In this document: piece by piece, positions 1 through 64,000 of the stretch | Layout of the letters: every line of letters starts with the position of its first letter | Numbering within the stretch: position 1 is the stretch's first letter | Made by a program: the position numbers and the translations under genes | The notes under the pieces: model-generated | Told to the model about the DNA's origin: nothing | Databases searched by the model: none | What the model saw: the letters and a program-made list of their open reading frames with translations, nothing else | Origin: a virus | Virus record (IMG/VR): IMGVR_UViG_3300029922_000031 | Location: 32,001-96,000 of that record | Strand: one strand, 5' to 3' | DNA length: 64,000 bases

Positions 1-415
1 CGTGCGGCGAGATCAGCTTCTTCTCGCGAATGTGCTGCGCGGCCAGAACGCAGAGGGCGATCGACGCTTCGAACGTGCGCGGCTTCTTGAACACGAAGCG
101 GCCAGGCTTGATGTCCAGACCAAGCTTCGGAGCGAGAATGGTCGAGAAGCTCCGCTCGTGGTCGTTGAAGCCGGCGATGCCGCCCTGCTTCTGCGCGTTC
201 GCCATGATCGCAGTCGCGATCGCTGTCTTGCCAGCCGAGGGTGGGCCGGCGATCTCGATCATGCGGCCGACGGCAGCGCCGCCATCCCAGCGGGAGGCGA
301 GGGCGTAGTCGAGCTCCGGGTAGCCCGTCGAGAGGAACTGCGTGACGGTCGAGGGATCATCGTTATGGCCGATGATACCGTCGAGTGACTTGGCAATGTC
401 AGATGCAGAGGTCAA
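1..415 (-). CDS. recA: RecA/UvsX-like recombinase (runs off the left edge; absent from the ORF track)
   Basis: Manual translation from TTG 415: MTSASDIAKS...FLSTGYPELDYAL...GRMIEIAGPPSAGKT (Walker A)...FNDHERSF. Confidence 0.9.
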   Translation of the reverse strand, partial: MTSASDIAKSLDGIIGHNDDPSTVTQFLSTGYPELDYALASRWDGGAAVGRMIEIAGPPSAGKTAIATAIMANAQKQGGIAGFNDHERSFSTILAPKLGLDIKPGRFVFKKPRTFEASIALCVLAAQHIREKKLISPH

Positions 416-427
416 TGAATTGATTCC

Positions 428-907
428 TTATTTGTCCAGAAGAGTGATGCCGGTCTCAGGGTCGAGCTCGGCACCCTTGAGAAGAGGCGACTCGAGCGCG
501 GCATGAGTGAGCTTGCCGGCCTGCTCGGTGTTCGGGGAGTTCGCTGAGATGCGGCCGGTGGGCTTCTTCCACTCGGGGCGGGGAGGGGCCACAGGAAGCG
601 CCGCCGGCGCGGCCGGCTGAGTCTGCGGGACGATCGGGGCCGCGTAGTGAACTGCCGGCGCAGCGGCCAATGGAGCGTCCCAGGAGAACTCGCCGGCGGA
701 GATGATTACGCGGTCCTTGCGCGCCTGCTCCTCGACCTTGGCCAGCGTCGCCCGGAGGAAGCCAAACACCTTCTCGAACTGGTCAGCACCGATCGTGCTG
801 CCTTCCTTCTCCAGGAGCTTGAGCAGTTCGCCGAGTGATTTCCCGATTGTCTGAACCTGCGCCACGATGGCGCCGGCGCCGACGACCTTTCTCACGCCGC
901 GGGGCAT
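428..907 (-). CDS. Hypothetical protein with Pro/Ala-rich C-terminus
   Basis: 159 aa ORF; ATG overlaps the upstream stop. Confidence 0.7.
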   Translation of the reverse strand: MPRGVRKVVGAGAIVAQVQTIGKSLGELLKLLEKEGSTIGADQFEKVFGFLRATLAKVEEQARKDRVIISAGEFSWDAPLAAAPAVHYAAPIVPQTQPAAPAALPVAPPRPEWKKPTGRISANSPNTEQAGKLTHAALESPLLKGAELDPETGITLLDK

Positions 908-1140
908 CAGAACACCTCCTCAATGAACTCGATCGCTCCTAAGCCCGCCTTCGGATATGACTTGACAAACTCCACCTCGCGATCGTCCTTCATCTGAACG
1001 ATTCGCAGGAAGTTGACGTCGCCGGTGCTGACGACGTGGAGGTGCCACTCCACCACATCGTTAGCGATCATCCTGCCGCCCAGCATAAGTTGGTAAACGA
1101 ACAGACTCGGCAGCTTTTTCTTCCAGAATTTCCAATTCAC
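907..1140 (-). CDS. Hypothetical protein
   Basis: GTG at 1140 overlaps the exonuclease stop (GTGA); AGGAG upstream. Confidence 0.6.
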   Translation of the reverse strand: MNWKFWKKKLPSLFVYQLMLGGRMIANDVVEWHLHVVSTGDVNFLRIVQMKDDREVEFVKSYPKAGLGAIEFIEEVF

Positions 1141-2120
1141 GACGTCACTCCTTCGAAGGGTTCGATCCAATTGTCAAAGTCAGTCAGTATTGACTGAAAC
1201 ATCCAAGCCGAACAAAACTCACGAAAGCCTTCCTTGTCCAGCTTTGGTGAGGAGAGTGTCAGTCCATTGGGCTTCGGCGCAAGCCTACTGTCCAAGTTCA
1301 TCAGCATATCGTTACGTCTAAATATATCGTTCTTTTCGACGGACAGCGCGAAATCTTTGAGCTTCTTCGGAAGACTGTCCACATCCAGCGATTTGTCGAG
1401 AACCATATTGAAGAAGTTGGCGACCGAGCCGTACTTGCGAACCAGCTCGATCGCGCCCTTCTCACCGATGCCGCCGACGCCGGGGACTCCATCCGACGTG
1501 TCGCCCATCAGACACTTGACGTCAGCCCACTGGTCGGGCCGGCTGATGCCGACCCACTCGCCGGCGCGCTCGAAGCCCAAGCCGACACTGGCGGTGTTCT
1601 TGTTGTTCTCGCTGAAGGTCTTGAAGCCGATGCGCCGGTCGTTGATCACGTCCATCCATGTGACGCTCGGCCGCACGAGTTGTAGCCAGTCTTTGTCGCC
1701 CGACAGCATGAGAATACGGCGATCGCCGGCGTAGCGCTTAACCAGCATCGCCGCCAGGTCGTCCGCCTCGAGGTTCAAGGCGTGCATTCGCCTGACGCCG
1801 AGCAGGCCGAGCGCCTGGATCAGGAGCTTCTTCTGCGACTTGAAGCCCTTTCGGATCTCCGCGATCTTGAGCTCCTGCTTTGTCTCCGGCTCTTTGTTCC
1901 GTGACGCCTTGTATTCGGGGAAGCGCTCGTAGCGCCAGGATATGCCGTCGGCCAGGCTGATCGGGTTCAGCATGGGGAACGTCGCCAGAATCGAGCGTAG
2001 CCGGCGGATGAAGCCGAATACGACGTGCGTCTCCTGTTCGCCGATCGACAGGCGCTGGGTCGCGGCAGCCGCATGACCCCAGTTGCTTTCATCAATCAGC
2101 ATGAAGCCTTTGCTGCTCAT
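1137..2120 (-). CDS. 5'-3' exonuclease / flap endonuclease (T4 RNase H, T5 D15, PolI N-terminal family)
   Basis: LID, YKASR, EADD, SGDKD and GDTSDGVPGVGGIGEK (H3TH) motifs; ATG 2120 overlaps the upstream TGA. Confidence 0.92.
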   Translation of the reverse strand: MSSKGFMLIDESNWGHAAAATQRLSIGEQETHVVFGFIRRLRSILATFPMLNPISLADGISWRYERFPEYKASRNKEPETKQELKIAEIRKGFKSQKKLLIQALGLLGVRRMHALNLEADDLAAMLVKRYAGDRRILMLSGDKDWLQLVRPSVTWMDVINDRRIGFKTFSENNKNTASVGLGFERAGEWVGISRPDQWADVKCLMGDTSDGVPGVGGIGEKGAIELVRKYGSVANFFNMVLDKSLDVDSLPKKLKDFALSVEKNDIFRRNDMLMNLDSRLAPKPNGLTLSSPKLDKEGFREFCSAWMFQSILTDFDNWIEPFEGVTS

Positions 2121-2356
2121 TTCAGGAGCTCCCGCGCTTCGCGGATCATCTCCCAGAGAGTCAGTGTCTCGCTGCACAGAAACTCGTCGTCGGTGCAGGC
2201 GAGTACATCGCCTTCGACGTCGTCGTCGCCCGTATTCATCTCGACCTGAGCAGCCTTGACGCGAGCGGCCATCGCCGGATCGTCATCGCCGGGCACGACC
2301 ATGCGCGCCATCTGTTCGACGAAGGCTTGAAGCCTCATTTGAAACGGATTGATCAT
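2117..2356 (-). CDS. Hypothetical protein
   Basis: 79 aa, AAGGA SD, coupled to the exonuclease gene. Confidence 0.65.
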   Translation of the reverse strand: MINPFQMRLQAFVEQMARMVVPGDDDPAMAARVKAAQVEMNTGDDDVEGDVLACTDDEFLCSETLTLWEMIREARELLK

Positions 2357-2372
2357 GTCGCTGTCCTTGAAT

Positions 2373-2448
2373 TGGCTCCCAGGGCAGGGCTCGAACCTGC
2401 GACCGCTCGATTAACAGTCGAGCGCTCTACCAACTAAGCTACCTGGAA
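2373..2448 (-). tRNA. tRNA-Asn (GTT) with encoded CCA
   Basis: TTCCAGGTAGCTTAGTTGGTAGAGCGCTCGACTGTTAATCGAGCGGTCGCAGGTTCGAGCCCTGCCCTGGGAGCCA, 76 nt cloverleaf. Confidence 0.97.
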
Positions 2449-2467
2449 TAGATCGCTGAAAGAAATT

Positions 2468-2513
2468 GGGTGGGCGCTACGTGAGACTGTGGATCTCTCG
2501 CGCGCGCCCACCC
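2468..2513 (-). terminator. Stem-loop after the SSB gene (terminator or processing site)
   Basis: GGGTGGGCGC...GCGCCCACCC 10-bp inverted repeat followed by a weak U tract. Confidence 0.5.
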
Positions 2514-2549
2514 TATCGACCGTCGGCAGCGACGACGACGGCCTGTTCC

Positions 2550-3626
2550 TTAGATCGCGTCGAGCTCCGCGAGGATCGAATTGACCTCGCTCGGATCGAG
2601 ATCGGTCGACTCTTCCATCGCCGTGCCCGGCGCCGAAGGTGCGGGCTTCTCGACGGCCGCAGTTTTCTCGACGGCCGCAGTCTTGGCCTTCGCCGCCTTC
2701 GCCTTCGCGGCGGCCGCAGTCTTGGCGGCGTCAGCAGCGTCGGCGGCGGCAACCAGTCGGCGCATCTTGTCCATTTCGGACTCGACCGCCACGACGGGCT
2801 CGGCTTCGGTTTCGGTAGCGACGATCTCCTCGGCGATCTTCTCGATCTCCGGATCGACCACCGCTTCGGCGACACGCGCCGACGGACTGGTCAGCAACGC
2901 CGCCGATCTCGGCCCAGCGATCGCAATGCCCGACGTCGAAATGCCGGTCATGTTGACGATGGACGTGATCGCCTTCGTCTCTTCTCCGCGGAAGAACTCG
3001 CGTTCAACCAGGGCGAACAGGTCGACGGCCTTGTCGATCGACGCCTTCGAAACAGGCTTCGCGCTGGGGTGAGGCATGACGGTATATTTGGTGTCGAAGC
3101 CCTTGCCAGTGCGCTCGATGGTGAAGTCGAAGCCCTTCTCGTAGTCGAGAATGTTGCCACTCTCGGCCTCGTATTCGTCGATCATGGAGAGGATCGTACC
3201 GAAAGTGGTCGGCGTCACCTCGAACGGAACCGGATCCTCGGAAGCATCCGGGCCGGAGCGAATGACGGCGTTCAACAGAACGGCCTTCTTCGCCTTCCAT
3301 TCCGTCATCAGCTTGATGTCGTCGTCGGAGACGGCACCCTTGATAGCGCGTTCGACAGCGGCGGCGACAGGACTCGGGGTGCCGTAGACGATGTCGGAGT
3401 TGCCGACGACTGCGACGGGCTTGCCGCCCATCTCGGTCTTGATCCAGTGGACGCCGTACTCGAGCCAGAACTGGCCGGGGACCGCAAGCGGACCCATCGC
3501 CTGGACTGGCAGAATGCGAAGACGGGTCTTGCCCTCCTTCGCCTTCTTGATCTCGTTGGTTCCACGAGAATATTTGTTCTTCGCGCCTTTGATCAGCGCG
3601 AGCATAGCGGGAGACATGGTAGCCAT
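2550..3626 (-). CDS. Single-stranded DNA-binding protein, T4 gp32-like
   Basis: RLRILP...FW...GVHW, G.DF.I.RTGKGFDTKYTV; low-complexity linker and acidic C-terminus. Confidence 0.75.
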   Translation of the reverse strand: MATMSPAMLALIKGAKNKYSRGTNEIKKAKEGKTRLRILPVQAMGPLAVPGQFWLEYGVHWIKTEMGGKPVAVVGNSDIVYGTPSPVAAAVERAIKGAVSDDDIKLMTEWKAKKAVLLNAVIRSGPDASEDPVPFEVTPTTFGTILSMIDEYEAESGNILDYEKGFDFTIERTGKGFDTKYTVMPHPSAKPVSKASIDKAVDLFALVEREFFRGEETKAITSIVNMTGISTSGIAIAGPRSAALLTSPSARVAEAVVDPEIEKIAEEIVATETEAEPVVAVESEMDKMRRLVAAADAADAAKTAAAAKAKAAKAKTAAVEKTAAVEKPAPSAPGTAMEESTDLDPSEVNSILAELDAI

Positions 3627-3702
3627 TGTGCTTGGTTCTTTCGTGCTTTTAGAGACTTTGGGTTCTTGCCTCTTCGCGAAGTCGCGAATTAGCTAACTCT
3701 AT

Positions 3703-3721
3703 TATAGCGAGAAACGAGCGG
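3703..3721 (-). promoter_or_regulatory. CCGCT-N8-GCTATA promoter (copy 1; others at 4652, 19711, 22680)
   Basis: Minus strand CCGCTcgtttctcGCTATAAT upstream of SSB. Confidence 0.65.
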
Positions 3722-3852
3722 TCTGACGTGGGAAAAGTAAGTCAGAATTGATGGGTCGCGGTCGGCGGGCTCTATGCGGTTAAATGCCGCGATCTTGCCT
3801 GTTCATGTCGACCCGATCTATGCCAAGCGAGCCGACCGCGAAACTTGGTAGG

Positions 3853-4101
3853 TCAGTCGCGAGGCGGCCAAACCCAATAGCGGGACGACCCGCCGAGCGA
3901 GTCATTCTTGTGAGCGACGGAGCCGGCGTAGAAATCATCGCCGAAGGGCACGAAGACCTTCAGATTGGCGTAGGGGCCGTCAGGGAACACCTGCGCGACC
4001 AGCGCTGCGTAGGGGCCTTTACCCGCACCGTTGTTGGCGTCGTCGAACTTGGCGTCGTCGTAGTAGTGGACGATGCGGCCGACGGTTGCTTTCTGAGTCA
4101 T
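3853..4101 (-). CDS. Small hypothetical phage protein
   Basis: TVGRIVHY...YAALVAQV...ANLKVF...WVWPPR; AAGGA SD. Confidence 0.75.
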   Translation of the reverse strand: MTQKATVGRIVHYYDDAKFDDANNGAGKGPYAALVAQVFPDGPYANLKVFVPFGDDFYAGSVAHKNDSLGGSSRYWVWPPRD

Positions 4102-4110
4102 GTTGTTTCC

Positions 4111-4620
4111 TTAGCTGCTCGCACCGGCGAGTCTCGCGGCCACCCGCGAGCCCATCGCCTGCACGCCTTCCTGCGCGACGGACTTGGCCCTCAAGGACAA
4201 CTCGCCCCGCATTTCTTCCCGCTCGGTCGACCCGTGCTGGATCAGCATGTCCTTGCGCTGCCGGAAGGCGTCGACCGCCGTACGGGCAACCGCCTCGACC
4301 TGCTTCGCCTCGTTCAGCGCCAGGCGCAGACTGATGACGACTGGATCACAGTCGACTTCCTTGTCGAGCGTCGCGACGGCGACCTTCTCGCCGGCCGCCG
4401 CGTAGCTGTCCCGCAGCTTGCGGTAAATCTTCGACTTGCCGAGATCCAGGAGAAGCTCGAAGTCATCGACCTGCTTCGCCGCCTGCGACGCCAGCACGCC
4501 GTAGTGAACGTACAGAGAGGCTTGCTGCATCATCGCCGTGCTGAGATCGGCGAGTGAGTAGGCCAGGTCCTTCTTGACCTGGTCCTTGTCGATGAAGTTG
4601 GTGATCTTGCGCGTCGACAT
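4111..4620 (-). CDS. UvsY-like recombination mediator
   Basis: Helical protein; KKDL...LY..Y, D..V and VDAFRQR pattern resembles T4 UvsY; near recA and SSB. Confidence 0.6.
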   Translation of the reverse strand: MSTRKITNFIDKDQVKKDLAYSLADLSTAMMQQASLYVHYGVLASQAAKQVDDFELLLDLGKSKIYRKLRDSYAAAGEKVAVATLDKEVDCDPVVISLRLALNEAKQVEAVARTAVDAFRQRKDMLIQHGSTEREEMRGELSLRAKSVAQEGVQAMGSRVAARLAGASS

Positions 4621-4681
4621 TTGCTTCTCTGTAAGTCAGCGTTGATCTATGTATAGCACGAAATAAGCGGTTTGCACGCGG

Positions 4682-4837
4682 TCAGTCGTCTTCCTCGTGA
4701 TCGTCCGTGAGAATCTCGACGTTCTTGGACTGACACTGAGGACAGCCGTCGAACTCAAGCTCGCTGAGATCCGCGACGCCACCCTTGCCGCAGTCCACAC
4801 AGCGGAAAGCAACCCATTCGTCATCACCCATAGCCAT
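4682..4837 (-). CDS. 51-aa zinc-ribbon protein (not in the ORF track)
   Basis: MAMGDDEWVAFRCVDCGKGG...DGCPQCQSKNVEIL...; GGAG SD immediately after the dnaE stop. Confidence 0.75.
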   Translation of the reverse strand: MAMGDDEWVAFRCVDCGKGGVADLSELEFDGCPQCQSKNVEILTDDHEEDD

Positions 4838-4848
4838 AATTCACTCCA

Positions 4849-7800
4849 TCAGATCAGTGATTGAACCGCGTCGAAGACCTTGATCAGGCTGTCGAATTTC
4901 TCGGGCGCATGGTAGATTTCACCCGGATTAAAGCCGACCACCAGGTTAGCGTCGTAAGTTGCGCTGTAGTGAATCGAGCCGGCGTCGTCCGAAGCCTTGC
5001 CCTTGAAGTCGGGCAGAAAGGTTCGCACGGTTGTCCCGCCCATCAGGACGATGATTGGCGGCTTGATGATGTCCAGTTCCTTGTCGAGAAAGGGGCGATA
5101 GGTCTTGAGCTCCTCGGCCGAGACCTGCTTGCCCTCCTTTGGACGCTTGATCAGCGCCGTCCAATAGCCCTGGTCGACCCGTAGGCCGACTTCATCCATC
5201 GCAGCCTGCGTCTGCTCGACCGCGTAGGGGCGCCGGCTAGGCGAGGACATGAACATCATATTGGCCTCTTCCTCGGCAGCCGAGGGCGCGTCGAAGATGA
5301 TGGCGAACTCGGCGTCCTCGGAAGCATAGGCTCGGACGGGCACGCCGTCCTTCACCACTGCCGAGAGCATGACGTTGTAGAGCTTCTCCAGGCGCCGGCG
5401 ATCGGGCTCCTCCAGGGCCATTTCCCGGTGGATGGGTACGATGCTCGTCACCAGGCCGGGGATTAGCTCGCGCTGGTCCTTGATCCTGGTCGGGCTATCG
5501 ATCGGGACGTGGGTCGGTTCGATCGCCGCGAAGCAGCCGATCCTATTAAGAAGTTCGATCTTAGCGACGTTGACCAGGCGTCTATTAACGCGCGCCGATA
5601 AGTCGGCCATGCTGTCGAACTTGCGATAGCCTGCCGTGCCGTCGCCTCTAGCCTCGACGATCGCCGCGGCCGCGTTCTCGGAAAGCCCTTTGACGCGCGT
5701 GAAAGGGATCATGAGCTTGAAGTCCGTGATGATTTCGAACCGCTCGGTGGCAAGGTTGATCTCGGGCATGTCGATCGTCACGCCATGTGAGGCGGCGTCG
5801 GCGAGTAGGGCAGGGAGCTTCTCGTCCTTCACCAGCGAGAGCGTCGCGGCGAAATACTCGACCGGATAGTAGGTCTTCAGCCACATCGCCTGGTAGGAGA
5901 TCAGCGTGTATTCGACCGAGTGAGACTTGTTGAAGCCGTAGCCGGCGAAGCCTTCGATCTTGTCGAACAGATGACCCGCCCATTCGACGTCGCAGCCGAC
6001 TGTCTTGACGCACCCGTCGACGAACTTGCCGCGCTCCTTCTTCATCTCCTCGGGCAGCTTTTTGCCCATAATCTTGCGCAGCTTGTCGGCGTCCGGCGCC
6101 GAATAGCCGGCGATCACACGCGACGCCTGCATGACCTCTTCCTGATAGACGAAGACGCCATAGGTCTCTTTTAGAACTGCCTCGAGCAGCGGGTGGTCGT
6201 ATTCGACCGTCTCGATGCCCTGCTTGCGCTTCCAATAGGAGTCCATCATCCCCGACTCCATCGGGCCTGGCCGGTAGAGCGCGGTGGCGGCCGTGATGTC
6301 CTCGAAAGTGATCGTGCCGTCCTTGCCGAGCTCCTTGAGCAGGCGCCTCATGCCGCCCGACTCGAACTGGAACACGCCGGTCGTCTTGCCGATCGCGAAG
6401 TTGCCGAGCACCTTCTCGTCGTCGAGCGGGATCGACATAAGGTTGACCTTCGCCGAGTGCCGCTTGCGGATGTATTGGGTCGTCAGGTCGATAATGTCGA
6501 GGGTTTCGAGGCCCAGAAGATCCATCTTGATCAAGCCCTGGTCCTCGACGATGCGCTTGTCCCAACAGACCACTTTCTCAGCGCCCGATCGGCGCTCGAC
6601 GACCGCGCGCTCGACAATGTCGCAGCCGCCGACGATGACGCCGGCAGCGTGCTGGCCGAGGTTGCGCATGACGCCTTCAAGCTTGAGGCAGACGCCCCAG
6701 ATGGGCGGGAACTTGTCGCGGAAGGCGCCGATCTCAGCGACTTGCTCAGCCGCTTCGGTCAGAGGGACGTGCGCACCGTGCTTCTTTGGGGTCAGCTTCG
6801 AGCAGCCGAACTCCCTCTCCTCGAGCCCGAACGCCTTCGCGACGTCCCGGATGGCCGAAGCCGGCCCGAGGGTGGAGAAGTTTGAGACGCCAGCGACGCG
6901 CGCTGTGCCGTATTTGTTGACCAGATACTCGACGACCTCATGCCGGCGGGCCGACATGAAGTCCAAATCGGCGTCAGGCAGATCGAGACGATCGGGGTTG
7001 ATGAAGCGTTCGAACAGGAGGCCAAAGCGAATCGGGTCGCATTCGGTGATGCCCATGAGGTAAGCGACGAGCGAGCCGCCGACGGAGCCGCGGCCAGGTC
7101 CGACGAGAATGCCTTGCGACTTGGCGTAGTTGACGACGTCCTCGACAAGCAGAAAGTAGCCGGAAAAGCTCAGCGACTTGAGGATCTGAAGTTCGTAGAC
7201 CAGCCGAGGTCGATAGACCGCCTCCAGCTCCGCCTTCTCGGGCTTGTGACCGAAGACCGAGGCGCTGAAACGCTTGGCCCAGCCGAGCTTGCACTTTGCG
7301 ACGACCGCAGCGAACTCATCCGGCGCCATCTTCGGCAGCGAAGGCTTCTGCTTCTTCCACTCGTAGTGAACCAGATCGACGAGCTTCTCGGTGTTCATCA
7401 GCCCGTCTCTAAACGCGAGCGCCGTCTCCTTGGGGTCCATTCCGCGGGCGTTCAGCCGCTTGCAGCCCTCGACCACTTGCGACGCCAGCGCCGCATTCGC
7501 CATCGGATGAAGATCGCGAAACGCCGGCGACTTGTTCCACATCGACGATAGCGGCGTGTTCGAACAGATCGCGCCCATCACCTCGGTCGCATCCGCTTCA
7601 TTCTCGTCGTAGCAGACGGGGCGTGTGACAAGCGGTAGGAAGCCATACGTGCGTGCCGCTTCGATCGCCTTCTTGTTGAGGGTGTCGAACAGCGGCGTGT
7701 TGACCGGCGTGAGCGTGACGAAGACATTAGAAGCACTGAGAGCGTCGCGAATTTTTGAGAGTATCAACGTAGCATCGCGATGCCCCAACACGCTGTAGAC

Positions 7801-8241
7801 GTCGCTAGAAGCGATTGCGACGTCGTCCGCGCTCAAGTCTGCGAGCGCTGCGAACAGATCGCTAAAGCCCAGTTTCGCGTTGTTATAGAAATGGGCCTCG
7901 TCGTTGGCGAGCGACAGCAGCCGAAACAGCGCCAGCAAGCCCTTCTCCGATAGGACGTAATAGGTCAGGAAGAACTCCGGCGGCGCCTTCGCCTTGCCCT
8001 CTTTGCGAGGCGGCTTGCGCCAGGTGAAATCGTCGACCAGCCGCAGCCGGCAGCCTACGATCGGCTTGACGCCTTTCTTTTTGCAACGATTGGTGAAGTC
8101 GATCATCGAGGTAACGTTCATGGTCTCGGTGAGAGCGACGGCCTTGGCCTCAGCCTTCACCGCGGCATCGACCAGCCGCTCCACCGATAGAATGGATTCT
8201 CCGAGAGAGAAGTTCGATCGAGCGGCTAAAATCGCGTGCAT
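4849..8241 (-). CDS. dnaE: DNA polymerase III alpha subunit with C-terminal UDG-like domain
   Basis: GPGRGSVGGSL, PDADLDF, KMDLLGL, YGFNKSHS; C-terminal FDAPS...LIKRP...ELDIIKPPIIVLMGG. Confidence 0.96.
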   Translation of the reverse strand: MHAILAARSNFSLGESILSVERLVDAAVKAEAKAVALTETMNVTSMIDFTNRCKKKGVKPIVGCRLRLVDDFTWRKPPRKEGKAKAPPEFFLTYYVLSEKGLLALFRLLSLANDEAHFYNNAKLGFSDLFAALADLSADDVAIASSDVYSVLGHRDATLILSKIRDALSASNVFVTLTPVNTPLFDTLNKKAIEAARTYGFLPLVTRPVCYDENEADATEVMGAICSNTPLSSMWNKSPAFRDLHPMANAALASQVVEGCKRLNARGMDPKETALAFRDGLMNTEKLVDLVHYEWKKQKPSLPKMAPDEFAAVVAKCKLGWAKRFSASVFGHKPEKAELEAVYRPRLVYELQILKSLSFSGYFLLVEDVVNYAKSQGILVGPGRGSVGGSLVAYLMGITECDPIRFGLLFERFINPDRLDLPDADLDFMSARRHEVVEYLVNKYGTARVAGVSNFSTLGPASAIRDVAKAFGLEEREFGCSKLTPKKHGAHVPLTEAAEQVAEIGAFRDKFPPIWGVCLKLEGVMRNLGQHAAGVIVGGCDIVERAVVERRSGAEKVVCWDKRIVEDQGLIKMDLLGLETLDIIDLTTQYIRKRHSAKVNLMSIPLDDEKVLGNFAIGKTTGVFQFESGGMRRLLKELGKDGTITFEDITAATALYRPGPMESGMMDSYWKRKQGIETVEYDHPLLEAVLKETYGVFVYQEEVMQASRVIAGYSAPDADKLRKIMGKKLPEEMKKERGKFVDGCVKTVGCDVEWAGHLFDKIEGFAGYGFNKSHSVEYTLISYQAMWLKTYYPVEYFAATLSLVKDEKLPALLADAASHGVTIDMPEINLATERFEIITDFKLMIPFTRVKGLSENAAAAIVEARGDGTAGYRKFDSMADLSARVNRRLVNVAKIELLNRIGCFAAIEPTHVPIDSPTRIKDQRELIPGLVTSIVPIHREMALEEPDRRRLEKLYNVMLSAVVKDGVPVRAYASEDAEFAIIFDAPSAAEEEANMMFMSSPSRRPYAVEQTQAAMDEVGLRVDQGYWTALIKRPKEGKQVSAEELKTYRPFLDKELDIIKPPIIVLMGGTTVRTFLPDFKGKASDDAGSIHYSATYDANLVVGFNPGEIYHAPEKFDSLIKVFDAVQSLI

Positions 8242-8243
8242 TA

Positions 8244-8495
8244 TCAACCCTCTAGCATCCGCCAATGTGTGATCTGGACGCGATCAAACTGACCATTCGT
8301 CTTGATGAAGCCTTCGTAAGCTTCGAGCTCCGTCTGAAGACGAATGTTCAGCGCGCCGGTGAAGATCACCCGACCGCTGTCTTTGATCTCGCCCTTGATG
8401 AAGTCGAACCAGACAGCCAACTTCGACGTGTAGACGGTCGGCGCGGGCGTCATCGCAACCTGCTCGTCGGCAACGTCTTTATCGATCTCATTCAT
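8244..8495 (-). CDS. Hypothetical protein
   Basis: 83 aa with SD, tightly packed in the operon. Confidence 0.6.
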   Translation of the reverse strand: MNEIDKDVADEQVAMTPAPTVYTSKLAVWFDFIKGEIKDSGRVIFTGALNIRLQTELEAYEGFIKTNGQFDRVQITHWRMLEG

Positions 8496-8498
8496 CTT

Positions 8499-9032
8499 CT
8501 AGTCTCTCCTGATTGAGAATCGGCCGTCGATCTCCAAGGTCGCTCCGATGGCGGTGAACACCTGCAAAGCGTGATTCGCGTGAGCGATGGCCGTCTCACG
8601 TCCCCAATCCAGTTTCGTCGTGTAGGCGAGAATCAGATCGTCTTTCGTCATCCCGTCGTTGCCTTCAAGCAGCACGTCGCATGCGATCCGCAGCCAGACA
8701 CGCTTCGTCTTGTCGACGATGGGGTTGACGCCTTTGAGCAGCGCCGACTTGAAGTCCGAGCAGACCGCCTCAACGCGATCGACCGTTTTCATCGCCTTCT
8801 TTGAGATCAGCACGCCGCCGACCTCAAGCCGGGGAGGGGGCAGGGGCGCTGCGACGGCCGGAGCTGGGGCCGCAATGCCAAAGTGGGCGTGCAGAACGGC
8901 AAGGCGCACTGCCGCCTTCGGCCGACATTCAGTGATGAAGGCGCATGTCGAACAGACCGCGTGCGTGCCGTTGAAGATCAGCGGCGAGCCGAAACAGCCA
9001 GGCGCGAGGCCCGGATCCATGACATCGGTCAT
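8499..9032 (-). CDS. Hypothetical protein with N-terminal Cys cluster, possible wHTH C-terminus
   Basis: PGCFG...CSTCAFITEC. Confidence 0.7.
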   Translation of the reverse strand: MTDVMDPGLAPGCFGSPLIFNGTHAVCSTCAFITECRPKAAVRLAVLHAHFGIAAPAPAVAAPLPPPRLEVGGVLISKKAMKTVDRVEAVCSDFKSALLKGVNPIVDKTKRVWLRIACDVLLEGNDGMTKDDLILAYTTKLDWGRETAIAHANHALQVFTAIGATLEIDGRFSIRRD

Positions 9033-9035
9033 TAC

Positions 9036-9671
9036 TTACCTGTATCTCTTGGCGGCGAGAGCCAGCTCACGATAGACCGCAGCGCGATCTGTCTTGGAAA
9101 GTCCCATGAAATCAAAGACCATTGCCGCGGTTACACGCCCAACAGCGAAGACGGCAATGTCGCGGCCGCGGCCTGACTGCGCGCGGGCCTGACTGTGCTG
9201 AACCGCGTCGAGAAGGAATTGCGGTGGCTTGTCGATCAGGTCGACGAACAACCGCGCCCGCGGCGAAAGCCGATTCATCACGAAGTCGCGGGTGTCGGCG
9301 CGTTCGAACGCCTCGATGCCGGATAGGCCAGCATCATCCTCGATCGCCTCGTGCAACCCGCCCGAATCTTCGGCGGGCTCGTCACCCGGCATTATGTCGA
9401 GCGAAGTGCATTGACCGTTGTCGATCTGATCCTGCACCCATCGGTTGATGTGGTGATGCATTCCTCGGCTCAGAAACGCCAGGAAGGGGACGCCGTATTC
9501 CTCGCTCCAGGCGTCCCGAGCCTTGCACCAGGCGATGCAGAGCTCCTGATAGATGTCCTGCGCCGTTAGGCTGGCGGCGCCGGCCGCGTGAGCGCGTCGT
9601 AAAACGCGCCACGCGAAGCTCTTGATGGCCTTGTCGTGCTGCGGCGTGAAGGCAAGCTGGGTGTTCATCAC
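9036..9671 (-). CDS. Sigma-70 region-2-like transcription factor
   Basis: AQDIYQELCIAWCKARDAW.EEYGVPFLAFLSRGM...INRW matches the sigma region 2 pattern; C-terminal HTH-like segment. Confidence 0.6.
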   Translation of the reverse strand: MMNTQLAFTPQHDKAIKSFAWRVLRRAHAAGAASLTAQDIYQELCIAWCKARDAWSEEYGVPFLAFLSRGMHHHINRWVQDQIDNGQCTSLDIMPGDEPAEDSGGLHEAIEDDAGLSGIEAFERADTRDFVMNRLSPRARLFVDLIDKPPQFLLDAVQHSQARAQSGRGRDIAVFAVGRVTAAMVFDFMGLSKTDRAAVYRELALAAKRYR

Positions 9672-10828
9672 ACGCCGCCAAAGACACGTTGAGCGAAGCC
9701 GTCGGCGGTCTCTTTATCGACGCGCGAGAGACGCGCAGCCCAGGCGGCGATCAGACCCGCCCGCCAGGCGCCACCCTTCATCACCGCGAAGCGCGCGGCG
9801 TTGATCAGCTCGCGCGGCGAGATCGTCGAGCCCAACCGGGCGGCCTTGAACGCCTCGCGAATGCTGTTGGCGAACTCGACGAGCTTGTCGGCGTCCTTTT
9901 TGTCGATGTTCGCCTGACCGGCGATCACCATCGACTCGACCTTCGGCTCCATGTAACCGATCTCGATCGTGACGCCGAAGCGCGAGAAGTTCGCGCCGTC
10001 CTGCATCTGGGTGCCCTGATAGAGACCCGTCTCGTCGCCGCAACCGTTCGTGTTGCCGGTCGCGACGAAGCGGAAGTTTGGGTGCGGCCGGATCACGCGC
10101 TGCGCCGGCGGAGCCTCTTTGATGTAGAGAGCCTTGCCTTCGAGAACCGGCTGATAGACCGAGAGAACGGGCGCGGTGCCGCGGTCATACTCGTCGGCGC
10201 AGTAGACGAAGCCTTCGAGCATCGCGACGGCCAGCGGACCGAGTTCGAACTTGGTCTCGCCTTCCTTGACGACATATTGCCCGATGATATGCGATTCCTC
10301 GGTGTTGACGGTGTGCTGGACGCGCATGAAGGGGCGCTTCGTGCGCGCCGCGATCTGCTCGAGAAGCGTGGTCTTGCCGGTGCCGTGATAGCCCCAGACG
10401 TAGAGCGGGGCCTTAAGCTCCTGTGCAATCAGGATTGACTTAAGGTTCTCGATGTCAAAAACGTAGTTCTGGTCCACGTCGGGCACGAGCTGTTCGGCTT
10501 CCGGCGTCAGCTCGGACATGACCGGGATCATGATCGGCTGGCCGCGCGCGTTCATCGCCGCCTTGACCTCGCCGAGAGCGAAGATTTCGTGCATCGGCTG
10601 ACGATCGCCGCCGACGACTTTGGCCTGCTCCTTCTGAGCCTGCTTGACGCGGATCATGCTCTTGGCGGCCTCGGAAAGGATGGGCTCGCCGGGGTATTCG
10701 CGCTGGTAGCGGGCAATGTCCCAGCCAGGATGATTCTCGCGAAGGTAAACTTGGATGGAGTGGCACAGTGCTCCGTCGAGCTTGCACTCGATTTTGCCGC
10801 CACCGATAGCGGGCGTCGTCTCCGTCAT
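9668..10828 (-). CDS. cobS: CobS-like MoxR-family AAA+ ATPase
   Basis: GYHGTGKT, CADEYD, HPNFRFVATGNT, ISPRELI. Confidence 0.9.
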   Translation of the reverse strand: MTETTPAIGGGKIECKLDGALCHSIQVYLRENHPGWDIARYQREYPGEPILSEAAKSMIRVKQAQKEQAKVVGGDRQPMHEIFALGEVKAAMNARGQPIMIPVMSELTPEAEQLVPDVDQNYVFDIENLKSILIAQELKAPLYVWGYHGTGKTTLLEQIAARTKRPFMRVQHTVNTEESHIIGQYVVKEGETKFELGPLAVAMLEGFVYCADEYDRGTAPVLSVYQPVLEGKALYIKEAPPAQRVIRPHPNFRFVATGNTNGCGDETGLYQGTQMQDGANFSRFGVTIEIGYMEPKVESMVIAGQANIDKKDADKLVEFANSIREAFKAARLGSTISPRELINAARFAVMKGGAWRAGLIAAWAARLSRVDKETADGFAQRVFGGV

Positions 10829-10915
10829 GATCGTCTCCTTTGTCGCTGCGTCGCTGCAAACGATGCGCTGTTATCGCGCATCGTGTCTTGGTTCACAAGT
10901 CAATTCTGACTGGCG

Positions 10916-13294
10916 TCAAGCGGCAAGTAGAATCCGCTTGAGCTCCTTCATAATCGTCGAGGGGAGCTCCTCGATCCGCTTAAGAACAACATGCTTCGGG
11001 TAATAGTGCCGAACCGAGTCATCCATGATCCCGATACCGATCACCTCGATGCCGCGCTTTGTCGACTCCTCGATGACCTGATGGAGATGCGAATTTAGCG
11101 CAGCCTCTGGCCTTTCACCGCTACGATAGGTGTAGTGGGCGGCGGCCGAGGGCGACCCGTCGGACAGAACGATCAGCACCTTGCGCTTCTCCTTGCGCCT
11201 CATAAGACGAGTCGCCGCGACCTCGATGCACTCGCCATCGACGTTGTTGCGCAGGAAGTTCTGATGCTCGGCGGCGACCGCGAACCGCTGCTTGACCGCC
11301 GGCGTCAGACGCTCGTTGAAGTCCTTGTAGATTGGCATGTAGATCGGCTCGATGCGGCCGTATTGCTTGCCGATGCGAGCCTCCTCGGCCGTGATCAGAT
11401 CGTCCAGCGTGCGGTTCGCGGGAAGCGTCGTGAAGCCGAGCACCTCATGCGCGATCTTCACCCGTTCCAGCGTCTGCGAGAGGGCGTAGGCCGCCTGCAT
11501 CGCCGTCGTCATCTTCTTCCCGCCCATCGAGCCGGAGTTGTCGACCACCAGTCCGACCGCTGTGTCCTTCGACGTGTTCTCGTGGAGACGGCGGAAGACC
11601 CGATCGTCGCCGACGAGCAACTTGTGCAGGCTCGCCGCGTGCAGCCGACCCGACCGGAAGCCGGGCAGCTTGAGCACGTTCGAGCGGGACGCCATGAGCC
11701 GCTCAATGTCCTTTTGCATCGGCCCAATCATGTGCCGCGTCGAGCTGTCAAAAGACTCAAACTCCTCGTCCGTGACTTTACCCGTGATGACCGAGACGTC
11801 GTCGTAGTCCTTGGTGAAGACGCGATATTCGGCGCCGCGCGTCATCCGGGTCGCAAGATCGGTGATCTCGCCGACGATCGCGTCCTTGAATTTGTCGCCG
11901 TCGACCTCGATCTCCATGTCGGAGAACGCCGACGAACCCATGCCTGGATCCTTGCTTTCGCCGGACTCCTCTAGTTCGTCGCTGGGCTCTCCGCCGGCGG
12001 AACCTTCTCCAGCTTCTCCGCCGGACCCTTCGTCGCCTGCGTCGCTGTCGTCAGACTCAGACCCAGCGCCTGCGCTGCCATCGTCAGACTCCTCATCCTC
12101 TCCGCCGTCACTGGCAGACGTTCCGACTTCGCCGTCGTCGCCGTCTTCATCCCGCTCTCGATCGGCGGGCTCTCCGTGATCGTTGTCCCGTTCTCCATCG
12201 TCACCGTCGGCGTCATCCTCTGACTCCTCGGGGTCGACAGCTCCGTCACCGTCTCCGTCGCTCCCATCAGCATCACCAGCACCTTCGCTGGGGAGTTCCG
12301 AATCATCGCTCTCTGACTCACTCGAGCCAGAAGTCTCTTCATCCTCGGATTCATCTTCGCCTTTCTCGCCCTCGCCGGGCTTCTCGGTCTCTTTCGGTCC
12401 GTCAGCTTCCTCGCCGGCATCCTCCTCGGACGACTCGCCCTTGTCTTCGCTGGGCTTCTCGTCATCGCCAGTCGATGCTGACTTATCCTTTTCGGCAGAC
12501 TTTTCGCCGCCGGCACCCTCGTCTTCCTCGTCCTCGGGCTTGTCCTTGTTCGCGCCCTTGCCGTCGCTCTTGGTCTTCTCGGTCGAGTCCGACTTGGACG
12601 GCTCGGTCGGGGAGCCAGGCGGCGGAGCGGGCGGGGCAGGGGGCGGCGGCGGGCAGAGAACGCTGTGATAGACCTCTGCGATCGCGAAGGCGTCGCGGGT
12701 GTTCTTCATGCCCGTCATGCGAGCGCGAATGTCTTTCGGCAGCCCGTCGAGCAGCGACTTGACAAGCGGATGCTCCCAGTAGCCCTTGCCCGTCATCCAG
12801 TCATTGAACACCTTCTGGCCGCAAAGCGCGCGCGCCATCACGACGATGATCGCCTCGAACTCCTTCTTCGGATCGCCCTTGGCTTCCGCGATGTGCGGCT
12901 CGGTGATCTTCTTGAGGAAGAACTCGTGCAGTCGGCCGAGATTGTAGTGCGAGCCGGGGAACTTGTCGGCCATCCGCTTCTCGATCAGCGGATCTTCGAG
13001 CATGTTCCACAGGCCGTGCAGCTTCGCGCTCGCCCTGCGCTCCTTCATCTTGTAGGTGAACTCGGTGAAGAGGATGTGCGCAACCTCGTGGTCGATGAAG
13101 CCCTGGATCGCCATGAGCAACTCGGCCGTCGCAGTGTCGGGGATTTGCGGGATGTTGACCCGGATCGGCTTCCCGGCCTTGTCGTTCTCCACATACGCAG
13201 AAGCGCCTCGCTGAGTGACGACCAGCCCCTTGCCTGCAAGGAGCTGGGTCACTTTGACGATGACCTCGCGCATTAGCGCAATATCTTGATTCAT
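10916..13294 (-). CDS. cobT: CobT-like vWA protein with long acidic linker
   Basis: GFIDHEVAH, VVDNSGSM (MIDAS), EVLGFTT, NVDGE, LIVLSDGSP. Confidence 0.9.
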   Translation of the reverse strand: MNQDIALMREVIVKVTQLLAGKGLVVTQRGASAYVENDKAGKPIRVNIPQIPDTATAELLMAIQGFIDHEVAHILFTEFTYKMKERRASAKLHGLWNMLEDPLIEKRMADKFPGSHYNLGRLHEFFLKKITEPHIAEAKGDPKKEFEAIIVVMARALCGQKVFNDWMTGKGYWEHPLVKSLLDGLPKDIRARMTGMKNTRDAFAIAEVYHSVLCPPPPPAPPAPPPGSPTEPSKSDSTEKTKSDGKGANKDKPEDEEDEGAGGEKSAEKDKSASTGDDEKPSEDKGESSEEDAGEEADGPKETEKPGEGEKGEDESEDEETSGSSESESDDSELPSEGAGDADGSDGDGDGAVDPEESEDDADGDDGERDNDHGEPADRERDEDGDDGEVGTSASDGGEDEESDDGSAGAGSESDDSDAGDEGSGGEAGEGSAGGEPSDELEESGESKDPGMGSSAFSDMEIEVDGDKFKDAIVGEITDLATRMTRGAEYRVFTKDYDDVSVITGKVTDEEFESFDSSTRHMIGPMQKDIERLMASRSNVLKLPGFRSGRLHAASLHKLLVGDDRVFRRLHENTSKDTAVGLVVDNSGSMGGKKMTTAMQAAYALSQTLERVKIAHEVLGFTTLPANRTLDDLITAEEARIGKQYGRIEPIYMPIYKDFNERLTPAVKQRFAVAAEHQNFLRNNVDGECIEVAATRLMRRKEKRKVLIVLSDGSPSAAAHYTYRSGERPEAALNSHLHQVIEESTKRGIEVIGIGIMDDSVRHYYPKHVVLKRIEELPSTIMKELKRILLAA

Positions 13295-13394
13295 CGCTGC
13301 TGTCCTCTTAAGACTGAAATCGTGTTCTAACGATACAGTCAGAGAGAGTGGGTCACAATTGGCAATGTAAGGGAGGGTAGAGAAAGCGGATGAC

Positions 13395-13619
13395 TTATCT
13401 GAGTAGCATCAAGGACGGGCCGAGCGGGTTCAGAACGATGTAGATGTTGCCGAAGATCGGATGAGTTCCGAAAATCGCGTGATTAGGGCGAGTTGTAAAA
13501 TCGCTTCGGTCGGTGAGTTGCTCGGCGTATGTCAGCGCGACGTCATACGCAATTTCGCTGATCTGATCGATAACGCGGGCTGCCGCCAGCGGCTCTGATT
13601 TGACTGTGGCTAGATTCAC
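13395..13619 (-). CDS. Hypothetical protein
   Basis: 74 aa; own promoter TAGACG-N17-TATATG at about 13719-13747. Confidence 0.6.
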   Translation of the reverse strand: MNLATVKSEPLAAARVIDQISEIAYDVALTYAEQLTDRSDFTTRPNHAIFGTHPIFGNIYIVLNPLGPSLMLLR

Positions 13620-13857
13620 TGTTCGTTATCCCCATCATATTTGGGCCGCCTAAGCTTCACTGTTTGCTCGTGAAATCTAAAGCAGCTTTGAATTACATTT
13701 CGACGTTTGTCGTTAAAACATATAGCGCTTTCCCGGTGGGTCGTCTAAAAAAATCAATCGACGTTGACTGTTTCCGGCTGCGTCACCGCTGCAAACTCCG
13801 TTACATAGGGAGGTGTATCAATCAAGGACAAACTCGTGTGACTTTTTAGCGTCTCTG

Positions 13858-13909
13858 AAAATGTAACGCTAAAGCGGTGCGGCGCTCTCGCTGCACACGC
13901 TCACGTTAC
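13858..13909 (-). terminator. Long stem-loop after the repressor gene
   Basis: GTAACG...GTGCAGCG/CGCCGCAC...CGTTAC followed by ATTTT. Confidence 0.5.
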
Positions 13910-13913
13910 GAAG

Positions 13914-14357
13914 TCACTTTTTCAGCATGTTCTTCGGCAACATGTTCAGAAACACAGCCATCGCGGCCATTGTTTCCACCGTCTGCTTCGGGTCGAGATT
14001 GCCGGTCGCCGCGCGCCACGGCTTCAGAAGAATCTCCTCCTCATTCGGCGTCGCGATGCGACCAAACACCGTCTCGATCGCTTCGCCCAGATTCGGCCAA
14101 TATTGCTGAAGCGCCAGACGAAATAGGTGGGTAGGGTCGACGTGCAGCGCCTTGGCGAGCGCTGGAATTTTGTCAAGCGGGACTTTCGCTTCACCACGCT
14201 TGAACATGGAGATAATATTCGGCTTGTCGTAGCCGGCTTCGAGGGCAATTTCACGTTGAGTCTTCACGCCCTTAAGAGCATCGATCTGTTTATCCAAGTA
14301 TTTCGCAACCATCGTGCCCGCGAATGGCATTCCGGCTTTCACTTCTGAGACGGACAT
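13914..14357 (-). CDS. XRE/Cro-C1 HTH transcriptional regulator (candidate repressor)
   Basis: TQREIALEAGYDKPNIISMFKRGEAKVPLDKIPALAKAL; GAGGGAG SD; divergent from repC. Confidence 0.88.
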   Translation of the reverse strand: MSVSEVKAGMPFAGTMVAKYLDKQIDALKGVKTQREIALEAGYDKPNIISMFKRGEAKVPLDKIPALAKALHVDPTHLFRLALQQYWPNLGEAIETVFGRIATPNEEEILLKPWRAATGNLDPKQTVETMAAMAVFLNMLPKNMLKK

Positions 14358-14533
14358 TGTCTATTCTCCCTCTTATACGCTTATAATACGCTTCGTAGTC
14401 GTTCTTTAGCCAGTGACGCTCGAAAACATTCATCATTGAATGATACCGGGCTCAATGAATGATATAGCGCGTCGCGTCAGCAGTTCGTGGGAACTGCTCG
14501 GGTTCGCTTGGAATATCAATCACCATTTACTGA

Positions 14534-14837
14534 GAGTCAATCGTCGCTTATGGCAGTTTGCGATGCCCACGAGAATCTCAGGTCGTTTTGTTCCATAATC
14601 TATATTATGCGAATCAGAAATGTTAATTACTTGGCGGGCGAATCCGCCTTCTCCGAATCGCACGACTCAGACAGAGTACCCTTGTTTATCAACGGGGTGA
14701 TTCTGCCCATGAGCTAATCGGACAAAGCAAAAGCCCCGCCAGGGTTGCCGCCCTGGCAGGGCTTTGGGTCTCCAAGATGGGTCCGCGCTAAAGGGACCGA
14801 CCAAATCGCAATTCCCCTTCTAGCGCGCGGCTGATTC
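14534..14837. promoter_or_regulatory. Cluster of 8 GANTC (CcrM) sites upstream of repC
   Basis: GANTC at 14534, 14573, 14611, 14640, 14655, 14664, 14699, 14833. Confidence 0.75.
14724..14810 (-). ncRNA. repC counter-transcribed RNA (ctRNA)
   Basis: TTGACA(14846-41)-N18-TAGAAG promoter, GGTCC/GGACC hairpin, and GCCCTGCCAGGG/CCCTGGCGGGGC-TTTTGCTTT terminator, antisense to the repC leader. Confidence 0.8.
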
Positions 14838-14893
14838 GGTTGTCAACAGTCTTCTGGCTGGTGAGCGCCCGAGCTTTGTCCAAAGGAGGACAA

Positions 14894-16045
14894 ATGCTTC
14901 AGACCGGCATTCGCCGCTTGAGCCCTGGCGCTCTAGCGGTCAGGGAGATTCGCGCTCAAAAGACCGAAGGTGTCAACCGCAGGGCGCTGCTCGCCGCGGC
15001 GCGCGACGCCAGCCAGGCTCTCGACCTTCGCAGCTCCGTGCGGCAGGTTCTTGGTGAGCTTGCCGCCTGCTATGGCGAACAGGAGCTCCAGCGCGGGCTC
15101 ATGGTCTGGCCCTCGAACGAGTATCTCTGCCGCAAGACGGGCTTGGCCGAGCGCACGATCCGTAAGTGCATTCGAGCCTTGATCGACGCCGAGCTGATCG
15201 AGCCGGTCGACAGCGCCAATCGCAAGCGCTTCGCCGTGCGCGGGCCTGGCGGGATCATTCGCGACGCCTACGGCTTCAATCTTGAGCCTATCTACGCCCG
15301 GCGCGCTGAGTTCGCCGGCGTGATCCTCGAGCACCAGCTTGCAGCCGCTCGTCGATCGGCGTTGTTCGACGAACTGACCATCCAGCGCAAGGGCGCCGAG
15401 GAAGCCCTGAGAGCGCTCAGGGCGAGCTTCCCCGCGGTCGAGTGCCACGAGCACGAAACGGCGATGATCGCGCTCCTGGCCACCCTGCCCCGCCGCTCAG
15501 GTAGGAGTGCGCCGGATGCTGCCGTGGCGGCGTGGTTGAATCTGAGAACCGCCTTGGAGAACCTGTTCTTCGAAGCCTCTCGAAATCAAAAAGAGTCCGG
15601 CAGAGCCGGCGATCCGTGCCGTCACAAAGAGCCAGACAAAAATTTCTCTATCGAGCTTTGCCAGAGGCAGCCGGAAGGCTGCGACCCGGTTCGTCAAAAC
15701 GAACAGCCAGCATTGGATCTGATCGTTGAAGCCTGCCCAGCGGCTGCGGCCTATTCCCGGCCTATCTCAAATGAAGATGACCTGATCCGGATCGGCCGGG
15801 AACTTCGGGGTTCGCTTGGAGCGTCAGCCGAGGCGTGGGTCGAAGCGACGGAAGGGATTGGATTACGGCGCGCGGCCGCGCTGGTGCTCTATGTTCTCCA
15901 GCTCGCCGACGATGATCAGAACTCGGGCGAGCAGAAGATCAGAAAGCCCGGCGGGCTGTTCCGTCACCTGGCGCGCAAGCTCGCCGAGGATCAGATGGAC
16001 TTTAACGCCGAGCTGATGGCTTTGCGCCGGCGACACCTGGCGTAG
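14894..16045 (+). CDS. repC: RepC plasmid replication initiator (repABC family), stand-alone
   Basis: VWPSNEYL...GLAERTIRKCIRALIDAELI...DSANRKRF...AYGFNLEP, IRKPGGLFRHL; AGGAGG SD before ATG 14894. Confidence 0.95.
   Translation: MLQTGIRRLSPGALAVREIRAQKTEGVNRRALLAAARDASQALDLRSSVRQVLGELAACYGEQELQRGLMVWPSNEYLCRKTGLAERTIRKCIRALIDAELIEPVDSANRKRFAVRGPGGIIRDAYGFNLEPIYARRAEFAGVILEHQLAAARRSALFDELTIQRKGAEEALRALRASFPAVECHEHETAMIALLATLPRRSGRSAPDAAVAAWLNLRTALENLFFEASRNQKESGRAGDPCRHKEPDKNFSIELCQRQPEGCDPVRQNEQPALDLIVEACPAAAAYSRPISNEDDLIRIGRELRGSLGASAEAWVEATEGIGLRRAAALVLYVLQLADDDQNSGEQKIRKPGGLFRHLARKLAEDQMDFNAELMALRRRHLA
15535..15660. other. Probable oriV inside repC
   Basis: A-rich stretch with GANTC sites (15538, 15593); repABC origins are known to lie within repC. 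Confidence 0.5.
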
Positions 16046-16166
16046 GCGAAAGAATTTTACACAGCAGATAGAGAGACGTGCAGCCGAGAACCAGAAAGAC
16101 CGAAACAGTGCTGAGCGCCAAGGCGACGCATGCCAGTGTGTCTGCGACGTCGGGTGCGTAGTGCAT
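16002..16166 (-). CDS. Possible 54-aa single-TM peptide
   Basis: MHYAPDVADTLACVALALSTVSVFLVLGCTSLYLLCKILSP...; weak SD. Confidence 0.3.
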   Translation of the reverse strand: MHYAPDVADTLACVALALSTVSVFLVLGCTSLYLLCKILSPTPGVAGAKPSARR

Positions 16167-16179
16167 TGATAAGCCTAAG

Positions 16180-16209
16180 AAAAAAGGGCGACCCTTTCGA
16201 GCCGCCCTT
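16180..16209 (-). terminator. Rho-independent terminator
   Basis: AAGGGCGGCTC-GAAA-GGGTCGCCCTT-TTTT. Confidence 0.9.
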
Positions 16210-16236
16210 GGGACAGAGAGGGCTGCGAACAGCCAC
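16180..16236 (-). ncRNA. Candidate ~57-nt sRNA (shares the ligase terminator)
   Basis: TTGACT-N16-TAGACT promoter, GGCUG-UUCG-CAGCC hairpin, CU-rich linker, terminator with U6. Confidence 0.55.
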
Positions 16237-16278
16237 CCATTAGTCTACAGACGGGTATGGATAAGTCAACGCTGACGG

Positions 16279-17808
16279 CTACTCCGCGGCAACGGCGAGC
16301 GCCGGGTCTTTGTCGTCGCGGAATCGGATGAAGCGCGGGTGGCGCAGCGAGCCATCAGGGGTGACTTCATGGAACTCGACCTCGATCAGCCGGCCGATGA
16401 TCTCGCAGCCTAGCGCCTGATATTCGAATGGCTGAATGTCGTCGTGACCCAGCAACCGCACCTGGTCGGCCTTGTATAGCCGCCAGAACTCCTCACGCTG
16501 CGCGTCAGAGAAACCGCCACCGACGCGAACGCTGACGCCCTTGCGATCGACGATCAGCCCGCCGAGCTTGCCGACGTACTTGCCCTCGCCCTCGAAGGCG
16601 TCGATCACCCGAAGATCCTCAGTCTCCTCATTTTTCATCTTGAGCCAGGAGCGCGACCGCTTCTTCTGATAGGTGCCGTCGAGCGGCTTGACGATGGCTC
16701 CTTCGAGCATCTTGTAGCCGCCAGTGACAGGATCGGGCGTGACCGCGAGCAGCTCCTTCTCGAGCTCCTCGTCGCCGCGCGCCAGATAGGAGGCGAGTGT
16801 CGTCGTCCGATATTCCTCGAAGATCGAATCGATCTCCTCGTGCGAGTGAGCCAGCCGACGCGGCACCAAGCGAATCCAGTTGCCGGCCGGGGCGAACTGA
16901 ACCAGCCAGATCAGGAAGGCACGGCGCAGGTCGTGCTTCATATTGAACTCGCCGAGGTTCCGAGCGGTCATGAACGCAAACGGCACGGCGTCGAAGACGT
17001 GATAGATCATCTCCGTCGCTTCGACGCTCTTGCGACGCACGGCGCCGGAGCTCTCGCCGAACAGGCCACTGAGCGCCTCGCCCTCCAGAGCAATCGACGC
17101 GCCGGCGTCGCCGCCCAGTATCGCGTAATACAATTTTGCCAGCGGATGAGGGGGCGCTAGTGGCGGGGGCACTGCGTCGGCAGCGTGCTTCGCCGTCCAG
17201 TGAGCCTTCTTGACCATCTCCGCGACGTGGACGCCTAGACCGTCGAGCGCCGGGAAGTGATTGCCGACGCGGCTGAAGAACTTGCCAGTGCCATCTTTCA
17301 CCAGACAGGGCGCCCGCAGGCCGTCGAGCTTGGGCTCCATCGCCACCGGGAAGGTCTTGATGCGCTTCGGCTCGTATTTGTGGCTCAGCATGACCTCGAA
17401 GGTCGGAATCAGGCCGGGCTTCAACTTGTTGACCGTCTTGGCCGTGACGCCGCAGCGGAGATCCTTCGACAAAATCCGCCAGAGCAGCTCCGAGCTGGTT
17501 GCATCCAGCATGTTCATGAGATCCAGAACGTTCTCCTGCGCCAGGTTGCCGGTCATGATGCGAGCCGCGAGACCGCGAATCGTCGCCCAGACCAGGACGT
17601 TGCTCGCGTCGAAGCGCTTCGTGCCAATCGACTCGACGTGCGGCGGCGTGATGCCGAACGTAATGAACGGATCGCAGGCGTATTTGAGAACCTCGATCAT
17701 GAAGGGATCGCCGATCGTGCCGTTCAGGATTCGCTCCTTCTCGACGCGCGATGAGGTCTTGTCGATGGCCCAGAACGTCTCCATCACGTCGTAAGCAGTC
17801 ATTCCCAT
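16279..17808 (-). CDS. ATP-dependent DNA ligase
   Basis: EPKLDGLR (motif I), YHVFD, EGAIVK, WLKMK, SLRHPRF. Confidence 0.95.
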   Translation of the reverse strand: MGMTAYDVMETFWAIDKTSSRVEKERILNGTIGDPFMIEVLKYACDPFITFGITPPHVESIGTKRFDASNVLVWATIRGLAARIMTGNLAQENVLDLMNMLDATSSELLWRILSKDLRCGVTAKTVNKLKPGLIPTFEVMLSHKYEPKRIKTFPVAMEPKLDGLRAPCLVKDGTGKFFSRVGNHFPALDGLGVHVAEMVKKAHWTAKHAADAVPPPLAPPHPLAKLYYAILGGDAGASIALEGEALSGLFGESSGAVRRKSVEATEMIYHVFDAVPFAFMTARNLGEFNMKHDLRRAFLIWLVQFAPAGNWIRLVPRRLAHSHEEIDSIFEEYRTTTLASYLARGDEELEKELLAVTPDPVTGGYKMLEGAIVKPLDGTYQKKRSRSWLKMKNEETEDLRVIDAFEGEGKYVGKLGGLIVDRKGVSVRVGGGFSDAQREEFWRLYKADQVRLLGHDDIQPFEYQALGCEIIGRLIEVEFHEVTPDGSLRHPRFIRFRDDKDPALAVAAE

Positions 17809-17824
17809 CAGATGTTTCCTTTCG

Positions 17825-18427
17825 TTATGTAGAAGCTTTGATGGCCGCATTAAGCGCGGCAGTCAGATCACCCGTTGCGGCCGCGCTCGGCGTTTCTGCG
17901 GCGGGCTCCGCCGGAGGCGGTGACGAAAAGATGCCGCGTGAAATCTTCTTGCCTTGCTTGGCTTCCGGCGGGTACTCGGGAATTTCGCGATAGCCAATGT
18001 CTTCGAGAGTAGCGATCTCGAGACCCTTGAATTTATCGAAGCCCTTGAGCCCGTTGCAGGCGCGAATGCGATCGAGATGTTGCGGCAGAATACCGGGGTA
18101 GTTCGTTATCGTCGTCTCCGGGACGACGATGGGCGCGATCGCTCGCAGCACCTTATCGGAAAGACGGCCGAGCTTCGGCGTAGTCGAGAAATAGGGATCG
18201 ACGCCGGCGTCCGGGTCGAGCTCCTTAAACACAGCGCCCATCGGGCACTTGGAGGCGGACATGCACGCCTGACAGCCCTTGCGAACCTCTGGCCCCTGCC
18301 CTCGCCAGACCATATCGCGAAGCTTGTTACACTCGCGCATTTCGACCTCGGCCCCGAAGATCGGGCAGACGAAGCGAAAGCGATTCTCGGCGCTGAGCGA
18401 CTTGCAGGGCGTCATTGATATCGTCAT
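17825..18427 (-). CDS. Hypothetical Cys-rich protein
   Basis: CPIF...C...GCQACMSASKCP; TGATG coupling. Confidence 0.75.
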   Translation of the reverse strand: MTISMTPCKSLSAENRFRFVCPIFGAEVEMRECNKLRDMVWRGQGPEVRKGCQACMSASKCPMGAVFKELDPDAGVDPYFSTTPKLGRLSDKVLRAIAPIVVPETTITNYPGILPQHLDRIRACNGLKGFDKFKGLEIATLEDIGYREIPEYPPEAKQGKKISRGIFSSPPPAEPAAETPSAAATGDLTAALNAAIKAST

Positions 18428-19122
18428 CAGAAAGCTCCATAGTTCGGGTTTGCTTCAGTCCGCTTCTGCGGCGGCGCAAGAACTGAAAGTATATGATCGT
18501 ATTGCGCGGACACTGACCCACAATTGATCAAGTCAATGTCTGCGATCTTGAATTTCTGTTGCGTGCTTATATTAACAAAGATCAAGCATTGATCAAATGG
18601 GCGTCGATAGTATTCAAACTTACCATCGTGAAAAGCACCGCCGAGCATGTCGTCTATGCTGAGATAGCTTGCGTGCGCCGCTGGCTCTTTGACTTTGGGA
18701 GCAACTGGCGGCGTGTGACTCCGCGGCTCGACTGAACTTGAGATTATCTCGAACGCGCGTTGCGCGACCTTGTCGTAAAGCCCGGCCATCATTGCCGCAG
18801 AGCATCGCTCCTGCTCCTCTTTATTGATCGACCCGACGATCTTGCGACCTACGAAAGCGCCATCGCGATCCGTTATCTCCGCCCACAATTGAGTGGCGTC
18901 GGTCGCGTAATCCTGAAACGTCGTGAGATTGCAGTCGCCGCCGGTGGGCGAATGCGCGGTACACTTTGGCGGACCCGCGACGACATGGGCGGGCATGACA
19001 GAGCCCGTCCCATAGATCTCCTTCACGAACGGTTTGACGTCGATCCCGAAGCCATTTTCGGAGAGCAACTGCAACGTTCTGGAGAGAAGCTCGCTGCCAG
19101 TGTCGAGCGTCGCAAGCGCCAT
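18427..19122 (-). CDS. Hypothetical protein ending NPNYGAF
   Basis: ATG 19122 overlaps the upstream TGA. Confidence 0.7.
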   Translation of the reverse strand: MALATLDTGSELLSRTLQLLSENGFGIDVKPFVKEIYGTGSVMPAHVVAGPPKCTAHSPTGGDCNLTTFQDYATDATQLWAEITDRDGAFVGRKIVGSINKEEQERCSAAMMAGLYDKVAQRAFEIISSSVEPRSHTPPVAPKVKEPAAHASYLSIDDMLGGAFHDGKFEYYRRPFDQCLIFVNISTQQKFKIADIDLINCGSVSAQYDHILSVLAPPQKRTEANPNYGAF

Positions 19123-19703
19123 CAGAACGAGCCCCAATTGGGGTTGCGCGCCAGATGATCAATCACCGGCTCGGGCTTCTTTGGCGTCTCGGCGGACCTT
19201 GTTCTCGTGCCGATTGGGCGATCATCGACGACGGGCGACAGCTCGAATTTCATGTTGAAGAGGTGCTCGAGCGGGCTCTGGCTAGACTCGGAGCTTTCAC
19301 CCTCGGTCAGTTTGTCCATGAACGCACCGATCTCGTGTTCCAGATCAGACCTAGTGGCGCAGACTCGCTCGATTCCGTAGCTGAGCGATGAGGATCTGAT
19401 CCCGCCGCCGGTGGCATCCGAGTAGTCTCGACTCTGTTTTTCCGAAATCTTCGTGTTGCCTTCATCGAAGGCGTAGCCTACGCTTACCTTCTTCGTGCAG
19501 GTGATGATGGGCTTGCGCGCGCCGATTTTGCCCCACTTGAATAGTAGAAGCGCCGGCGCGATCGGCTGCTTGTACTTCGAGATCACAATGACCTCGTAGT
19601 CCTTGGTGCCGCCGATGTGCTTCAGATAGGTCCGCGTGACCAGGATCGGGAACGGGAACTTGTCGCTCATAAGGTGTCGCCGCCTCGCTGCTTCGTCAGT
19701 CAT
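19122..19703 (-). CDS. WGR-domain-like protein ending NPNWGSF (start 19703 leaderless, or 19670)
   Basis: KDYEV...LFKWGKIGA...KISEKQSRDY. Confidence 0.65.
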   Translation of the reverse strand: MTDEAARRRHLMSDKFPFPILVTRTYLKHIGGTKDYEVIVISKYKQPIAPALLLFKWGKIGARKPIITCTKKVSVGYAFDEGNTKISEKQSRDYSDATGGGIRSSSLSYGIERVCATRSDLEHEIGAFMDKLTEGESSESSQSPLEHLFNMKFELSPVVDDRPIGTRTRSAETPKKPEPVIDHLARNPNWGSF

Positions 19704-19740
19704 TATTGACTATAGCGACTACGAAGCGGGACGCTCGCGG

Positions 19741-20817
19741 CTATGCGTAGGGATTTCGAATCCGAAATTTTACGTCTAAGAGCGTCGAATATGACTCGGC
19801 CTTCCGGAAGCTCTCGCGCACGACGACGCCCGGCACCTCATTTGGATCCATGTCTTTGGGCAGCCGGGCGATGCGAACCCGCAGACCGAGACGCTGGAGC
19901 ATCTTTGCGGCGTCGAGGGCAGCGATTAGGGCGGCAGACTCGCCGTCCCACATCAGGGTTACTTCCTCGAGCCCGGCCGCCTTGAGCCGCAGGAAGCGAC
20001 CGAGCTGATCGTTGCCCGATGGATCGCCGTAGGAGAGGTGCTTGCCGAACGACCCGACGCACACGACACTGCGAAGATCGACCTCTTCGTCGAAGGCCAT
20101 TTTGGTGGCGATCACGTCGAAGGCGCCCTCTCCCATGCAGACGCGCTTCACACCGACGGCGTTCTGACCGTTGAAGAGATAGCGGCCGGTGCCGGGCAGG
20201 CCCTTGGGGAAGAGGTACTTGCTCTCCGAGTTGCCGGTGATGTCGCGGCCCTGGAAGGTGACGAACTCGCCGTCGAGATCGTAGACGGGGATGATAACCC
20301 GCATGTCGAACTTCTGGCCGCCTTTGGAGCCGTCTTCCTTCTTGAAGTTCCACCAGCCGGTCTCACAGAAGCGCAGATGGAAATGCTTGGCCATTTCGAC
20401 CGTGCAGCCGCGCTCCTCGAGATAGAGCAGGTTCTGACCGTCAGACGTCGGCAGCTCGAACGAGTTCGGGAATTCCGCCTTCTCGTTCTCGACCGCCGCG
20501 GTCGTTAGGCGGCGCGGGCGCCAGCCCTGCTCACGTAGCGCGGTGCGCGCGTGTTCGAATGTCTCCCGCCAGGAGCCGCCGAGGTGTTCGTGAATGAATT
20601 TGAGCTTGTTGAAGCCCTCGCCGCAGGAGAAGCAGTTGCCAATGCCGGTGTCGGCATTCAAATATATTTTCCAACGGCGCTTTCCACACGTTGGGCATTC
20701 GTGCAGTTGAAGCTGGCGGCCGCTGCGCCCGTGAACTGACTTAAAGGCGATGCCTTCGTTCTCGAGATAGGTCTCCAGATCGAGAACCTCCGTGATCTCG
20801 TCAGCGTCGTCTTTCAC
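19741..20817 (-). CDS. DNA primase (zinc finger + TOPRIM)
   Basis: CPTC...CFSC, FQGR, GEGAFD, MWDGE, DPNE. Confidence 0.92.
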   Translation of the reverse strand: MKDDADEITEVLDLETYLENEGIAFKSVHGRSGRQLQLHECPTCGKRRWKIYLNADTGIGNCFSCGEGFNKLKFIHEHLGGSWRETFEHARTALREQGWRPRRLTTAAVENEKAEFPNSFELPTSDGQNLLYLEERGCTVEMAKHFHLRFCETGWWNFKKEDGSKGGQKFDMRVIIPVYDLDGEFVTFQGRDITGNSESKYLFPKGLPGTGRYLFNGQNAVGVKRVCMGEGAFDVIATKMAFDEEVDLRSVVCVGSFGKHLSYGDPSGNDQLGRFLRLKAAGLEEVTLMWDGESAALIAALDAAKMLQRLGLRVRIARLPKDMDPNEVPGVVVRESFRKAESYSTLLDVKFRIRNPYA

Positions 20818-21017
20818 TGGTGAAACTCGAGGAAAGCCAGGCGCTTCTGCCGATCCAGCTTACGCTCAACGGCGTCGAGATAGTCGTCGACCTCGGGTGA
20901 AACGACGGTGGCGGGGACTGCTCGCATGGACCGGCGCCAATTGCGCGGCTCGAACCGAAGCTCGGTCTCTTTGTCGCCGACCTCGATCGCCAGTTGAATC
21001 GCGTGTGTTGCGATCAA
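20814..21017 (-). CDS. Small hypothetical protein
   Basis: Start and stop overlap both neighbours. Confidence 0.6.
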   Translation of the reverse strand: MIATHAIQLAIEVGDKETELRFEPRNWRRSMRAVPATVVSPEVDDYLDAVERKLDRQKRLAFLEFHQ

Positions 21018-22375
21018 TGGGGCAACTCCTTCCCGATAACTCCTTTGAGAAATTGCATTTTTGATCTGTCAGATTTTATTCTAAGGATGAAGCCGTCCTC
21101 GCTGTTTCGCGCGGCCGCAAAGAACAGGCGACACTCGCCGGCTAGGCGCTCAGGCTCGGTCGAGTTGATGGAGATGACAACGTCGGCGGTGCGAATCTTG
21201 TTCAGATCCTCGGCGACGTCGGTCATCCTGGCGACGGACGCCTTGGCGCCTTCGCGGTTGGTCTGCGTAGCAGTGAGAACGGCGGCGTTGTAGTCGAAGG
21301 CGATCGCGCGCAGATCGATGAAGATCGTCCGGAGATTCTCGCGCTCGACGTCTGAGCGGTTCTCCGGAGCCATGATGTCGCCGTAGTCGGTGATGATCAG
21401 GTCGAAGATGATGCCGCGGGCTCGGTGGCGATCCAGAACGCGCCGAACTTCCGAGCATTTGAGCGAGCCGGAGGCATACTCCTCGATGATATATTGCCCT
21501 GCCCGCTTCTGCGCGGCTTCGACCGCCTCCTGCACCTTGAACGGGTTCGTGCCGACCAGCTTGATCAGCATGTCGGAGACGCTGGCGTCGACGCGATCGG
21601 CGATGATCTTGGCGCCCACCTCGCACGAGAAATAGATGACGTTCTTGCCGCCCAGCGCCGCCTGTTTGCCGAAGTCGCCAAGCGACATCGACTTACCGCC
21701 CTTGGGCGGCCCCATCATCACCGAGAGCTCTTTGCGGCCCCAGCCGTGGTGGTAGAGAAGCTTATCGAACTCCTCAATCCCGGTCGGGATGCCGTCGCGC
21801 ACGCGAACACCAGACAGAAGGTCTTTGCGTTCGGTAGTGCGGTGCTCGATCTCGGCCCAATAGTCGTAGCTGTTGCCCTCCTGCCCGGCGCCGACCATCA
21901 GCGCCTCGGACATGAGCTTCTGAATCTTGCCGTATTCCTTTTTGCTGACCAGCTCGGCCGAGGTGAGAATCGCCTTCTCGACCGCGCGATTGCGGGCGAA
22001 GTCGGAGATCTCCGCGATGACCATTTCGCGGTCGCCGATCGGCGTGACGACCAGCTTCTTGAGCTGAATGACAACCTCCGGCAGAAGGTCGGAGCGAATC
22101 TTCTTGGCTTCGAATGCGCGCTTGACGACGTGCGCGAGCGCCGAGCCGGGCGCCTCCTTGAAGCGAGTGAAGTGGTCCAAGCCGACCGCGACCAACGAAG
22201 CGTTGATTTCGCTGTCGAAATACTCGGGCTTGATCAGACCGTAGGTTCGAACCGCAAACGAAGTGTCGCGCAGAAGCAGCGCGACGATCTTCGATTGGAT
22301 GCTCTCGCCGAAGTCGTAGCCCGGCTCCGAGGGGTCTTCCTCGGGTGCGATAGCTGTCGCCGCGGTCACGGTCAT
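21014..22375 (-). CDS. Replicative DnaB/gp41-like helicase
   Basis: GPPKGGKS, FSCE, ITDYGD, TATQTNREG, ARNS. Confidence 0.93.
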   Translation of the reverse strand: MTVTAATAIAPEEDPSEPGYDFGESIQSKIVALLLRDTSFAVRTYGLIKPEYFDSEINASLVAVGLDHFTRFKEAPGSALAHVVKRAFEAKKIRSDLLPEVVIQLKKLVVTPIGDREMVIAEISDFARNRAVEKAILTSAELVSKKEYGKIQKLMSEALMVGAGQEGNSYDYWAEIEHRTTERKDLLSGVRVRDGIPTGIEEFDKLLYHHGWGRKELSVMMGPPKGGKSMSLGDFGKQAALGGKNVIYFSCEVGAKIIADRVDASVSDMLIKLVGTNPFKVQEAVEAAQKRAGQYIIEEYASGSLKCSEVRRVLDRHRARGIIFDLIITDYGDIMAPENRSDVERENLRTIFIDLRAIAFDYNAAVLTATQTNREGAKASVARMTDVAEDLNKIRTADVVISINSTEPERLAGECRLFFAAARNSEDGFILRIKSDRSKMQFLKGVIGKELPH

Positions 22376-22650
22376 TCCTTCGCGAGCGTGAAGCTCTCCA
22401 GAGTGTGCTTGAAAACAATCAGCGTTGATTGATCTTCGAAGACAAGCTTAAGGGCGTACTTGTCCGCCTCAAGAAGGAGTGCGGTTATCATGCCGCCGTC
22501 GTTGCCAGCGACAGTGATCATCTTGCCCCTCATGGAGGCCAGCTCGTCGTCGTGCGACCAGCTCTTTGGCTTCGGCATCGACGCCTTACGTCTTAAGCGA
22601 TCGGCGGAAAAAGTCTCACGGGCCTTGTAAACCTGCGGGGCGTTGCTCAT
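22372..22650 (-). CDS. hfq: Hfq-like (Sm-fold) RNA chaperone
   Basis: HDDELASMRGKMITV...DGGMITALLLEADKYALKL...LIVFKHTLESF aligns with the Hfq Sm1/Sm2 motifs (FDQFVILL...MVYKHAISTV). Confidence 0.7.
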   Translation of the reverse strand: MSNAPQVYKARETFSADRLRRKASMPKPKSWSHDDELASMRGKMITVAGNDGGMITALLLEADKYALKLVFEDQSTLIVFKHTLESFTLAKE

Positions 22651-22704
22651 CCGTAACTCTCTGTTTCGTGTGATGAATTTATAGCAGACGCAAAGCGGCT
22701 TACG

Positions 22705-23406
22705 TTAGGCCGCCTCGAGAATTCTTTGCGAGACCTCGTGGCCGAACCGGGCCTCGATCTTGGCGATCGGGAGAAGATCACCGTCAAACATGCCCTTGAG
22801 AGACATGAAGGAGTTGCTTCGCTTGGTCGCCTGGTTCATCAGCCACTCGTGGTGGTCGTCCTGCGCCGGCGTGCCGACGTAGTGCTGAACCCGGAAGCTG
22901 TAGTGGTCGCCAACGTGCAGAAAGCCCTGCTGATGATCCTCCCATTTTTTCTGGACGAACTCACAGACCTCGCCGGAGTAGAGCTGGGCGGGCCGCGGCA
23001 GATGCGGGCGCTTCCAGAATCGAAGGCACGCCTCCATCGCGAAGTCGATGTAGAGATCGTAAGGGATTCCCATCGCGTCGGCGTGTTGCCGGCCGCGCCA
23101 GATCGCTGAGATCAGCGCCTGCGGGCATTCGAACAGATCGTCCCTCTTGAGTGGTCGAACGGCTTCGGCGCCTCTGTAGTCGATCGTCTTACGAAAGAAG
23201 CGCCGATAGACCTTCTTGAACTCGTGGGCATAGAGATAGGTCGCCTTGACGGGGTTGAGATAGCGATAGTCGAACCACTTCGAGGTGAAGAGGTCGCACT
23301 CGTAATCGCGCCAGTCCTTTCGGACAAACCGAAACATGGCCTCGTCGCACTCCTCGTCCGACAGCGCCATGCCGATGATTTCTTCATTGCTTGCTGCGTC
23401 GCTCAT
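22705..23406 (-). CDS. Hypothetical phage protein (aromatic-rich), probably leaderless
   Basis: KWFDYR; TATAAT lies 7 nt before the ATG. Confidence 0.8.
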   Translation of the reverse strand: MSDAASNEEIIGMALSDEECDEAMFRFVRKDWRDYECDLFTSKWFDYRYLNPVKATYLYAHEFKKVYRRFFRKTIDYRGAEAVRPLKRDDLFECPQALISAIWRGRQHADAMGIPYDLYIDFAMEACLRFWKRPHLPRPAQLYSGEVCEFVQKKWEDHQQGFLHVGDHYSFRVQHYVGTPAQDDHHEWLMNQATKRSNSFMSLKGMFDGDLLPIAKIEARFGHEVSQRILEAA

Positions 23407-23435
23407 GTCATTGATTATAGCGCGCAGAGCGACGG

Positions 23436-24233
23436 TCAGACGCTGAGAATGCGCTTTAATCCGTCGAACGCCTCGCTCGGCGCGGCGTCGTCGTCTTCAT
23501 AAGCGAGCACAATCGTCTTGCACACCCCTGACCGAACAATATCGTCGGTTGTGAAATGAACATGACCGAATTGATGCTTGTTGGCGAAGCGACGAACGGC
23601 GTCGGCCAGGCCCGAGCTGCCGTCAATGTCCTTCTGCTTCATGTCGCCGTTGATGACGACCTTGCAGTGCTGACCGACGCGGGTCAGGAACATCTTCATC
23701 TGAACCGGCGTGGAGTTCTGCGCCTCGTCGAAAATGACGAACGCGTTTTTGAGGGACGCGCCGCGGAGAAACGCGAGCGGCCGCGCCTCAATGACGCCGG
23801 ACTTCAAGAGATATTCTAGGTGGCCGCTGCCGAGGCACTCTTCGAGAGCGTCGCGAACCGGGCGCAGATATGGCTCAAACTTCTCGTCAAGCTCACCGGG
23901 CAAAAAGCCCATCGACTCGCCGGCCTCGACCATCGGCCGAGTGACGATCAGCTTTTCGATCCGATCTTCCTTCAGCTCTTGCGCGGCGAGCGTCACGGCG
24001 TAAAACGTCTTGCCTGTGCCGGCCGGGCCAGTACCGAAGGTGATGATATTGGATCGAATTGATTGATCGTATAGACGTTGATTGTCCGTGAGCGGCTTAA
24101 GAATAGTGCGGGTTGGTTTGACGAGTTCCCGAAGCTGTTCTTCCTTTACGACGGCCAGAAGATTGTCATTGTTGCGTCGTTTACTTCCGCGTCTCTCGGC
24201 TCTATTGCCGGCGCGCGATCGGGAAGAACCCAT
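23436..24233 (-). CDS. phoH: PhoH family ATPase
   Basis: GPAGTGKT, GFLPG, FLRG, DEAQN, GDMKQKD, DIVRSG. Confidence 0.95.
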   Translation of the reverse strand: MGSSRSRAGNRAERRGSKRRNNDNLLAVVKEEQLRELVKPTRTILKPLTDNQRLYDQSIRSNIITFGTGPAGTGKTFYAVTLAAQELKEDRIEKLIVTRPMVEAGESMGFLPGELDEKFEPYLRPVRDALEECLGSGHLEYLLKSGVIEARPLAFLRGASLKNAFVIFDEAQNSTPVQMKMFLTRVGQHCKVVINGDMKQKDIDGSSGLADAVRRFANKHQFGHVHFTTDDIVRSGVCKTIVLAYEDDDAAPSEAFDGLKRILSV

Positions 24234-24331
24234 TACAGTGCCTCGTTCGAAAGGTAGGGGTCTCTTTATTCCAAAAGCTTAGAGCATAAATCAGGAATGA
24301 TCTACTCTTGTTTTTGAAAAATTCCTCCCGC

Positions 24332-25420
24332 TTACATTTCGTACCAGCCCTTCCCCCACAGCAGCAGCAGACGCTCAAAGTACGCCTCGTATTTGGCGCC
24401 GATGACGGCGTGCGAATAGCGATCGATGACGTGGTTCTGAATTTTGAGCGGCGTTAGCGATCGAGCTTTGATCGCCGCGTCGCAGAATTCCTTGAACGTG
24501 CGGCAGCGAAAGCCGGTGACGCCGTCGATAACGGTCTCGGTGAACGCGCCCCAGTCGCTGGTGATGACTGGCGTGCCGCAGGCCATCGCTTCGATCGCGA
24601 CGTTGCCGAAGGGCTCGATATAGATCGTAGGAACGAACACGGCCGTCGCCTCACTCATGAGCTTGCCGCGCTCTTCCGGGCCGACGACACCGACGTATTC
24701 GACTTCGGGCGACCAGACGAGACCGGCCTCTTTGGCGCCAGGGCCTGCAATCACGAGTCGCTTGCCGAGCCTCTGGCAGACCTCGATCGCGATCTTGTAG
24801 CCCTTGCGATCGATCAGCCGGCCGACGAAGAGGTAGTAGTCCTTCTTCTTGCGAGTCGCCGCAGATCCCAGAGGAAACATGGCCGGATCGAGATAGCCGG
24901 GAATGACGGCCTCGAACCATTCGCCGTTGGCGTTCTGCGGATTGCCGTGCGTCGCGGCGCCGTAGCAGGTGTGCATCCAGGCGTAGCTCTCCCACACCCG
25001 ATATTTCGAGAACGTCCCGCCGTAGCCAATGCCAAACTCGACGGTCATGAACTCGGGGAAAGCGTCGGCGATCGCCTTGTGCGGGTAGCCGCCGATCACG
25101 CAGATGAAGTCCTTGGGGAGCGCACGCCTACGAATCTCGGTGATCGCGTTGGCGTTAAAGAGACGCCAATGAGCGTCGTTGGGGTCGAAGCTGGCGCTGA
25201 CGTAGTGCTTGTCGCCGACTGCGGCCGCTCGAACGATTTCCGAGATACAGGGGATGTGTTCGGTGCAGGGCGCCTCGTTCTGTTCGCCGGCGTAGAGAAA
25301 GACCTCATGACCGCGCGCCATCATCATCTTGCAGAAGCCGATGACCTTCGCCGTGTAGGCGCAGGTTGAAAACTCGGCGACCGTGTTCGTGTGGGGTAAA
25401 CTGACAACGTGGAAGCGCAT
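24332..25420 (-). CDS. GT-B (GT4-like) glycosyltransferase
   Basis: FVGRLIDRKG, EPFGNVAIEAMACGTPVI, ETVIDGVTGF. Confidence 0.93.
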   Translation of the reverse strand: MRFHVVSLPHTNTVAEFSTCAYTAKVIGFCKMMMARGHEVFLYAGEQNEAPCTEHIPCISEIVRAAAVGDKHYVSASFDPNDAHWRLFNANAITEIRRRALPKDFICVIGGYPHKAIADAFPEFMTVEFGIGYGGTFSKYRVWESYAWMHTCYGAATHGNPQNANGEWFEAVIPGYLDPAMFPLGSAATRKKKDYYLFVGRLIDRKGYKIAIEVCQRLGKRLVIAGPGAKEAGLVWSPEVEYVGVVGPEERGKLMSEATAVFVPTIYIEPFGNVAIEAMACGTPVITSDWGAFTETVIDGVTGFRCRTFKEFCDAAIKARSLTPLKIQNHVIDRYSHAVIGAKYEAYFERLLLLWGKGWYEM

Positions 25421-25486
25421 GTCCCTGCCCTGAATCAATCATCACTGACTGATGTTATAGCGCACAGAGAGCCCCGTGTAGAGCGA

Positions 25487-26044
25487 TCAGTAGTTGGCCA
25501 CAAGCGCGAGCACGGCGGCTGAGCACGCCGGCCAGTGCGAGTCATCGGCATAGGTCGCGTCGGCAGCGGTGATGAGCGCTCGGCACGCGGCGACCGTCGA
25601 GGCGATCCACCCGACGGCAGTCTGATACGTAGTCATGTCGGCGGCACTGAGAAGCCCCGCCGCCGCGTTTCCGATCATGTTCTGCTGAGTAGTTGCGGAA
25701 GCGACGGCGTAGATGCGCCGAGAGCATTCGGCATTGATGGTGTTGGCGAGAACGTTGGGGTCGAACTGCTGTCCATAGACGACCGTCTTGATAGTCTGCG
25801 TGCCATCGAACGTGATGGTCACACCCGTCGGTGTGTACCAGGGCGCGGGTGGTGCATCGACGAGCTGGCGCAGCACCAGCTTGCTGCCATCGGCCAACAC
25901 CTGACCGAGCGCGGCGCAGTGAACGAAGTCGCCGTTCGAGAGCTTGATGACGTCGGGGATGCTGGGGAATTGACCCGCTGTATCGCCGAAGAACTGTAGC
26001 TCTTTGCCCGTGGCGTCGACGAGCGAGTAGCCAATCTGTTGCAT
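25487..26044 (-). CDS. Tail fibre-associated / assembly protein
   Basis: Follows the Gly-rich fibre gene; ends DDSHWP-like. Confidence 0.6.
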   Translation of the reverse strand: MQQIGYSLVDATGKELQFFGDTAGQFPSIPDVIKLSNGDFVHCAALGQVLADGSKLVLRQLVDAPPAPWYTPTGVTITFDGTQTIKTVVYGQQFDPNVLANTINAECSRRIYAVASATTQQNMIGNAAAGLLSAADMTTYQTAVGWIASTVAACRALITAADATYADDSHWPACSAAVLALVANY

Positions 26045-26045
26045 G

Positions 26046-27068
26046 TCACATCCCAAGCATTGCTAGGTTGAAGCCGAAAGTCGCGCTAATGTAGAAGGTG
26101 TAGCGGACCATGCCCGCCGCGCCGGTGCCGCCCGATCCCGACGCCCAGTTGCCGCCACCCCCGCCGCTAGGGGCCGCCCCGGCGTTCGACGACGTCCCAG
26201 CGTTGCCGCCTGCACCGCCATCTGGAGGGCCGCCCGCACCACCTGTACCAGTGGGAGACGCTGCACCGGCTGTGCCAGCTCCAGTTGGGCCGCCGCCGCC
26301 GCCACCCCCGCCGCCGGGACTGACCTGGCTGGAGTTTCCACCACCATTGCCTCCATTTTTCCCTGTAGCCCCTGTTGGCCCATAAGTGCCACCCGTACCA
26401 CCGACCGTATTGGTGATGGCGTCTCCGCCCGTACCACCCGTTGCATAGAGGCCATTGGCAATTGAAGTTGGCTGCGAGGTAGCTGAGATATTCAGCCACG
26501 AATTTGTTCCGGTCGCGCCAACGTTGATCGATCCAGCGGTCGTGGCGCCGACAGACCAATGAAGCGTACTTCCTGATGTAAAGGAGAGCAGGAGCAGGCC
26601 GGCATAACCACCACCAGCGCCACCCGATCCCGCCTTATTGTGGCCACCGCCTGCCCCGCCGCCAGCGTAAGCTTCAAGCCCGACGGCATATGTGCTGGCC
26701 GGGGCGCTTGCGCTGCCCGCGCCGGTCGCCGTGACGGTCGTCGAGAACTCGTAGGTGACGTCGCCGCCGATGCCTGGCGCCCAGCAGGGCGTCGGCAGAT
26801 CCCACAAGCTCGGCTGCAACGGCAGCGTGCCAGAGCCAAGCGCCTTGAGGAAGCGCTCCGACTGCGCGCGCGTTCGAAAGAAGCCGATCCACGCAGCGTT
26901 CCCGTCAGGGCGACGCGCGATCAGGTAGCGCTGCGGACGAGCAACGCCGTCGAGCGGGCGGGCCACGCGCTCCGAGCGCGCGATCGCCGTCCCTAGCGTT
27001 TCAAGCGCGCGCGCGGCAAGAAGACCAGGCGGTGGCTTGAAGCTGGGATTGTAGTGAGCCAGCATCAT
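26046..27068 (-). CDS. Glycine-rich tail fibre-associated protein
   Basis: GGGAGGG...GGAGGGY repeats; ATGA coupling. Confidence 0.75.
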
Positions 27069-29425
27069 TGCAGCGCGTAGATGCTGTAGGTCGACACACC
27101 GTTGATGCGTCGGATGAAGAGGATGAACTTGCTACCGCTCGTCGTCGTCAGCGGGCTGCCGATCGACGAACCAACTGTGTAGCCAGAGAACGTGATCGAG
27201 CCGGCGGATGCCCCATTGGTGACGAGGATGTCGATCTCGCAGTCAGACGCCGGCGCCGCCAATGTGAAGGCGCCGTTGTTCGTCAGATACTGCACGTTGC
27301 CGAGCGCCGGGTTTGGCGTCGTGGTGCCGCTCGAGACGGTGCCAAGGTTGTTTGGCGCGAGCGAGAAGCCGACGCCGATCGTCGCCGTCGCTGAGAAGTT
27401 CGGTCCCGATGCGCCGGTGGCGCCGGTCGGGCCGATTGCACCCGTGGCGCCTGACGCTCCTGATGCTCCGACGCCCGTTGGGCCGGTGGCTCCAACAGCG
27501 CCGGTAGCTCCCGTCACGCCGACGCCGGTCGGTCCGACAGGACCCGTCACACCGATAGGTCCAGTAACGCCTACGGGGCCGGTGGCCCCCGTCACGCCCG
27601 CTCCGGTGGCTCCAACAGGGCCGGTAGCTCCAACAGGGCCGGTGAAGCTCGCGCCAGTGACACCAATCGGACCAGTGACACCGATCGGACCAGTGACACC
27701 AATCGGACCAGTGACACCGATCGGACCAGTGACACCAATCGGACCAGTGACACCGATCGGACCAGTCGCGCCGGTCGCTCCGACTTGGGCGATCAACGTC
27801 CAGTAGGTGCTCCAGCTTGCGCCAATTCCAGGCTCGGTCGTCGAGCCGGAGGTGTTTCCGAGCTTGCAATAATAGCTTGCGCCACCATCCGAGACTGCGT
27901 CGTTGATCGCGTAGACGGTGGCCGTAACCCAAGCGCCACGCCAATTGATCGCAGGACCCGTGACGCCGGTCGGTCCGATCGCGCCGGTGACTCCTACGGG
28001 ACCAGTGACGCCGGCGGGGCCGGTTGCCCCTGTAACGCCCGCGCCGGTCGCCCCAACGGGACCAGTTGCGCCAGTGACACCTGCCCCGGTCGCCCCGACG
28101 GAGCCTGTCACGCCTACGGGACCAGTGACGCCGGCCGGGCCGGTAGAGCCGGTTGGACCAGTGGCGCCCCGCTGCGCGATCAGCGTCCAATAGGTCGTCC
28201 AGGTTCCACCGACACCGGGCTCAGTGCCCGATGCAGACGTGTGCGCCGACGTGCAGATATAGCTCGAGCCGGAATCCGCGACGGCGTCGTAAACGGCGTA
28301 GGCGGTGCTCAGCGCCCAAGCGGAGCGCCAGGTGGTTGAGCCGCCCGCGGGACCGGTTGCTCCGGTCGCTCCGGTTGCTCCACTTACGCCGGAGTCGCCA
28401 ACCTGAGCGAGCAGACTCCACTTCGCCGTCCAAGCCGACCCAAGGCCGGGCTCGTTGAGGGCGGCGCTCGACGTGTGTGCGGTCGTACAAATGTAGCTGG
28501 AGCCGGAATCCGCGACGGCGTCATTGACGACGTACGCCGTTGCGTCGGCCCACGCTTGACGCCAGTTCGTGGAGCCGCCCGCGGGGCCGGTCGACCCAGA
28601 GGGGCCACTGGCGCCGGTCGGACCGGTTGATCCCGTCACACCGGCGGGGCCGGTCGGGCCAGTGGGGCCGGTTGCTCCGGATGCGCCGGGTCCGGTGGGA
28701 CCAGTGAGACCCGTCGTGCCCGTCGCGCCTACGGCGCCTGTAACGCCGACAGGTCCAGTGACACCGACAGGTCCCGTGGGGCCTTCGGCGCCAGTCGGGC
28801 CGATTGCACCCGTGGCGCCTTGCTGCGCCATGAGCGACCAGTAAGTCGTCCAGCTTGCGCCAACGCCGGGTTCAGTCGTCGAACTCGACGTGTTCCCAAG
28901 CTTGCAGTAGTAGCTGGAGCCGCCGTTTGAGACGGCGGCGTTGATCGCGTAGACGGTGTCCGTGAGCCAGTCTGAGCGCCAATCGATGACCGGGCCAGTG
29001 ACGCCGGCGGGACCGGTGACACCCGCGGGGCCGCTCGCTCCCGAAGGACCGGTCGAACCGCTGGCGCCGGAAGCGCCCATGACGCCGGTTGGGCCTGTCG
29101 TACCTTGAGCGCCGGTCGGGCCGACGGAGCCCGTGGGTCCAACAGGTCCTGTGGGACCACTTGCGCCGGAAGCGCCAGTCGAAGCGAGAAGACTCCACTT
29201 CGTCGTCCAGCTTGCGCCGACGCCGGGCTGCGTCGTAGAACCCGAAGTGTGTGCAGCGGTGCAGATGTAACTCGAGCCGTCGAGCGAGACTGCGTCGTTG
29301 AGGAGATAAGCGGTGGCGGTGAGCCAGACATCACGCCAGTTTGTCGAGCCGCCCGCGGGGCCGGTGGGGCCGGTGACGCCGATCGGGCCGGTAGAGCCGA
29401 CAACTTGAAGGATAACGCTCGTCAT
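27065..29425 (-). CDS. Collagen-like (G-x-T) fibre with five CBM5/12-like repeats
   Basis: GPTGVTG triplets alternate with W..W...T.Y..NDAV...G.SY.C....TS....PG.G..W...W modules. Confidence 0.85.
27654..27766. repeat. Tandem repeat, 18 bp x6 (perfect 36 bp x3)
   Basis: CCAGTGACACC(A/G)ATCGGA, encoding PIGVTG. Confidence 0.95.
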
Positions 29426-29475
29426 CTGCCCATGGTCCTAGAGAAACCCCAGAGTAAGTCAAAACTGATTGATAT

Positions 29476-31353
29476 TCAAGCTCGCCATTTTCCCTTCTGG
29501 AAAGTCACGAGGCTGCGCTTGTCGTTCGGGTAGTGAATGATGTCGGCCGTAGCCCAGCTCGACGGGCCAAGATTGTAGCCGTGATGCAAATTCATCCCGC
29601 CGGCGCCATAGACGCCGTCGTTAATCGAGGGCGAGTGCTTATCGCCGACAGACATTTTCCGACCCATCTTCGCGTAGCCCATCATGGTCGCGCGGGTGCC
29701 GTTCGACCCACGAAAGCCGTGATGACCGCACTCGATCCCGCCAATCAGGTAGGAATAGCCGTCATAGGCCCACTCGACGTGGTCGACGCTCTTGCCCATC
29801 AGATCGCGCAGGGCGTATTCGAGCAGCGCGAACCGTTCTGGCTCCTTGTAGGCGTCGAGCGCCTTGGCGACTCGATAGCGATTGTTCGCCATCGCCGCCT
29901 CGAGTTTTAGACCGAATGAAAGATTGATGCCGTCATTCCGATAGCGCCCCTCTTTGATGTAGCGATTGAGGGCGAGATCGTGATTCGATTCGACGTTGAC
30001 GATCTTGAGACCGGGTCGTTTGAGCGCGGCGTAGAAGGCGCCGAGGTTCTCGACCTCCGTCTGAACCGACGAGCGGCCGCGCACCGCCAGCTCATAGGCG
30101 GCATGGCCGTCGTCTGCCCTGTGATGGTTGCCGATCTCCTGATCGTGCCCGTCATGAATGAAGATCGTCTCCGGCTTCAGAACGTCGAGGATCGACTGAT
30201 TCCAGATGTGCTTGTTCGTACGAACGTCGAGACCGAAGTTGCCGCGCGCGTTCGCCGGGTCGAGCTTGGCGTGATGCAGGTCGCCGAAGACGATCGCCTT
30301 GACCGTGTGACCGGTCTCGACCAGGCCGTCATGCACGAAGATGTTGAGGTCGTAGAAACTTCCATCCTCGCTGGCGTTGAGCTGCCGGCAGAAGACATCG
30401 CCATCTTCGTCGAACTCGACCAGCGTCGCGCCGATGACATGGTGAAAGATCGACTTTGAGCCGGCTTTCCGGGCGATCACCTTGGGGCGCGTGACGGCGC
30501 CGGAGGTCATGATCTGATAGGCTTGAACGCCCGGATCGGTCGACGGGATGCTTTCGAGCGCGAGCTTGGAATGCGGGAAGACTGCCCAGCGGCTGCGGCT
30601 GTATGTGGCGAGACCGGAGAGCGGCCGATCGGCGGTCGGCAGCGTGTTCATTTCGCCGCAGAAGACGAAGTTATCGCCGATGGCGAGCTGACCGAAGCAC
30701 AGATGCGGCGTCAGTTCATTGGCGTAGGAGCGCGAGATCGGGTTGTTCTCGCTCCACCACTGCGTCTCATAGGTCCATGGGCCGACGATGATCTCGGCGC
30801 CGATCGCCGTGGCGTAGGCTTGAAGATTGATCCAGAACTCGGCGTGAAGCGGCGCGTCGTTCTGAGCGCCGGCGAAGATGAACTTGCGATCGCGGCAGTC
30901 GGCGATCGGCGCGACCCGGAGGGTGTCTGAGATCCAGGTGCGCGGGGTGCCCTCGATCATTTCATAGACGCCAGTATCGCGGTCATAGCGCTCGGAGAGA
31001 TAGCTGTCGACGATGATCGCTTCGGGATTGATGACGGGATAGTCAGAGCGCTGCAACAGCGTTGTGATCTCTGCGTTCAGTCGCGTAGCGCGCGCTTTGG
31101 CATGATCTTGGGCGGTGAGCTCGGGCGCTTCTTCTGTCTTGACCTCGACATCCTTCTCACGCGACCGGGTGACGATCAGCGGCAGGCTCATGCCCGCCTC
31201 GAGGAGCTGACGATGCGTCGCGGCGCGGTTGATCACCGATTTGCGGGAGAGGCCGAGAGCTGCCGCAACATGCGCGATAGTCGGGCAATCATCGAGATCG
31301 TTGTACGCGGCGATGAACTCGTCCATCTTCGGGACAGATTGGAAACCCACCAT
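29476..31353 (-). CDS. T5 A1-like protein: N-terminal HTH + calcineurin-like metallophosphoesterase
   Basis: FIFAGAQND.PLH.EFW.NLQAYA; FGDLHH, DGHD, SNHD, GHHG, GDKHSP. Confidence 0.75.
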   Translation of the reverse strand: MVGFQSVPKMDEFIAAYNDLDDCPTIAHVAAALGLSRKSVINRAATHRQLLEAGMSLPLIVTRSREKDVEVKTEEAPELTAQDHAKARATRLNAEITTLLQRSDYPVINPEAIIVDSYLSERYDRDTGVYEMIEGTPRTWISDTLRVAPIADCRDRKFIFAGAQNDAPLHAEFWINLQAYATAIGAEIIVGPWTYETQWWSENNPISRSYANELTPHLCFGQLAIGDNFVFCGEMNTLPTADRPLSGLATYSRSRWAVFPHSKLALESIPSTDPGVQAYQIMTSGAVTRPKVIARKAGSKSIFHHVIGATLVEFDEDGDVFCRQLNASEDGSFYDLNIFVHDGLVETGHTVKAIVFGDLHHAKLDPANARGNFGLDVRTNKHIWNQSILDVLKPETIFIHDGHDQEIGNHHRADDGHAAYELAVRGRSSVQTEVENLGAFYAALKRPGLKIVNVESNHDLALNRYIKEGRYRNDGINLSFGLKLEAAMANNRYRVAKALDAYKEPERFALLEYALRDLMGKSVDHVEWAYDGYSYLIGGIECGHHGFRGSNGTRATMMGYAKMGRKMSVGDKHSPSINDGVYGAGGMNLHHGYNLGPSSWATADIIHYPNDKRSLVTFQKGKWRA

Positions 31354-31416
31354 GAATCAGTTCTCTCTGCTGCGCTGGAACCGCTTGAAAGCGATCCCTT
31401 CTAATATAGCAAGATC

Positions 31417-31430
31417 AGTCAACGTTGACT
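31417..31430. promoter_or_regulatory. Palindromic operator AGTCA-ACGT-TGACT (representative of >20 copies)
   Basis: Perfect palindrome adjacent to the GCTATAT -10 element; full list in findings. Confidence 0.85.
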
Positions 31431-31434
31431 GGAA

Positions 31435-31761
31435 TCATTGGAGTTTCGTCCGTTTCATAGCGGCAGTCGCCTTCTCGTAGTAGTTTACGATGTTGCTCAT
31501 CCGCAGCATCCAGCTTGCCACTTGGACGTCGTTCTGGAGGGCGAGCTTCTCGTCGCCCATCGACACGCAGGCCATTGTGCCGCAGAGACCCCAGTGAATG
31601 CGCGAGAGCTTGACCGGCGCCGGGCGAGCCGGCTGCGCGATCGCGATAGGCTCAACGCTTAACTGGACGGGCGGCGCCGGAGGCTGACTCGAGCAGGCTG
31701 TCAACAGCGTCATTGTCGCGATTGATAGCGTCAATCGCCTTGACCATTTCAGGATCGACAT
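31435..31761 (-). CDS. o-spanin (Rz1-like lipoprotein)
   Basis: Lipobox LLTA|C, Pro-rich; overlaps the i-spanin 3' end. Confidence 0.8.
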   Translation of the reverse strand: MSILKWSRRLTLSIATMTLLTACSSQPPAPPVQLSVEPIAIAQPARPAPVKLSRIHWGLCGTMACVSMGDEKLALQNDVQVASWMLRMSNIVNYYEKATAAMKRTKLQ

Positions 31762-32107
31762 TTGCATCTTCCTTCTTTGCTGGCGTGATTGGCGGCTTCG
31801 GCTCAGTGATGGTTTGGATCTGCGTCTGAACATCAGCCGCTTGGCTAGACGCCGCCGCATCGGAATTCACGAGCCCCACAAGGGCGCCCGCCTGCGATCG
31901 CGCCTGCTGGCGCTGAATCTCCGAGGACTGCGCCTGATACTGCGTGACGACCTCTGCCCTGGCAGCGATCTGCGCCTGTGCAATCAGTCGGTTCTGAGTG
32001 GTTTCGAGGTACATATAGAGAGCGAAGATCACGCCGGCGAGCGCCAGAAGCGCGACACCGATGGCGATAAGACGCGGAACGAGAGTGGTGGGCCAAAGAC
32101 TGAGCAT
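31652..32107 (-). CDS. i-spanin (Rz-like)
   Basis: N-terminal TM followed by Q/A-rich coiled coil; start MLSLWP with GAGG SD. Confidence 0.8.
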   Translation of the reverse strand: MLSLWPTTLVPRLIAIGVALLALAGVIFALYMYLETTQNRLIAQAQIAARAEVVTQYQAQSSEIQRQQARSQAGALVGLVNSDAAASSQAADVQTQIQTITEPKPPITPAKKEDANVDPEMVKAIDAINRDNDAVDSLLESASGAARPVKR

Positions 32108-32114
32108 TAGATCC

Positions 32115-32471
32115 TCACGGCATGGGCGGGGGTTGCGGCTTCTCAGCCGTCGGCGGAGCTTCCGGGATCGGCGAGCGACGCCAGGCCGGGCTCTGATAGG
32201 AGTTGTCGTCGTAGGAGCTCGACCCGTAGTTGTTGCGGCGGTTGTTGTCGTCCCAGACCGCGCCAAAGATGTAGGCGGTGAGCAGCGTGACGCCGGAACC
32301 GGATAGAGCGATGAAGGCTTGATCGTATAGAGCGTTGTCGATGCCGCGAACGAGGATCGCAGTCATCGCGACGCCCATCCAGATCAGGGTTGCGAAGAGC
32401 ACGCGCCGACGATTCTTCCAGTTGTCCTCAACCGGAATCATCTCGATCGGCTGCGCGCCCGCCTGGCCCAT
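32115..32471 (-). CDS. Holin-like two-TM membrane protein
   Basis: NWKNRRRVLFATLIW...AYIFGAVWDD; ATG overlaps the endolysin TAA. Confidence 0.7.
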   Translation of the reverse strand: MGQAGAQPIEMIPVEDNWKNRRRVLFATLIWMGVAMTAILVRGIDNALYDQAFIALSGSGVTLLTAYIFGAVWDDNNRRNNYGSSSYDDNSYQSPAWRRSPIPEAPPTAEKPQPPPMP

Positions 32472-33049
32472 TACGGAGCCTGCGCGGCGTCGAGAAAGGC
32501 GTCGTGATAGTCGGCGATCTTCTCGGCGCAGTCGGTGCCATTGATGATGCGGCGCGCGTTGACCGGGTCGTCGTTCGTCGCGCTGAAATAGCCGCCGAGC
32601 TTGGCGCCGGTGAACCAACCTTCGATCATCCCCATGATCATGATCGCCGCGGCGATGTCGGGGCGCTCGGCCAGTTCCGGGTTCGCTTCGAGATTGTCGT
32701 TTGCGTCGAGGACGCCGAGTTCGCGCAGCCGTTTGGTGGCGTGCGCGTAGTTGGCCTCCCAGGTGAGCTGAACGTCGCCGCGACCGAAATACGCCTGGTG
32801 CCAGGGGCCAGTCGGCACTCCGTAGGAATGGCCCCTGCCCTGCCCATACTCGTCGATCGGCTGCATGGTCGCGGCCGTCTCGTGATAGGCCGTCGCAAGG
32901 CTGTAGCAGACGAAGCGCACGTCGGCGGCCGGGACCCAGTGCTCCCAAGCATCCAGAATCGCCTGCATCCCGTCGACCTGGCCTTGGCCTAGATTGCCGG
33001 CGAACAAGGAAGCGCGAATGGAGGGGAAGAACTTGTCGCGATCAATCAC
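32471..33049 (-). CDS. Endolysin, GH19/chitinase-like
   Basis: LATAYHET..TMQPI.E, YFGRGDVQLTWEANY, ARRIINGTD. Confidence 0.92.
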   Translation of the reverse strand: MIDRDKFFPSIRASLFAGNLGQGQVDGMQAILDAWEHWVPAADVRFVCYSLATAYHETAATMQPIDEYGQGRGHSYGVPTGPWHQAYFGRGDVQLTWEANYAHATKRLRELGVLDANDNLEANPELAERPDIAAAIMIMGMIEGWFTGAKLGGYFSATNDDPVNARRIINGTDCAEKIADYHDAFLDAAQAP

Positions 33050-33063
33050 GGATCTATCCTTGG

Positions 33064-33435
33064 TTAGTCGTGCTGACGTTGCTCGAATGCGCGGTCCAGG
33101 CGGGCGCCCAAATCGCGGATTGCCGTGGTGACGCCATCGATTGCAGAGAAGAGCCGCGCCTCTACTTGTCGCAGCGTGTCGGCGTTGACGTATCGCGTGG
33201 CGACTTCGAGTTTGTGCTCGGTGAGCTCGCGGCTGACGACGGCGAGAGCCTTTTCGGTCTCCGCGGTCTTCTTGGCGGATTCAGCGAACCCGACTTCGGT
33301 CTTCGCCCGCTCTTTGACGCCGTTGATGTAGGCCGATGCCGCTGAGCCAAGCGCGATGATCATCGCGACCGTCCCGAGAATCTGGCTGTAGGTGGGAAAC
33401 CAACCGGACGAAGCCGGGCCGAAATCGGGGGTCAT
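33064..33435 (-). CDS. Single-TM coiled-coil protein (lysis-associated)
   Basis: One TM helix then coiled coil; directly upstream of the endolysin. Confidence 0.65.
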   Translation of the reverse strand: MTPDFGPASSGWFPTYSQILGTVAMIIALGSAASAYINGVKERAKTEVGFAESAKKTAETEKALAVVSRELTEHKLEVATRYVNADTLRQVEARLFSAIDGVTTAIRDLGARLDRAFEQRQHD

Positions 33436-33512
33436 CAGATTAAGGTCCGCTTCGAGCTAGAGCACAATCAATGTTGATTGATCATACCAGCCGAAAGTGA
33501 AAAAGGGAACTG

Positions 33513-34175
33513 TTAAGCTAGCACCGCCGAATCGTCCGACAGTCGGCGCCAGGCGCCGTTCGAATAGACGACGAGAACGCCGGTGCCAGCGCCGACGCCC
33601 TCGCCCGTCTTGCGGCCGTTTGTTGCGAAGGCGACACCGCCAACGACGCCGGCCGGAAGCGCCGACACCAGGCATCGCATCGTCAGAAGCAGAGCATTGG
33701 AAGTCAGAGCGGTAAAGGTGCCCGCCGCCGGCGTGACGCTGCCGATGACGACGCCGTCCATGACACCGCCGAGACTGGCCGCGCTGATGATCACGACACC
33801 CGAGACCGACACGTCGCCCTGAAGAACGCTGGAAATCGGGGAAAGCGCGACGAGCGCCGCGTCGATCTGAAGAAGCGACTGAGCGATGAGGCTCGAAGTG
33901 TCGATGTCGCCGAACGCTGGCGTTGGGAAGGCGTTGGTCGGCGTGAAGTCGCGCTGAATGGCGTTTTGCTGCGCCGTCTTAGTCGTGCCGACATAATTGG
34001 TGGTCAGCGTGATCTGTATGTCGGAGTCGACGCTGAGAATCTTGTACCAGACGCCCTCTCCCTGAATCTCGAACAGGTCGTTCGCGGTAACATTGGCCGC
34101 CCACTGCGTTCCCGCGCCAGCGACGACAGGGGATCCATTGGTGACGTTGACGGTGCCGAGACGATACTGAGCCAT
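33513..34175 (-). CDS. Tail fibre protein (N-terminal anchor domain)
   Basis: YRLGTVNVTNGS..V.G.GTQW anchor motif. Confidence 0.75.
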   Translation of the reverse strand: MAQYRLGTVNVTNGSPVVAGAGTQWAANVTANDLFEIQGEGVWYKILSVDSDIQITLTTNYVGTTKTAQQNAIQRDFTPTNAFPTPAFGDIDTSSLIAQSLLQIDAALVALSPISSVLQGDVSVSGVVIISAASLGGVMDGVVIGSVTPAAGTFTALTSNALLLTMRCLVSALPAGVVGGVAFATNGRKTGEGVGAGTGVLVVYSNGAWRRLSDDSAVLA

Positions 34176-34234
34176 GAATGCCCTTCCTGCTTCCGCAAGA
34201 GTAAGTCAAAACTGAATGATTCTCTACCGCAAAA

Positions 34235-34579
34235 TTAGGTGAGCGGCATTTCCAGATCGAGAATCTTCAGGCCGCGATTGATCAGCGCCTGCGAATTGAG
34301 ATGGTTGCGGCCCGGCATCGGTAGATTGAGCGTGGGTGTGAAGTCGGTGGCGATCGCATAGACCAGCCCGAACAGAGTGTTTCCGGTCGGGCCGGGGATC
34401 GTCTCGAACACGGTCAGTTGGAGGTCGCTGTCGACCGACTTGATATGAAAGATCTGTTTGAGGCCGGGGATCGAGACGAATTGACCGACCTTTGCATTGG
34501 CGAGAAAGGCCGTGCCGTCGCCTTTGATCGTGCTGGTGTTGCAGACGAGTCCAATCGTGCCATCGGTGTATGCGGCCAT
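34235..34579 (-). CDS. Stand-alone fibre anchor, paralogue of 33513-34175
   Basis: Shares SVDSD.Q.T and DFTPT...P.P. Confidence 0.75.
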   Translation of the reverse strand: MAAYTDGTIGLVCNTSTIKGDGTAFLANAKVGQFVSIPGLKQIFHIKSVDSDLQLTVFETIPGPTGNTLFGLVYAIATDFTPTLNLPMPGRNHLNSQALINRGLKILDLEMPLT

Positions 34580-34601
34580 CGACTTTCTCCAAGATTATCG
34601 G

Positions 34602-35111
34602 TCAAAGACCATAGGTGCGGAAGGCGTAAGCCTGTGGCGACGTCCACGACGTTGGATTTGCGAAGTTGATGACAGACAGAAACAGGAAGATATAACTCGT
34701 CGTAGCGAAGAAGCCTGAGTTCGCGCCTGTGCCACGTGGCGTAATTACACCGCCGGATGTAACATAGGTCACAGTTCCACTGTTATAGCTGGCGACCCAA
34801 TCATCCGTTGCTGGATCTTGATAGGAAGCGAAGACGAGCGGGATATAGGCGTAGGGCGTGGCAAAGTTATACTGATAAGAATAGTAATAGGCGGATTTCA
34901 CATAAGAAGCATTAGGTGGATTGTAGCTGACCGGCCCAGAAAAGGACGACCACGGAATTTGTTGCGCAACGGACGCCCCGCCGTAGCGAGACCCGTAAGC
35001 GTCGAAAATAACATCAGCCTGGTTAGTCGGGGATACCGCGCTATCTCCAGAACTAGTGGAGCGCATAACTCCTGCACTCGGGTCGATGTAAAACTGGGTC
35101 GTCAAAGTCAT
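34602..35111 (-). CDS. Tail-tip / receptor-binding-associated protein
   Basis: Downstream of J; DVIFD and YIPLVF motifs shared with its neighbour; lower GC. Confidence 0.65.
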   Translation of the reverse strand: MTLTTQFYIDPSAGVMRSTSSGDSAVSPTNQADVIFDAYGSRYGGASVAQQIPWSSFSGPVSYNPPNASYVKSAYYYSYQYNFATPYAYIPLVFASYQDPATDDWVASYNSGTVTYVTSGGVITPRGTGANSGFFATTSYIFLFLSVINFANPTSWTSPQAYAFRTYGL

Positions 35112-35114
35112 AGC

Positions 35115-36014
35115 CTAATGCCATTTATTCTTCATAATAAAGATTGAGGTTGGAGCGATAGCGAGCGTCTTGCCCGCGCTGCTGTAGCCGCTACCGCGCC
35201 CAACAACGTAAACACGTTGATCGTCAACATAGATGTTTGGGGATGCCAAGGCAGATACACGAAAATCGGGGTACGAGATCGAGAACACGAAGGGGATATA
35301 CCCGAGACTGTGCTTGTATGAATATATGTAGTCTGCGACCTTATTATACGTTGGCGTCACGCCGGGTGCATTATATTGGTTCCAATTCTGCACCCAGCCC
35401 AGCGATGAGACCGTCTCCGAATGAAGCGGTCGGCCAAGCACAGGCCCTAGTGACGCCGGCGGGATCAGAAAATCCCAGACATTCGTCGAGCTGATCAAGC
35501 GTCCAGGCTTCGATACGACTGGGCCACTGGCGTCCCACTTCATCCATGTGGTTCCCGCGCGAGATCCTGCCAGCGCGGTGGGATCGGCGAAGAAGACGGC
35601 CCATAGGCCCGTCGAAACATTCCCCATGGCCGGGAGAGACATGCTCGATTCCGACACTGCGAACCCGCTGGAAAGCTGATACGCGGTCTGCAAATCTTCC
35701 CACAGAGTCGTTCCGTAGTAGTTGTAGGGTAGCGGATGGCTTGAACTGTATGCCGGAAGATCAGGTACATAGAAAGCGCCGGCGACGAACGGCAAGAAAG
35801 GCAGCGTGGGAAAACTGACGGTCGTAATAGCAGTGGGCGATAGAACCGCCGTCCCGTAGTAGCCCGCGGCTGTGCTCAGCAACTCTGGCCAGTCAGAATC
35901 GAAGATGATGTTGGTCGGATCAGTCGGCGCCGGGTCGGCATCGAAGCCAGGCGCGACGACGCGAAAGCGGTGCCCCCCATCCGAGAAATATCCCGCCTTG
36001 ACGCTGATGGTCAT
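35115..36014 (-). CDS. Tail-tip / receptor-binding-associated protein
   Basis: NIIFDSDW, LPFV and HSLGYIPFV; lower GC. Confidence 0.7.
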   Translation of the reverse strand: MTISVKAGYFSDGGHRFRVVAPGFDADPAPTDPTNIIFDSDWPELLSTAAGYYGTAVLSPTAITTVSFPTLPFLPFVAGAFYVPDLPAYSSSHPLPYNYYGTTLWEDLQTAYQLSSGFAVSESSMSLPAMGNVSTGLWAVFFADPTALAGSRAGTTWMKWDASGPVVSKPGRLISSTNVWDFLIPPASLGPVLGRPLHSETVSSLGWVQNWNQYNAPGVTPTYNKVADYIYSYKHSLGYIPFVFSISYPDFRVSALASPNIYVDDQRVYVVGRGSGYSSAGKTLAIAPTSIFIMKNKWH

Positions 36015-36017
36015 AGA

Positions 36018-39000
36018 TCACGCATTGAAGTAGATCGCCCCGCCATCGAGATCGATGATCATTTTCCCGTCAGTGCTCTGGATAGTGCCGGCGGTCACAG
36101 CGCCAATATCGGCGCTGATCGCCGAGAGCGTGGTGACGTCAAGCTGCGCCGCGGTGATCGAGTTGGCGGCGATTTGGGTGGCCGTGATGGTGCCGGCGGC
36201 GATTTGGGTGGCCGTGATGCTGCCGGCGGCGATCAAAGCCGCGGTGATCGAGTTTGCGGCGATCTGAGTAGCCGTGATCGTTCCCGCCGTTAGGCGATCG
36301 GCGGTGATCGCGCCCGCCTGAATCTGGGTAGCGGTGATCGTGCCAGCGGCGATCTGATCGGCCGTGATCGAAGCAGCGGCGATCTGCGCGGCCTTGATTG
36401 AGCCGGTGACGATGTTCGAGCCGTCGACAACGGTCTGACCATAGCTGACGATCATTCCCGCCAGGGGAGTATAGCTGGCGAAATTGATCACGTCGGCGCT
36501 AGAGCTCGCGGCGATGTCGTTCGAGAGTGTCGTCGCGTCCTTCTCCCACCAGACGTAGATGGGAGTGCCAGTGTAGGTCAGAGAGCCCGCAGCCACCGTG
36601 ACGGTTACGTTGTCGCCGGCGTCGTCGAGATATTGGATTGTACCGGCCGTCCAGGAGAAGACGCTCGTCCCGATGTTGAAGGCGAAAGTGAAGCCGGTGA
36701 TCGTGACGCCGCGCAGGCCGATGGTCAGTAGGTTAGCCGCAATGGTGTTGGCTGCAATCGAGCCGCCGTCGATCTTGGTCGCGTCTGAACCGTTCTGCCA
36801 GGAGGCGAGCGTTGTCGAACCGTCGATCTCGATTAGACCGGCGGCGATCTGGGTGGTGTTATTGTAGTTGATCAGGGCGGCTGGATCGCCAATCTCAACG
36901 CCTGTCGTGCCGATGGTGATCGTCGGCGGGAGTGAGGTCGTAATGTTGAGAAGATCGCCCGTAATTGAACCGGCGACGAGTCGATCGGCGGTGATCGAGC
37001 CCGCGACAATGTCACCGTTGGCGACTGCGCCAGGCGTGACAGAGACGGGGCCTGCGTAAGCACCCGCGACGCCCGACGTGTTGACAGCGCGCACCCAATA
37101 ATAGAGCTCTACGCCCGTCGTGAGCCCCGCCTGAGTGAATGCAGTCCCGTAAGACGTGCCGGCCAGCACTGCTGCGCCGAGCACACCGGTCGTGCCGAAC
37201 CAAATCTCGAGATGATCGAGGTCGGCGTCGCTCGGATTGACCCACTGAAGATAGACGCTCTTGAGCGATGCGGCGACGGCGAGCTCAGTGATAGCGCCCG
37301 GACCGGTCGTCTTCGCCGGCATGGCGATCGAGATGCTGGCGCAGAATGCCGACGCATACGCCGTCTGCGACCAAGCTCGGACCTTGACCGTGTATGTGTG
37401 GCCGGAGACCAGGTTCGGCCAGGAGAAGATGTCGAGCGAGGTCTGATAGCTGATGAAGGAGCCGGCGCCGTCCTGAATCTCGACGTCGAAATAGGCGAAG
37501 TTGCTCGAGGGCGAAGCGTCCCAGGTCGCGGTCAGAACCTGTTGAACCTCACCCGTCGTCAGAGTGAGGTTGCTGGTAGATAGCGCAAGGCTGGTTGGAA
37601 TATCTGGCGGGGTGACGTTGGGCGTGTAGCCGCCCACTGTCACAGCGAAGGGCGGCGAAATGTTCAGGTTATCGGTGCCGAACTGATCGTAGCCGGCGAT
37701 GCGGATATAATAGGTCGTTCCGAGATCGCCGGGGATCGCGACCAGATTGTTTGACCCCTGATAGACCGGCGTCGTCGCAAGGGGATCGAAGTTCTGATCG
37801 GTCGAAGCCCAGACAAAGGAGCCGACGAAGTCTGCATCCGACGGGTTGACATAGGTGACATACATCGCCTGCGCGCCAGACGTGACGGTCGGGAAGATGA
37901 CATCGGGGACCGGATTGTCGACCGCAAGCGTCACCGCCGGGGACTGACGACCAAGAGTATCTTGGACCACGACGCTGACCGAGAACGCACGCTGCGGCCC
38001 GCGGTTGAAGGCGACATTGTCGGCGGTGTTCTTATCAAAGGTGTAGACGTAGTCGCTGGTGTAGACGGTCTCGGTGCGCAGCACCGTGCCGGTGGTGGCG
38101 TCAAGGATTGAGACGCTGTTGCAGAGAAAGAAGGGGTTGACGCTTCCTACGCCTGCGGTGCTCTGGCCAACATCGCTGGTCGAACCGGGGAAATTATTCT
38201 CCCAGGTGACGTGGCAGTCCTTGCCGCTGAAGTTGGCGCTGTTGCCAGAGTCGAAGACTTCCAACATGCTGACATAGGGCGGCGGCGTCGCGGCCCAGCC
38301 CTGTACGTTGTAGTCTATGGAGACATCCGTCGAAACGCGGCCGTCAAAGCCGACCGATTGAATGTTGAAGGTCCACTGACCAAGCTGAATGCCGTCGGCG
38401 TCAAGGCTCGAGACGTTGGTCTGACCGATCGTCGTCGTGCCGCCGATATTCGGGCTGATGCCAGTGACCAGATAGGACTGAGCGAGGAAGTCATCCGAGG
38501 GCGACCACGAGAACGTCAGACGATTGGCCGCAACGCCGTTCTGAAAATAGACGCTCTCCTGCACCTGAAAATTAGCAGGCGGGTTGATGGTCGACTGCGG
38601 GCGCGAATATTGGATCGTCGCGAGATTTAGATTACCCTCGACTCGATCGTACTTCGTCGGATCGTAGAAGAGCGCCGTGATCTTGAAGAGGTTCTTTTCA
38701 GTCTCGGCGATCGAAATAACGCGATATTGCCGCGGCGCGAGCTCGGTGCTGGTGATCACCCACATCGCGCCAATGAGCGGCGCCTGCGCAAGAGCCGACT
38801 CGAGCGTGACCGTCTGATTGTCCGTACTGAAACTCGCGATCGTCTGCGAGCCGATCGTACCGTCCGGAAATTCAACCATGAGCGCGTAGGTTTGACCCAA
38901 GACCGGAACGAACGGCTGATCTAAAGTCAATACTGACTGGCTCGTGATGACCTGAATACGCCCGCCAAGCCGCACTTGAGCTTTGTTTGGGTCGGCGATC

Positions 39001-40484
39001 GCGATGACGTCGCCAGGCCGAACGTCGATATGATCCCAGGAAGCGGTATATTCGACGGTCTCGGTGGCGAATTGCTCGGTATCGAGCAGCCACTTTCCCA
39101 TGCGGTTGGCCTGGCCACGGCTCGTGCAGCCAATCGCGGTCAGGTTCGTCTCGCGCCACCCATATTGAATGAGCTGCGGCTCGCTGACCACTACCTCGAC
39201 GTCAGGCCCGTAGAACATGATCGGGTTGTTCCACCGGATCATTGCGACCGAATGCCGAGCCTTTAGAGCTGTGCCGCTGTAGTTGAAGTGCCCGTCGATG
39301 ACGTTCGTCGGCGAGACCAGCTTAACGGGATCCATCGGCATATCGGCGATGGCGAAAACCTGGCCAATCGACCAGTAGGCCATGCCTCGGAAGCTCGACG
39401 TGATGTTCTGAAGAGCCTTGTAGGCTTCCTGGCGATTATTAAGCACACCATTGAAGGTGTAGCGCGGCTCCTGCCCGCCGTAGCCGTCAGAGACCAACTG
39501 ATCGCAATATTGGGCGATCGAATAGAGCGACCACTTGTCAACTTTGGTGGCGTCGATGAACTCGCCGATACCGTAACGATCGTTCGTGAACAGGTCGTAG
39601 AGCACCCACGCCGGGTTGTTGGAATAGGCCATTTGGAATGTGCCATCCCAAACGCCGGTGTAGACTCGAGTTGTCGGATTATAGTTGCTCGGAACCTGAA
39701 TGATCAGGCCCTGAATGTGAAACGACCGAGCTGGGATTGCGCTTGCGCTAAACAGCTCCGAATCGACGGTGAGACCGACAACCGCCGAGTTCGGGTAGAT
39801 GAAGTTGCCGGCGACGATCGTCGTGTAGGAATCCCACCACGTTTCGTTCTGCAAACGAACGTTATCGGAGTCTTTGGTGATCCGCCGAACGCGCAAATTG
39901 CAGGGCGTGCTGCCCGGTGGGATGTCGAAGACGCTCTGGTGCTGATAGGCGCTGGTGCATTTCTGATTGTTAAGGTTGACGGTGGCGGCGAGCGTCCAGT
40001 AGCCGCCATTAGGCTGAATTTCGACGACCCACGAAACACTGGTTGGATTTATGTTGCCACTGCTGTCCGTCGACGTGAGCGCCGGCACGCGAACAATCAC
40101 CTGAGCGGAAGTGACGTCCGGGTCGACAATCGTCACCGCCGAAGGCGAGATGTTTTCCTGAACTTGAATGCCGACCGCGATGACGTTCTCCGCGGTCGAA
40201 TTGCCGGGCAGGGCCGGCTGGTCGGGCAATCCCACGCGGCTTTCCCACTGCACACCGCGAAAGTTCACGGTGCCATTGGCATTCACCACCGGCGTTTGGT
40301 TGAAATAGATCGAGGTCCCGCCGTTGACGAGACCCGCGATCTGACCCTCGCCGATCAGCTCGACGATGCGTGCAAAGGCGGCCGAGCGAAGCGTATTGTC
40401 CGCCTCGACGCCTTGCCCGCCGCCTTTGATAAAGCCGCTGAGAGAGGAGGTCTTTGAGCCCCGAATGGGAAGAGGAAAATCCAT
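36018..40484 (-). CDS. Central tail fibre / host specificity protein J
   Basis: SNNPAWVLYD, YCDQLVSDG.GGQEPRYT, GCTSRGQA.R.GKW; FN3 domains; AAxSITAxQI repeats. Confidence 0.95.
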   Translation of the reverse strand: MDFPLPIRGSKTSSLSGFIKGGGQGVEADNTLRSAAFARIVELIGEGQIAGLVNGGTSIYFNQTPVVNANGTVNFRGVQWESRVGLPDQPALPGNSTAENVIAVGIQVQENISPSAVTIVDPDVTSAQVIVRVPALTSTDSSGNINPTSVSWVVEIQPNGGYWTLAATVNLNNQKCTSAYQHQSVFDIPPGSTPCNLRVRRITKDSDNVRLQNETWWDSYTTIVAGNFIYPNSAVVGLTVDSELFSASAIPARSFHIQGLIIQVPSNYNPTTRVYTGVWDGTFQMAYSNNPAWVLYDLFTNDRYGIGEFIDATKVDKWSLYSIAQYCDQLVSDGYGGQEPRYTFNGVLNNRQEAYKALQNITSSFRGMAYWSIGQVFAIADMPMDPVKLVSPTNVIDGHFNYSGTALKARHSVAMIRWNNPIMFYGPDVEVVVSEPQLIQYGWRETNLTAIGCTSRGQANRMGKWLLDTEQFATETVEYTASWDHIDVRPGDVIAIADPNKAQVRLGGRIQVITSQSVLTLDQPFVPVLGQTYALMVEFPDGTIGSQTIASFSTDNQTVTLESALAQAPLIGAMWVITSTELAPRQYRVISIAETEKNLFKITALFYDPTKYDRVEGNLNLATIQYSRPQSTINPPANFQVQESVYFQNGVAANRLTFSWSPSDDFLAQSYLVTGISPNIGGTTTIGQTNVSSLDADGIQLGQWTFNIQSVGFDGRVSTDVSIDYNVQGWAATPPPYVSMLEVFDSGNSANFSGKDCHVTWENNFPGSTSDVGQSTAGVGSVNPFFLCNSVSILDATTGTVLRTETVYTSDYVYTFDKNTADNVAFNRGPQRAFSVSVVVQDTLGRQSPAVTLAVDNPVPDVIFPTVTSGAQAMYVTYVNPSDADFVGSFVWASTDQNFDPLATTPVYQGSNNLVAIPGDLGTTYYIRIAGYDQFGTDNLNISPPFAVTVGGYTPNVTPPDIPTSLALSTSNLTLTTGEVQQVLTATWDASPSSNFAYFDVEIQDGAGSFISYQTSLDIFSWPNLVSGHTYTVKVRAWSQTAYASAFCASISIAMPAKTTGPGAITELAVAASLKSVYLQWVNPSDADLDHLEIWFGTTGVLGAAVLAGTSYGTAFTQAGLTTGVELYYWVRAVNTSGVAGAYAGPVSVTPGAVANGDIVAGSITADRLVAGSITGDLLNITTSLPPTITIGTTGVEIGDPAALINYNNTTQIAAGLIEIDGSTTLASWQNGSDATKIDGGSIAANTIAANLLTIGLRGVTITGFTFAFNIGTSVFSWTAGTIQYLDDAGDNVTVTVAAGSLTYTGTPIYVWWEKDATTLSNDIAASSSADVINFASYTPLAGMIVSYGQTVVDGSNIVTGSIKAAQIAAASITADQIAAGTITATQIQAGAITADRLTAGTITATQIAANSITAALIAAGSITATQIAAGTITATQIAANSITAAQLDVTTLSAISADIGAVTAGTIQSTDGKMIIDLDGGAIYFNA

Positions 40485-41203
40485 TAGGTGTTACCGGAAG
40501 GCTGAGTGTATTCGGACGGACTGCCGGTGACGATGCCCTGCCCTGTTTCTGGATCATAGGTGTCGATGTTCGTGTTGCCGTCGGTCGGATTCCAATTGAC
40601 GGGAATGTTCTCGATGTCGAGCGCGCCGGAGATAAGCTGCGAGCCGCAGATAACCTCGCCGTAGATCAACGGCACAGGATTACCCTGCGCATAAGAGTTG
40701 TCGGGACCGGCGAGCGTGAACGAAGCCTGCTCATTCGGGTTCTGCTGCTTTGGCGCCAAAAGGGTCGCAACGCCAGCGAGTGTCAGCGCTAAGCCGACCA
40801 TCGCCACGTTGCCGTAGCTAAACGCGCCCATGAGGCCAGCGCCGAGTGGCGCAGCGAGAGCGCCGCCCGACATGAATAATGCCGTACCGATCAGAGCGAC
40901 GCCAAGAATTGTCTTCAGCGCGCCGCCGGCGGTAGAATTCTTCGAGCCAGCGATGTGCGGAACGATATGAAGATCCGCCTGACCGAGTTTGAAGTCGTTC
41001 AGTTCGCCTTCATCGAGATACATCCCGTCATCGTTAGGATCGCCGCGCACGATCTCGAACGAACCTTCCCGCAGCTCCTCAAGGAAGCCCGTCAGATTGG
41101 CGTGGAGCGCGCGAATAGCTTCGCCGGCAGTCGCGACGTTCAGGCGGAATACGTCGCCGAATTTGTCGCCAAGCCGGCCGTGAAGCCAGATGTTACGAAG
41201 CAC
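40484..41203 (-). CDS. Tail assembly protein I (lambda gpI-like)
   Basis: L.GRLG.KFG...AIRAL, QGNPVPLIYGE. Confidence 0.92.
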   Translation of the reverse strand: MLRNIWLHGRLGDKFGDVFRLNVATAGEAIRALHANLTGFLEELREGSFEIVRGDPNDDGMYLDEGELNDFKLGQADLHIVPHIAGSKNSTAGGALKTILGVALIGTALFMSGGALAAPLGAGLMGAFSYGNVAMVGLALTLAGVATLLAPKQQNPNEQASFTLAGPDNSYAQGNPVPLIYGEVICGSQLISGALDIENIPVNWNPTDGNTNIDTYDPETGQGIVTGSPSEYTQPSGNT

Positions 41204-41972
41204 CGCTAGTCCCCTTGTAACGAACCCAAATCTCCGCGGCGCGCGCCCAGATACCGGCGGGTGTTCGATGCGAGAGGCGACCGGGAAGATGATGAATGAT
41301 TGTGCCGTCTGAAGTCAGAATGCCGCAATGGTTGAGAGTCAGGCTCCGAATCTTCATGAGGAAGGCATCGCCCGGCTTCGCCTCCTCGCGCGGGATTTCG
41401 ACGAAACCAGCCTTCTTGAAGTTGTCGACGTAGAGGGTCTGACCGAGCTTCTTCGTGTCGCCCCACCAGCCGTCAGCGCGAGGAAACTCAGGGAGAATGA
41501 TTGACTCGAGCGGCCAGAGAACGCTCTGTTGAGCAAGCTTCTCTTTTCCCAAGCCGTATGTGTCGCGCGCAAGCGAGTAGCAGTCGCGAATCCCGTGCAT
41601 GAACGAGCGTCCGAGAATCGGGGCGATCTCAGCGTTCCCGCCCCAAATCTCAGGTGTCGAGGTGATCTCCCCATCCGTCGCAATGAGAACCCACGGCACG
41701 CCCGTCGCAAGCTGCCCAATCATGTCGCTATCGGTCGGAAATAGCGGGCCGCCGGGGTGCGAATGCACAACTGCTTCGATCTTCTTGCCATCGGTCTTCA
41801 GCTTGACCTGAAGCGCCGCGGCGATCGTGAAGTCTTTGTTTGGGTCGGTCGCGTAGTTGAAGCACGGCAGATAATCGCCGTCGACGATCAGCCCGCAAGC
41901 CTCCTTCGGGAAGTCCCGGATCGTGTGCGCCTTAATATCGCTGATGTTCTTGGCCGTCAGGATAAAGGTCAT
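41193..41972 (-). CDS. Tail tip protein K (JAB + NlpC/P60)
   Basis: EACG, HSHP...SD, DCYSL.RD, NHCGI. Confidence 0.93.
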   Translation of the reverse strand: MTFILTAKNISDIKAHTIRDFPKEACGLIVDGDYLPCFNYATDPNKDFTIAAALQVKLKTDGKKIEAVVHSHPGGPLFPTDSDMIGQLATGVPWVLIATDGEITSTPEIWGGNAEIAPILGRSFMHGIRDCYSLARDTYGLGKEKLAQQSVLWPLESIILPEFPRADGWWGDTKKLGQTLYVDNFKKAGFVEIPREEAKPGDAFLMKIRSLTLNHCGILTSDGTIIHHLPGRLSHRTPAGIWARAAEIWVRYKGTSGAS

Positions 41973-42676
41973 TGGAACCTCGCAACGCCGGCAAAGCCAC
42001 CATAGGGTAGATCGCCGGTAGCGCCGAAGCGAAGCTTGCAGCTCGAGACCATGCGGCCGCAGCCGTCCTGAGTCGGATCAGTGCTTGCCGCGTCCTGTGC
42101 GGTCATGATCGCCCCAGTGTAGGGGCACTGAGCCTTGGTGTAGTCGAAGGCGCCCGTGGTCATGTTCCAGACTCGGTATCGCCAGGTGCAGGTGTCGCGG
42201 ATAACCATGCGCTTGGGAATCATCGCGCCTTGATTGTCGAGAGAAGAGGATAATTCCCACTCGATGAAGATTGGGTTCTCGCTCGATTTCCGCTCAACGA
42301 GAAAGATGTCTGGACCAAAAAGCGCGGTCGGATCTGCTTCCGCGGCGCCATCGAGATACTGAGCGAAGGTGCGAATGCGAGTCAGCGTGCAACCAACGAG
42401 GTCGCCGAAGGTGTTCAGCATCGCCTGAAAAATGCCGTTCGAGTTCGAGACCTTAATTTTTGGGGTCGGCAAGCCGCCCGAGCCGCTCATCTCGAAGCCC
42501 GAATAGCTGACGTCGGTCGGCGTGTAGTAGACGCCATTGAAAGTCACGCCGAGATTGTTCTGAGCGGCCGCGCAGAAGCTCTGAATGGGGCCGCCGATCG
42601 AGCTCGTATCCAACTGAAACATGGTCACGAGTTCGCCAGGTGTCGGACTCTGAACATTTTCGGTTAGATTGGTCAT
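41969..42676 (-). CDS. Minor tail protein L
   Basis: RTFAQYLD, CTWRYR...C...C...SCKLRFG...YGGF. Confidence 0.93.
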   Translation of the reverse strand: MTNLTENVQSPTPGELVTMFQLDTSSIGGPIQSFCAAAQNNLGVTFNGVYYTPTDVSYSGFEMSGSGGLPTPKIKVSNSNGIFQAMLNTFGDLVGCTLTRIRTFAQYLDGAAEADPTALFGPDIFLVERKSSENPIFIEWELSSSLDNQGAMIPKRMVIRDTCTWRYRVWNMTTGAFDYTKAQCPYTGAIMTAQDAASTDPTQDGCGRMVSSCKLRFGATGDLPYGGFAGVARFQ

Positions 42677-42719
42677 CTCACATCTCTGCTCCTATTCACA
42701 TGATAAGTCAATTTTGACT

Positions 42720-43076
42720 TCATGTTAAGGTGCTAAAATTCTGCGTTAGAGTTGCGTTGATTGTTCGTAGACCACCCTGCCCTCGCTTGACGGACCAATC
42801 TTCGCAGGTCCATTTGGTCGGCGCGAGATCATCGGAGACCGTATAGTAAAACGGCACGTCGCCGCCCTGATCGCTGAAGAAGGTGTCGATCACGACGGCC
42901 TGATCGAGGGTCAGCGTCTCCCAGGTCAGCGTCAGCGAGTTCTTGATCCAGTTCACGCCGTCGCGCGTAGCCTGCGAATATCCGTCACCGAAGTCTGCCT
43001 TGAGCAGCTTCGGCTTACGCTTGATGTCAGTTCCCGGCGAGGGTGGCGGATCAGGGTTGAAAGTATTTAGGGTCAT
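42720..43076 (-). CDS. Minor tail protein M (distal tail)
   Basis: FGDGYSQ...GVN. Confidence 0.9.
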   Translation of the reverse strand: MTLNTFNPDPPPSPGTDIKRKPKLLKADFGDGYSQATRDGVNWIKNSLTLTWETLTLDQAVVIDTFFSDQGGDVPFYYTVSDDLAPTKWTCEDWSVKRGQGGLRTINATLTQNFSTLT

Positions 43077-43085
43077 CTTGGTCTC

Positions 43086-46000
43086 TTAGCCGAACAGAAG
43101 ATTACCGGGACGCATTTGTTGCCGCAATTCATCCACTACCGTAGAACGTGCAATGCGCTCGACGTGCGCGCCAACCTGTGCAGCCAGGTCCGCATTGTCC
43201 TCGGGGCGGCCGCCGTTCGCATTCACGATCACGTTATTGTGGAGCGTGACCTGATTGTTGCTGCGGCCCAGCGCCTTCATCTGCTCCTGCGTGAACACGC
43301 CCTCGTTCTTCTTGGCGATGATCGGCACCTCGTCGACGCCGACGATGCCGCCGCTGTGAAAGCGCGGCGCATTGGCGAACGGGCTGCCGCTGCTCATCAG
43401 ACTGGCGAGCGACATATAGCGCATCCCTGACGCGCCGCCGACGATGCCGCCCGTGTGGTGAGTCGCGACGCCGAATAGCGTCGTGAGCTTGCTGCCGCCA
43501 CCGCCGCCACCCATCTTGCTGCCGCCGCCGACGGCGCCGGCGAGCTGCATCGGTGCGCCTTTGCTGCCGCCGCCACCGCCCAGCAGTGATCCCATGCCGC
43601 CCAAGAGACCGCTCGCGGCCCCTTTCATAGCGATCTCAAGCAGGTCTTTCTCGATCGAGGCCGCAAACGAGGCCCAGTTCGCCTTACCGGTCATGATCTG
43701 GGTCGCCAGATTGTCGACAGCCGAGTTCATGAAGCTCGACGTCGCCTGTTGCAGATTCTTGGTCGAGTCTGCCCAATCCTGCATCTGCTTGGCGAATGGC
43801 GTCTTGGCCTGCATCGCAGCCCAATCAGCCGCGAGCGCGGCGTTGAACTGCTTGGAGATGACTGCCTTCTGCTCTTCGGTGCCCGTGAAGTTGGCGAGGT
43901 CGCGCTGATATTCCTGAGCTAGCGCATTGTATTTGGCGACGTCAGCCTGCTCCTGCGACATCGTCGACTCACGATAGGTCTCGGTCTTCTTCTGAGCGGC
44001 CTCGGCCGCCTTCATGATGTCCTGATCTTGCTGAAGAGCGGAGTTCTGATCCGCCTCGCTCTGCGCCTGAGCAGCCTGCGGCGAGCCGGCGCCATATGCC
44101 GTCACGGCCTTCGAAACGTTGCGCTGACCCTCTTCGCGCACCTTTAGGAGCGCATCCGAAGCGCCATCCGCGCCGTGAGCGAGCTTCGTGAAGTCGTTGG
44201 CCAGCGCCTCGCGTCCTTCAACGAGCTTCTGCGCCGAGGCTTTCGCGGCCGTTTCAGCATCGGTGATCGCGGTCTTAAAGGCGTCGGCCTGCTTCTTGGC
44301 TTCGTCGGCCGCGCTGGCGGCATCCTTGAACGGCTGATAGCGCGGGTCGTCAGAGTTGTTGGTGCCAAATGAGGTCTTTTGACCGTTCTCTTTGATCCAG
44401 GCGATCAGCTTGGAGAGCTCGGTGCCGCTACCTTCCGCCTCGAGCGACTTGACGTCGCCCATCTTCGAGAATTTGTCGAACAATTCCATCAACGCCTTAT
44501 TAGCGTTGGCCTGTTCAACCTGCGGCTGTAAAGTCCTAGCAGTTTCGGCGAGCCGATCGTTCTTCTGCGTCTCACTTTCGGGAGCGTTCACCACCGAACG
44601 GTTGGCGGCGATCTGCTTCACTAGAGCATCTATCTGGGCGACGCTCATGCCGGCGCGACCCATCTCGCCGCCAGAATCGGCGAAGGCGCCGGTCTTGCCC
44701 ATGTCGAGATGAAGATGCGAGTCCGAAACGCCGACGCGGGTGAAGCCCGCTTCGATCGCCTTGGTGACGAGATCGATGTATTGCGCGCCGGACATGCTGT
44801 TGTTGGCGGCGATGTCGACCGCCTCGCCCTTGTAATGCTCCGAGTCCTTCGCGTGATCGCCCTGTGTCGTTGAGGTGATCGTGAACGCGCCGGCCATCTG
44901 CTCCAGCGCATGCAAGGCGCTCTTGACGTCGTCCTGAAGCGGATCACTTGGGCTGGTCTTAGCAGAGAACGGACCCGCATTGCCGAAGTTGATGCCTTGC
45001 GCCCAGTCAGTGGGCGGAGGGCCGCTAGGCGCGGTAGCGCGCGGCCCGGCCATGATCGAGCCGTTCAGTAGCGAGGCGGCCGGCTGATTAAACAAGCCGC
45101 TCTTCGCCGTACCATTGACGATGCTTAGAAGCGCGCTAGACGTGCCGTTAAGCGCATCGTTGACCGTCGTGATGTTCTGAGCCAGCGTGACGCCGAAGCT
45201 GTCCTGAAGCGCCTTGCCGGCGTCTACCGCGGCCTTTTGCGCCTTATCGAGCTCTTCGCGCATCGCAACCAGTCGAAGTTGATCGGGCGTCGTGCCGCCC
45301 TGGCCGGGATATTCGCCGCGGGCCTTCCTCGCCATAATCTGTTCGTAGCCGCTCAACTTGCCATAGAGATCGTCGAAGATCGTGTTGTTATCCTTATCGA
45401 TTAAATCCGTCAGATCTTTTTCGAGCTTGTGACCACCAGAGATAATATTCTCGTAGTCGTCGGCCTGCGTCTTCAATTCCTTCATCTGCACGATCGCCTC
45501 GGCGACCATCCCGACATGACTGTCGCCGGCCTTACCCAACCGCAGCCAGGTCTGATAGAGCTGCTCGGCCGACGCATCCGCCCCTTCGATCCCAGCCTTG
45601 TAGCCGTCGATCGAGGCGTAGAGCTTCTGGATCTCCTCGCTGGCTTTCTCCATCAGCTTGTCGTCAGGTAGCACCTTCTTGTTGAGCTGGAAGCCCATCG
45701 GCTGCTTGGCGTACTCATCGCGCTGCGTCTTCAGCGCCTGTTCACGCTCCTCCAAATTGAGAATGAATGAATCCGCAGCCATCTGGTCGGAGGGCGACGT
45801 TGACGTCTTGCGGACCTCTTCGGCCTTCGCCTTGTATTCTTCAAGCTTGGCGATCTCGGAATCGTAATCGCTCATGACGCGATCGCGCTGAGCAGTCTGA
45901 TAATCAGCAGTCGCCAGCGCCGCCGATTGGTGAGCATTGTTGATGATCTTCAATTGCGCGTCGAAGGCTTTTGCGGCTGCATCCGATGATTGATTATAGA

Positions 46001-47963
46001 GCAGCTTGATCTTCTGAATATCTGCGTCAACTAGCTGCATAGCCTTCGCGCTGATGCGCTGAGCGTCATTGCCAAGCCCTTCGAGCTGCCATTCGCCGGC
46101 CTTGCGCTCGAGATCAGCAAGTTCCTTCCGCTTCGCTTCCAGCTCTGGGTCAGCCGAGGCGTGGGCGGCGTTCGCATTGCCGAGAATGCCTTCAGCGGCT
46201 AGGCGGGAGGCGCGATCGGCCTCCATGACACGAAGCTCCTCGCGCTTGACGTTCAAGAATGCATTGGCGCCGTCTGCGGCTTCCTTCGACGCCGCGCCGT
46301 AGTGCTCGAGATTCTGCCACCCCTCGCGCGCGCGCGAGTTGAATATATCGAAATAATCACTGAGAAAACCAATGACCGGTAGCGCGACCATTGCCGCTAC
46401 GCTGAAAGCGCTCAAACCTTCGACGAGCAACGGCATGAAGGCGCCGGCGATCTTCCCGTTGCGACCAAGAACACTAGCCGACGCCGCCATTTCGCCGGCG
46501 CCCGAGGCAGCGGTCGCCTCCTTGAGCGCGGCTTGAGCAGCAAGCGATTCCTGTTCGGCGCGGGTCGCAGCCGCAACAGCAGCAGCAGCGACCTCCGCCT
46601 TGGCGGCCGCTTGCTCGGTCGTCATTAAAGCTCGGCTAGCCATGCTTTCGGCTAGGGCTGCCAGTCGGGTCGCCTCCGCCGCAGTCGCCGCGGCCTCGGC
46701 AGACGTTGCGGAAGCCACATCGGCCGTTGCGGCAGCGGCCGCCTGCGAGGCATAGAGCTTCTGCATACCGGCCCACTGCGTCTGCGGCTTGGTCGCCGAG
46801 ACCGTGGCCATGCCGGTCGCGATCTGCACCTGCATCGTCTTCATCAGCGTCATGACGCCGGTGATCGACGAAGCAAAGGTGGTGAAGATGCCGCGAACCA
46901 CCGAAATACCGAAGGCGATCGCTAGGGCTTCGCCAGCCGCCTCGATCTCCGTGTGAAACTTAGCGACGAGTTCGATACCCTCGCGCAGATCAAGAACGAC
47001 GGAGGTCAGGGCCGAGCCCAGCTCATTGCCAAGGCCCTGCGCGATCCCGTGGCCGCCTGCGCCGCCAGCGAGGAACTCGTTGAAGTCCTTCATCTGTTGC
47101 TTGACGGTCTCGTAGAAGCCGTCGGCGTTCGGGAGACCGTCCGCACCGAGCGGCTTACCGACGCTCTGAATGGCGATGTCCTGGAGCAGTACCTTCATGC
47201 GGCCGATTTGACCGTTAAAGGTCTCCATCTGTCGTTGAGCGGCGCCGCCGAAGGCGCGCTCGAACTCTAGCTGGAGGGCCTGGATGGTCGATTTGGCGTC
47301 GACGGTGCCGGTGTGAATGTCCGTCATCATCTCGCCGTAGGACTCGCCGACCGAACGAGCCATCAAGCGAGCGGCGCTAGGCACCGCCATCATCAACTGA
47401 TTGCGCAGTTCCTTCATCTGCACAACGCCCTTGCCGGCCATTTCCTGAAAGGCCAGGGCGGCGCGACCAAGCTCGGCATCGCCGCCGCCGAACGCTGCCA
47501 CCGCGTCAAGCAGCGACTGCATCGTGCCCTTCATAGGCTCGAGGCCGGCGGCGTTCAGTCGAACGAAAGCGTCATGGATCGCGTTCAGCGAGAACGGCGC
47601 ATCCTTGGCCATTTCGCGGAGCTTGGTGACGGAGGTCGTCGCCTCCTTGAGAGGATCCTGCGCCGTCGAGAGCGAGCGCATGATCGTAACCATGCGCTCG
47701 AACTCGGCGTTGACCCCGACGATCTGGCGAACCCAAGACGTGCTGACGGAGTCGATCATCCCCATCGCCTGATGAGTCAGACCGAGAACGACGGTTACGT
47801 CTCGAAGCGTGGAAAGAAGGCTCTTGGAATTGCCCTCCAGAACTTTGATCGTGCTGCCGGCAGTCTTCGTCTTGGACTCGAAGACGTCAACGGCTTGTCC
47901 CGCCTGCGTAAGCTTGGACGTGAAGTCGTTGTCGTCTAGGTCGAGTTCAAAACTAAGGGCCAT
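43086..47963 (-). CDS. Tape measure protein with internal M15-type peptidase domain
   Basis: APFSL..., long helical region, HSGGIVG.DEVPII...EGV; SEHYKGEAVDI...HLHLD. Confidence 0.93.
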   Translation of the reverse strand: MALSFELDLDDNDFTSKLTQAGQAVDVFESKTKTAGSTIKVLEGNSKSLLSTLRDVTVVLGLTHQAMGMIDSVSTSWVRQIVGVNAEFERMVTIMRSLSTAQDPLKEATTSVTKLREMAKDAPFSLNAIHDAFVRLNAAGLEPMKGTMQSLLDAVAAFGGGDAELGRAALAFQEMAGKGVVQMKELRNQLMMAVPSAARLMARSVGESYGEMMTDIHTGTVDAKSTIQALQLEFERAFGGAAQRQMETFNGQIGRMKVLLQDIAIQSVGKPLGADGLPNADGFYETVKQQMKDFNEFLAGGAGGHGIAQGLGNELGSALTSVVLDLREGIELVAKFHTEIEAAGEALAIAFGISVVRGIFTTFASSITGVMTLMKTMQVQIATGMATVSATKPQTQWAGMQKLYASQAAAAATADVASATSAEAAATAAEATRLAALAESMASRALMTTEQAAAKAEVAAAAVAAATRAEQESLAAQAALKEATAASGAGEMAASASVLGRNGKIAGAFMPLLVEGLSAFSVAAMVALPVIGFLSDYFDIFNSRAREGWQNLEHYGAASKEAADGANAFLNVKREELRVMEADRASRLAAEGILGNANAAHASADPELEAKRKELADLERKAGEWQLEGLGNDAQRISAKAMQLVDADIQKIKLLYNQSSDAAAKAFDAQLKIINNAHQSAALATADYQTAQRDRVMSDYDSEIAKLEEYKAKAEEVRKTSTSPSDQMAADSFILNLEEREQALKTQRDEYAKQPMGFQLNKKVLPDDKLMEKASEEIQKLYASIDGYKAGIEGADASAEQLYQTWLRLGKAGDSHVGMVAEAIVQMKELKTQADDYENIISGGHKLEKDLTDLIDKDNNTIFDDLYGKLSGYEQIMARKARGEYPGQGGTTPDQLRLVAMREELDKAQKAAVDAGKALQDSFGVTLAQNITTVNDALNGTSSALLSIVNGTAKSGLFNQPAASLLNGSIMAGPRATAPSGPPPTDWAQGINFGNAGPFSAKTSPSDPLQDDVKSALHALEQMAGAFTITSTTQGDHAKDSEHYKGEAVDIAANNSMSGAQYIDLVTKAIEAGFTRVGVSDSHLHLDMGKTGAFADSGGEMGRAGMSVAQIDALVKQIAANRSVVNAPESETQKNDRLAETARTLQPQVEQANANKALMELFDKFSKMGDVKSLEAEGSGTELSKLIAWIKENGQKTSFGTNNSDDPRYQPFKDAASAADEAKKQADAFKTAITDAETAAKASAQKLVEGREALANDFTKLAHGADGASDALLKVREEGQRNVSKAVTAYGAGSPQAAQAQSEADQNSALQQDQDIMKAAEAAQKKTETYRESTMSQEQADVAKYNALAQEYQRDLANFTGTEEQKAVISKQFNAALAADWAAMQAKTPFAKQMQDWADSTKNLQQATSSFMNSAVDNLATQIMTGKANWASFAASIEKDLLEIAMKGAASGLLGGMGSLLGGGGGSKGAPMQLAGAVGGGSKMGGGGGGSKLTTLFGVATHHTGGIVGGASGMRYMSLASLMSSGSPFANAPRFHSGGIVGVDEVPIIAKKNEGVFTQEQMKALGRSNNQVTLHNNVIVNANGGRPEDNADLAAQVGAHVERIARSTVVDELRQQMRPGNLLFG

Positions 47964-47978
47964 AACACGTCACCAGTC

Positions 47979-48739
47979 TCAAGCGTTCGAACCAACCGCC
48001 CTCATCGCCTTCAAAGCGGCGAGACCGGCACGATCGAGTTCTGAGACCATGGCCTCTGCCGCTCGGTCGATTTTAACCACCTCACCCATCTGATCGCGAA
48101 GAACGGTCATATACTGGCCGAATCCCTCGCCGGACTGCATCGAAGCCCCGATTTGGGCTGTTCTGATCGACTCCTCTGCCGCGAGACGATCGGTGTTTCG
48201 ATGCAGAAGCCAGAACCGAGCAATCGGGAGAGAAAGTGTTTCCTGATCGCTCAGTCCGTAGAACCGCATAACGCGACAGAACAGAAATCCGAAGTCTATT
48301 TCGGAGACGAAATCGGCTGAACCGCCACTCGTTCGATCAGCGTTGCCAGAGCGGGGTCGACCACCGGCGGCGCGGCCGCCGGGACGGCCAAAGGGTGCGA
48401 TGCAGCTTCGGCCTCGACCTCCTCGTCGGCCGTCTTTTCGCCGTTGTGCGAGCGCGCGAATTCCAGAATCTTGTTGAGCTTGACGAGCGGCATATCCTTG
48501 AGCATGTCAGCCGTCAGAGTCTTGAACGACCGCGTGATCATGTTGATGATCACGTTGGCTTCCGCCTCCATGTCGCCGGAGCCGGCGCGCAGCTCCTGCA
48601 TCATCTTGGTGTTGGCGATCCAATCGCGCAGCGTGATCGGGGTCAGTTTGTGCTCGATCTGGTCGAGCTTGATGACAATGTTGTCCACTTCGACGTCGAC
48701 TTCGTCGAGGTTGAGAAATTTCGTTTCCTTGCCGGCCAT
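47979..48739 (-). CDS. Tail assembly chaperone GT (predicted -1 frameshift product)
   Basis: The -1 frame is open from the slippery site CCCTTTG (48395-48389) through EIDFGFLFCRVMRFYG to the stop at 47979. Confidence 0.75.
48296..48739 (-). CDS. Tail assembly chaperone G
   Basis: Between the tail tube and tape measure genes. Confidence 0.85.
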   Translation of the reverse strand: MAGKETKFLNLDEVDVEVDNIVIKLDQIEHKLTPITLRDWIANTKMMQELRAGSGDMEAEANVIINMITRSFKTLTADMLKDMPLVKLNKILEFARSHNGEKTADEEVEAEAASHPLAVPAAAPPVVDPALATLIERVAVQPISSPK

Positions 48740-48761
48740 GTGTCTTCTTGTCCCTTAATGC

Positions 48762-48790
48762 AAAACTGGCGCACCTTGCGATGCGCCAGT
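48762..48790 (-). terminator. Terminator after the tail tube gene
   Basis: ACTGGCGCA...TGCGCCAGT-TTT. Confidence 0.75.
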
Positions 48791-48824
48791 CAATATTGAC
48801 TTACTCCGAGTCGAAAGACAAGGA

Positions 48825-49679
48825 TTAAGCGGCAGTCATGTCGCCGACGACGAACAGGTCGCCGGTGTTCGGATCCGGGTAGCCGGAGAAGGAGACGTCG
48901 TAGATGCGCTCCTTGTCGATTTGGTAAGCGAACTTCAGGCCGCCGGCGGTCGCCGCGAGCGGAATGTTGAAGTCCTCGGCGCGGTCGGTGTCGGCGTTGA
49001 CCTGCGGATGCAGGGTGAGCATCTTGGCGATCGCCAGGAGCGACGTGCCAATACCGGTCGGGACGATGACCTTCTGCTTGGTTGCGAGCACGCCGCCAGC
49101 CAGTGTCGCGCCCGAGACCGTCAGGCTGGTGCCGGACTTGACGAGCGTGATGGAGTTGTACGAGTAGAACGACGTGTCGTAGGCTGCGGCGGTCAGGGTC
49201 ACGACGCCCAAGGCGCTGGTCGCAACGACCATAACCGAAGCATCGTCGATGGCGTTGATCGCCGCGGCAAGCAAGGCGGCCTGCGTGGTGGCATCGGCAC
49301 CGATGCCGAACTGGTTCGCGGCGGCGGGCGCGGTCGCGGCCGTGAAGACGACGCCGTCAATCGAGATGGAGTCGCCGACGGTCGCAACGGTCGAGAAAGT
49401 CGCGGTGCCGGAAGCCTTGGTGGCGCCAGTTTCGACGATCGAGGCGCCGGGCATGATCTTGACCAGGTTGTCGAGGGTCGTTTCCGCGAGCGGAACCTTG
49501 ACCGTGACGGTGCGGCCCATGATGACCTCGTTGACCACCGATTTGCCGAACTGATCGACCATGACCTGATGCGTATCGGTCTTCACCTCAACGTCGACGC
49601 CGCCCTGGGTGTAACCCAGATCCTGGCCACCGAAGAAGACGCGGCAGACACCGAGCCGAACGTTATTCGTGTTGCTCAC
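48825..49679 (-). CDS. Major tail tube protein (with inserted beta domain)
   Basis: DLGYTQGGV.V, VDQFG; own promoter and terminator. Confidence 0.9.
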   Translation of the reverse strand: MSNTNNVRLGVCRVFFGGQDLGYTQGGVDVEVKTDTHQVMVDQFGKSVVNEVIMGRTVTVKVPLAETTLDNLVKIMPGASIVETGATKASGTATFSTVATVGDSISIDGVVFTAATAPAAANQFGIGADATTQAALLAAAINAIDDASVMVVATSALGVVTLTAAAYDTSFYSYNSITLVKSGTSLTVSGATLAGGVLATKQKVIVPTGIGTSLLAIAKMLTLHPQVNADTDRAEDFNIPLAATAGGLKFAYQIDKERIYDVSFSGYPDPNTGDLFVVGDMTAA

Positions 49680-49701
49680 GGTGATTTCCTTCGAAAAGAT
49701 A

Positions 49702-49760
49702 CGTCAAAACTGACTGTGGAGAATTATAGCCATGATGGGCGAGAAAAGTCAAAGCTGATT
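49702..49760 (-). promoter_or_regulatory. Sigma70 promoter with two operators
   Basis: TTGACT-N18-TATAAT; operators at 49747-49760 (over the -35) and 49702-49715. Confidence 0.85.
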
Positions 49761-49764
49761 TAAC

Positions 49765-50169
49765 TCAGATCATGATGTAGTGGGCCTTGATGTTGCAAGC
49801 CCACTCGTACTCGTTACCCTGTGTTCGCGGGTAGACGACCGGCCGCGTCAGCGGGAAACACTGAAGAACGCGCATCAGGACGTCGCCGCTGACGGGATCC
49901 GTGAAAGTCCGGTTGTAGAAGGTCAGCGCGTTGTTGATCAGCAGCGACTGAGCGTCGCCGAAAGCGTGATCCTTGGAGCGCAGAATCGCCTGAAAACTGC
50001 CTTTGTAAAAGCCGATGATATAGTGGTTGACCGGGATGCCATCCATCGGCAGCTTCAGCAGGATGCCCTGCGTGCAGGTCTCCGGGATGTGATGCTCGAA
50101 GATGTCAACGCCAAGCGCCGTCGCCAGGTTGGCCTCAATCAGAACTTCGGCGATGCAGTCAAGATTCAC
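49765..50169 (-). CDS. Tail terminator-like protein
   Basis: Position and size, immediately before the tube gene. Confidence 0.7.
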   Translation of the reverse strand: MNLDCIAEVLIEANLATALGVDIFEHHIPETCTQGILLKLPMDGIPVNHYIIGFYKGSFQAILRSKDHAFGDAQSLLINNALTFYNRTFTDPVSGDVLMRVLQCFPLTRPVVYPRTQGNEYEWACNIKAHYIMI

Positions 50170-50612
50170 TTCCCCTCCTCCGCCATCGTCTGGGATGTGA
50201 CTTCGATCAGCGCCGCCTCGAGCTTCGGCTCTTGCTCGGCCACCGCCCGGTCGATGAAATGCTCGCCGATATAGACGCCTGGATTGGCGTTTCGCTTGGC
50301 GATCGTGCCGGGACCGGGGTGCATCGAGGAGTAGTTCTCGTCGATCTCAGAGGCGTAGGCGTCCACGTCGATGCCGCCGAACTCGCCGCCGGCGACGATG
50401 TCGATCGCCAGGCGGCCGCGACCCTCATAGGTCGTCTCCTGATGGATCGAGTCCTCCAGGTTGCCAAGATCCACCGGGCAGAACAGCTTGGCGCGCTCGA
50501 CGATCTTGTCCGCAGCACGGTGCATCACCTTACGGCCGTTCTCCGGGACCTTGTCGGCGATGTTGCGCAGAGCTGTCCGCAATGCGTCGGCGCCATAGAG
50601 CTTCCCGCCCAT
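50166..50612 (-). CDS. HK97 gp10-like tail completion protein
   Basis: AK..CPVDLGNLEDSI, FIDRA. Confidence 0.8.
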   Translation of the reverse strand: MGGKLYGADALRTALRNIADKVPENGRKVMHRAADKIVERAKLFCPVDLGNLEDSIHQETTYEGRGRLAIDIVAGGEFGGIDVDAYASEIDENYSSMHPGPGTIAKRNANPGVYIGEHFIDRAVAEQEPKLEAALIEVTSQTMAEEGK

Positions 50613-50962
50613 TACTGGCTCCCAGCTTCGAAGGTGCATTCGTAGTGGTCGAGATTGCCAGCGATGCTGATTCGCGGCTGGACCGAGATGCAGCGCAGCG
50701 AGACGCCGAGAATGACAAATTTGTCGCCCTCGGTAATCTGTACGCTTGACGGGAATAGGATCATGGCCGGCTCGATGAGTTCATCCGCCTCGCCGCGCGA
50801 GGCCGATCCCGTCGATCGGATTGGCGTCTTCTGAACCGTCGGCTCGAGCTTGACGATAGCGCACGGGACAACAGCCGCCTCGCCATCATAGATCGCCTGG
50901 CCAAATTTATCCGTGCCTGCGGTGTATGACGTCAAAAGACCGGTCGTGTTGGGGAGGAACAC
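50612..50962 (-). CDS. Head closure protein
   Basis: DKFGQ..., beta-rich; neck position. Confidence 0.7.
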   Translation of the reverse strand: MFLPNTTGLLTSYTAGTDKFGQAIYDGEAAVVPCAIVKLEPTVQKTPIRSTGSASRGEADELIEPAMILFPSSVQITEGDKFVILGVSLRCISVQPRISIAGNLDHYECTFEAGSQ

Positions 50963-50964
50963 GA

Positions 50965-51834
50965 TCAGCTCCGAGTGATGGTGTATTTGATGTCGACGTA
51001 GCCTTGGATGAAGGCGAGCGCCGCGCGCGAGACGCCTAGATCGAGCGGCTGAACGTTGCGAAAGGTAGTGTTCGACTCGCCAATGCGCTCGGATAGAATG
51101 CCGGAGGCCCGGCGCTGCGCGTAGACGTCGTTGGCGAGGATCTGATCGGCCTCGACGACCTGCGCGTTGCGCATCGCCTGGCGGAAGATCTCAGGATAAT
51201 AGCTGTACCAGCGCTGCGTCGTCATCGCCGTCCACAGACGCGGGATGATGATCTCGTTGCGGCTGTCGAACCAGTTCAGATAGTTCTGAGCGTCCGGGTC
51301 GCGCGGCCAGCGCACGAAATAGCCAAGTTTGGTCAACCGCAGCCAGGCCGTCGACATGGCGTTGATGCGATCCTGCTCAGTCGCCGTCGGAAAGGCCGTG
51401 AGGTTGGGGAGATTGCTCGCGGTCAGAAGCGCCAGATTGTAGGTCTGAAACGAGTTCTGAAGCAGGACGAGCTGAGCGTCGCTCGCCCGAAGAATGTATT
51501 GGATTTTGCTGACGAAAGCGCCGGTGGGCGTCGTCATGGTGAGCTGAATCTCACGCAGACCAGAGACCGTGATGATCAGGTTGCCGCTCTGAGTCCCGTC
51601 ATTGATGTTGGGCGCAGGGCCGGCGAGCTGATTGCAGACTTCCGGGACGCTGATGAGGACCGAAGTGTCGGTGCTTCCCGGCGCCGCAAGCGCGGTCGTG
51701 TCCTGAACGATGTTCTCCAGCTCATCGAGCACTCGATAGGCAAGCGTCATCCCCGCCGGCGAAATGGCGGCGCCGTTCATGTCTACGAACGGGATCGTTA
51801 CGGCGACCAATGCGCCAGCGGGGTAGCTGTTCAT
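50965..51834 (-). CDS. Head-tail adaptor-like protein
   Basis: C-terminal GILSERIGES pattern; neck position. Confidence 0.65.
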   Translation of the reverse strand: MNSYPAGALVAVTIPFVDMNGAAISPAGMTLAYRVLDELENIVQDTTALAAPGSTDTSVLISVPEVCNQLAGPAPNINDGTQSGNLIITVSGLREIQLTMTTPTGAFVSKIQYILRASDAQLVLLQNSFQTYNLALLTASNLPNLTAFPTATEQDRINAMSTAWLRLTKLGYFVRWPRDPDAQNYLNWFDSRNEIIIPRLWTAMTTQRWYSYYPEIFRQAMRNAQVVEADQILANDVYAQRRASGILSERIGESNTTFRNVQPLDLGVSRAALAFIQGYVDIKYTITRS

Positions 51835-51843
51835 GGCGATCGA

Positions 51844-52449
51844 TTACTCGGTGATCACGGGAGCGGACTTCTTGGCGAGTTGCTGAGCGTTGAGGATGTT
51901 CTCGATCAGATCGGGGATCGAGCGCGCCTTGACGCCATAGGGCAAAGCCACGTCCCGGAGACCCTGAATGCCCTTCTTCTCGACGAGGACGCACAGCTCT
52001 TCGTATGTGTAGAAGATCGTCTCTTGCTTGGCTTCGAGATCGCCGGATGCAACCAGCACCGCAGCGTCAGCCTCGAGCTGCTCCTGCTTGGTGACAGTGG
52101 CGTGTTCCAGATGCACCGCAACCGGCATACGCGCCGTGCGAGCGTCGATCATGCGCTGTTGCGGGCCGATCGAGTCGCCAGTCTCGGCGTCGACGGCGCG
52201 AATCTGAGTGCAGATGCGATCCGAGAACGTCTCGGGGATCGCCACATCGGACAGACCGTCAGTGAAGTCCACGCCACCGAAGTTGCCGGTATAGGTTTCC
52301 CAGCCCTTCTGGACGATGCGAATGCGCCGGGGCTCCCGACTGTCGGGAATCGGAACGGGCGGGCGGTGAACGCGGGGTTGACCGGTTGTAACGGCCGGCT
52401 CCTGGGTCTGGCCGTTTCCGCTAAGAGCGGCTCGACGAGTGAGGGTCAC
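51844..52449 (-). CDS. Hypothetical virion-associated protein
   Basis: Directly after the capsid gene; C-terminal small helical domain. Confidence 0.7.
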   Translation of the reverse strand: MTLTRRAALSGNGQTQEPAVTTGQPRVHRPPVPIPDSREPRRIRIVQKGWETYTGNFGGVDFTDGLSDVAIPETFSDRICTQIRAVDAETGDSIGPQQRMIDARTARMPVAVHLEHATVTKQEQLEADAAVLVASGDLEAKQETIFYTYEELCVLVEKKGIQGLRDVALPYGVKARSIPDLIENILNAQQLAKKSAPVITE

Positions 52450-52482
52450 AAAATTCTCCGTTTATCTCTCGGCCCATAAAGC

Positions 52483-52506
52483 AAAGGGCGGGATTGCTCC
52501 CGCCCT
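52483..52506 (-). terminator. Terminator after the major capsid gene
   Basis: AGGGCGGGA-GCAA-TCCCGCCCT-TT. Confidence 0.8.
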
Positions 52507-52537
52507 AAGATAGATCAATCTTGACTGATTGCCAAGA

Positions 52538-53440
52538 TTAAACGTTGGTGATGCCCGCGAGACGCGCCAGCGACAGCGTGCTCTTGAGAGCCGTGCCGAC
52601 GTACCACTTCATGCGGTAGCGGACGGCGTCCTTGTTCTGGATGGTGCCGATGTTCTCCACTTGGATGCCGGCGGACGGGCCGCCGAAGATCGCATGAAAG
52701 CCGTCGGCTTCATTCAGGCGGATCGCGTAGATCGAGGTCGTGGCGCTATTCGTGCCGCACGTCTCGTTGTTCGGGACGTAGTCGTTCAGCAGCACCGGGG
52801 TGCCGTCGAACGAGTGGACCGGACGACCGAAGTTCTCGATCATCATTTCTTCGGCATGGTTGCCGTTGAACGAACGAAGGAGAGCGCGAACCGCGCGCCA
52901 GGTCGAACGGCGCATGACAAGCGCGTCGGCGCCGAGCTTGACGAGTTCCTTGAGCTCGTCGAGCATCGCCAGCGTCATGGCGGCGCCGTTGGTGTCGGCC
53001 AGAATCACCTGCGAGGGGTCGCAGAGCGACGCCAAGCCGTCAAACGACTTCGCGTTGACGCTCGAGGAGCCCTGAACCAGAGCCCGACGGAAGGCGCGGC
53101 CAAGACCCTTCGCCTTCGAAGCGAGCTGGATCGCAAGCTGCGAGTTGTGATCCGACTGGGTGGCCAGCAGGAATTTGTCCATGTCGACGTCGCCGGCCAT
53201 GATCTTCAGCGTGGTCGTGACTTCGGTGAAGGTCGCGCCGCCTTCGTTCACGGGATCGTAGGGCGACAGGAAGTCGGCCTCGGTCAGCGTGTTTTCGCGG
53301 TTGTAGACATACGCCTTACCGTCGACGTACATGAAGGGGACGAGAGCGAACAGTTCGTCCTTGTCGATGATTTCCTCAATGACGCCGCGCTCGAGCTGTT
53401 CGAGCGAGAGTTTGGCGGCTTCGGCAACAAGCAAAGGCAT
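52538..53440 (-). CDS. Major capsid protein (HK97 fold)
   Basis: YNRE.TL, GDVDMDKF, FDGL, TSIYAIR, RLAGITN. Confidence 0.92.
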   Translation of the reverse strand: MPLLVAEAAKLSLEQLERGVIEEIIDKDELFALVPFMYVDGKAYVYNRENTLTEADFLSPYDPVNEGGATFTEVTTTLKIMAGDVDMDKFLLATQSDHNSQLAIQLASKAKGLGRAFRRALVQGSSSVNAKSFDGLASLCDPSQVILADTNGAAMTLAMLDELKELVKLGADALVMRRSTWRAVRALLRSFNGNHAEEMMIENFGRPVHSFDGTPVLLNDYVPNNETCGTNSATTSIYAIRLNEADGFHAIFGGPSAGIQVENIGTIQNKDAVRYRMKWYVGTALKSTLSLARLAGITNV

Positions 53441-53493
53441 TTTTAAGCTCCTGTAGCTTCTCGCGGAAGCTGGTTTCAGTCTCGTTCAAGACA

Positions 53494-53566
53494 AGTCAAA
53501 ACTGATTGACCATATGATACCGCGAGAAGCTGTTTTGTCAAATACCGAAATCAATCAAATATGACT
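53494..53566 (-). promoter_or_regulatory. Capsid promoter with two operators
   Basis: TTGACA-N16-TATCAT; operators at 53553-53566 and 53494-53507. Confidence 0.85.
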
Positions 53567-53582
53567 GTTTTCGATGTTCGCA

Positions 53583-54473
53583 TTACTTTTTCTTCGCGGC
53601 AGCAGCCTGAGCGTTGAGAATCGCTTCGATTCGCGACGCGCCAGTCAGGCCCTTGGCCGCGGCCGCGGCGGCAACTGCCAGGTCGGCAGTCGTCGAACGC
53701 GCACCAGCCGCCAACTTGGATTTCAGAAGGCTGGCGTGATCCGGGTCGGCCGCGACGATGCGCTTGATTGCCTCGTCGAACGCCAGCGGCTTGCCGGAGG
53801 CGTCGACCAGCTTCGTACGGTCGGCGGAGCCCTTCGGCTTGTCGTAAGCGATAACCGCGCCCTCTTCGATCTCGAAGTTCGAGCCGTAGACCTGGCGAGC
53901 CTTATTCGGCGGCAACACCATCTCCTTGCCGATGAAGTCCGAGCTGGAGAACGCCGAACCGATGGTCAGATCGCCAATCTGCCCGGTGAGCTTAGCGACG
54001 TCGGCCGACTGCGCTTCGATCTGCGTTCTCAGCTTGGTGACTTCCGCAGCGTGCTCGTCCGCCATCATCTTCTTGACGCGCTCGTAGTCGCCGGTCTTCT
54101 CGGCAGCCGCCTTCTCGGCGCTGACCTTGTCGGCAAGCATCTTCTTGATCTCGGCGACATCGATGCCGTCGAATTCCTTGAGCTTGGCGGTCAGATCCTC
54201 GATCTTGGCCTTGCGACTCATGCTCTCCTTGAGAAGCGCGGCTTCCTTGTCGCTGAGCCCGCTATTGGCGTGCTTGTCGGCCTCGAGTTTGGCGGCAGCG
54301 GCCTTGTCAGCTTCGGCCTTGTCGGCGATAGCTTTGTCGGCAGCGGCCTTATCGGCGGCAGCCTTGGCGGCAGCCGCAGTGTCAGCGCCACCACCCGTCC
54401 CATCTTCGGGCTCCAGACAAACCATGCTGTAGAGCGAGTGATAGGAGTTGGTGTAGTTAATCAAACGAAACAT
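53583..54473 (-). CDS. Capsid scaffolding protein
   Basis: Coiled coil with AAADK repeats; lies between portal and capsid. Confidence 0.8.
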   Translation of the reverse strand: MFRLINYTNSYHSLYSMVCLEPEDGTGGGADTAAAAKAAADKAAADKAIADKAEADKAAAAKLEADKHANSGLSDKEAALLKESMSRKAKIEDLTAKLKEFDGIDVAEIKKMLADKVSAEKAAAEKTGDYERVKKMMADEHAAEVTKLRTQIEAQSADVAKLTGQIGDLTIGSAFSSSDFIGKEMVLPPNKARQVYGSNFEIEEGAVIAYDKPKGSADRTKLVDASGKPLAFDEAIKRIVAADPDHASLLKSKLAAGARSTTADLAVAAAAAAKGLTGASRIEAILNAQAAAAKKK

Positions 54474-54551
54474 AGTCTTTTCCTTCGGTCGGTCACTTGA
54501 CCTGATTTCGAGCCGATCACTTGGCCCTTCAGCGACGAATGTCGCTGTTCG

Positions 54552-56345
54552 TTATGCAGTCCGACTCGTCACCTGTCCTTGGCGCTTACTCGTCTGCGAA
54601 TTCTTCTTGGCGGGCGGCTTGCCACCGGCCGGGGGTTCAACTTGAGTTTGAGGCTGAATCGCCGGCGTCTCTGAGTCGGTCAGCTTGGCCGGGAACGTCG
54701 CGGTCGGATTGCCGGAGAGGACGCCGTTGATCTGAATCTTGTCGGCTTCCGTGATCGGCCAGGCGTCGAGATCGGCGAGCATCCGCTTCTTCAGATCCGC
54801 CTTGAGAGACGGGAAGAGCTTGTCGATGATCTGCTTCATCTGCTCCTGACGAACCGACGGCGGGGCATCGATCAGCTTAAGATTCTCGGCGACCGTGAAT
54901 TCGTCGTAGAGCGAGCGAACGTCGAACGTGTCGGCGTATTTGACCAAGCCGTTCTGACCTTCTTCCTGATCCGGGTCGAGATAGTCGCCAGGCTTCTCGC
55001 CATTCCAGGCCGCTAGAAGCTCGACGATCGCGTTCTCGGCGTTCTGTAGCGCCTCGGATTTTGTCGTCAGCAGACTGTTCAGCCGCTCAAAGTCGTAAGC
55101 CTTGGCGACGCCGGAGGAATTGTCGATACCGACGGCGTTGTCCTGCTTGGTGCGCTCGCCGCCCATGCCAACCGAGTGATAGATCTCGTTGATGATCTTG
55201 TTCACCACCGTAACGATGACCTCGGCCTGCTTGACGTCCGGGCTGAGATAGAAGGGCGCCGCGCCGTTCTCGCCGTCGTAAAGAAAGACCCGCTTGGTCC
55301 CCATCTCACGAATCTGCTCGTACTTGTCGTCGCCAGGCAGCACGTTCTGAGCCGGCATCGCAAGCTGCGAGAAGGTTTGATCTTGAATGATCGCGTCGAG
55401 ATTGGAGAGATAGTTGGCGGTCGCGCGGTCTAGGTAGGCGATGTCGGCGATCAGTGCGGGCGCCGAGTATTTGCTGTCACCCACGACGTTGCGGAGCGGA
55501 ATGCATGGGACGCGGCCAATCGTCACGAGCCCCTGATCGACCAATTTGACAACGACCCTGTTGCTCTTGTCGGCCTGAAGAACATAGGGAAGGACGCCGG
55601 GCAGCGTGAGTTGCTGAATGGCGCCCTGAGCCGGCTGAATCATGTTGAAGGAGGTCGATGGCGCCGTCGTGCCATCCGGCTTCATGTCGGCGTTGTCGGT
55701 AATCTCGAACAGATACCAGGAGTCTTCCGTCCACAAACGATAGCGGAAGCGAACGATGCCGGTCGATCTGATCGGGTCGGCGTCGTCTCGAACTCGTTCG
55801 CGCACCAGCATCCATTGCAGCGTGCCAGCTTCGGAGAAGCCAGCATCGAGCACATCTTGCGGTTTGACGACGTAAATGTAACAGCCGGAGCCGCTCGCCT
55901 GCTCGTCGGCCTTGGTCAGAACGGCCTCGCTCTTGCTGGAATCGACGAATAGCCAGACCAGTCCAAGCGTTGACGCCTTGGTCGAAGCCAGGCGCATGAA
56001 TTGCTCGATATTGAGCCCATCGAGCGTCGCCTTGCGCCAGAACTTCAAAACGTAGTCGGGCGCGTCGCCCCAATTGCGAGCGACAGGGCTCTTGAAGATG
56101 TATTTCTGAATGAGATCAACCACTTCGCGGGTGTGGTTGAAACGATAGGCGCGCTCGACGCGCTCGTCGTATTCCTGATCGCCCTCTTTCACATAGCGAA
56201 AGATGTTGCCGCGAAACCAGACGCGACCGCCCTCGTAAGTCTCCTCGCAGAAAGTCCAGTGAGAGTGCAGGCGATCGTAGTCCGGGTGGCGACGCGCTAG
56301 AAAGTCTTGCAGCGTCTTCTGGTCGGCTACATCAATCGTAAGCAT
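54552..56345 (-). CDS. Portal protein
   Basis: RHPDY...YEGG...RA..FN, SGVAKAYDF; follows terL. Confidence 0.9.
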   Translation of the reverse strand: MLTIDVADQKTLQDFLARRHPDYDRLHSHWTFCEETYEGGRVWFRGNIFRYVKEGDQEYDERVERAYRFNHTREVVDLIQKYIFKSPVARNWGDAPDYVLKFWRKATLDGLNIEQFMRLASTKASTLGLVWLFVDSSKSEAVLTKADEQASGSGCYIYVVKPQDVLDAGFSEAGTLQWMLVRERVRDDADPIRSTGIVRFRYRLWTEDSWYLFEITDNADMKPDGTTAPSTSFNMIQPAQGAIQQLTLPGVLPYVLQADKSNRVVVKLVDQGLVTIGRVPCIPLRNVVGDSKYSAPALIADIAYLDRATANYLSNLDAIIQDQTFSQLAMPAQNVLPGDDKYEQIREMGTKRVFLYDGENGAAPFYLSPDVKQAEVIVTVVNKIINEIYHSVGMGGERTKQDNAVGIDNSSGVAKAYDFERLNSLLTTKSEALQNAENAIVELLAAWNGEKPGDYLDPDQEEGQNGLVKYADTFDVRSLYDEFTVAENLKLIDAPPSVRQEQMKQIIDKLFPSLKADLKKRMLADLDAWPITEADKIQINGVLSGNPTATFPAKLTDSETPAIQPQTQVEPPAGGKPPAKKNSQTSKRQGQVTSRTA

Positions 56346-56399
56346 GAGACTCTCTCAGATTCGTCGCCAAGATAAATCAGTTTTGACTGTAAATCAAGA

Positions 56400-58121
56400 T
56401 CAACGGGAAACGCCCGCGATCTCGATCTTGCGAACGGGATACTCGAGATCGATGCAATAGCCGACCGCGTCCGCGGCGTGTTCGATGTTCATCGTCTTGT
56501 CGACCTCACGGGTGCCGGGCTTGTAGATGACCTGCTCGAAAGCCGTGATTGTGTGCTTGCAGCCCTGGTCAACCCGCATCCGGATCGTGCCGTCGGCCGT
56601 CTTGAACATACGGTTGGTGGCGTTGATACGATCGGAGACCTTGGGAGACTTGCGGCGGTATTTCAGCCGAATGAAGCCGGCATCGCGCATGATGTCGAGA
56701 TCCGATTCGCCGCGAGCATGACCGCGCTGCTGGCCCGCCGGGTCAGGATAGATCGTGGTCTGCTTGAGGTGACGGAAGAACTTCTCGCCCAGCTTATCTG
56801 AGGCTTCCTGGGTGTTCGAACCGAATAGCACGACCTCATCGACGATCCAAACCTCGCCGTTGAGTTGAGGCTGCATGATGATCGAGGTCATCGGGTCGAT
56901 GTTGAAGTCCTGCCCTATCCAGATCGGTAGCTTCGGGTTGAATAGATAGTTGCCGACGTGGAGCTTGCGGTCGAAGGCGTGATAGACGCGACCGGACATT
57001 GTCTCGAAGGAGTTGAAGTTGTTGGCGCCGCTCGCCAAAACGTAACTGTGGTCATGACTATCCACGAGCATGTTCATGACCGAAACAGGCTCTGCTCTAA
57101 AAGATCGATTAACGACCTCGAGGCTGAGAAGACCGAGTTCTGGCAGCCAACGCTCTTTCAGCCATTCTGAAAAGTGCGGAAAAGAATGACCCGCGGTTGA
57201 ACTTCGACCAGCGTCGATATCCCTCAATAGGCGATGCGCCGCGCCGCGCGTCAGCCCAATCGCGGCGCCGATCTTTTCATAGGGGTAGCCATCGGCACGC
57301 ATGTCGAGCGCCGTCTCACGTCGAAACTCGGCCTTAACCCGATATGCCTTTAGATATTTCGACCATTGCCAGCCGAGAAGCTCCTTCGCATCGCAATAGG
57401 CGAAGCCAATCTTATCGAAGAAGACGACGATGCCGGCTGTGCCGTCGTTCACCCGCAACCAATACGTCTTGTAGTCGTCGCCAGTCGCCGAGACCGACAT
57501 CGTCACCCCAAGATCGAGCGCCATCGTCTGAAGTTGGTCGAAAAACGCCTGACCATCGAAGCCGGCCGCCTTGCACATGTTAAGAGCTGGTAGTCGCGGC
57601 ATTCGAGACTTACCGCTAATGTCGTGCGCCGGCGCTGTCCCTTCCGCGCCGAATAAAGCGGCAAGATAGGCACGCTTCACCGCAACGTCGCCATTGATGA
57701 TCCAGTCCGGCACTAGAAAACTCTGTCGAACCTTAGCGCCGATCGGCACGCCAAAGTCGGCGAGATAGCGACAGTCGCTCTCGCCGAGCTGAATCTGATA
57801 GCCGTCTTTCAAATGCGCCGCAGATGTCTTCTTTGAACAAACCGTGACGCCGTCACAAAGACCAAGCGATTGAAGATCGCTCAAAATCGCCTTTAGATCA
57901 TCTCGCTCATTGCTGTAGAATGCACCCTGCATTCTAGGGTAGAGCGAAATTGAGCCATCTCGCTTTGTGTATTTAGAATGAGAAAGCACGATCGTGCCGT
58001 CGCCGGTCATATAACCAACAAGCGCAGCAAGCTTCTCGTCGCCGGTGCGCGGCGCGTAGAGTGTAGGCGAAATCTCGATACGCTCAATCTCATCAAGCGC
58101 GATCTTATGAGGCGTCAGCAC
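56400..58121 (-). CDS. terL: Terminase large subunit C-part: intein-C with LAGLIDADG endonuclease, then nuclease extein
   Basis: LVGYMTGDG, YLAALFGAEG, HDHSYVLASGANNFN|SFETMSGRVY, GQDFN, YPDPAG, HAADA; in-frame GTG at 58121 with AAGG SD. Confidence 0.88.
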   Translation of the reverse strand: MLTPHKIALDEIERIEISPTLYAPRTGDEKLAALVGYMTGDGTIVLSHSKYTKRDGSISLYPRMQGAFYSNERDDLKAILSDLQSLGLCDGVTVCSKKTSAAHLKDGYQIQLGESDCRYLADFGVPIGAKVRQSFLVPDWIINGDVAVKRAYLAALFGAEGTAPAHDISGKSRMPRLPALNMCKAAGFDGQAFFDQLQTMALDLGVTMSVSATGDDYKTYWLRVNDGTAGIVVFFDKIGFAYCDAKELLGWQWSKYLKAYRVKAEFRRETALDMRADGYPYEKIGAAIGLTRGAAHRLLRDIDAGRSSTAGHSFPHFSEWLKERWLPELGLLSLEVVNRSFRAEPVSVMNMLVDSHDHSYVLASGANNFNSFETMSGRVYHAFDRKLHVGNYLFNPKLPIWIGQDFNIDPMTSIIMQPQLNGEVWIVDEVVLFGSNTQEASDKLGEKFFRHLKQTTIYPDPAGQQRGHARGESDLDIMRDAGFIRLKYRRKSPKVSDRINATNRMFKTADGTIRMRVDQGCKHTITAFEQVIYKPGTREVDKTMNIEHAADAVGYCIDLEYPVRKIEIAGVSR

Positions 58122-58344
58122 GGTGAACCTTGAATTTATGATGTGCGCTGGCTGAGATGATCTCGCCAGTCTCCAGTATAACGTCACAAATTATTTTGCG
58201 CCCCGTTTCACCGATACGCAATACGCTTGTTGGAATTCTTTCGCCGTCGGGTGTAATATGGATTAGTTCGTCACCAAAACGAATATCCCGAATAGCCTTA
58301 ACTTCACCATTCCACATGCGAACTTGCGTCTCAAGCAGATGACA
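57012..58344 (-). mobile_element. Intein with LAGLIDADG homing endonuclease, discontinuous across two reading frames
   Basis: Cys1 at 58344 after FRQEFEA; terminal Asn at 57014-57012 before Ser+1; visibly lower GC. Confidence 0.9.
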
Positions 58345-59064
58345 CGCCTCGAACTCCTGACGGAACGACTTTTCATCCATATCGCCGCGGGCCGCTTCGA
58401 TTTCTTCGGGCGGGATGAACGGCGAGGTGATCGTCGGGAACTGCCAGCTTCTCCAGGGATTGACCCGCCAGATCTTCTCCTTGCGATCGAAATAGTTGTC
58501 GCCGCGCTGGCCGAGCATGTAGACGTCGTAGAGCCAGTTGAAGCTCTTCGGGGTGCCGATGATGATCGCGTCGCCGCCGGTCGAGGCCAGCGTCGCGCGC
58601 AGCACCAAATACCAGGTGTCGGGCCGCACGTCCTGCGCCTCGTCGATCACGACCAGGTCGAGAGCGGTGCCGCGGAGCGTATCCGGCTTGTCGGCGCCCT
58701 TGCACTCGATGATCGTCCCATTGGCGAGGAAGATCGTCATCAGGGTTTCGTTGATCTTGACGATCAGCCCGCGCGGGATCGTATCGATCAGCTCGCGCCA
58801 CATAATGCCGCGCGCCATTCGATAGGTCGGCGCGACGTACCAGATGAGTTTCTTGGGCTTGCGGGCAGCGATCAGAATCGCATTGCGGGCACAGGCGGTC
58901 TTTCCCCATCGGCGGCCGGCGACAATGACGCGGAAGCGCCGACGATCATTTAGAACCGTAGCCTGGCCGGAATGCACGAATAGACGCTTGGCGTCAGCGC
59001 GCAACGCCCCGCGAAACGCGCGCCAAGCGACCTTTTCAGCCTTCATTGCAGCCGACAGAGCCAT
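58105..59064 (-). CDS. terL: Terminase large subunit N-part (ATPase) + 79-aa intein-N
   Basis: AGRRWGKT, VVIDE, IGTP, FRQEFEA|CHLLETQV...SAHHKF. Confidence 0.92.
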   Translation of the reverse strand: MALSAAMKAEKVAWRAFRGALRADAKRLFVHSGQATVLNDRRRFRVIVAGRRWGKTACARNAILIAARKPKKLIWYVAPTYRMARGIMWRELIDTIPRGLIVKINETLMTIFLANGTIIECKGADKPDTLRGTALDLVVIDEAQDVRPDTWYLVLRATLASTGGDAIIIGTPKSFNWLYDVYMLGQRGDNYFDRKEKIWRVNPWRSWQFPTITSPFIPPEEIEAARGDMDEKSFRQEFEACHLLETQVRMWNGEVKAIRDIRFGDELIHITPDGERIPTSVLRIGETGRKIICDVILETGEIISASAHHKFKVHRADAS

Positions 59065-59750
59065 TAGCTCTCTTCCTCGATCACATCGTCGTCGAGGGAA
59101 GGAAGTTCCTCATCGTCGTTCTGCTGGCTCTTGCGCGCCGCAATGATCTCGTCGTCGCCCATGTAGCGAATGTCGATCTGCGGCAGCTCCTTCTCATCGA
59201 TCTGGTCGTCGATGCCGAGCAGGCGACGCATCGCTTCATCGATCACGACGATGGTGCGCGCGGCGCCATTCGCCTCTTTTACCGTCGGCCCGACGCCGCC
59301 GCTGGCGAGGTCTTCGCGCCAGTGCTTCTGTCGAACACCTTCAATTATCATGGCGCTACGGAGCTGAGCGTAAGCCGAAAGCTTGTGCTCCTCGATGTAT
59401 TTGAGCCGGCGATCGGCGAAAGTCTCCTTGATCTCAGCTTCTTTGGAGGCCGCGGCCGCGGCAACTTCGGCCTCGCGCGCGAGCTTTCGGCAAGCGAAGG
59501 TGATCTTCGCCTGGCGCAGGAGTTTCGAGACGTATTGAACGGAGATGCCGAACTTTAGAGCGCAGGCGCTAGGCTTGGTCAGACCCTCTGCGACCTGGTC
59601 ACGGATCCACTGACGGTCCGCAGGGGTGGTTTTGCCCATCCCGGCGACAAAGACGCGCTTCTCCTCTTCCGGAGCCGCAGCGATCTCTTTTTCGAGCTCC
59701 GCGTCATCGGAAGCTGATACGCTCTCCGCAAGCCCTTCCTCTTCACTCAT
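59064..59750 (-). CDS. terS: Terminase small subunit (HTH)
   Basis: HTH (CALKFGISVQYVSKLL); stop overlaps the terL start. Confidence 0.7.
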   Translation of the reverse strand: MSEEEGLAESVSASDDAELEKEIAAAPEEEKRVFVAGMGKTTPADRQWIRDQVAEGLTKPSACALKFGISVQYVSKLLRQAKITFACRKLAREAEVAAAAASKEAEIKETFADRRLKYIEEHKLSAYAQLRSAMIIEGVRQKHWREDLASGGVGPTVKEANGAARTIVVIDEAMRRLLGIDDQIDEKELPQIDIRYMGDDEIIAARKSQQNDDEELPSLDDDVIEEES

Positions 59751-59802
59751 AACAAGTCCAATCAAAACTGACTGATGATAACACATCCCGGAGGATGTCC
59801 AT

Positions 59803-59870
59803 GTCCGTCCTCTCAATACTTACTAATAACTGTTAGTGATTAGTAGTTAGTACTTATTGAGAGGCTGGAC
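59803..59870. repeat. 16-bp imperfect inverted repeat around a 36-bp AT-rich core
   Basis: GTCCGTCCTCTCAATA ... TATTGAGAGGCTGGAC (14/16). Confidence 0.8.
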
Positions 59871-59878
59871 GCGGATTG

Positions 59879-60181
59879 TTAGAATTCCGCGTCCGGAATG
59901 GGCTTGAAACGCCTATAGGCGGCCGGGGTTGGTTTGATGAAGCACTTCATTCCCGGCTTCTCTGGTCCATGATTCTTACCGTAGACCAGTTCCACGGCGC
60001 CGTGATCACGCAAATAGCGTAGGGAGCAGCTAATTGCGGCCTTAGATACCTTCGGACCATAGGATAGCGCCGCTTTCAGCTCGTCGAGCGACGGAATCTG
60101 CCCCTTACCGAGAAAATTGAAGACGGTGCGAAGGATCTCGGCCTGCTTGTCCGTCGGGTCGAAGTTGTCGAGACTGCTCAT
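59879..60181 (-). CDS. Winged-helix DNA-binding protein (LexA-N-like)
   Basis: TDKQAEIL...PSLDEL...SKAAI...LRYLRDHG. Confidence 0.75.
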   Translation of the reverse strand: MSSLDNFDPTDKQAEILRTVFNFLGKGQIPSLDELKAALSYGPKVSKAAISCSLRYLRDHGAVELVYGKNHGPEKPGMKCFIKPTPAAYRRFKPIPDAEF

Positions 60182-61086
60182 GAAAGTACCAGGGGCTCAG
60201 TTGGGGGTTGGCGATCGAAAGTGTTCAGTGCGAGCTCTGCGGGAAGCGCCCTACCCCGGTCCGGGTTCTTGAAGACGCCGTACATCGGGCTGGCGAGCAC
60301 CATCTGCTGGATGTTCTTGATCAGGGCGTGATCCGTCATGCCGTCGACGCGGGATGTGCCCTTACCCTTGTTGACGCCCGTCTTCTCCATGTGGGAGTGG
60401 CGATAATAGAAGGTCCGGCACTCGGCGATGAGCTTTTCGCGCTCCAGACCGGTCTTGGAGCTGAGCTCGTCGACGATCGCCTCGTAATCTTGCGGGCTGG
60501 CGACGAAATTCTCGCGGAAGAAGCGAATCCCGACGTCGAATTTGTTGGAATTCAGCGGTGTCACGAAGCGAAAGCCGGCCTTCTGACCAAAATGGTTGAA
60601 TTTCGACATAGACGACTGAATCTCCATGAAGGTGTTGCCCTCCATGCGTGCGACCAGATTCATCATCCGGTAGCCGCAGCCAATGCCGCGGTACATCGTG
60701 TCGAACACGAAGCGACCGATGACGCGAAAGTTGTCGTTGATGAAGACGTAGCGCTGCGTGTTGACGATCTTGGTGTCGCCGCCTTTGGGCTTGAGCTTTG
60801 GGAAGGCGATGTGGCGCTCCTTCAGGAGACCCTTGGGCAGCCCGGTGACGATGACGCCGATGGTCTCGCCATGTAGCGTGGTCTTCCAATATCGGGCTCC
60901 CATCGGGATGCCCTCGGCCTTGTAGTGCAGGTGATGCAGCAATTCCCAGTCGCTCTTGTCGCCCCTGCTGACGATCATGTCGTCTAACAGCGAGAAACGA
61001 GCGCTGGGGTGCATCCGTCGTTCGAGACGTGCATCGCAAGCCCCAGACTCGAGATACTCGTCAGTGAGCTTCTCTGTGAATGTCAC
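60178..61086 (-). CDS. GNAT-fold acyltransferase-like protein
   Basis: HLHY, RVIGRFVFDTMYRGIGCG (motif A), FGQKAGF; GTG 61086 overlaps the upstream TGA. Confidence 0.75.
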   Translation of the reverse strand: MTFTEKLTDEYLESGACDARLERRMHPSARFSLLDDMIVSRGDKSDWELLHHLHYKAEGIPMGARYWKTTLHGETIGVIVTGLPKGLLKERHIAFPKLKPKGGDTKIVNTQRYVFINDNFRVIGRFVFDTMYRGIGCGYRMMNLVARMEGNTFMEIQSSMSKFNHFGQKAGFRFVTPLNSNKFDVGIRFFRENFVASPQDYEAIVDELSSKTGLEREKLIAECRTFYYRHSHMEKTGVNKGKGTSRVDGMTDHALIKNIQQMVLASPMYGVFKNPDRGRALPAELALNTFDRQPPTEPLVLS

Positions 61087-61328
61087 GGCAGCGTGCGCCG
61101 ATCGATGAAGAACTCCACGTAGAGGGCATAGCCGCCGCGGAAATAGAGCCACAGCCGGCGCCCACTCCATTCGGGGTGCGGTTCCAGGTACGGATTGAGA
61201 CGACACAAGGTCATCGCCATGATGCGCGGCATCGACTTCGCGCCATGATGCGTCCCCTCACGCTCCCAGTGAGAGAGGCTTCCGTTGATCTTCAGGGACC
61301 AGCGGCGTCGCTTGATTAGGGTGATCAC
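61083..61328 (-). CDS. Hypothetical protein (81 aa)
   Basis: GTGA overlaps at both ends. Confidence 0.5.
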   Translation of the reverse strand: MITLIKRRRWSLKINGSLSHWEREGTHHGAKSMPRIMAMTLCRLNPYLEPHPEWSGRRLWLYFRGGYALYVEFFIDRRTLP

Positions 61329-62074
61329 AGCGCGCGTATCTCCTCTACTTGACCGCAGTGAACGCACAGCCGTGGATAGGTCTGGTTCATGGATCGCGAA
61401 TAGATGTGTCGACCGCCCTGCCCCGAGCACTCCTTCGATTCGGCCTTCTTGAGCCGGATCTTCTCGCGAAAGTGCTTCGTCACCATTAGAGTCGGCGCGA
61501 GCTCCATCTCGAGATCGGTGTGCGTGGTAGCGACGATCAGGGTCTTCTTGAGGGCTCGGGCGACCTTCTGGATATTGAAGGCGATGATTCGGGCTGTCAC
61601 GCGATCGAGCACGGCGCCGAACTCGTCAGCGACCCAGACGTCGTGCCCTTTAGACATCAGTGAGGCGAGCTTCAGCCGATAGCGTTGACCATCGGAGAGC
61701 TCCGAAGGCTTGCGCAGATAGAGATAGGCGTCCGAGATCCCGGCCTTGGCGAGGAAGTCGGCGGCGATCGTCGTCGTCTCGCCGAGCAGGTCGATGACCG
61801 GTTGATTCCCCAGCTCGATCTTGTCGAGGTCGGCGACGGTTAGCCCGCCGGCGCGCATCTGAGCGGCCAGATCCTTCAGCAGGAGTGACTTCCCGGAGCC
61901 GGACTGACCGGTGATGTAGACGACGTCGCCAGCGTTCACCTCGATCTCGAAGTGATCGTAAACGATGAACTCCTTCTCGGAGAGTCCGAGCCCGAAGCCT
62001 TCGGCGATCTCCAGCACGCGCGGGGTGCGCTCGACGGAGGTGGTGAATCGCTTGTCGACGACGTATTTCATCAA
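61325..62074 (-). CDS. Soluble ABC-type ATPase
   Basis: GQSGSGKS, LSDGQ, ADEF, ATTH; C-terminal C...H...CVHC. Confidence 0.9.
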   Translation of the reverse strand: MMKYVVDKRFTTSVERTPRVLEIAEGFGLGLSEKEFIVYDHFEIEVNAGDVVYITGQSGSGKSLLLKDLAAQMRAGGLTVADLDKIELGNQPVIDLLGETTTIAADFLAKAGISDAYLYLRKPSELSDGQRYRLKLASLMSKGHDVWVADEFGAVLDRVTARIIAFNIQKVARALKKTLIVATTHTDLEMELAPTLMVTKHFREKIRLKKAESKECSGQGGRHIYSRSMNQTYPRLCVHCGQVEEIRAL

Positions 62075-62442
62075 ACCGGCTCGTTTTCGATGTCGTTGAT
62101 GACTTCCGCGATCGTCGGATAGGATGCCCGAGCCCAGAACTTCAGGTCATCTTCGATCAGAAAGAGGCCGCCGAGGAACTTTATCGCGGTGTGAACCGGG
62201 TCAGGCTCTCTCGCCGGCAGCCCCGTCCAGCGCATGAATCCGCCAGATTTCTGGTTCCACGAAATCATGGCGATACCGGTCAGTTCGCCGGCCTCCGCCA
62301 TCTCGAGCGCGTTCTTCAGCGCGTCGATGAGAACGGAATCGGCCTCCTTCACAGCGCTTGGCTCGATCTGCGGGTCGACATAGGGGATCGGCATGATCTT
62401 CTGGCCAGCTTTGAAGTTGATCACGTTATCATTGGACATCAA
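62071..62442 (-). CDS. Hypothetical protein
   Basis: LKNALEMAEAGELTGIA; translationally coupled. Confidence 0.7.
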   Translation of the reverse strand: MMSNDNVINFKAGQKIMPIPYVDPQIEPSAVKEADSVLIDALKNALEMAEAGELTGIAMISWNQKSGGFMRWTGLPAREPDPVHTAIKFLGGLFLIEDDLKFWARASYPTIAEVINDIENEPV

Positions 62443-62460
62443 TCAATCCTGATTTATCAG

Positions 62461-63138
62461 TTACTTCGCGGAAATCTTGATCTCGTCGAAATAGGCCATC
62501 AGTGCGAGCGCACCGGTCTTGCCGGTGTCGACTTCGATCTGGGTCATGAACGCCTTGACGCGCCGGCTCTGCGCGATCGTGAATCGCTTGAAGCCGAACG
62601 CCTTGGCGAGCGGTGCGTCCTGCTCGTCGACCAGGGCCTGCTTATCGGCGTTGGTCGTCTTCTGATGTTCGACGGCGCTCGAAATATCGTCAATGAAGGC
62701 GCTTTCGTCGAGCTCGCCGATCTTGTCCTGAAGGAATGCCAGCTCTTGCTCATTGAAATTGAGCGAAAGCAGGTCGTAGCCGAGATCCTTGAGGTCGTAG
62801 ATTTCGGTCTGAATCATCTGGGTGTCGTAGTCGGTCGAGGCAGCCCGGTTGTCGGCCAGGCGCAGGGCGCGCGTCTCGGCATCGGAGATGTCGAGCACCA
62901 GCGCCGGGACCTTCTTCAGGCCCATCTTGATCGCCGCCAGGCGTCGGCCATGGCCGGCGATGATTGAACCGGTCGTCTTCTGAATGACGATCGGCTGCGT
63001 CCAGCCAAACTGCTGGATCAGCTTGATCAGCCCGTCGATCTGCTCATCGGAGTGCTTCTTGGCGTTATTTTCGTACGGAACGAGCTTGGCGACGTCCCAG
63101 AGTTCGATTGTGCCGTTGTCGGGAATCTTGGACGTCAT
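62461..63138 (-). CDS. ParB/Srx N-terminal domain protein
   Basis: LVPYENNAKKH, FGWTQPI, IIAGHGRRLAA, LRLADNR. Confidence 0.92.
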   Translation of the reverse strand: MTSKIPDNGTIELWDVAKLVPYENNAKKHSDEQIDGLIKLIQQFGWTQPIVIQKTTGSIIAGHGRRLAAIKMGLKKVPALVLDISDAETRALRLADNRAASTDYDTQMIQTEIYDLKDLGYDLLSLNFNEQELAFLQDKIGELDESAFIDDISSAVEHQKTTNADKQALVDEQDAPLAKAFGFKRFTIAQSRRVKAFMTQIEVDTGKTGALALMAYFDEIKISAK

Positions 63139-63139
63139 G

Positions 63140-63343
63140 TCAGTCTCGCGATTTGGAAAGGAAGCTGTCGGCGTAGGGGTCGAGTTCCTCGACGGTGCCC
63201 TCGAAGTTCTCGCCAACGCCGCAGTCACCGCAGGCTTTATTGGTGTTTCCGGGCTTGAAGAACTTGCACTCCGGGCAATCGTCGAAGCGCGGCTCGGTGG
63301 CGGCAGTGATCTTTCGACGGGCCTGGCGGCGGGGCTTACTCAT
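63140..63343 (-). CDS. Small Cys-rich protein
   Basis: CPECKFF...CGDC. Confidence 0.65.
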   Translation of the reverse strand: MSKPRRQARRKITAATEPRFDDCPECKFFKPGNTNKACGDCGVGENFEGTVEELDPYADSFLSKSRD

Positions 63344-64000
63344 CGTCGAGTTCCGACGTCGTGCTCGTAAGAAGCAGGTGGACGAGTGCGTCGCCGGCGT
63401 TGGTTAGCTGGTCGGAGGCGGTGTAGCCGTGGGCCGTCTCGATACGCGCGATCAGCTCGGTGATGCGCTCGGAATCGGCCAGCGGCACCTTGAAGCGCAT
63501 GATGGCGTGGGTCTTGGGGACTTTCGCGATCGGCAGTTCAGGTTCTCGCTCCTGCTCTTCCTTGCCGTCGAACTTCCCATCAATGCCCAGCTCATCCAGG
63601 TCTATAGCTTGAGAACTGAAGATCGATGTCAGATCATCATTGTCATACGGGAGGAAGGATTGGATCTCGTTTTCGTTGCCCAGCTCTTTGAGCAGCACGG
63701 CCAGTGCCAGCGTGTCATCGGCGCCGTACCGAGCGTTGTCCGCGAGGGAAATCTCTTTCGCTTCCTTGTCGCTGATCGGCCCCAGGTTGAAGATCGGGAT
63801 GCTGTCGAGTCCGACGCGGACGGCCGACTGAGCCCGATGTTCCCCGCCGATAATCTCGAGACCGATCGCGAACGTGCCGCCATCCTCGATCTCGATCTCC
63901 CGAACGACGACGGGCTTGAAGCACCCGAACCGGCGGATTGAAGCGTCGAGCTTCTGCTCAACCGCAGGTGACATTCGATTCGTATTCCAGGGATTTGGCA
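63336..64000 (-). CDS. ParB/Srx N-terminal domain protein (5'-truncated by the window edge)
   Basis: PNPWNTNRM, IIGGEHRA, ADNARYG. Confidence 0.9.
   Translation of the reverse strand, partial: PNPWNTNRMSPAVEQKLDASIRRFGCFKPVVVREIEIEDGGTFAIGLEIIGGEHRAQSAVRVGLDSIPIFNLGPISDKEAKEISLADNARYGADDTLALAVLLKELGNENEIQSFLPYDNDDLTSIFSSQAIDLDELGIDGKFDGKEEQEREPELPIAKVPKTHAIMRFKVPLADSERITELIARIETAHGYTASDQLTNAGDALVHLLLTSTTSELDDE

Follow-up and report, generated by a model that had tools for sequence, protein, structure and literature searches.

The locus analysed here raises the question of whether a phage encodes its own protein of the Hfq family and what such a protein may do directly in front of a replicative helicase gene. 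In many bacteria, Hfq serves as the central RNA matchmaker; phages depend on the host Hfq and encode Hfq-dependent small RNAs, and our literature search for phage-encoded Hfq found no study. The window, i.e. the whole stretch of DNA that was analysed, comprises 64,000 nt (positions 32,001–96,000) of the IMG/VR record IMGVR_UViG_3300029922_000031. The whole record is 105 kb in length and represents an uncultured phage, probably a phage-plasmid of alphaproteobacteria. All coordinates given below are those of the window, and all features described lie on the minus strand.

A conserved small gene in front of the helicase gene

The gene in question (22372–22650) starts with ATG and encodes a protein of 92 aa. 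As described in the initial annotation, the protein has a basic N-terminal extension (residues 1–30; 22561–22650), which carries a net charge of +6 and ends in a conserved P-K-P-K. The family to which the protein belongs comprises 127 cluster representatives at E ≤ 1e-3 (clusters at 50% identity). These representatives, their in-frame conservation and a position that is constant across all 20 related viral loci document that the ORF is a real gene, beyond chance. The window protein itself lacks a Pfam or PHROG match and random ORFs of similar size are frequent in the window, as would be expected of a non-functional ORF that arose by chance in GC-rich DNA or is the remnant of a decaying gene; however, we consider this explanation extremely improbable because it is refuted by the conservation of the family, including residues that are invariant in the Hfq-like frame, and the confident predicted fold as well as the conserved position and helicase coupling also argue against it.

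The encoded protein is a strongly diverged relative of Hfq

Proposing an Hfq homologue, the initial annotation suggested a HMMER comparison with the Hfq family. This family is represented by the PF17209 and TIGR02383 models and by structures such as those from S. aureus (1KQ1), Listeria (4NL2), Caulobacter (6GWK) and Synechocystis (3HFO). For the window protein itself this comparison failed: there was no match in Pfam even at E ≤ 1, nothing in NCBIfam at E ≤ 0.01 and nothing in PHROG, and a PF17209 search of the whole 105-kb record gave no match at E ≤ 10. For its relatives, it succeeded. Pfam Hfq was matched by 16 of 60 family members, one of them (P0003, 27.4 bits) above the curated cut-off of 27 and another (P0002) at E=1.7e-3; TIGR02383 was matched by 12/60, weak LSM matches confined to the Sm1 half were obtained for 9/60, and a PHROG search gave zero matches for any of the 60. 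Moreover, when the family profile was searched against the PDB, 31 of the 33 matches were Hfq (best E=2.9e-4). Because the window protein has no Pfam Hfq match, its homology to Hfq is visible only via its relatives, the family profile and the fold. The register is consistent between alignments: the HMMER alignment places a His of P0003 opposite the Q of QDQFL in B. subtilis Hfq, the alignment with Listeria Hfq agrees, and DKYALKL and IVFKHTL of the window protein align with DKY of S. aureus Hfq and YKHAI of Hfq, respectively. With the window protein and a consensus-like relative as queries, a tblastn search of 50,697 phage records yielded no significant match, and orthologues from cultured phages were recovered only by a query with the protein of Pseudomonas phage nickie.

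The AF2 model of the protein (pLDDT 83.6; core >90, N-terminal extension 63–73) has a helix (residues 33–39) and strands at residues 44–49, 54–62, 66–70, 76–80 and 84–89, i.e. the helix and bent five-stranded sheet of the Sm fold. Among the Foldseek matches listed at E ≤ 1e-3, all were Hfq or the M. jannaschii Hfq-like protein (TM 0.70–0.86), and the Atlas neighbours of the model are annotated as Hfq or Hfq_1. With VIA, Hfq was matched at Z 10.1–10.8 with an rmsd of 1.2–1.9 Å over 58–62 residues; in the structural alignments, 13–24% of the residues are identical to those of solved Hfq proteins. Because SmAP/Lsm structures (Z 9–10) score within 1 Z unit of Hfq, structure alone cannot single out Hfq. 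Together, AF2, Foldseek and VIA predict an Sm fold, the lack of which had been named by the initial annotation as a ground for refutation.

Other assignments were considered and rejected. Membership in the Sm/Lsm family (PF01423), whose rings are heptameric, needs [IL]-R-G-x-N in Sm2, where the protein has F-K-H-T-L; a Rof/YaeO-like identity is disfavoured by a score (Z 8.3) below that of Hfq; and an FljA-type tandem Sm repressor does not fit a single Sm domain of 92 aa, and PF03614 was matched neither by the window protein (E ≤ 1) nor by 60 family members.

Based on the matches of the relatives, the family profile, the predicted fold and the two motifs of the pocket, [YF]KH and D-[QK]-[FY], we conclude that the gene product belongs to the Hfq branch of the Sm fold, from which it has strongly diverged, and the proposal of a phage-encoded Hfq-type protein stands.

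The uridine pocket is conserved and the distal face is not

Conservation was counted by column in an alignment of 124 family sequences. H33, D63 and K81 are each present in 124/124 sequences, F/Y65 in 122/124 and W31 in 120/124. H33, the last residue of W31-S32-H33 (22552–22560), aligns with Gln8 of Hfq, which contacts uridine from the N-terminal helix. Both motifs picked out by the initial annotation are located in the protein: the Sm1-type DKYALKL (residues 63–69; 22444–22464) aligns D63, K64 and Y65 with Hfq D40, Q/K41 and F/Y42, and the Sm2-type IVFKHTL (residues 78–84; 22399–22419) aligns F80, K81 and H82 with Hfq Y55, K56 and H57 of the [YF]-K-H motif. Judged by these alignments, H33, D63, F/Y65 and K81 would be located at the equivalent of the proximal uridine pocket of Hfq. 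Column 64 is Q in 81/124 sequences (K in the window protein), and the residue after H33 is Q in 106/124 (D in the window protein). Two of the columns speak against an Hfq-type reading: Gln8 is replaced by an invariant His, and column 82 is divided between His (76/124 sequences) and Ser (42/124, one third).

The columns aligned with the A-binding residues Tyr25, Ile30 and Lys31 of the distal face (48–54) are variable, and no residue in them exceeds one third of the sequences except D51 (35%) and G52 (56%). The arginine-rich rim of Hfq (Arg16, 17, 19) is absent as well: column 43 is K/R in 107/124 sequences, column 41 is basic in 63/124 and column 42 is Gly, leaving the family with at most one or two basic rim residues. 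The N-terminal arm has a median length of 27 aa across the family, a net charge of +6 and a conserved KPKxWSH motif, in which P26, K27, P28 and K29 are each kept in 92–97 of the 124 sequences. This conserved basic arm is a new feature relative to Hfq.

Gene order, coupling to the helicase gene and expression signals

The Hfq-like gene is the first gene of a unit in which it is followed by genes for a DnaB-like replicative helicase of 453 aa (21014–22375; PF03796, E=2e-13; phrog_19, E=4e-72), a protein of 67 aa without family match that is 72% identical in the closest relative, L003 (20814–21017), and, as the last gene, a DnaG-type primase (19741–20817; PF08275, Toprim_2; phrog_47, E=2e-50). 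The reported overlap of the Hfq-like stop codon (TGA, 22372–22374) with the helicase start codon (ATG, 22373–22375) in an ATGA (22372–22375) is present in the sequence, and an AAGGA Shine-Dalgarno sequence lies directly upstream of this ATG. In L003, the helicase start is a GTG that matches window positions 22367–22369; therefore, the true helicase start could lie 2 nt past the Hfq-like stop codon, without overlap.

We retrieved related viral loci with an alignment of a 22-member subset of the family. The gene order PhoH, phrog_2500 gene, Hfq-like gene, DnaB, primase was found in 20/20 of these loci, and the Hfq-like and helicase genes overlap or lie no more than 4 nt apart in 18/19, supporting the tight coupling to the replicative helicase gene noted for the window. 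Similarly, in phages nickie and Nican01, the Hfq-like gene lies directly before the helicase gene with an annotated overlap of 8 nt. The window gene shows all the defining features of the family in this lineage, i.e. 80–100 aa, a basic N-terminal arm, W-x-H, an Sm core with D-Q-F and F-K-[HS], and a position between the phrog_2500 and DnaB-like helicase genes; this Nickievirus/RHEph10-like family of Hfq-like proteins before DnaB is without a PHROG. As the loci all come from a single lineage of phages, their shared gene order could be due simply to inheritance. The neighbouring phrog_2500 protein is predicted to be all-alpha (pLDDT 92.4) and has no PDB sequence match or Foldseek match.

Upstream of the Hfq-like gene, a promoter-like motif, CCGCT-N8-GCTATAA (22679–22698), is located 29 nt from the ATG, and no sigma-70 consensus was found there. 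With at most two mismatches, the motif occurs nine times in the window compared with 2.5 expected, and 0 of 100 shuffles reached nine. The matches with at most one mismatch, together with that at 25455 (two mismatches), are intergenic and on the minus strand (3702, 4651, 19710, 22679 and 25455); the one at 19710–19729 follows the primase gene. Most relatives also have a GCTATA box in front of their orthologue. Thus, of the claim that this is the first gene after a CCGCT promoter, the recurrent upstream motif and the first place in the unit hold, while the promoter itself is putative. The ribosome-binding region is purine-rich (ACAGAGAG, 22657–22664), and AACAGAGAGTTA of this region is kept in L003; AGAGAG-type ribosome sites are common upstream of the orthologues and are general in the phage lineage.

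At least two losses of the gene among Rhizobium phages

The cultured Rhizobium phages RHph_X66 and RHEph10 lack the Hfq-like gene from their entire genomes. In a DnaB tree, the two phages are nested separately within clades that carry the gene (support 100/98 and 100/100), and the similarity of their helicases to the window helicase (47–50%) matches that of relatives that carry the Hfq-like gene. Because there were two independent losses in viable cultured phages, the Hfq-like gene is dispensable. The same losses exclude an essential helicase loader.

A candidate small-RNA element in the window

The initial annotation also pointed to a candidate small RNA near 16180. The element (16180–16269) has a predicted promoter (TTGACT-N16-TAGACT; 9/12 consensus) followed by the candidate RNA itself (16180–16241), in which a 5' hairpin is linked by a CU-rich, unpaired stretch to an 11-bp terminator with U6 (fold z=−2.7). 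An Rfam search with the candidate RNA identified no family. Elements of the same build lie downstream of the ligase gene in four relatives (G002, G004, G008 and G006) and in RHEph10, and TGCTATAAT is the promoter of those in G002, G004 and G008. A BLAST search of five related records with the window element gave no match; the elements align poorly in MAFFT, and the terminator is all that RNAalifold recovers. Because the element has the architecture of a small-RNA gene that is kept in related phages, this part of the annotation is borne out to the extent that 16180–16269 is plausibly a conserved small-RNA gene; as judged from sequence, its RNA is possibly a client of the Hfq-like protein.

Proposed function and alternative explanations

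Given the lack of distal-face conservation and the two losses of the gene, we read the protein as a dispensable, phage-dedicated RNA-binding accessory factor, a diverged Hfq-type ring that would act at the start of replication; we hold this reading with about as much belief as doubt. In Hfq, the pocket that is conserved here is located at the interface of subunits, and a ring of the Hfq type is therefore the most likely assembly of the protein. In the pocket of its proximal face, the ring would bind single-stranded RNA that is rich in U, as a rule the U-tails at 3' ends. The family has no invariant residues outside this pocket, which would comprise D63, F/Y65, K81, H33 at the position of Gln8 and, in most sequences, H82. 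RNA binding is probably strengthened by the six strongly basic N-terminal arms (KPKxW, ~+6 each), a feature absent from bacterial Hfq. The protein would be made first, and in fixed proportion to the DnaB-like helicase and the primase, from one middle-type transcript. Its targets may be mRNAs of the replication module, primer or origin transcripts and possibly the phage's own U-tailed small RNA; we do not favour a role as a classical global sRNA–mRNA matchmaker. The strict linkage to the helicase gene fits a DNA- or helicase-directed role equally well.

It is possible, though we think it rather unlikely, that the protein is instead a replication cofactor, i.e. that an Sm ring or monomer acts on DNA or on the helicase as a loader, an assembly partner or a binder of ssDNA or an origin R-loop. 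The Hfq-like gene always lies directly before the helicase gene with stop and start codons that overlap or nearly abut, a position that is reportedly held by loaders in other phages, e.g. SPP1 G39P before G40P; moreover, the arms are basic, no other loader is annotated and the phrog_2500 neighbour is without a known fold. Genes for Zn-finger-Hfq-like proteins in helicase units of Thermococcus and Methanocaldococcus plasmids provide an independent parallel (PMC3543421), the Sm-fold protein Rof, which matches the model as YaeO/Rof, binds the hexameric helicase Rho (PMC11018626), and Hfq itself binds DNA (PMC7144919). However, the gene was lost at least twice in viable cultured Rhizobium phages and, because their helicases are equally similar, the protein is not an essential loader. 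In addition, the invariant residues are those of an RNA uridine pocket rather than of an outer protein-contact surface, and gene order inside one lineage is weak functional evidence. In a specific version of this explanation, which we consider equally tentative, an Hfq-family ring was recruited as a cofactor of the DnaB-type helicase; made in fixed proportion through coupled translation, it would use its pocket and arms on primer or origin RNA or ssDNA to aid the start of replication.

The preferred accessory factor must also be weighed against the self-contained riboregulatory system proposed in the initial annotation, in which the Hfq-like protein would be the dedicated chaperone of the 16180–16241 RNA and control phage or host mRNAs, including its own ribosome-binding site. 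The ligand of the proximal pocket of Hfq is a hairpin followed by a U-tail, and the element with its own predicted promoter, 5' hairpin, unpaired CU-rich stretch and U6 terminator, together with its counterparts downstream of ligase, fits such a pair, as does the complementarity of CUCUCUGU in the small RNA to ACAGAGAG in the Hfq-like ribosome-binding site. Yet this match is unspecific, with the 8-mer occurring four times compared with 2.1 expected and the Hfq-like translation start ranking only 12th among 64 predicted targets, and AGAGAG-type sites are general in the lineage. Also, the distal face, which binds mRNA in bacterial Hfq, is not conserved, and a co-loss of the small RNA with the Hfq-like gene is rejected for RHEph10, which kept a similar element. 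As made, the claim is not supported, and we regard such a pair as unlikely. Very unlikely in our view is a take-over of the host, in which the protein would form mixed inactive hexamers with host Hfq or sequester host small RNAs via its uridine pocket. The related elements have alphaproteobacteria and Pseudomonas as hosts and, because these groups carry their own Hfq, the phage copy would fill no gap; conservation of the pocket for small-RNA 3' ends but not of the mRNA face is what a sponge requires, and phages both rely on the Hfq network of the host and rewire it (bioRxiv 10.64898/2026.06.19.733364). On the other hand, because the identity to solved Hfq proteins is so low (13–24%), co-assembly with host subunits appears unlikely from the sequence, no sequence feature points specifically to such a role and the fixed coupling to the helicase gene is left unexplained.

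The family is found in isolated phages of Pseudomonas as well as in elements of ~110 kb from assemblies of cultured alphaproteobacteria (Magnetospirillum, Phyllobacterium). With the uridine pocket kept, the mRNA face dropped and a basic arm added, it represents a natural experiment on the surface requirements of Hfq. Its coupling to a helicase gene, which recurs independently in archaeal plasmids, raises a possible role of Sm rings in the start of replication of mobile elements; if true, the helicase-cofactor explanation would provide a bacterial-virus counterpart of the archaeal Zn-finger-Hfq proteins and link Sm proteins directly to DNA replication. The orthologues in the isolated phages nickie and Nican01 make functional tests practical.

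Comparison with known systems

Bacterial Hfq gives the best sequence and structure matches of the phage protein and shares with it the helix and five strands, the [FY]-K-[HS]-A-[IL] type of Sm2, D-[QK]-[FY] and the same distance between the Gly of Sm1 and the Asp of the pocket. Unlike bacterial Hfq, the phage protein scores below the Pfam and NCBIfam cut-offs, has an invariant His for Gln8 and an unconserved distal face, lacks a C-terminal tail and has instead the ~27-aa, +6 N-terminal arm with KPKxWSH, and its gene is fixed before a helicase gene. The loaders SPP1 G39P and lambda P and the translational repressor T4 RegA are reportedly also encoded by small genes before or inside a replication cluster and co-expressed with the helicase; in contrast to the Hfq-like protein, they have unrelated folds, and we found no sequence or structure similarity between them and it.

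Rof/YaeO, an Sm-like inhibitor of the hexameric helicase Rho (PMC11018626), is comparable as a small Sm-fold protein that binds a hexameric RecA-type helicase and that matches the model. It differs by scoring clearly below Hfq, by acting as a monomer on the RNA-binding site of Rho and by having a transcription terminator as its target. To our knowledge, Rof/YaeO lacks the [FY]KH motif. Krupovic et al. (2013, PMC3543421) suggested that the Zn-finger-Hfq-like proteins encoded by plasmids of Thermococcus and Methanocaldococcus function in replication. Like the phage protein, they combine an Hfq-like domain on a mobile element with an extra N-terminal nucleic-acid-binding part and a helicase transcription unit, whereas they are archaeal, their gene lies downstream of the helicase gene and their N-terminal part is a C2H2 zinc finger rather than a basic arm.

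Among cultured phages, gp117 of Pseudomonas phage nickie, annotated as hypothetical, is homologous to the family (hhalign 94%, E=9e-8; profile E=3e-7), with an identity of 18% in the hhalign alignment. Its Nican01 orthologue is labelled 'hfq: RNA-binding protein Hfq' in GenBank PP179318, which is an annotation only, and the paper describing Nican01 does not mention Hfq. The nickie and Nican01 proteins differ from the family in lacking the KPKxW motif and in a longer beta3–beta4 loop; they share with it the order PhoH, phrog_2500 gene, hfq-like gene, DnaB helicase gene, with the last two overlapping.

The Hfq-like gene abuts a helicase gene and follows a putative promoter

The Hfq-like gene is an ORF of 92 aa with an ATG start (22372-22650, minus strand) and has the features described in the initial annotation, i.e. 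the motifs DKYALKL (residues 63-69) and IVFKHTL (residues 78-84) and a basic N-terminus, with a net charge of +6 over the first 30 residues. A chance ORF was considered and is refuted. The TGA stop overlaps, as originally described, the ATG of the gene for the DnaB-like helicase (453 aa; 21014-22375, minus strand; PF03796, phrog_19), with AAGGA immediately 5'. The helicase of the closest relative begins at the position matching a GTG 6 nt downstream, so that the overlap in the window may instead be a 2-nt gap; in either case, the two genes abut. A 67-aa ORF lies 3' of the helicase gene, followed by a primase gene of the DnaG type (19741-20817).

The 54-nt spacer upstream of the Hfq-like gene contains the promoter-like motif CCGCT-N8-GCTATAA (22679-22698, minus strand), in agreement with the description of this gene as the first after a CCGCT element, a putative promoter. 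Allowing up to two mismatches, the motif occurs nine times in the window against 2.5 expected, and none of 100 shuffles reached nine. The better copies of CCGCT-N8-GCTATA(A) are all intergenic and on the minus strand (3702-3721, 4651-4670, 19710-19729, 22679-22698 and 25455-25474), and most relatives retain a GCTATA box 5' of their orthologue. Downstream of these copies in the window lie genes of replication and of recombination as well as one for a glycosyltransferase. A generic sigma-70 scan of the spacer gave no match, and the motif, which has no TTGACA-like -35 element, may define a phage-specific promoter class.

The neighbouring phrog_2500 gene (22705-23406, minus strand), always located between PhoH and the Hfq-like gene, encodes a 233-aa protein with invariant residues including W44, Y47, R48, W103, R106, D110 and W155. 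Its AlphaFold model is all-alpha and very confident (pLDDT 92.4, pTM 0.87); because neither a sequence match nor a Foldseek match (best E 0.55) was found in the PDB, the protein may have an undescribed fold. Just 5' of the PhoH gene, a GT4-family glycosyltransferase gene (PF00534, E=4e-22) adjoins a very Gly-rich 340-aa ORF (24332-25438 and 26046-27068, both minus strand). A single tRNA-Asn (GTT; 2373-2448, minus strand) is the sole Rfam or ARAGORN match in the window.

The protein is a predicted Sm-fold protein with Hfq-type motifs

The identification of the product as an Hfq homologue held through its relatives, the family profile and the predicted fold, but not through the window protein alone, which matched no Pfam, PHROG or NCBIfam family; likewise, PF17209 had no match in the entire 105-kb virus record. 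Exhaustive phmmer searches gave 127 cluster representatives of the family, almost all of 80-100 aa, and of 60 aligned members, 16 matched Pfam Hfq, 9 LSM and 12 TIGR02383. One relative, P0003 (102 aa), passes the Pfam Hfq cut-off (27.4 vs 27 bits) and has B. subtilis Hfq as its top PDB match. Searched against the PDB, the family profile matched 33 sequences at E<=1 (best E=2.9e-4); 31 of these belong to Hfq or to the Hfq-like protein of M. jannaschii.

For the window protein, AlphaFold predicts a helix followed by five strands (pLDDT 83.6, core >90). Every Foldseek match listed at E<=1e-3 is again to Hfq or to the M. jannaschii protein (TM 0.70-0.86, rmsd 1.1-3.4 Å), and in an independent all-against-representatives structure alignment, Hfq ranked top (Z 10.1-10.8, rmsd 1.2-1.9 Å over 58-62 residues), with archaeal SmAP and eukaryotic Lsm proteins about one Z unit or less below and Rof/YaeO at Z 8.3. 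The ESM Atlas neighbours are labelled Hfq or Hfq_1. The modelled fold is that of Sm proteins, and the assignment to Hfq rests on sequence, namely an Sm2 motif [FY]-K-[HS]-A-[IL] and an Sm1 end D-[QK]-[FY]; Sm/Lsm proteins have an R-G-x-N motif at the former position, which the family lacks. We regard Sm/Hfq-type homology of the window protein as nearly certain.

Across 124 aligned family members, H33, D63 and K81 are invariant, and W31 (120), L37 (122), G42 (117), L59 (119) and F/Y65 (122) nearly so, while Q64 is present in 81 and position 82 is His in 76 and Ser in 42. In HMMER alignments to solved Hfq proteins, D63, K64 and Y65 are equivalent to D40, Q/K41 and F/Y42, F80, K81 and H82 to Y55, K56 and H57, and H33 to Gln8. 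These Hfq residues form the proximal uridine pocket, as known from Hfq-RNA structures such as 1KQ2. The window protein has Ala at the Sm1 glycine (G34 of Hfq) and Asp after H33, where the family usually has Gln.

The gene was lost independently in two cultured phages

By DNA, the closest cultured phages are Rhizobium phages of the RHEph10/RHph_X66 type and Pseudomonas Nickievirus. Family members are also encoded on contigs of 112,764 and 118,187 bp in the Magnetospirillum molischianum DSM 120 and Phyllobacterium myrsinacearum AN3 assemblies and in a Methylocystis MAG. The window encodes RepC, a repABC-type plasmid replication initiator (14840-16045, plus strand; PF03428 E=2e-39, PF11800), convergent with the ligase operon; together with the family-bearing contigs, this suggests that the virus is an alphaproteobacterial phage-plasmid.

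The gene order PhoH, phrog_2500 gene, Hfq-like gene, DnaB-like helicase and primase is found in all 20 IMG/VR loci encoding a family member, and in 18 of 19 loci the Hfq-like stop overlaps the helicase start or ends at most 4 nt before it. In one related locus (L009:1254-1330), the helicase frame has no ATG, GTG or TTG from an in-frame stop (~1277) to where the tblastn match begins (1327), which a sequencing error, a frameshift or an odd start codon could explain. In Pseudomonas phage nickie, gp117 (89 aa, annotated 'hypothetical') has the equivalent position with an 8-nt overlap and is homologous to the family (hhalign 94%, E=9e-8; profile E=3e-7). Its Nican01 orthologue bears the GenBank label 'hfq: RNA-binding protein Hfq', and the paper describing Nican01 does not mention this gene.

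In RHph_X66 and RHEph10, just 88-118 nt separate the phrog_2500 gene from the helicase gene, and the family profile had no match in either whole genome. Because the two phages have separate places in the DnaB tree, inside a 100/100 clade of phages bearing the Hfq-like gene, the gene is ancestral to the lineage and dispensable; RHph_X66 is sister to the related locus L014 (support 100/98), so that the supported branches cannot be reconciled with fewer than two changes. The gene was, therefore, lost independently in these two phages, which represent natural deletion mutants comparable with Hfq-like-bearing sisters (L014, L008 and L023).

A candidate small-RNA gene follows the ligase gene

A candidate small-RNA gene (16180-16269, minus strand) lies 3' of the stop of the ATP-dependent DNA ligase gene (16279). 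It comprises a putative promoter (TTGACT-N16-TAGACT, 9/12 consensus positions) followed by a hairpin (GGCUG-UUCG-CAGCC), the unpaired stretch CUCUCUGUCCC and an 11-bp terminator with a U6 tail. No Rfam family matched it, and BLAST of the window element against five related records found no copy. The ligase-downstream regions of three relatives (G002, G004 and G008) have an element with the same build, with a TGCTATAAT promoter, 5' hairpin, CU-rich linker, terminator and U9-10; G006 and RHEph10, the latter without the Hfq-like gene, have comparable elements 3' of ligase, and none was seen in RHph_X66. Besides the window, at least five relatives have such an element, the tails ranging from U6 to U10 (relatives: L037:1975-2069; L036:1367-1449, minus strand; L042:3064-3162; L051:1425-1519, minus strand; L040:3286-3362), making a conserved small-RNA gene credible. 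A suggested pairing of this RNA with the hfq-like ribosome site proved unspecific because ACAGAGAG occurs four times against 2.1 expected, the site ranks 12 of 64 predicted targets, and AGAGAG-type ribosome sites are frequent across the lineage.

Possible functions and comparison with known systems

Our best overall reading, to which we give an even chance or slightly better, is that the protein would be a dispensable, phage-dedicated ring holding U-rich single-stranded RNA in its proximal pocket, assisted by the basic N-terminal arms, and that, produced together with helicase and primase, it would target phage RNAs near the onset of replication. Ring formation is by itself quite probable, and RNA is somewhat favoured as the main ligand. 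The fixed coupling to the helicase gene would also fit a replication cofactor directed at DNA or at the helicase, for which Zn-finger-Hfq-like genes in the helicase transcription unit of archaeal plasmids provide an independent parallel (PMC3543421) and the binding of Sm proteins to the hexameric helicase Rho a precedent (PMC11018626); however, the two gene losses and the conservation centred on the pocket argue against this role, which we consider unlikely.

The initial annotation proposed a self-contained riboregulatory system of protein and small RNA. The hairpin and U-tail of the candidate RNA would be the type of ligand suited to the conserved pocket, and the element is credible as a small-RNA gene, but its retention in RHEph10 is independent of the phage protein; a dedicated chaperone of this RNA, which overlaps with our preferred reading of a ring on U-rich phage RNAs, appears improbable. 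That the protein poisons host Hfq, as also proposed, or competes with it, we regard as very improbable.

In the published literature searched, we found no phage-encoded Hfq that had been studied experimentally, only structure-based remarks, e.g. on Adephagia gp39 (PMC11373665), and a note on archaeal plasmids (PMC3543421); the protein falls in no PHROG or Pfam family. That Hfq-like proteins occur on mobile elements is already known, and one orthologue, in Nican01, is already labelled Hfq. Compared with bacterial Hfq, the family is variable in the columns aligned with the distal A-binding residues, basic residues predominate in only one rim column and fill a second in half of the members, and the family lacks the C-terminal tail (median 9 residues past the motif), having instead an N-terminal arm (median 27 residues, net charge +6) that ends in a conserved P-K-P-K-x-W-S-H.

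Follow-up and report, generated by a model that had tools for sequence, protein, structure and literature searches.

Protein engineering makes central use of split inteins. Breakage at the site where the endonuclease is inserted, with or before the loss or separation of the endonuclease, is the usual explanation of their origin. By the usual definition, a split intein is a mini-intein without an endonuclease domain (PMC4760082), and all natural splits but one, found in a terminase, are located at the endonuclease region (PMC2677866). In the canonical examples, i.e., DnaE (Npu and Ssp), gp41-1, NrdJ-1 and IMPDH-1, the break lies at the endonuclease insertion point, separating motif N4 from C2 and leaving an N-fragment (IntN) of ~88–120 aa and a C-fragment (IntC) of ~33–54 aa without an endonuclease (PMC2677866, PMC11923092). 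GOS-TerL and AceL-TerL (S1 type) are broken right after motif N1, with an IntN of 15–25 aa and an IntC of ~120 aa (PMC2677866, PMC11766414). The fractured genes of Dassa et al. (2009) comprise three genes, with a free-standing GIY-YIG or Vsr-like ORF between IntN and IntC, and stop/start overlaps of 6–69 bp have been noted among them (PMC2677866). In the searchable literature, we found natural splits only at the endonuclease insertion point or after an IntN of 15–25 aa, and no natural split intein with an in-frame LAGLIDADG domain. To our knowledge, no natural or characterised split intein works from a site between motifs N3 and N4.

The window analysed here, a stretch of 64,000 nucleotides of virus record IMGVR_UViG_3300029922_000031 (positions 32,001 to 96,000), carries a large terminase (TerL) gene that is interrupted differently. 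Like the canonical split inteins, it distributes a class-1 Hint domain with Cys1 and a terminal Asn over two polypeptides, each with one extein, and an essential enzyme would depend on their reassembly. However, the IntN of this type is 74–84 aa long, the ~370-aa IntC includes a complete in-frame LAGLIDADG endonuclease, and the two halves are adjacent and overlapping, whereas canonical halves lie at separate loci. Nor is it a mini-intein, as the two LAGLIDADG motifs, including the invariant residues D41 and E160, lie in the IntC. With GOS-TerL and AceL-TerL it shares the phage large terminase as host protein and a non-canonical split site, but the insertion site (EFEA/SFET in the window), the break site and the intein lineage all differ, and those two are mini-inteins, the nuclease gene being separate in the fractured-gene cases, whereas the endonuclease of the window is in frame. 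The fractured genes are similar in being phage genes interrupted by an intein along with a homing endonuclease, with mobility of the cassette possible; in contrast to them, the window has two genes, with no ORF between ORF1 and ORF2, and its LAGLIDADG domain is the original in-frame domain of the intein. PI-SceI, PI-PfuI and the TliVMA intein have the same series of modules (Hint, LAGLIDADG, an extra DNA-binding module and the Hint C-terminal end), but as one polypeptide that splices in cis, whereas the chain in the window is interrupted by a stop and a restart; the intein of the window also has 11 sister clusters that are contiguous. The original prediction that this architecture would differ from both the DnaE-type and the short-IntN TerL splits agrees with the structural model described below and with the searchable literature.

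Layout of the interrupted terminase gene

The features of the locus are collected in Table 1. The limits of ORF1 and ORF2, the 17-nt overlap, the GTG at 58121 and the AAGG 6 nt upstream of it all lie where the original prediction had placed them. Re-reading of the ORFs likewise reproduces the two fragments that it described: an IntN of 79 aa with Cys1 and block B (SAHHKF), closed by the TAA at 58105, and an IntC of 370 aa with two LAGLIDADG motifs and a helix-turn-helix, ending in NNFN (terminal F-N) and followed by SFETMSGRVY. A database protein, P0001, is identical to ORF2. The ORF listing starts ORF2 at an upstream GTG (58187), a start that was rejected, as the alignment of 55 homologues favours 58121. 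The LAGLIDADG_3 Pfam match in the window scores 20.1 bits, under the curated cut-off of 22.5. A search of the minus strand found no promoter-like site ahead of ORF2, and the overlap of stop and start codons indicates coupled rather than independent expression; the idea, also part of the original prediction, that the endonuclease could be expressed separately is not supported.

Table 1. Coordinates of the split terL locus within the window (position 1 is the first nucleotide of the window)
Feature	Position	Strand	Description
ORF1 (TerL N-extein + IntN)	58105..59064	-	319 aa + TAA (58107-58105); Terminase_6N at residues 47-183; phrog_2 TerL
N-extein, ATPase domain	58345..59064	-	240 aa; C-terminal end FRQEFEA
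Walker A of N-extein	58897-58920	-	
Walker B of N-extein	58630-58656	-	
IntN	58108..58344	-	79 aa; first residue Cys (CHLLETQ...)
IntN block A, Cys1	58321-58344	-	Cys1 is ORF1 residue 241, directly after FRQEFEA
IntN block B, S-x-x-H (ASAHHKFKV)	58126-58152	-	Followed by a 6-aa non-conserved tail
Shine-Dalgarno-like AAGG	58128..58131	-	6 nt upstream of GTG; made by the block-B Lys-Val codons (AAG GTN)
Break point (ORF1 stop/ORF2 start overlap, 17 nt)	58105..58121	-	TAA 58107-58105; GTG 58121-58119
ORF2 (IntC with homing endonuclease + TerL C-extein)	56400..58121	-	573 aa + stop; +1 frame
Start of IntC (N4-like)	58065..58118	-	~19 aa, two beta-strands completing the N-terminal Hint half (AlphaFold model, contiguous relative)
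LAGLIDADG motif 1	57993..58031	-	ORF2 residues 31-43; catalytic Asp41
LAGLIDADG motif 2	57636..57668	-	ORF2 residues 152-162; catalytic Glu160
Helix-turn-helix module	57216..57287	-	ORF2 residues 279-302, C-terminal to the endonuclease core; PF08281 on homologue P0064; model helices 315-395
Hint blocks F and G	57012..57080	-	ORF2 residues 348-370; D357/H358, penultimate Phe369, terminal Asn370
C-extein, TerL nuclease domain	56403..57011	-	203 aa, opens with Ser+1 (SFETMSGRVY...); phrog_10250 TerL

The two exteins correspond to adjoining parts of an uninterrupted terminase. The N-extein is 91% identical to residues 13–236 of the intein-less TerL P0070 and the C-extein is 85% identical to its residues 236–438, the two matches abutting at residue 236 in the segment ...EFEASFETMSGRVY.... 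P0070 reads ...FRQEFEASFETMSGRVY... at this point, which is exactly the predicted spliced junction, and the proposal that splicing would restore FRQEFEASFET agrees with it. The record (105 kb, 93% complete) yielded no second terL, the split gene being its sole copy. On the extein tree, the extein of the window nests among 8 intein-less alleles (support 97–98), and the presence of the intein requires at least 5 changes; an AU test of a single clade, a group that was named after the tree had been seen, gave p = 0.04. For the putative site-specific cleavage of intein-less alleles, this distribution is indirect evidence. Among complete genomes of E. coli, the C-extein is the sole part of the query with a match in 237 plasmids (~108–190 kb), which, at the sensitivity of a DNA search, appear to be intein-less at the EFEA/SFET site.

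Position of the break and conserved residues

Because the N-terminal Hint half had only non-significant sequence matches in the PDB (e.g., DnaE intein 4kl6, E = 0.74), mapping onto Npu numbering is approximate, and the AlphaFold model (pLDDT 96.4) of a contiguous relative (L165:2776-4095; 47% identity) was used instead. In Foldseek searches, the best matches of the model are the TliVMA intein, PI-PfuI and PI-SceI (E values of 2e-15 to 1e-10; Hint horseshoe), and its endonuclease domain resembles I-DmoI with a TM score of 0.70–0.77, normalised to the target. Motif N1 occupies residues 1–10, and the start of the endonuclease is near residue 95. The break of the window maps to the turn of a beta-hairpin (residues 74–75), between the strands of residues 70–73 and 76–79; the strands 76–79 and 85–88, which come after the turn, correspond to the start of IntC. 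The break is therefore placed between block B (N3) and N4, ~20 residues, or two strands, ahead of the endonuclease insertion point, and coincides neither with that point (S0) nor with the position after motif N1 (S1).

The residues expected of a splicing intein are conserved on both sides of the break. In 41 IntN fragments, Cys1, HLP, ETG and AS.HHKFK are conserved at 90% or more, and the S-x-x-H of block B is retained in all listed variants (ASNHH, ASRTH, ASDYH and others). Across 55 ORF2 sequences, blocks F and G contain nine invariant residues (N350, V353, S355, D357, S359, Y360, G365, N367 and N370), and H358, the penultimate F369 and Ser+1 (S371) are each conserved at 90% or more. The intein thus has the Cys1, the block-B histidine and the terminal Asn followed by Ser+1 of a class-1 intein, with exteins that are contiguous in intein-less homologues. 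The penultimate Phe replaces the usual His, and this replacement is itself conserved; Phe at this position is known in active inteins. The endonuclease has the two helices, the catalytic acidic residues and, in the model of the relative, the I-DmoI/PI-SceI-like fold of a two-motif monomeric LAGLIDADG enzyme: in the same 55 sequences, Y37, G40, D41 and G42 of motif 1 (GDG) and A155, L156, G158, A159 and E160 of motif 2 (GAEG) are invariant. In addition, the pattern LD..[WI][LI]E[FI].P at the start of IntC is conserved among the ORF2 homologues.

Recurrence of the break and the six junctions

The original prediction had asked whether homologues carry the same break, and many do. Clustering at 90% identity gave at least 59 ORF2-like, at least 41 ORF1-like, 11 contiguous and 96 intein-less clusters, and the split homologues are 42–65% identical to the proteins of the window. 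Two come from isolates: in Methylocaldum szegediense, the halves are annotated by NCBI as separate proteins (P0135 and P0009), and Chelativorans composti JCM 17863 (L083) has the same two-ORF layout. All 41 IntN fragments (74–84 aa) stop 0–10 aa past HHKFKV[HY], with tails that are unrelated, and all 55 aligned ORF2 homologues open with Met at the same position; most homologues are known only as predicted proteins, with starts set by gene callers. Split-type representatives at just 30–41% identity begin at the same structural position as well. The two-ORF layout thus recurs in dozens of divergent homologues, far more often than chance would allow. The further homologous loci came from alignment-based scans, whereas single-protein queries against genome contigs and viral contigs added nothing new; neither megablast nor tblastn with IntC found a match among the INPHARED phages, and the sole match in the PLSDB plasmids was an unrelated archaeal RtcB intein (23% identity). 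An ORF1-like protein, P0138, is found in a TPA record that bears an E. coli label. The intein tree, which is unrooted and has long branches, requires 3 changes between split and contiguous states, of which at least 2 are forced. Alleles with a contiguous intein, with a split intein and with none coexist within this one TerL family.

DNA sequence was available for six junctions. The stop and start codons overlap by 17 nt in the window, 11 nt in L083, L163 and L164, 8 nt in L178 and 4 nt (ATGA) in L179; the restart codon is ATG in four and GTG in two, and AAGG lies 6–9 nt before it in all six. None of the six has a slippery site (X XXY YYZ or prfB-like) or shares a slippery motif with the others, and no RNA structure was detected across or downstream of the junctions beyond that of shuffled sequences (fold z of +0.3 to +1.3). 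The conserved slippery sequence, constant direction and stimulatory RNA structure of programmed frameshifting are all missing here. Because the overlaps vary, both frame relations occur, each start is preceded by AAGG, and slippery sites and stable folds are absent, the junctions argue for expression of ORF1 and ORF2 by translational coupling and not by frameshifting.

An alternative is programmed ribosomal frameshifting (+1 in the original prediction) or other recoding at the overlap, which would yield a contiguous precursor that splices in cis, the two ORFs being merely apparent; in our judgement it is very unlikely. It would account for the identical +1 relation in five of the six junctions, for an ORF2 frame that stays open for ~17–40 codons before the start in those five, and for the fact that a one-base repair would give a loop length exactly as in the contiguous relative P0061. 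At L179, however, the relation is −1 with a classic ATGA overlap, and a TAA shuts the ORF2 frame three codons ahead of the ATG, leaving just three open codons for any shift. The overlap sequences and tail lengths are unrelated across lineages, and the one-residue tails (A, V, K or E) of 9 IntN clusters would all fit NNA-TGA/ATG overlaps, which, together with the restart signals and unstructured downstream RNA described above, also speaks against recoding. Low-level ribosomal frameshifting may nevertheless produce some contiguous precursor.

If the halves were made separately and never spliced, the intein pieces would serve as a non-covalent docking module that keeps the ATPase half of TerL attached to the nuclease half. 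A phage enzyme in fragments can be rescued non-covalently, as documented for the split NrdA of Aeh1, which is assembled by domains derived from a mobile element (PMC3045599), and the penultimate His of the intein is absent. A docking-only role is disfavoured because mere docking would not need the class-1 splicing residues, yet Cys1, the block-B His, the block-F Asp/His, the terminal Asn and Ser+1 are invariant or nearly so across lineages of just 42–61% identity; moreover, the terminase would be broken within its conserved EFEA/SFET segment with ~450 aa of foreign protein attached. We regard this explanation as very unlikely. An indel from sequencing or assembly, or a mutation that recently inactivated the gene and left a dead terL in a defective element, deserves practically no credence, even though a single virus record, derived from a metagenome, underlies the window and a one-base change would render the frames contiguous. 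Over 4538 nt, a second, independent contig (99.89% identical) shows 5 mismatches and 0 gaps and reproduces the junction with no indel, and the exact ORF1 protein (P0121) occurs on 7 contigs. The intein and both exteins are strongly conserved, and independent assemblies, together with a break common to dozens of divergent homologues, isolates included, at junctions that differ in sequence, refute both a sequencing error and a pseudogene; the differing sequences also exclude a systematic artefact common to the assemblies.

A terminase predicted to be rejoined by trans-splicing

We thus consider it likely that the sole large terminase of this virus is made from two coupled genes, broken inside a LAGLIDADG-containing class-1 intein and rejoined by trans-splicing. 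The naturally split intein of the original prediction, broken just after block B and with the endonuclease on the C-fragment, is supported by all the sequence evidence that could be obtained, from which we infer separate translation, association of the fragments, splicing and endonuclease activity. ORF1 would supply the ATPase extein and the 79-aa IntN with Cys1 and the block-B histidine. Translation of ORF2 would restart at GTG 58121 within the last codons of ORF1, with the AAGG provided by the block-B Lys-Val codons, and would yield the two strands that finish the N-terminal half of the Hint domain, the endonuclease and helix-turn-helix, blocks F and G up to the terminal Asn, and the nuclease extein with Ser+1. 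The two products would presumably associate through strand complementation, restoring the horseshoe of the Hint domain. Trans-splicing would then proceed by an acyl shift at Cys1, transfer to Ser+1 and cyclisation of Asn370, releasing a 443-aa TerL with the EFEA-SFET junction of intein-less relatives. The excised two-chain intein would retain its endonuclease activity, so that homing of the complete split cassette into terL alleles that lack the intein would still be possible.

On balance, we lean towards the view that these loci form a widespread split-intein family of a kind absent from the searchable literature, defined by a split in the N3/N4 hairpin, a complete, apparently active endonuclease on the C-fragment, a ribosome-binding site within block B, coupled ORFs and mobility as a unit. 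Such terL genes are currently annotated as 'LAGLIDADG endonuclease' and 'terminase domain protein', and could be mistaken for pseudogenes. Direct tests are feasible because two cultured hosts, Chelativorans composti JCM 17863 and Methylocaldum szegediense, have the split terL. If the reading is correct, the family would offer a new natural split site, with an IntN of 74–84 aa already evolved for reassembly. It would also be a living intermediate, in which an intein has split before losing its endonuclease and away from the endonuclease insertion point, making splitting and endonuclease loss separable steps; their order is testable because all three types of allele coexist in one TerL family. 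The family would further suggest that a split intein can stay a mobile homing element.

The two-ORF terL and its probable translation

The terL gene of the window is divided between two overlapping ORFs within a minus-strand packaging module, in an IMG/VR source record of 105 kb that is estimated to be 93% complete and of which the window is bases 32001-96000. On re-examination of both ORFs, every coordinate of the original prediction was correct. The intein part of ORF1 opens with Cys1 and runs through block B (ASAHHKFKV) and a further six residues to a TAA. The GTG of ORF2 opens the +1 frame, giving a 17-nt overlap with the end of ORF1, and has AAGG 6 nt upstream.

Genes of the packaging region (window positions)
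Feature	Position	Strand	Description
342-aa protein	60178-61206	-	directly upstream of the packaging genes
TerS-like DNA-binding gene	59064-59816	-	stop overlaps ORF1 start
ORF1	59064-58105	-	319 aa: TerL ATPase domain to FRQEFEA, then 79 aa of intein
ORF2	58121-56400	-	GTG start; 370-aa intein part with NNFN at its end, followed by nuclease extein from SFETMSGRVY
Portal gene	54552-56345	-	packaging module
Scaffold gene	53583-54473	-	packaging module

The break is neither a sequencing error nor the mark of a dead gene. An artefact is a negligible explanation of the two ORFs, given that contig L005, which comes from a different sample, agrees with the window over 4538 nt spanning the junction, with 5 mismatches and 0 gaps, and that the exact ORF1 protein is present on 7 contigs. 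No second terL was found in the 105-kb record. The N-extein is 91% and the C-extein 85% identical to TerL P0070, which lacks the intein; their matches abut at P0070 residue 236, and the P0070 sequence EFEASFETMSGRVY is precisely the predicted spliced junction.

Six junctions were readable as DNA. ORF2 is in the +1 frame relative to ORF1 in the window and in four relatives, with overlaps of 17 nt (window, GTG), 11 nt (L164, GTG; L083 and L163, ATG) and 8 nt (L178, ATG). In the remaining relative, L179, the overlap is 4 nt (ATGA, ATG start) and the relation is -1; its ORF2 frame is blocked by a TAA three codons ahead of the ATG, which leaves almost no space for a frameshift. In all six, the restart codon is preceded at 6-9 nt by AAGG, a sequence formed by the conserved block-B Lys-Val codons. 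This anatomy argues for two translation units. Recoding at the overlap is improbable in view of L179, of the lack of a slippery heptamer or prfB-like site common to the six junctions, and of the RNA itself, since the stretch of 121 nt that spans each junction and continues downstream forms no more stable a fold than shuffled sequences (z +0.3 to +1.3), like an initiation region and unlike a frameshift stimulator. No sigma-70-like promoter was found upstream of ORF2 on its strand, so its expression is most likely coupled to that of ORF1. The one-residue tails (A, V, K, E) of nine IntN clusters would all fit an NNA-TGA overlapping an ATG.

Elsewhere in the module, the stop codon of the TerS-like gene shares one base with the ORF1 ATG (59062-59066), and stop/start coupling of the kind that would join ORF1 to ORF2 appears to be used throughout. 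The 342-aa protein, similar to phrog_886 'ABC transporter ATP-binding subunit' (E 3e-114), is unexpected beside a terminase operon.

Conservation and structural position of the break

ORF1 and ORF2 were queried against 5.8 billion proteins, and the matches were sorted by four parts of the gene and counted as clusters at 90% identity. The same break, which the original prediction had proposed to seek in homologues, was found in at least 59 ORF2-like (IntC plus C-extein) and 41 ORF1-like (N-extein plus IntN) clusters, beside 11 contiguous and 96 intein-less ones. The ORF2-like proteins are 42-61% identical to the window, the 55 aligned ones all start with Met at one common position, and the IntN fragments (74-84 aa) end 0-10 residues past HHKFKV[HY] with unrelated tails. 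The NCBI annotation of Methylocaldum szegediense gives the halves as separate proteins, and the junction of this species is also seen in L164, assigned to it because its ORF1 tail matches the annotated half P0135. Chelativorans composti JCM 17863 (L083) has the same two-ORF arrangement. In a 50%-identity representative library, split-type proteins of only 30-41% identity, joined to different TerL subfamilies, have the same structural start position. The two-gene terL is confirmed as real, conserved in many lineages and broken at a non-canonical site inside an endonuclease-bearing intein, and its proposed reading as a natural split intein that retains its endonuclease is supported.

The intein looks active, as judged from its residues and fold. 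Conservation is complete or at least 90% for Cys1, the block-B histidine, D357/H358, the terminal N370 and S+1, and likewise for D41 and E160, the catalytic residues of the LAGLIDADG domain. An AlphaFold model of a contiguous relative (L165:2776-4095; pLDDT 96.4, 92-row alignment) has as its top structural matches the endonuclease-bearing inteins TliVMA, PI-PfuI and PI-SceI, and also I-DmoI. After the block-B histidine, strand 70-73 is followed by a tight turn (74-75), strand 76-79, strand 85-88 and, from residue 98, the first LAGLIDADG helix. The stop and restart of the window map to the turn, so that IntN would end at the hairpin and IntC would open with two strands completing the N-half of the Hint fold. 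Trans-splicing of the two products is the best explanation and is predicted with good confidence; non-covalent assembly of the TerL halves is very unlikely.

According to Dassa et al. 2009 (PMC2677866), natural split inteins are all broken at the site of the endonuclease domain, apart from a single terminase whose IntN is very short. Reviews and research papers to 2025-26 name two arrangements only, the split at the endonuclease position (~100 + 40 aa) and an atypical one with an IntN of 15-25 aa (PMC11923092, PMC11766414, PMC7891396), and split inteins are usually defined as split mini-inteins (PMC4760082). In the model, the window break lies ~20 residues ahead of the canonical position. In fractured genes the endonuclease, GIY-YIG or Vsr-like, has a gene of its own (PMC2677866), whereas that of the window is inside ORF2. 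A survey from 2025 on the inteins of actinobacteriophages records endonucleases that are out of frame or antisense, together with one split intein (phage Zeenon), and the window layout is absent from it. No equivalent came up when full texts, mainly from outside subscription journals, were searched for split inteins combined with LAGLIDADG, a stop codon or terminase; this type is probably absent from the literature.

Possible mobility and distribution in the TerL family

On an unrooted intein tree, split and contiguous members group strongly by state (3 changes, versus 10.3 in shuffles); the split state may have arisen once or repeatedly. On the C-extein tree, the window falls in a clade of nine (support 97-98) whose other eight members are intein-less; its nearest intein relative, P0002, lies elsewhere amid intein-less alleles, and intein presence requires at least five changes. 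Constraining every intein-bearing allele to one group lowers the log-likelihood by 117 units (AU p = 0.04, which is weak because the group was named after the tree was seen). The pattern would fit continued homing of the split cassette, to which repeated precise intein loss could be an alternative.

In this TerL family, an intein hot spot, the split-type ORF2 homologue P0027 (887 aa; Logan contig, 108,971 bases) carries an extra ~310-aa intein in the nuclease C-extein, between NLEH and CSDALGY. P0077, whose EFEA/SFET site is empty, has a LAGLIDADG intein in its ATPase domain, following KGADKPD. Five contiguous proteins (P0055, P0056, P0059, P0060 and P0067) have the same intein two residues upstream (QEF/CHLP...NNFN/CASFES), and their +1 nucleophile is Cys instead of Ser; the insertion point has apparently slid within one intein lineage. 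In L163:785-4716 (IMGVR_UViG_3300035181_000217), terL occupies three overlapping ORFs (785-1663, 1656-2990 and 2980-4716). A second, unrelated intein at an IFIG/TPK site is also split there, its C-fragment beginning directly at the LAGLIDADG motif with the endonuclease kept (LAGLIDADG_3 E 6e-15, Intein_splicing C-end), so two endonuclease-retaining split inteins would need to act in series.

The extein family belongs to plasmid-sized elements, a setting that would fit SSU5/pMT1-like phage-plasmids. Among E. coli plasmids, 237 (~108-190 kb) match the C-extein (56403-57011) only, the N-extein being 58345-59064, and genome-contig matches are mostly ~100-115 kb contigs from Yersinia pestis, Kluyvera, Xenorhabdus and Faunimonas. 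PHROGs includes half-length 'terminase large subunit' families, of which phrog_7579 (profile 239) matches the N-extein alone and phrog_10250 (profile 228) the C-extein alone, and split terL genes of the ORF1/ORF2 kind may therefore already be present, unrecognised, in reference phage genomes.
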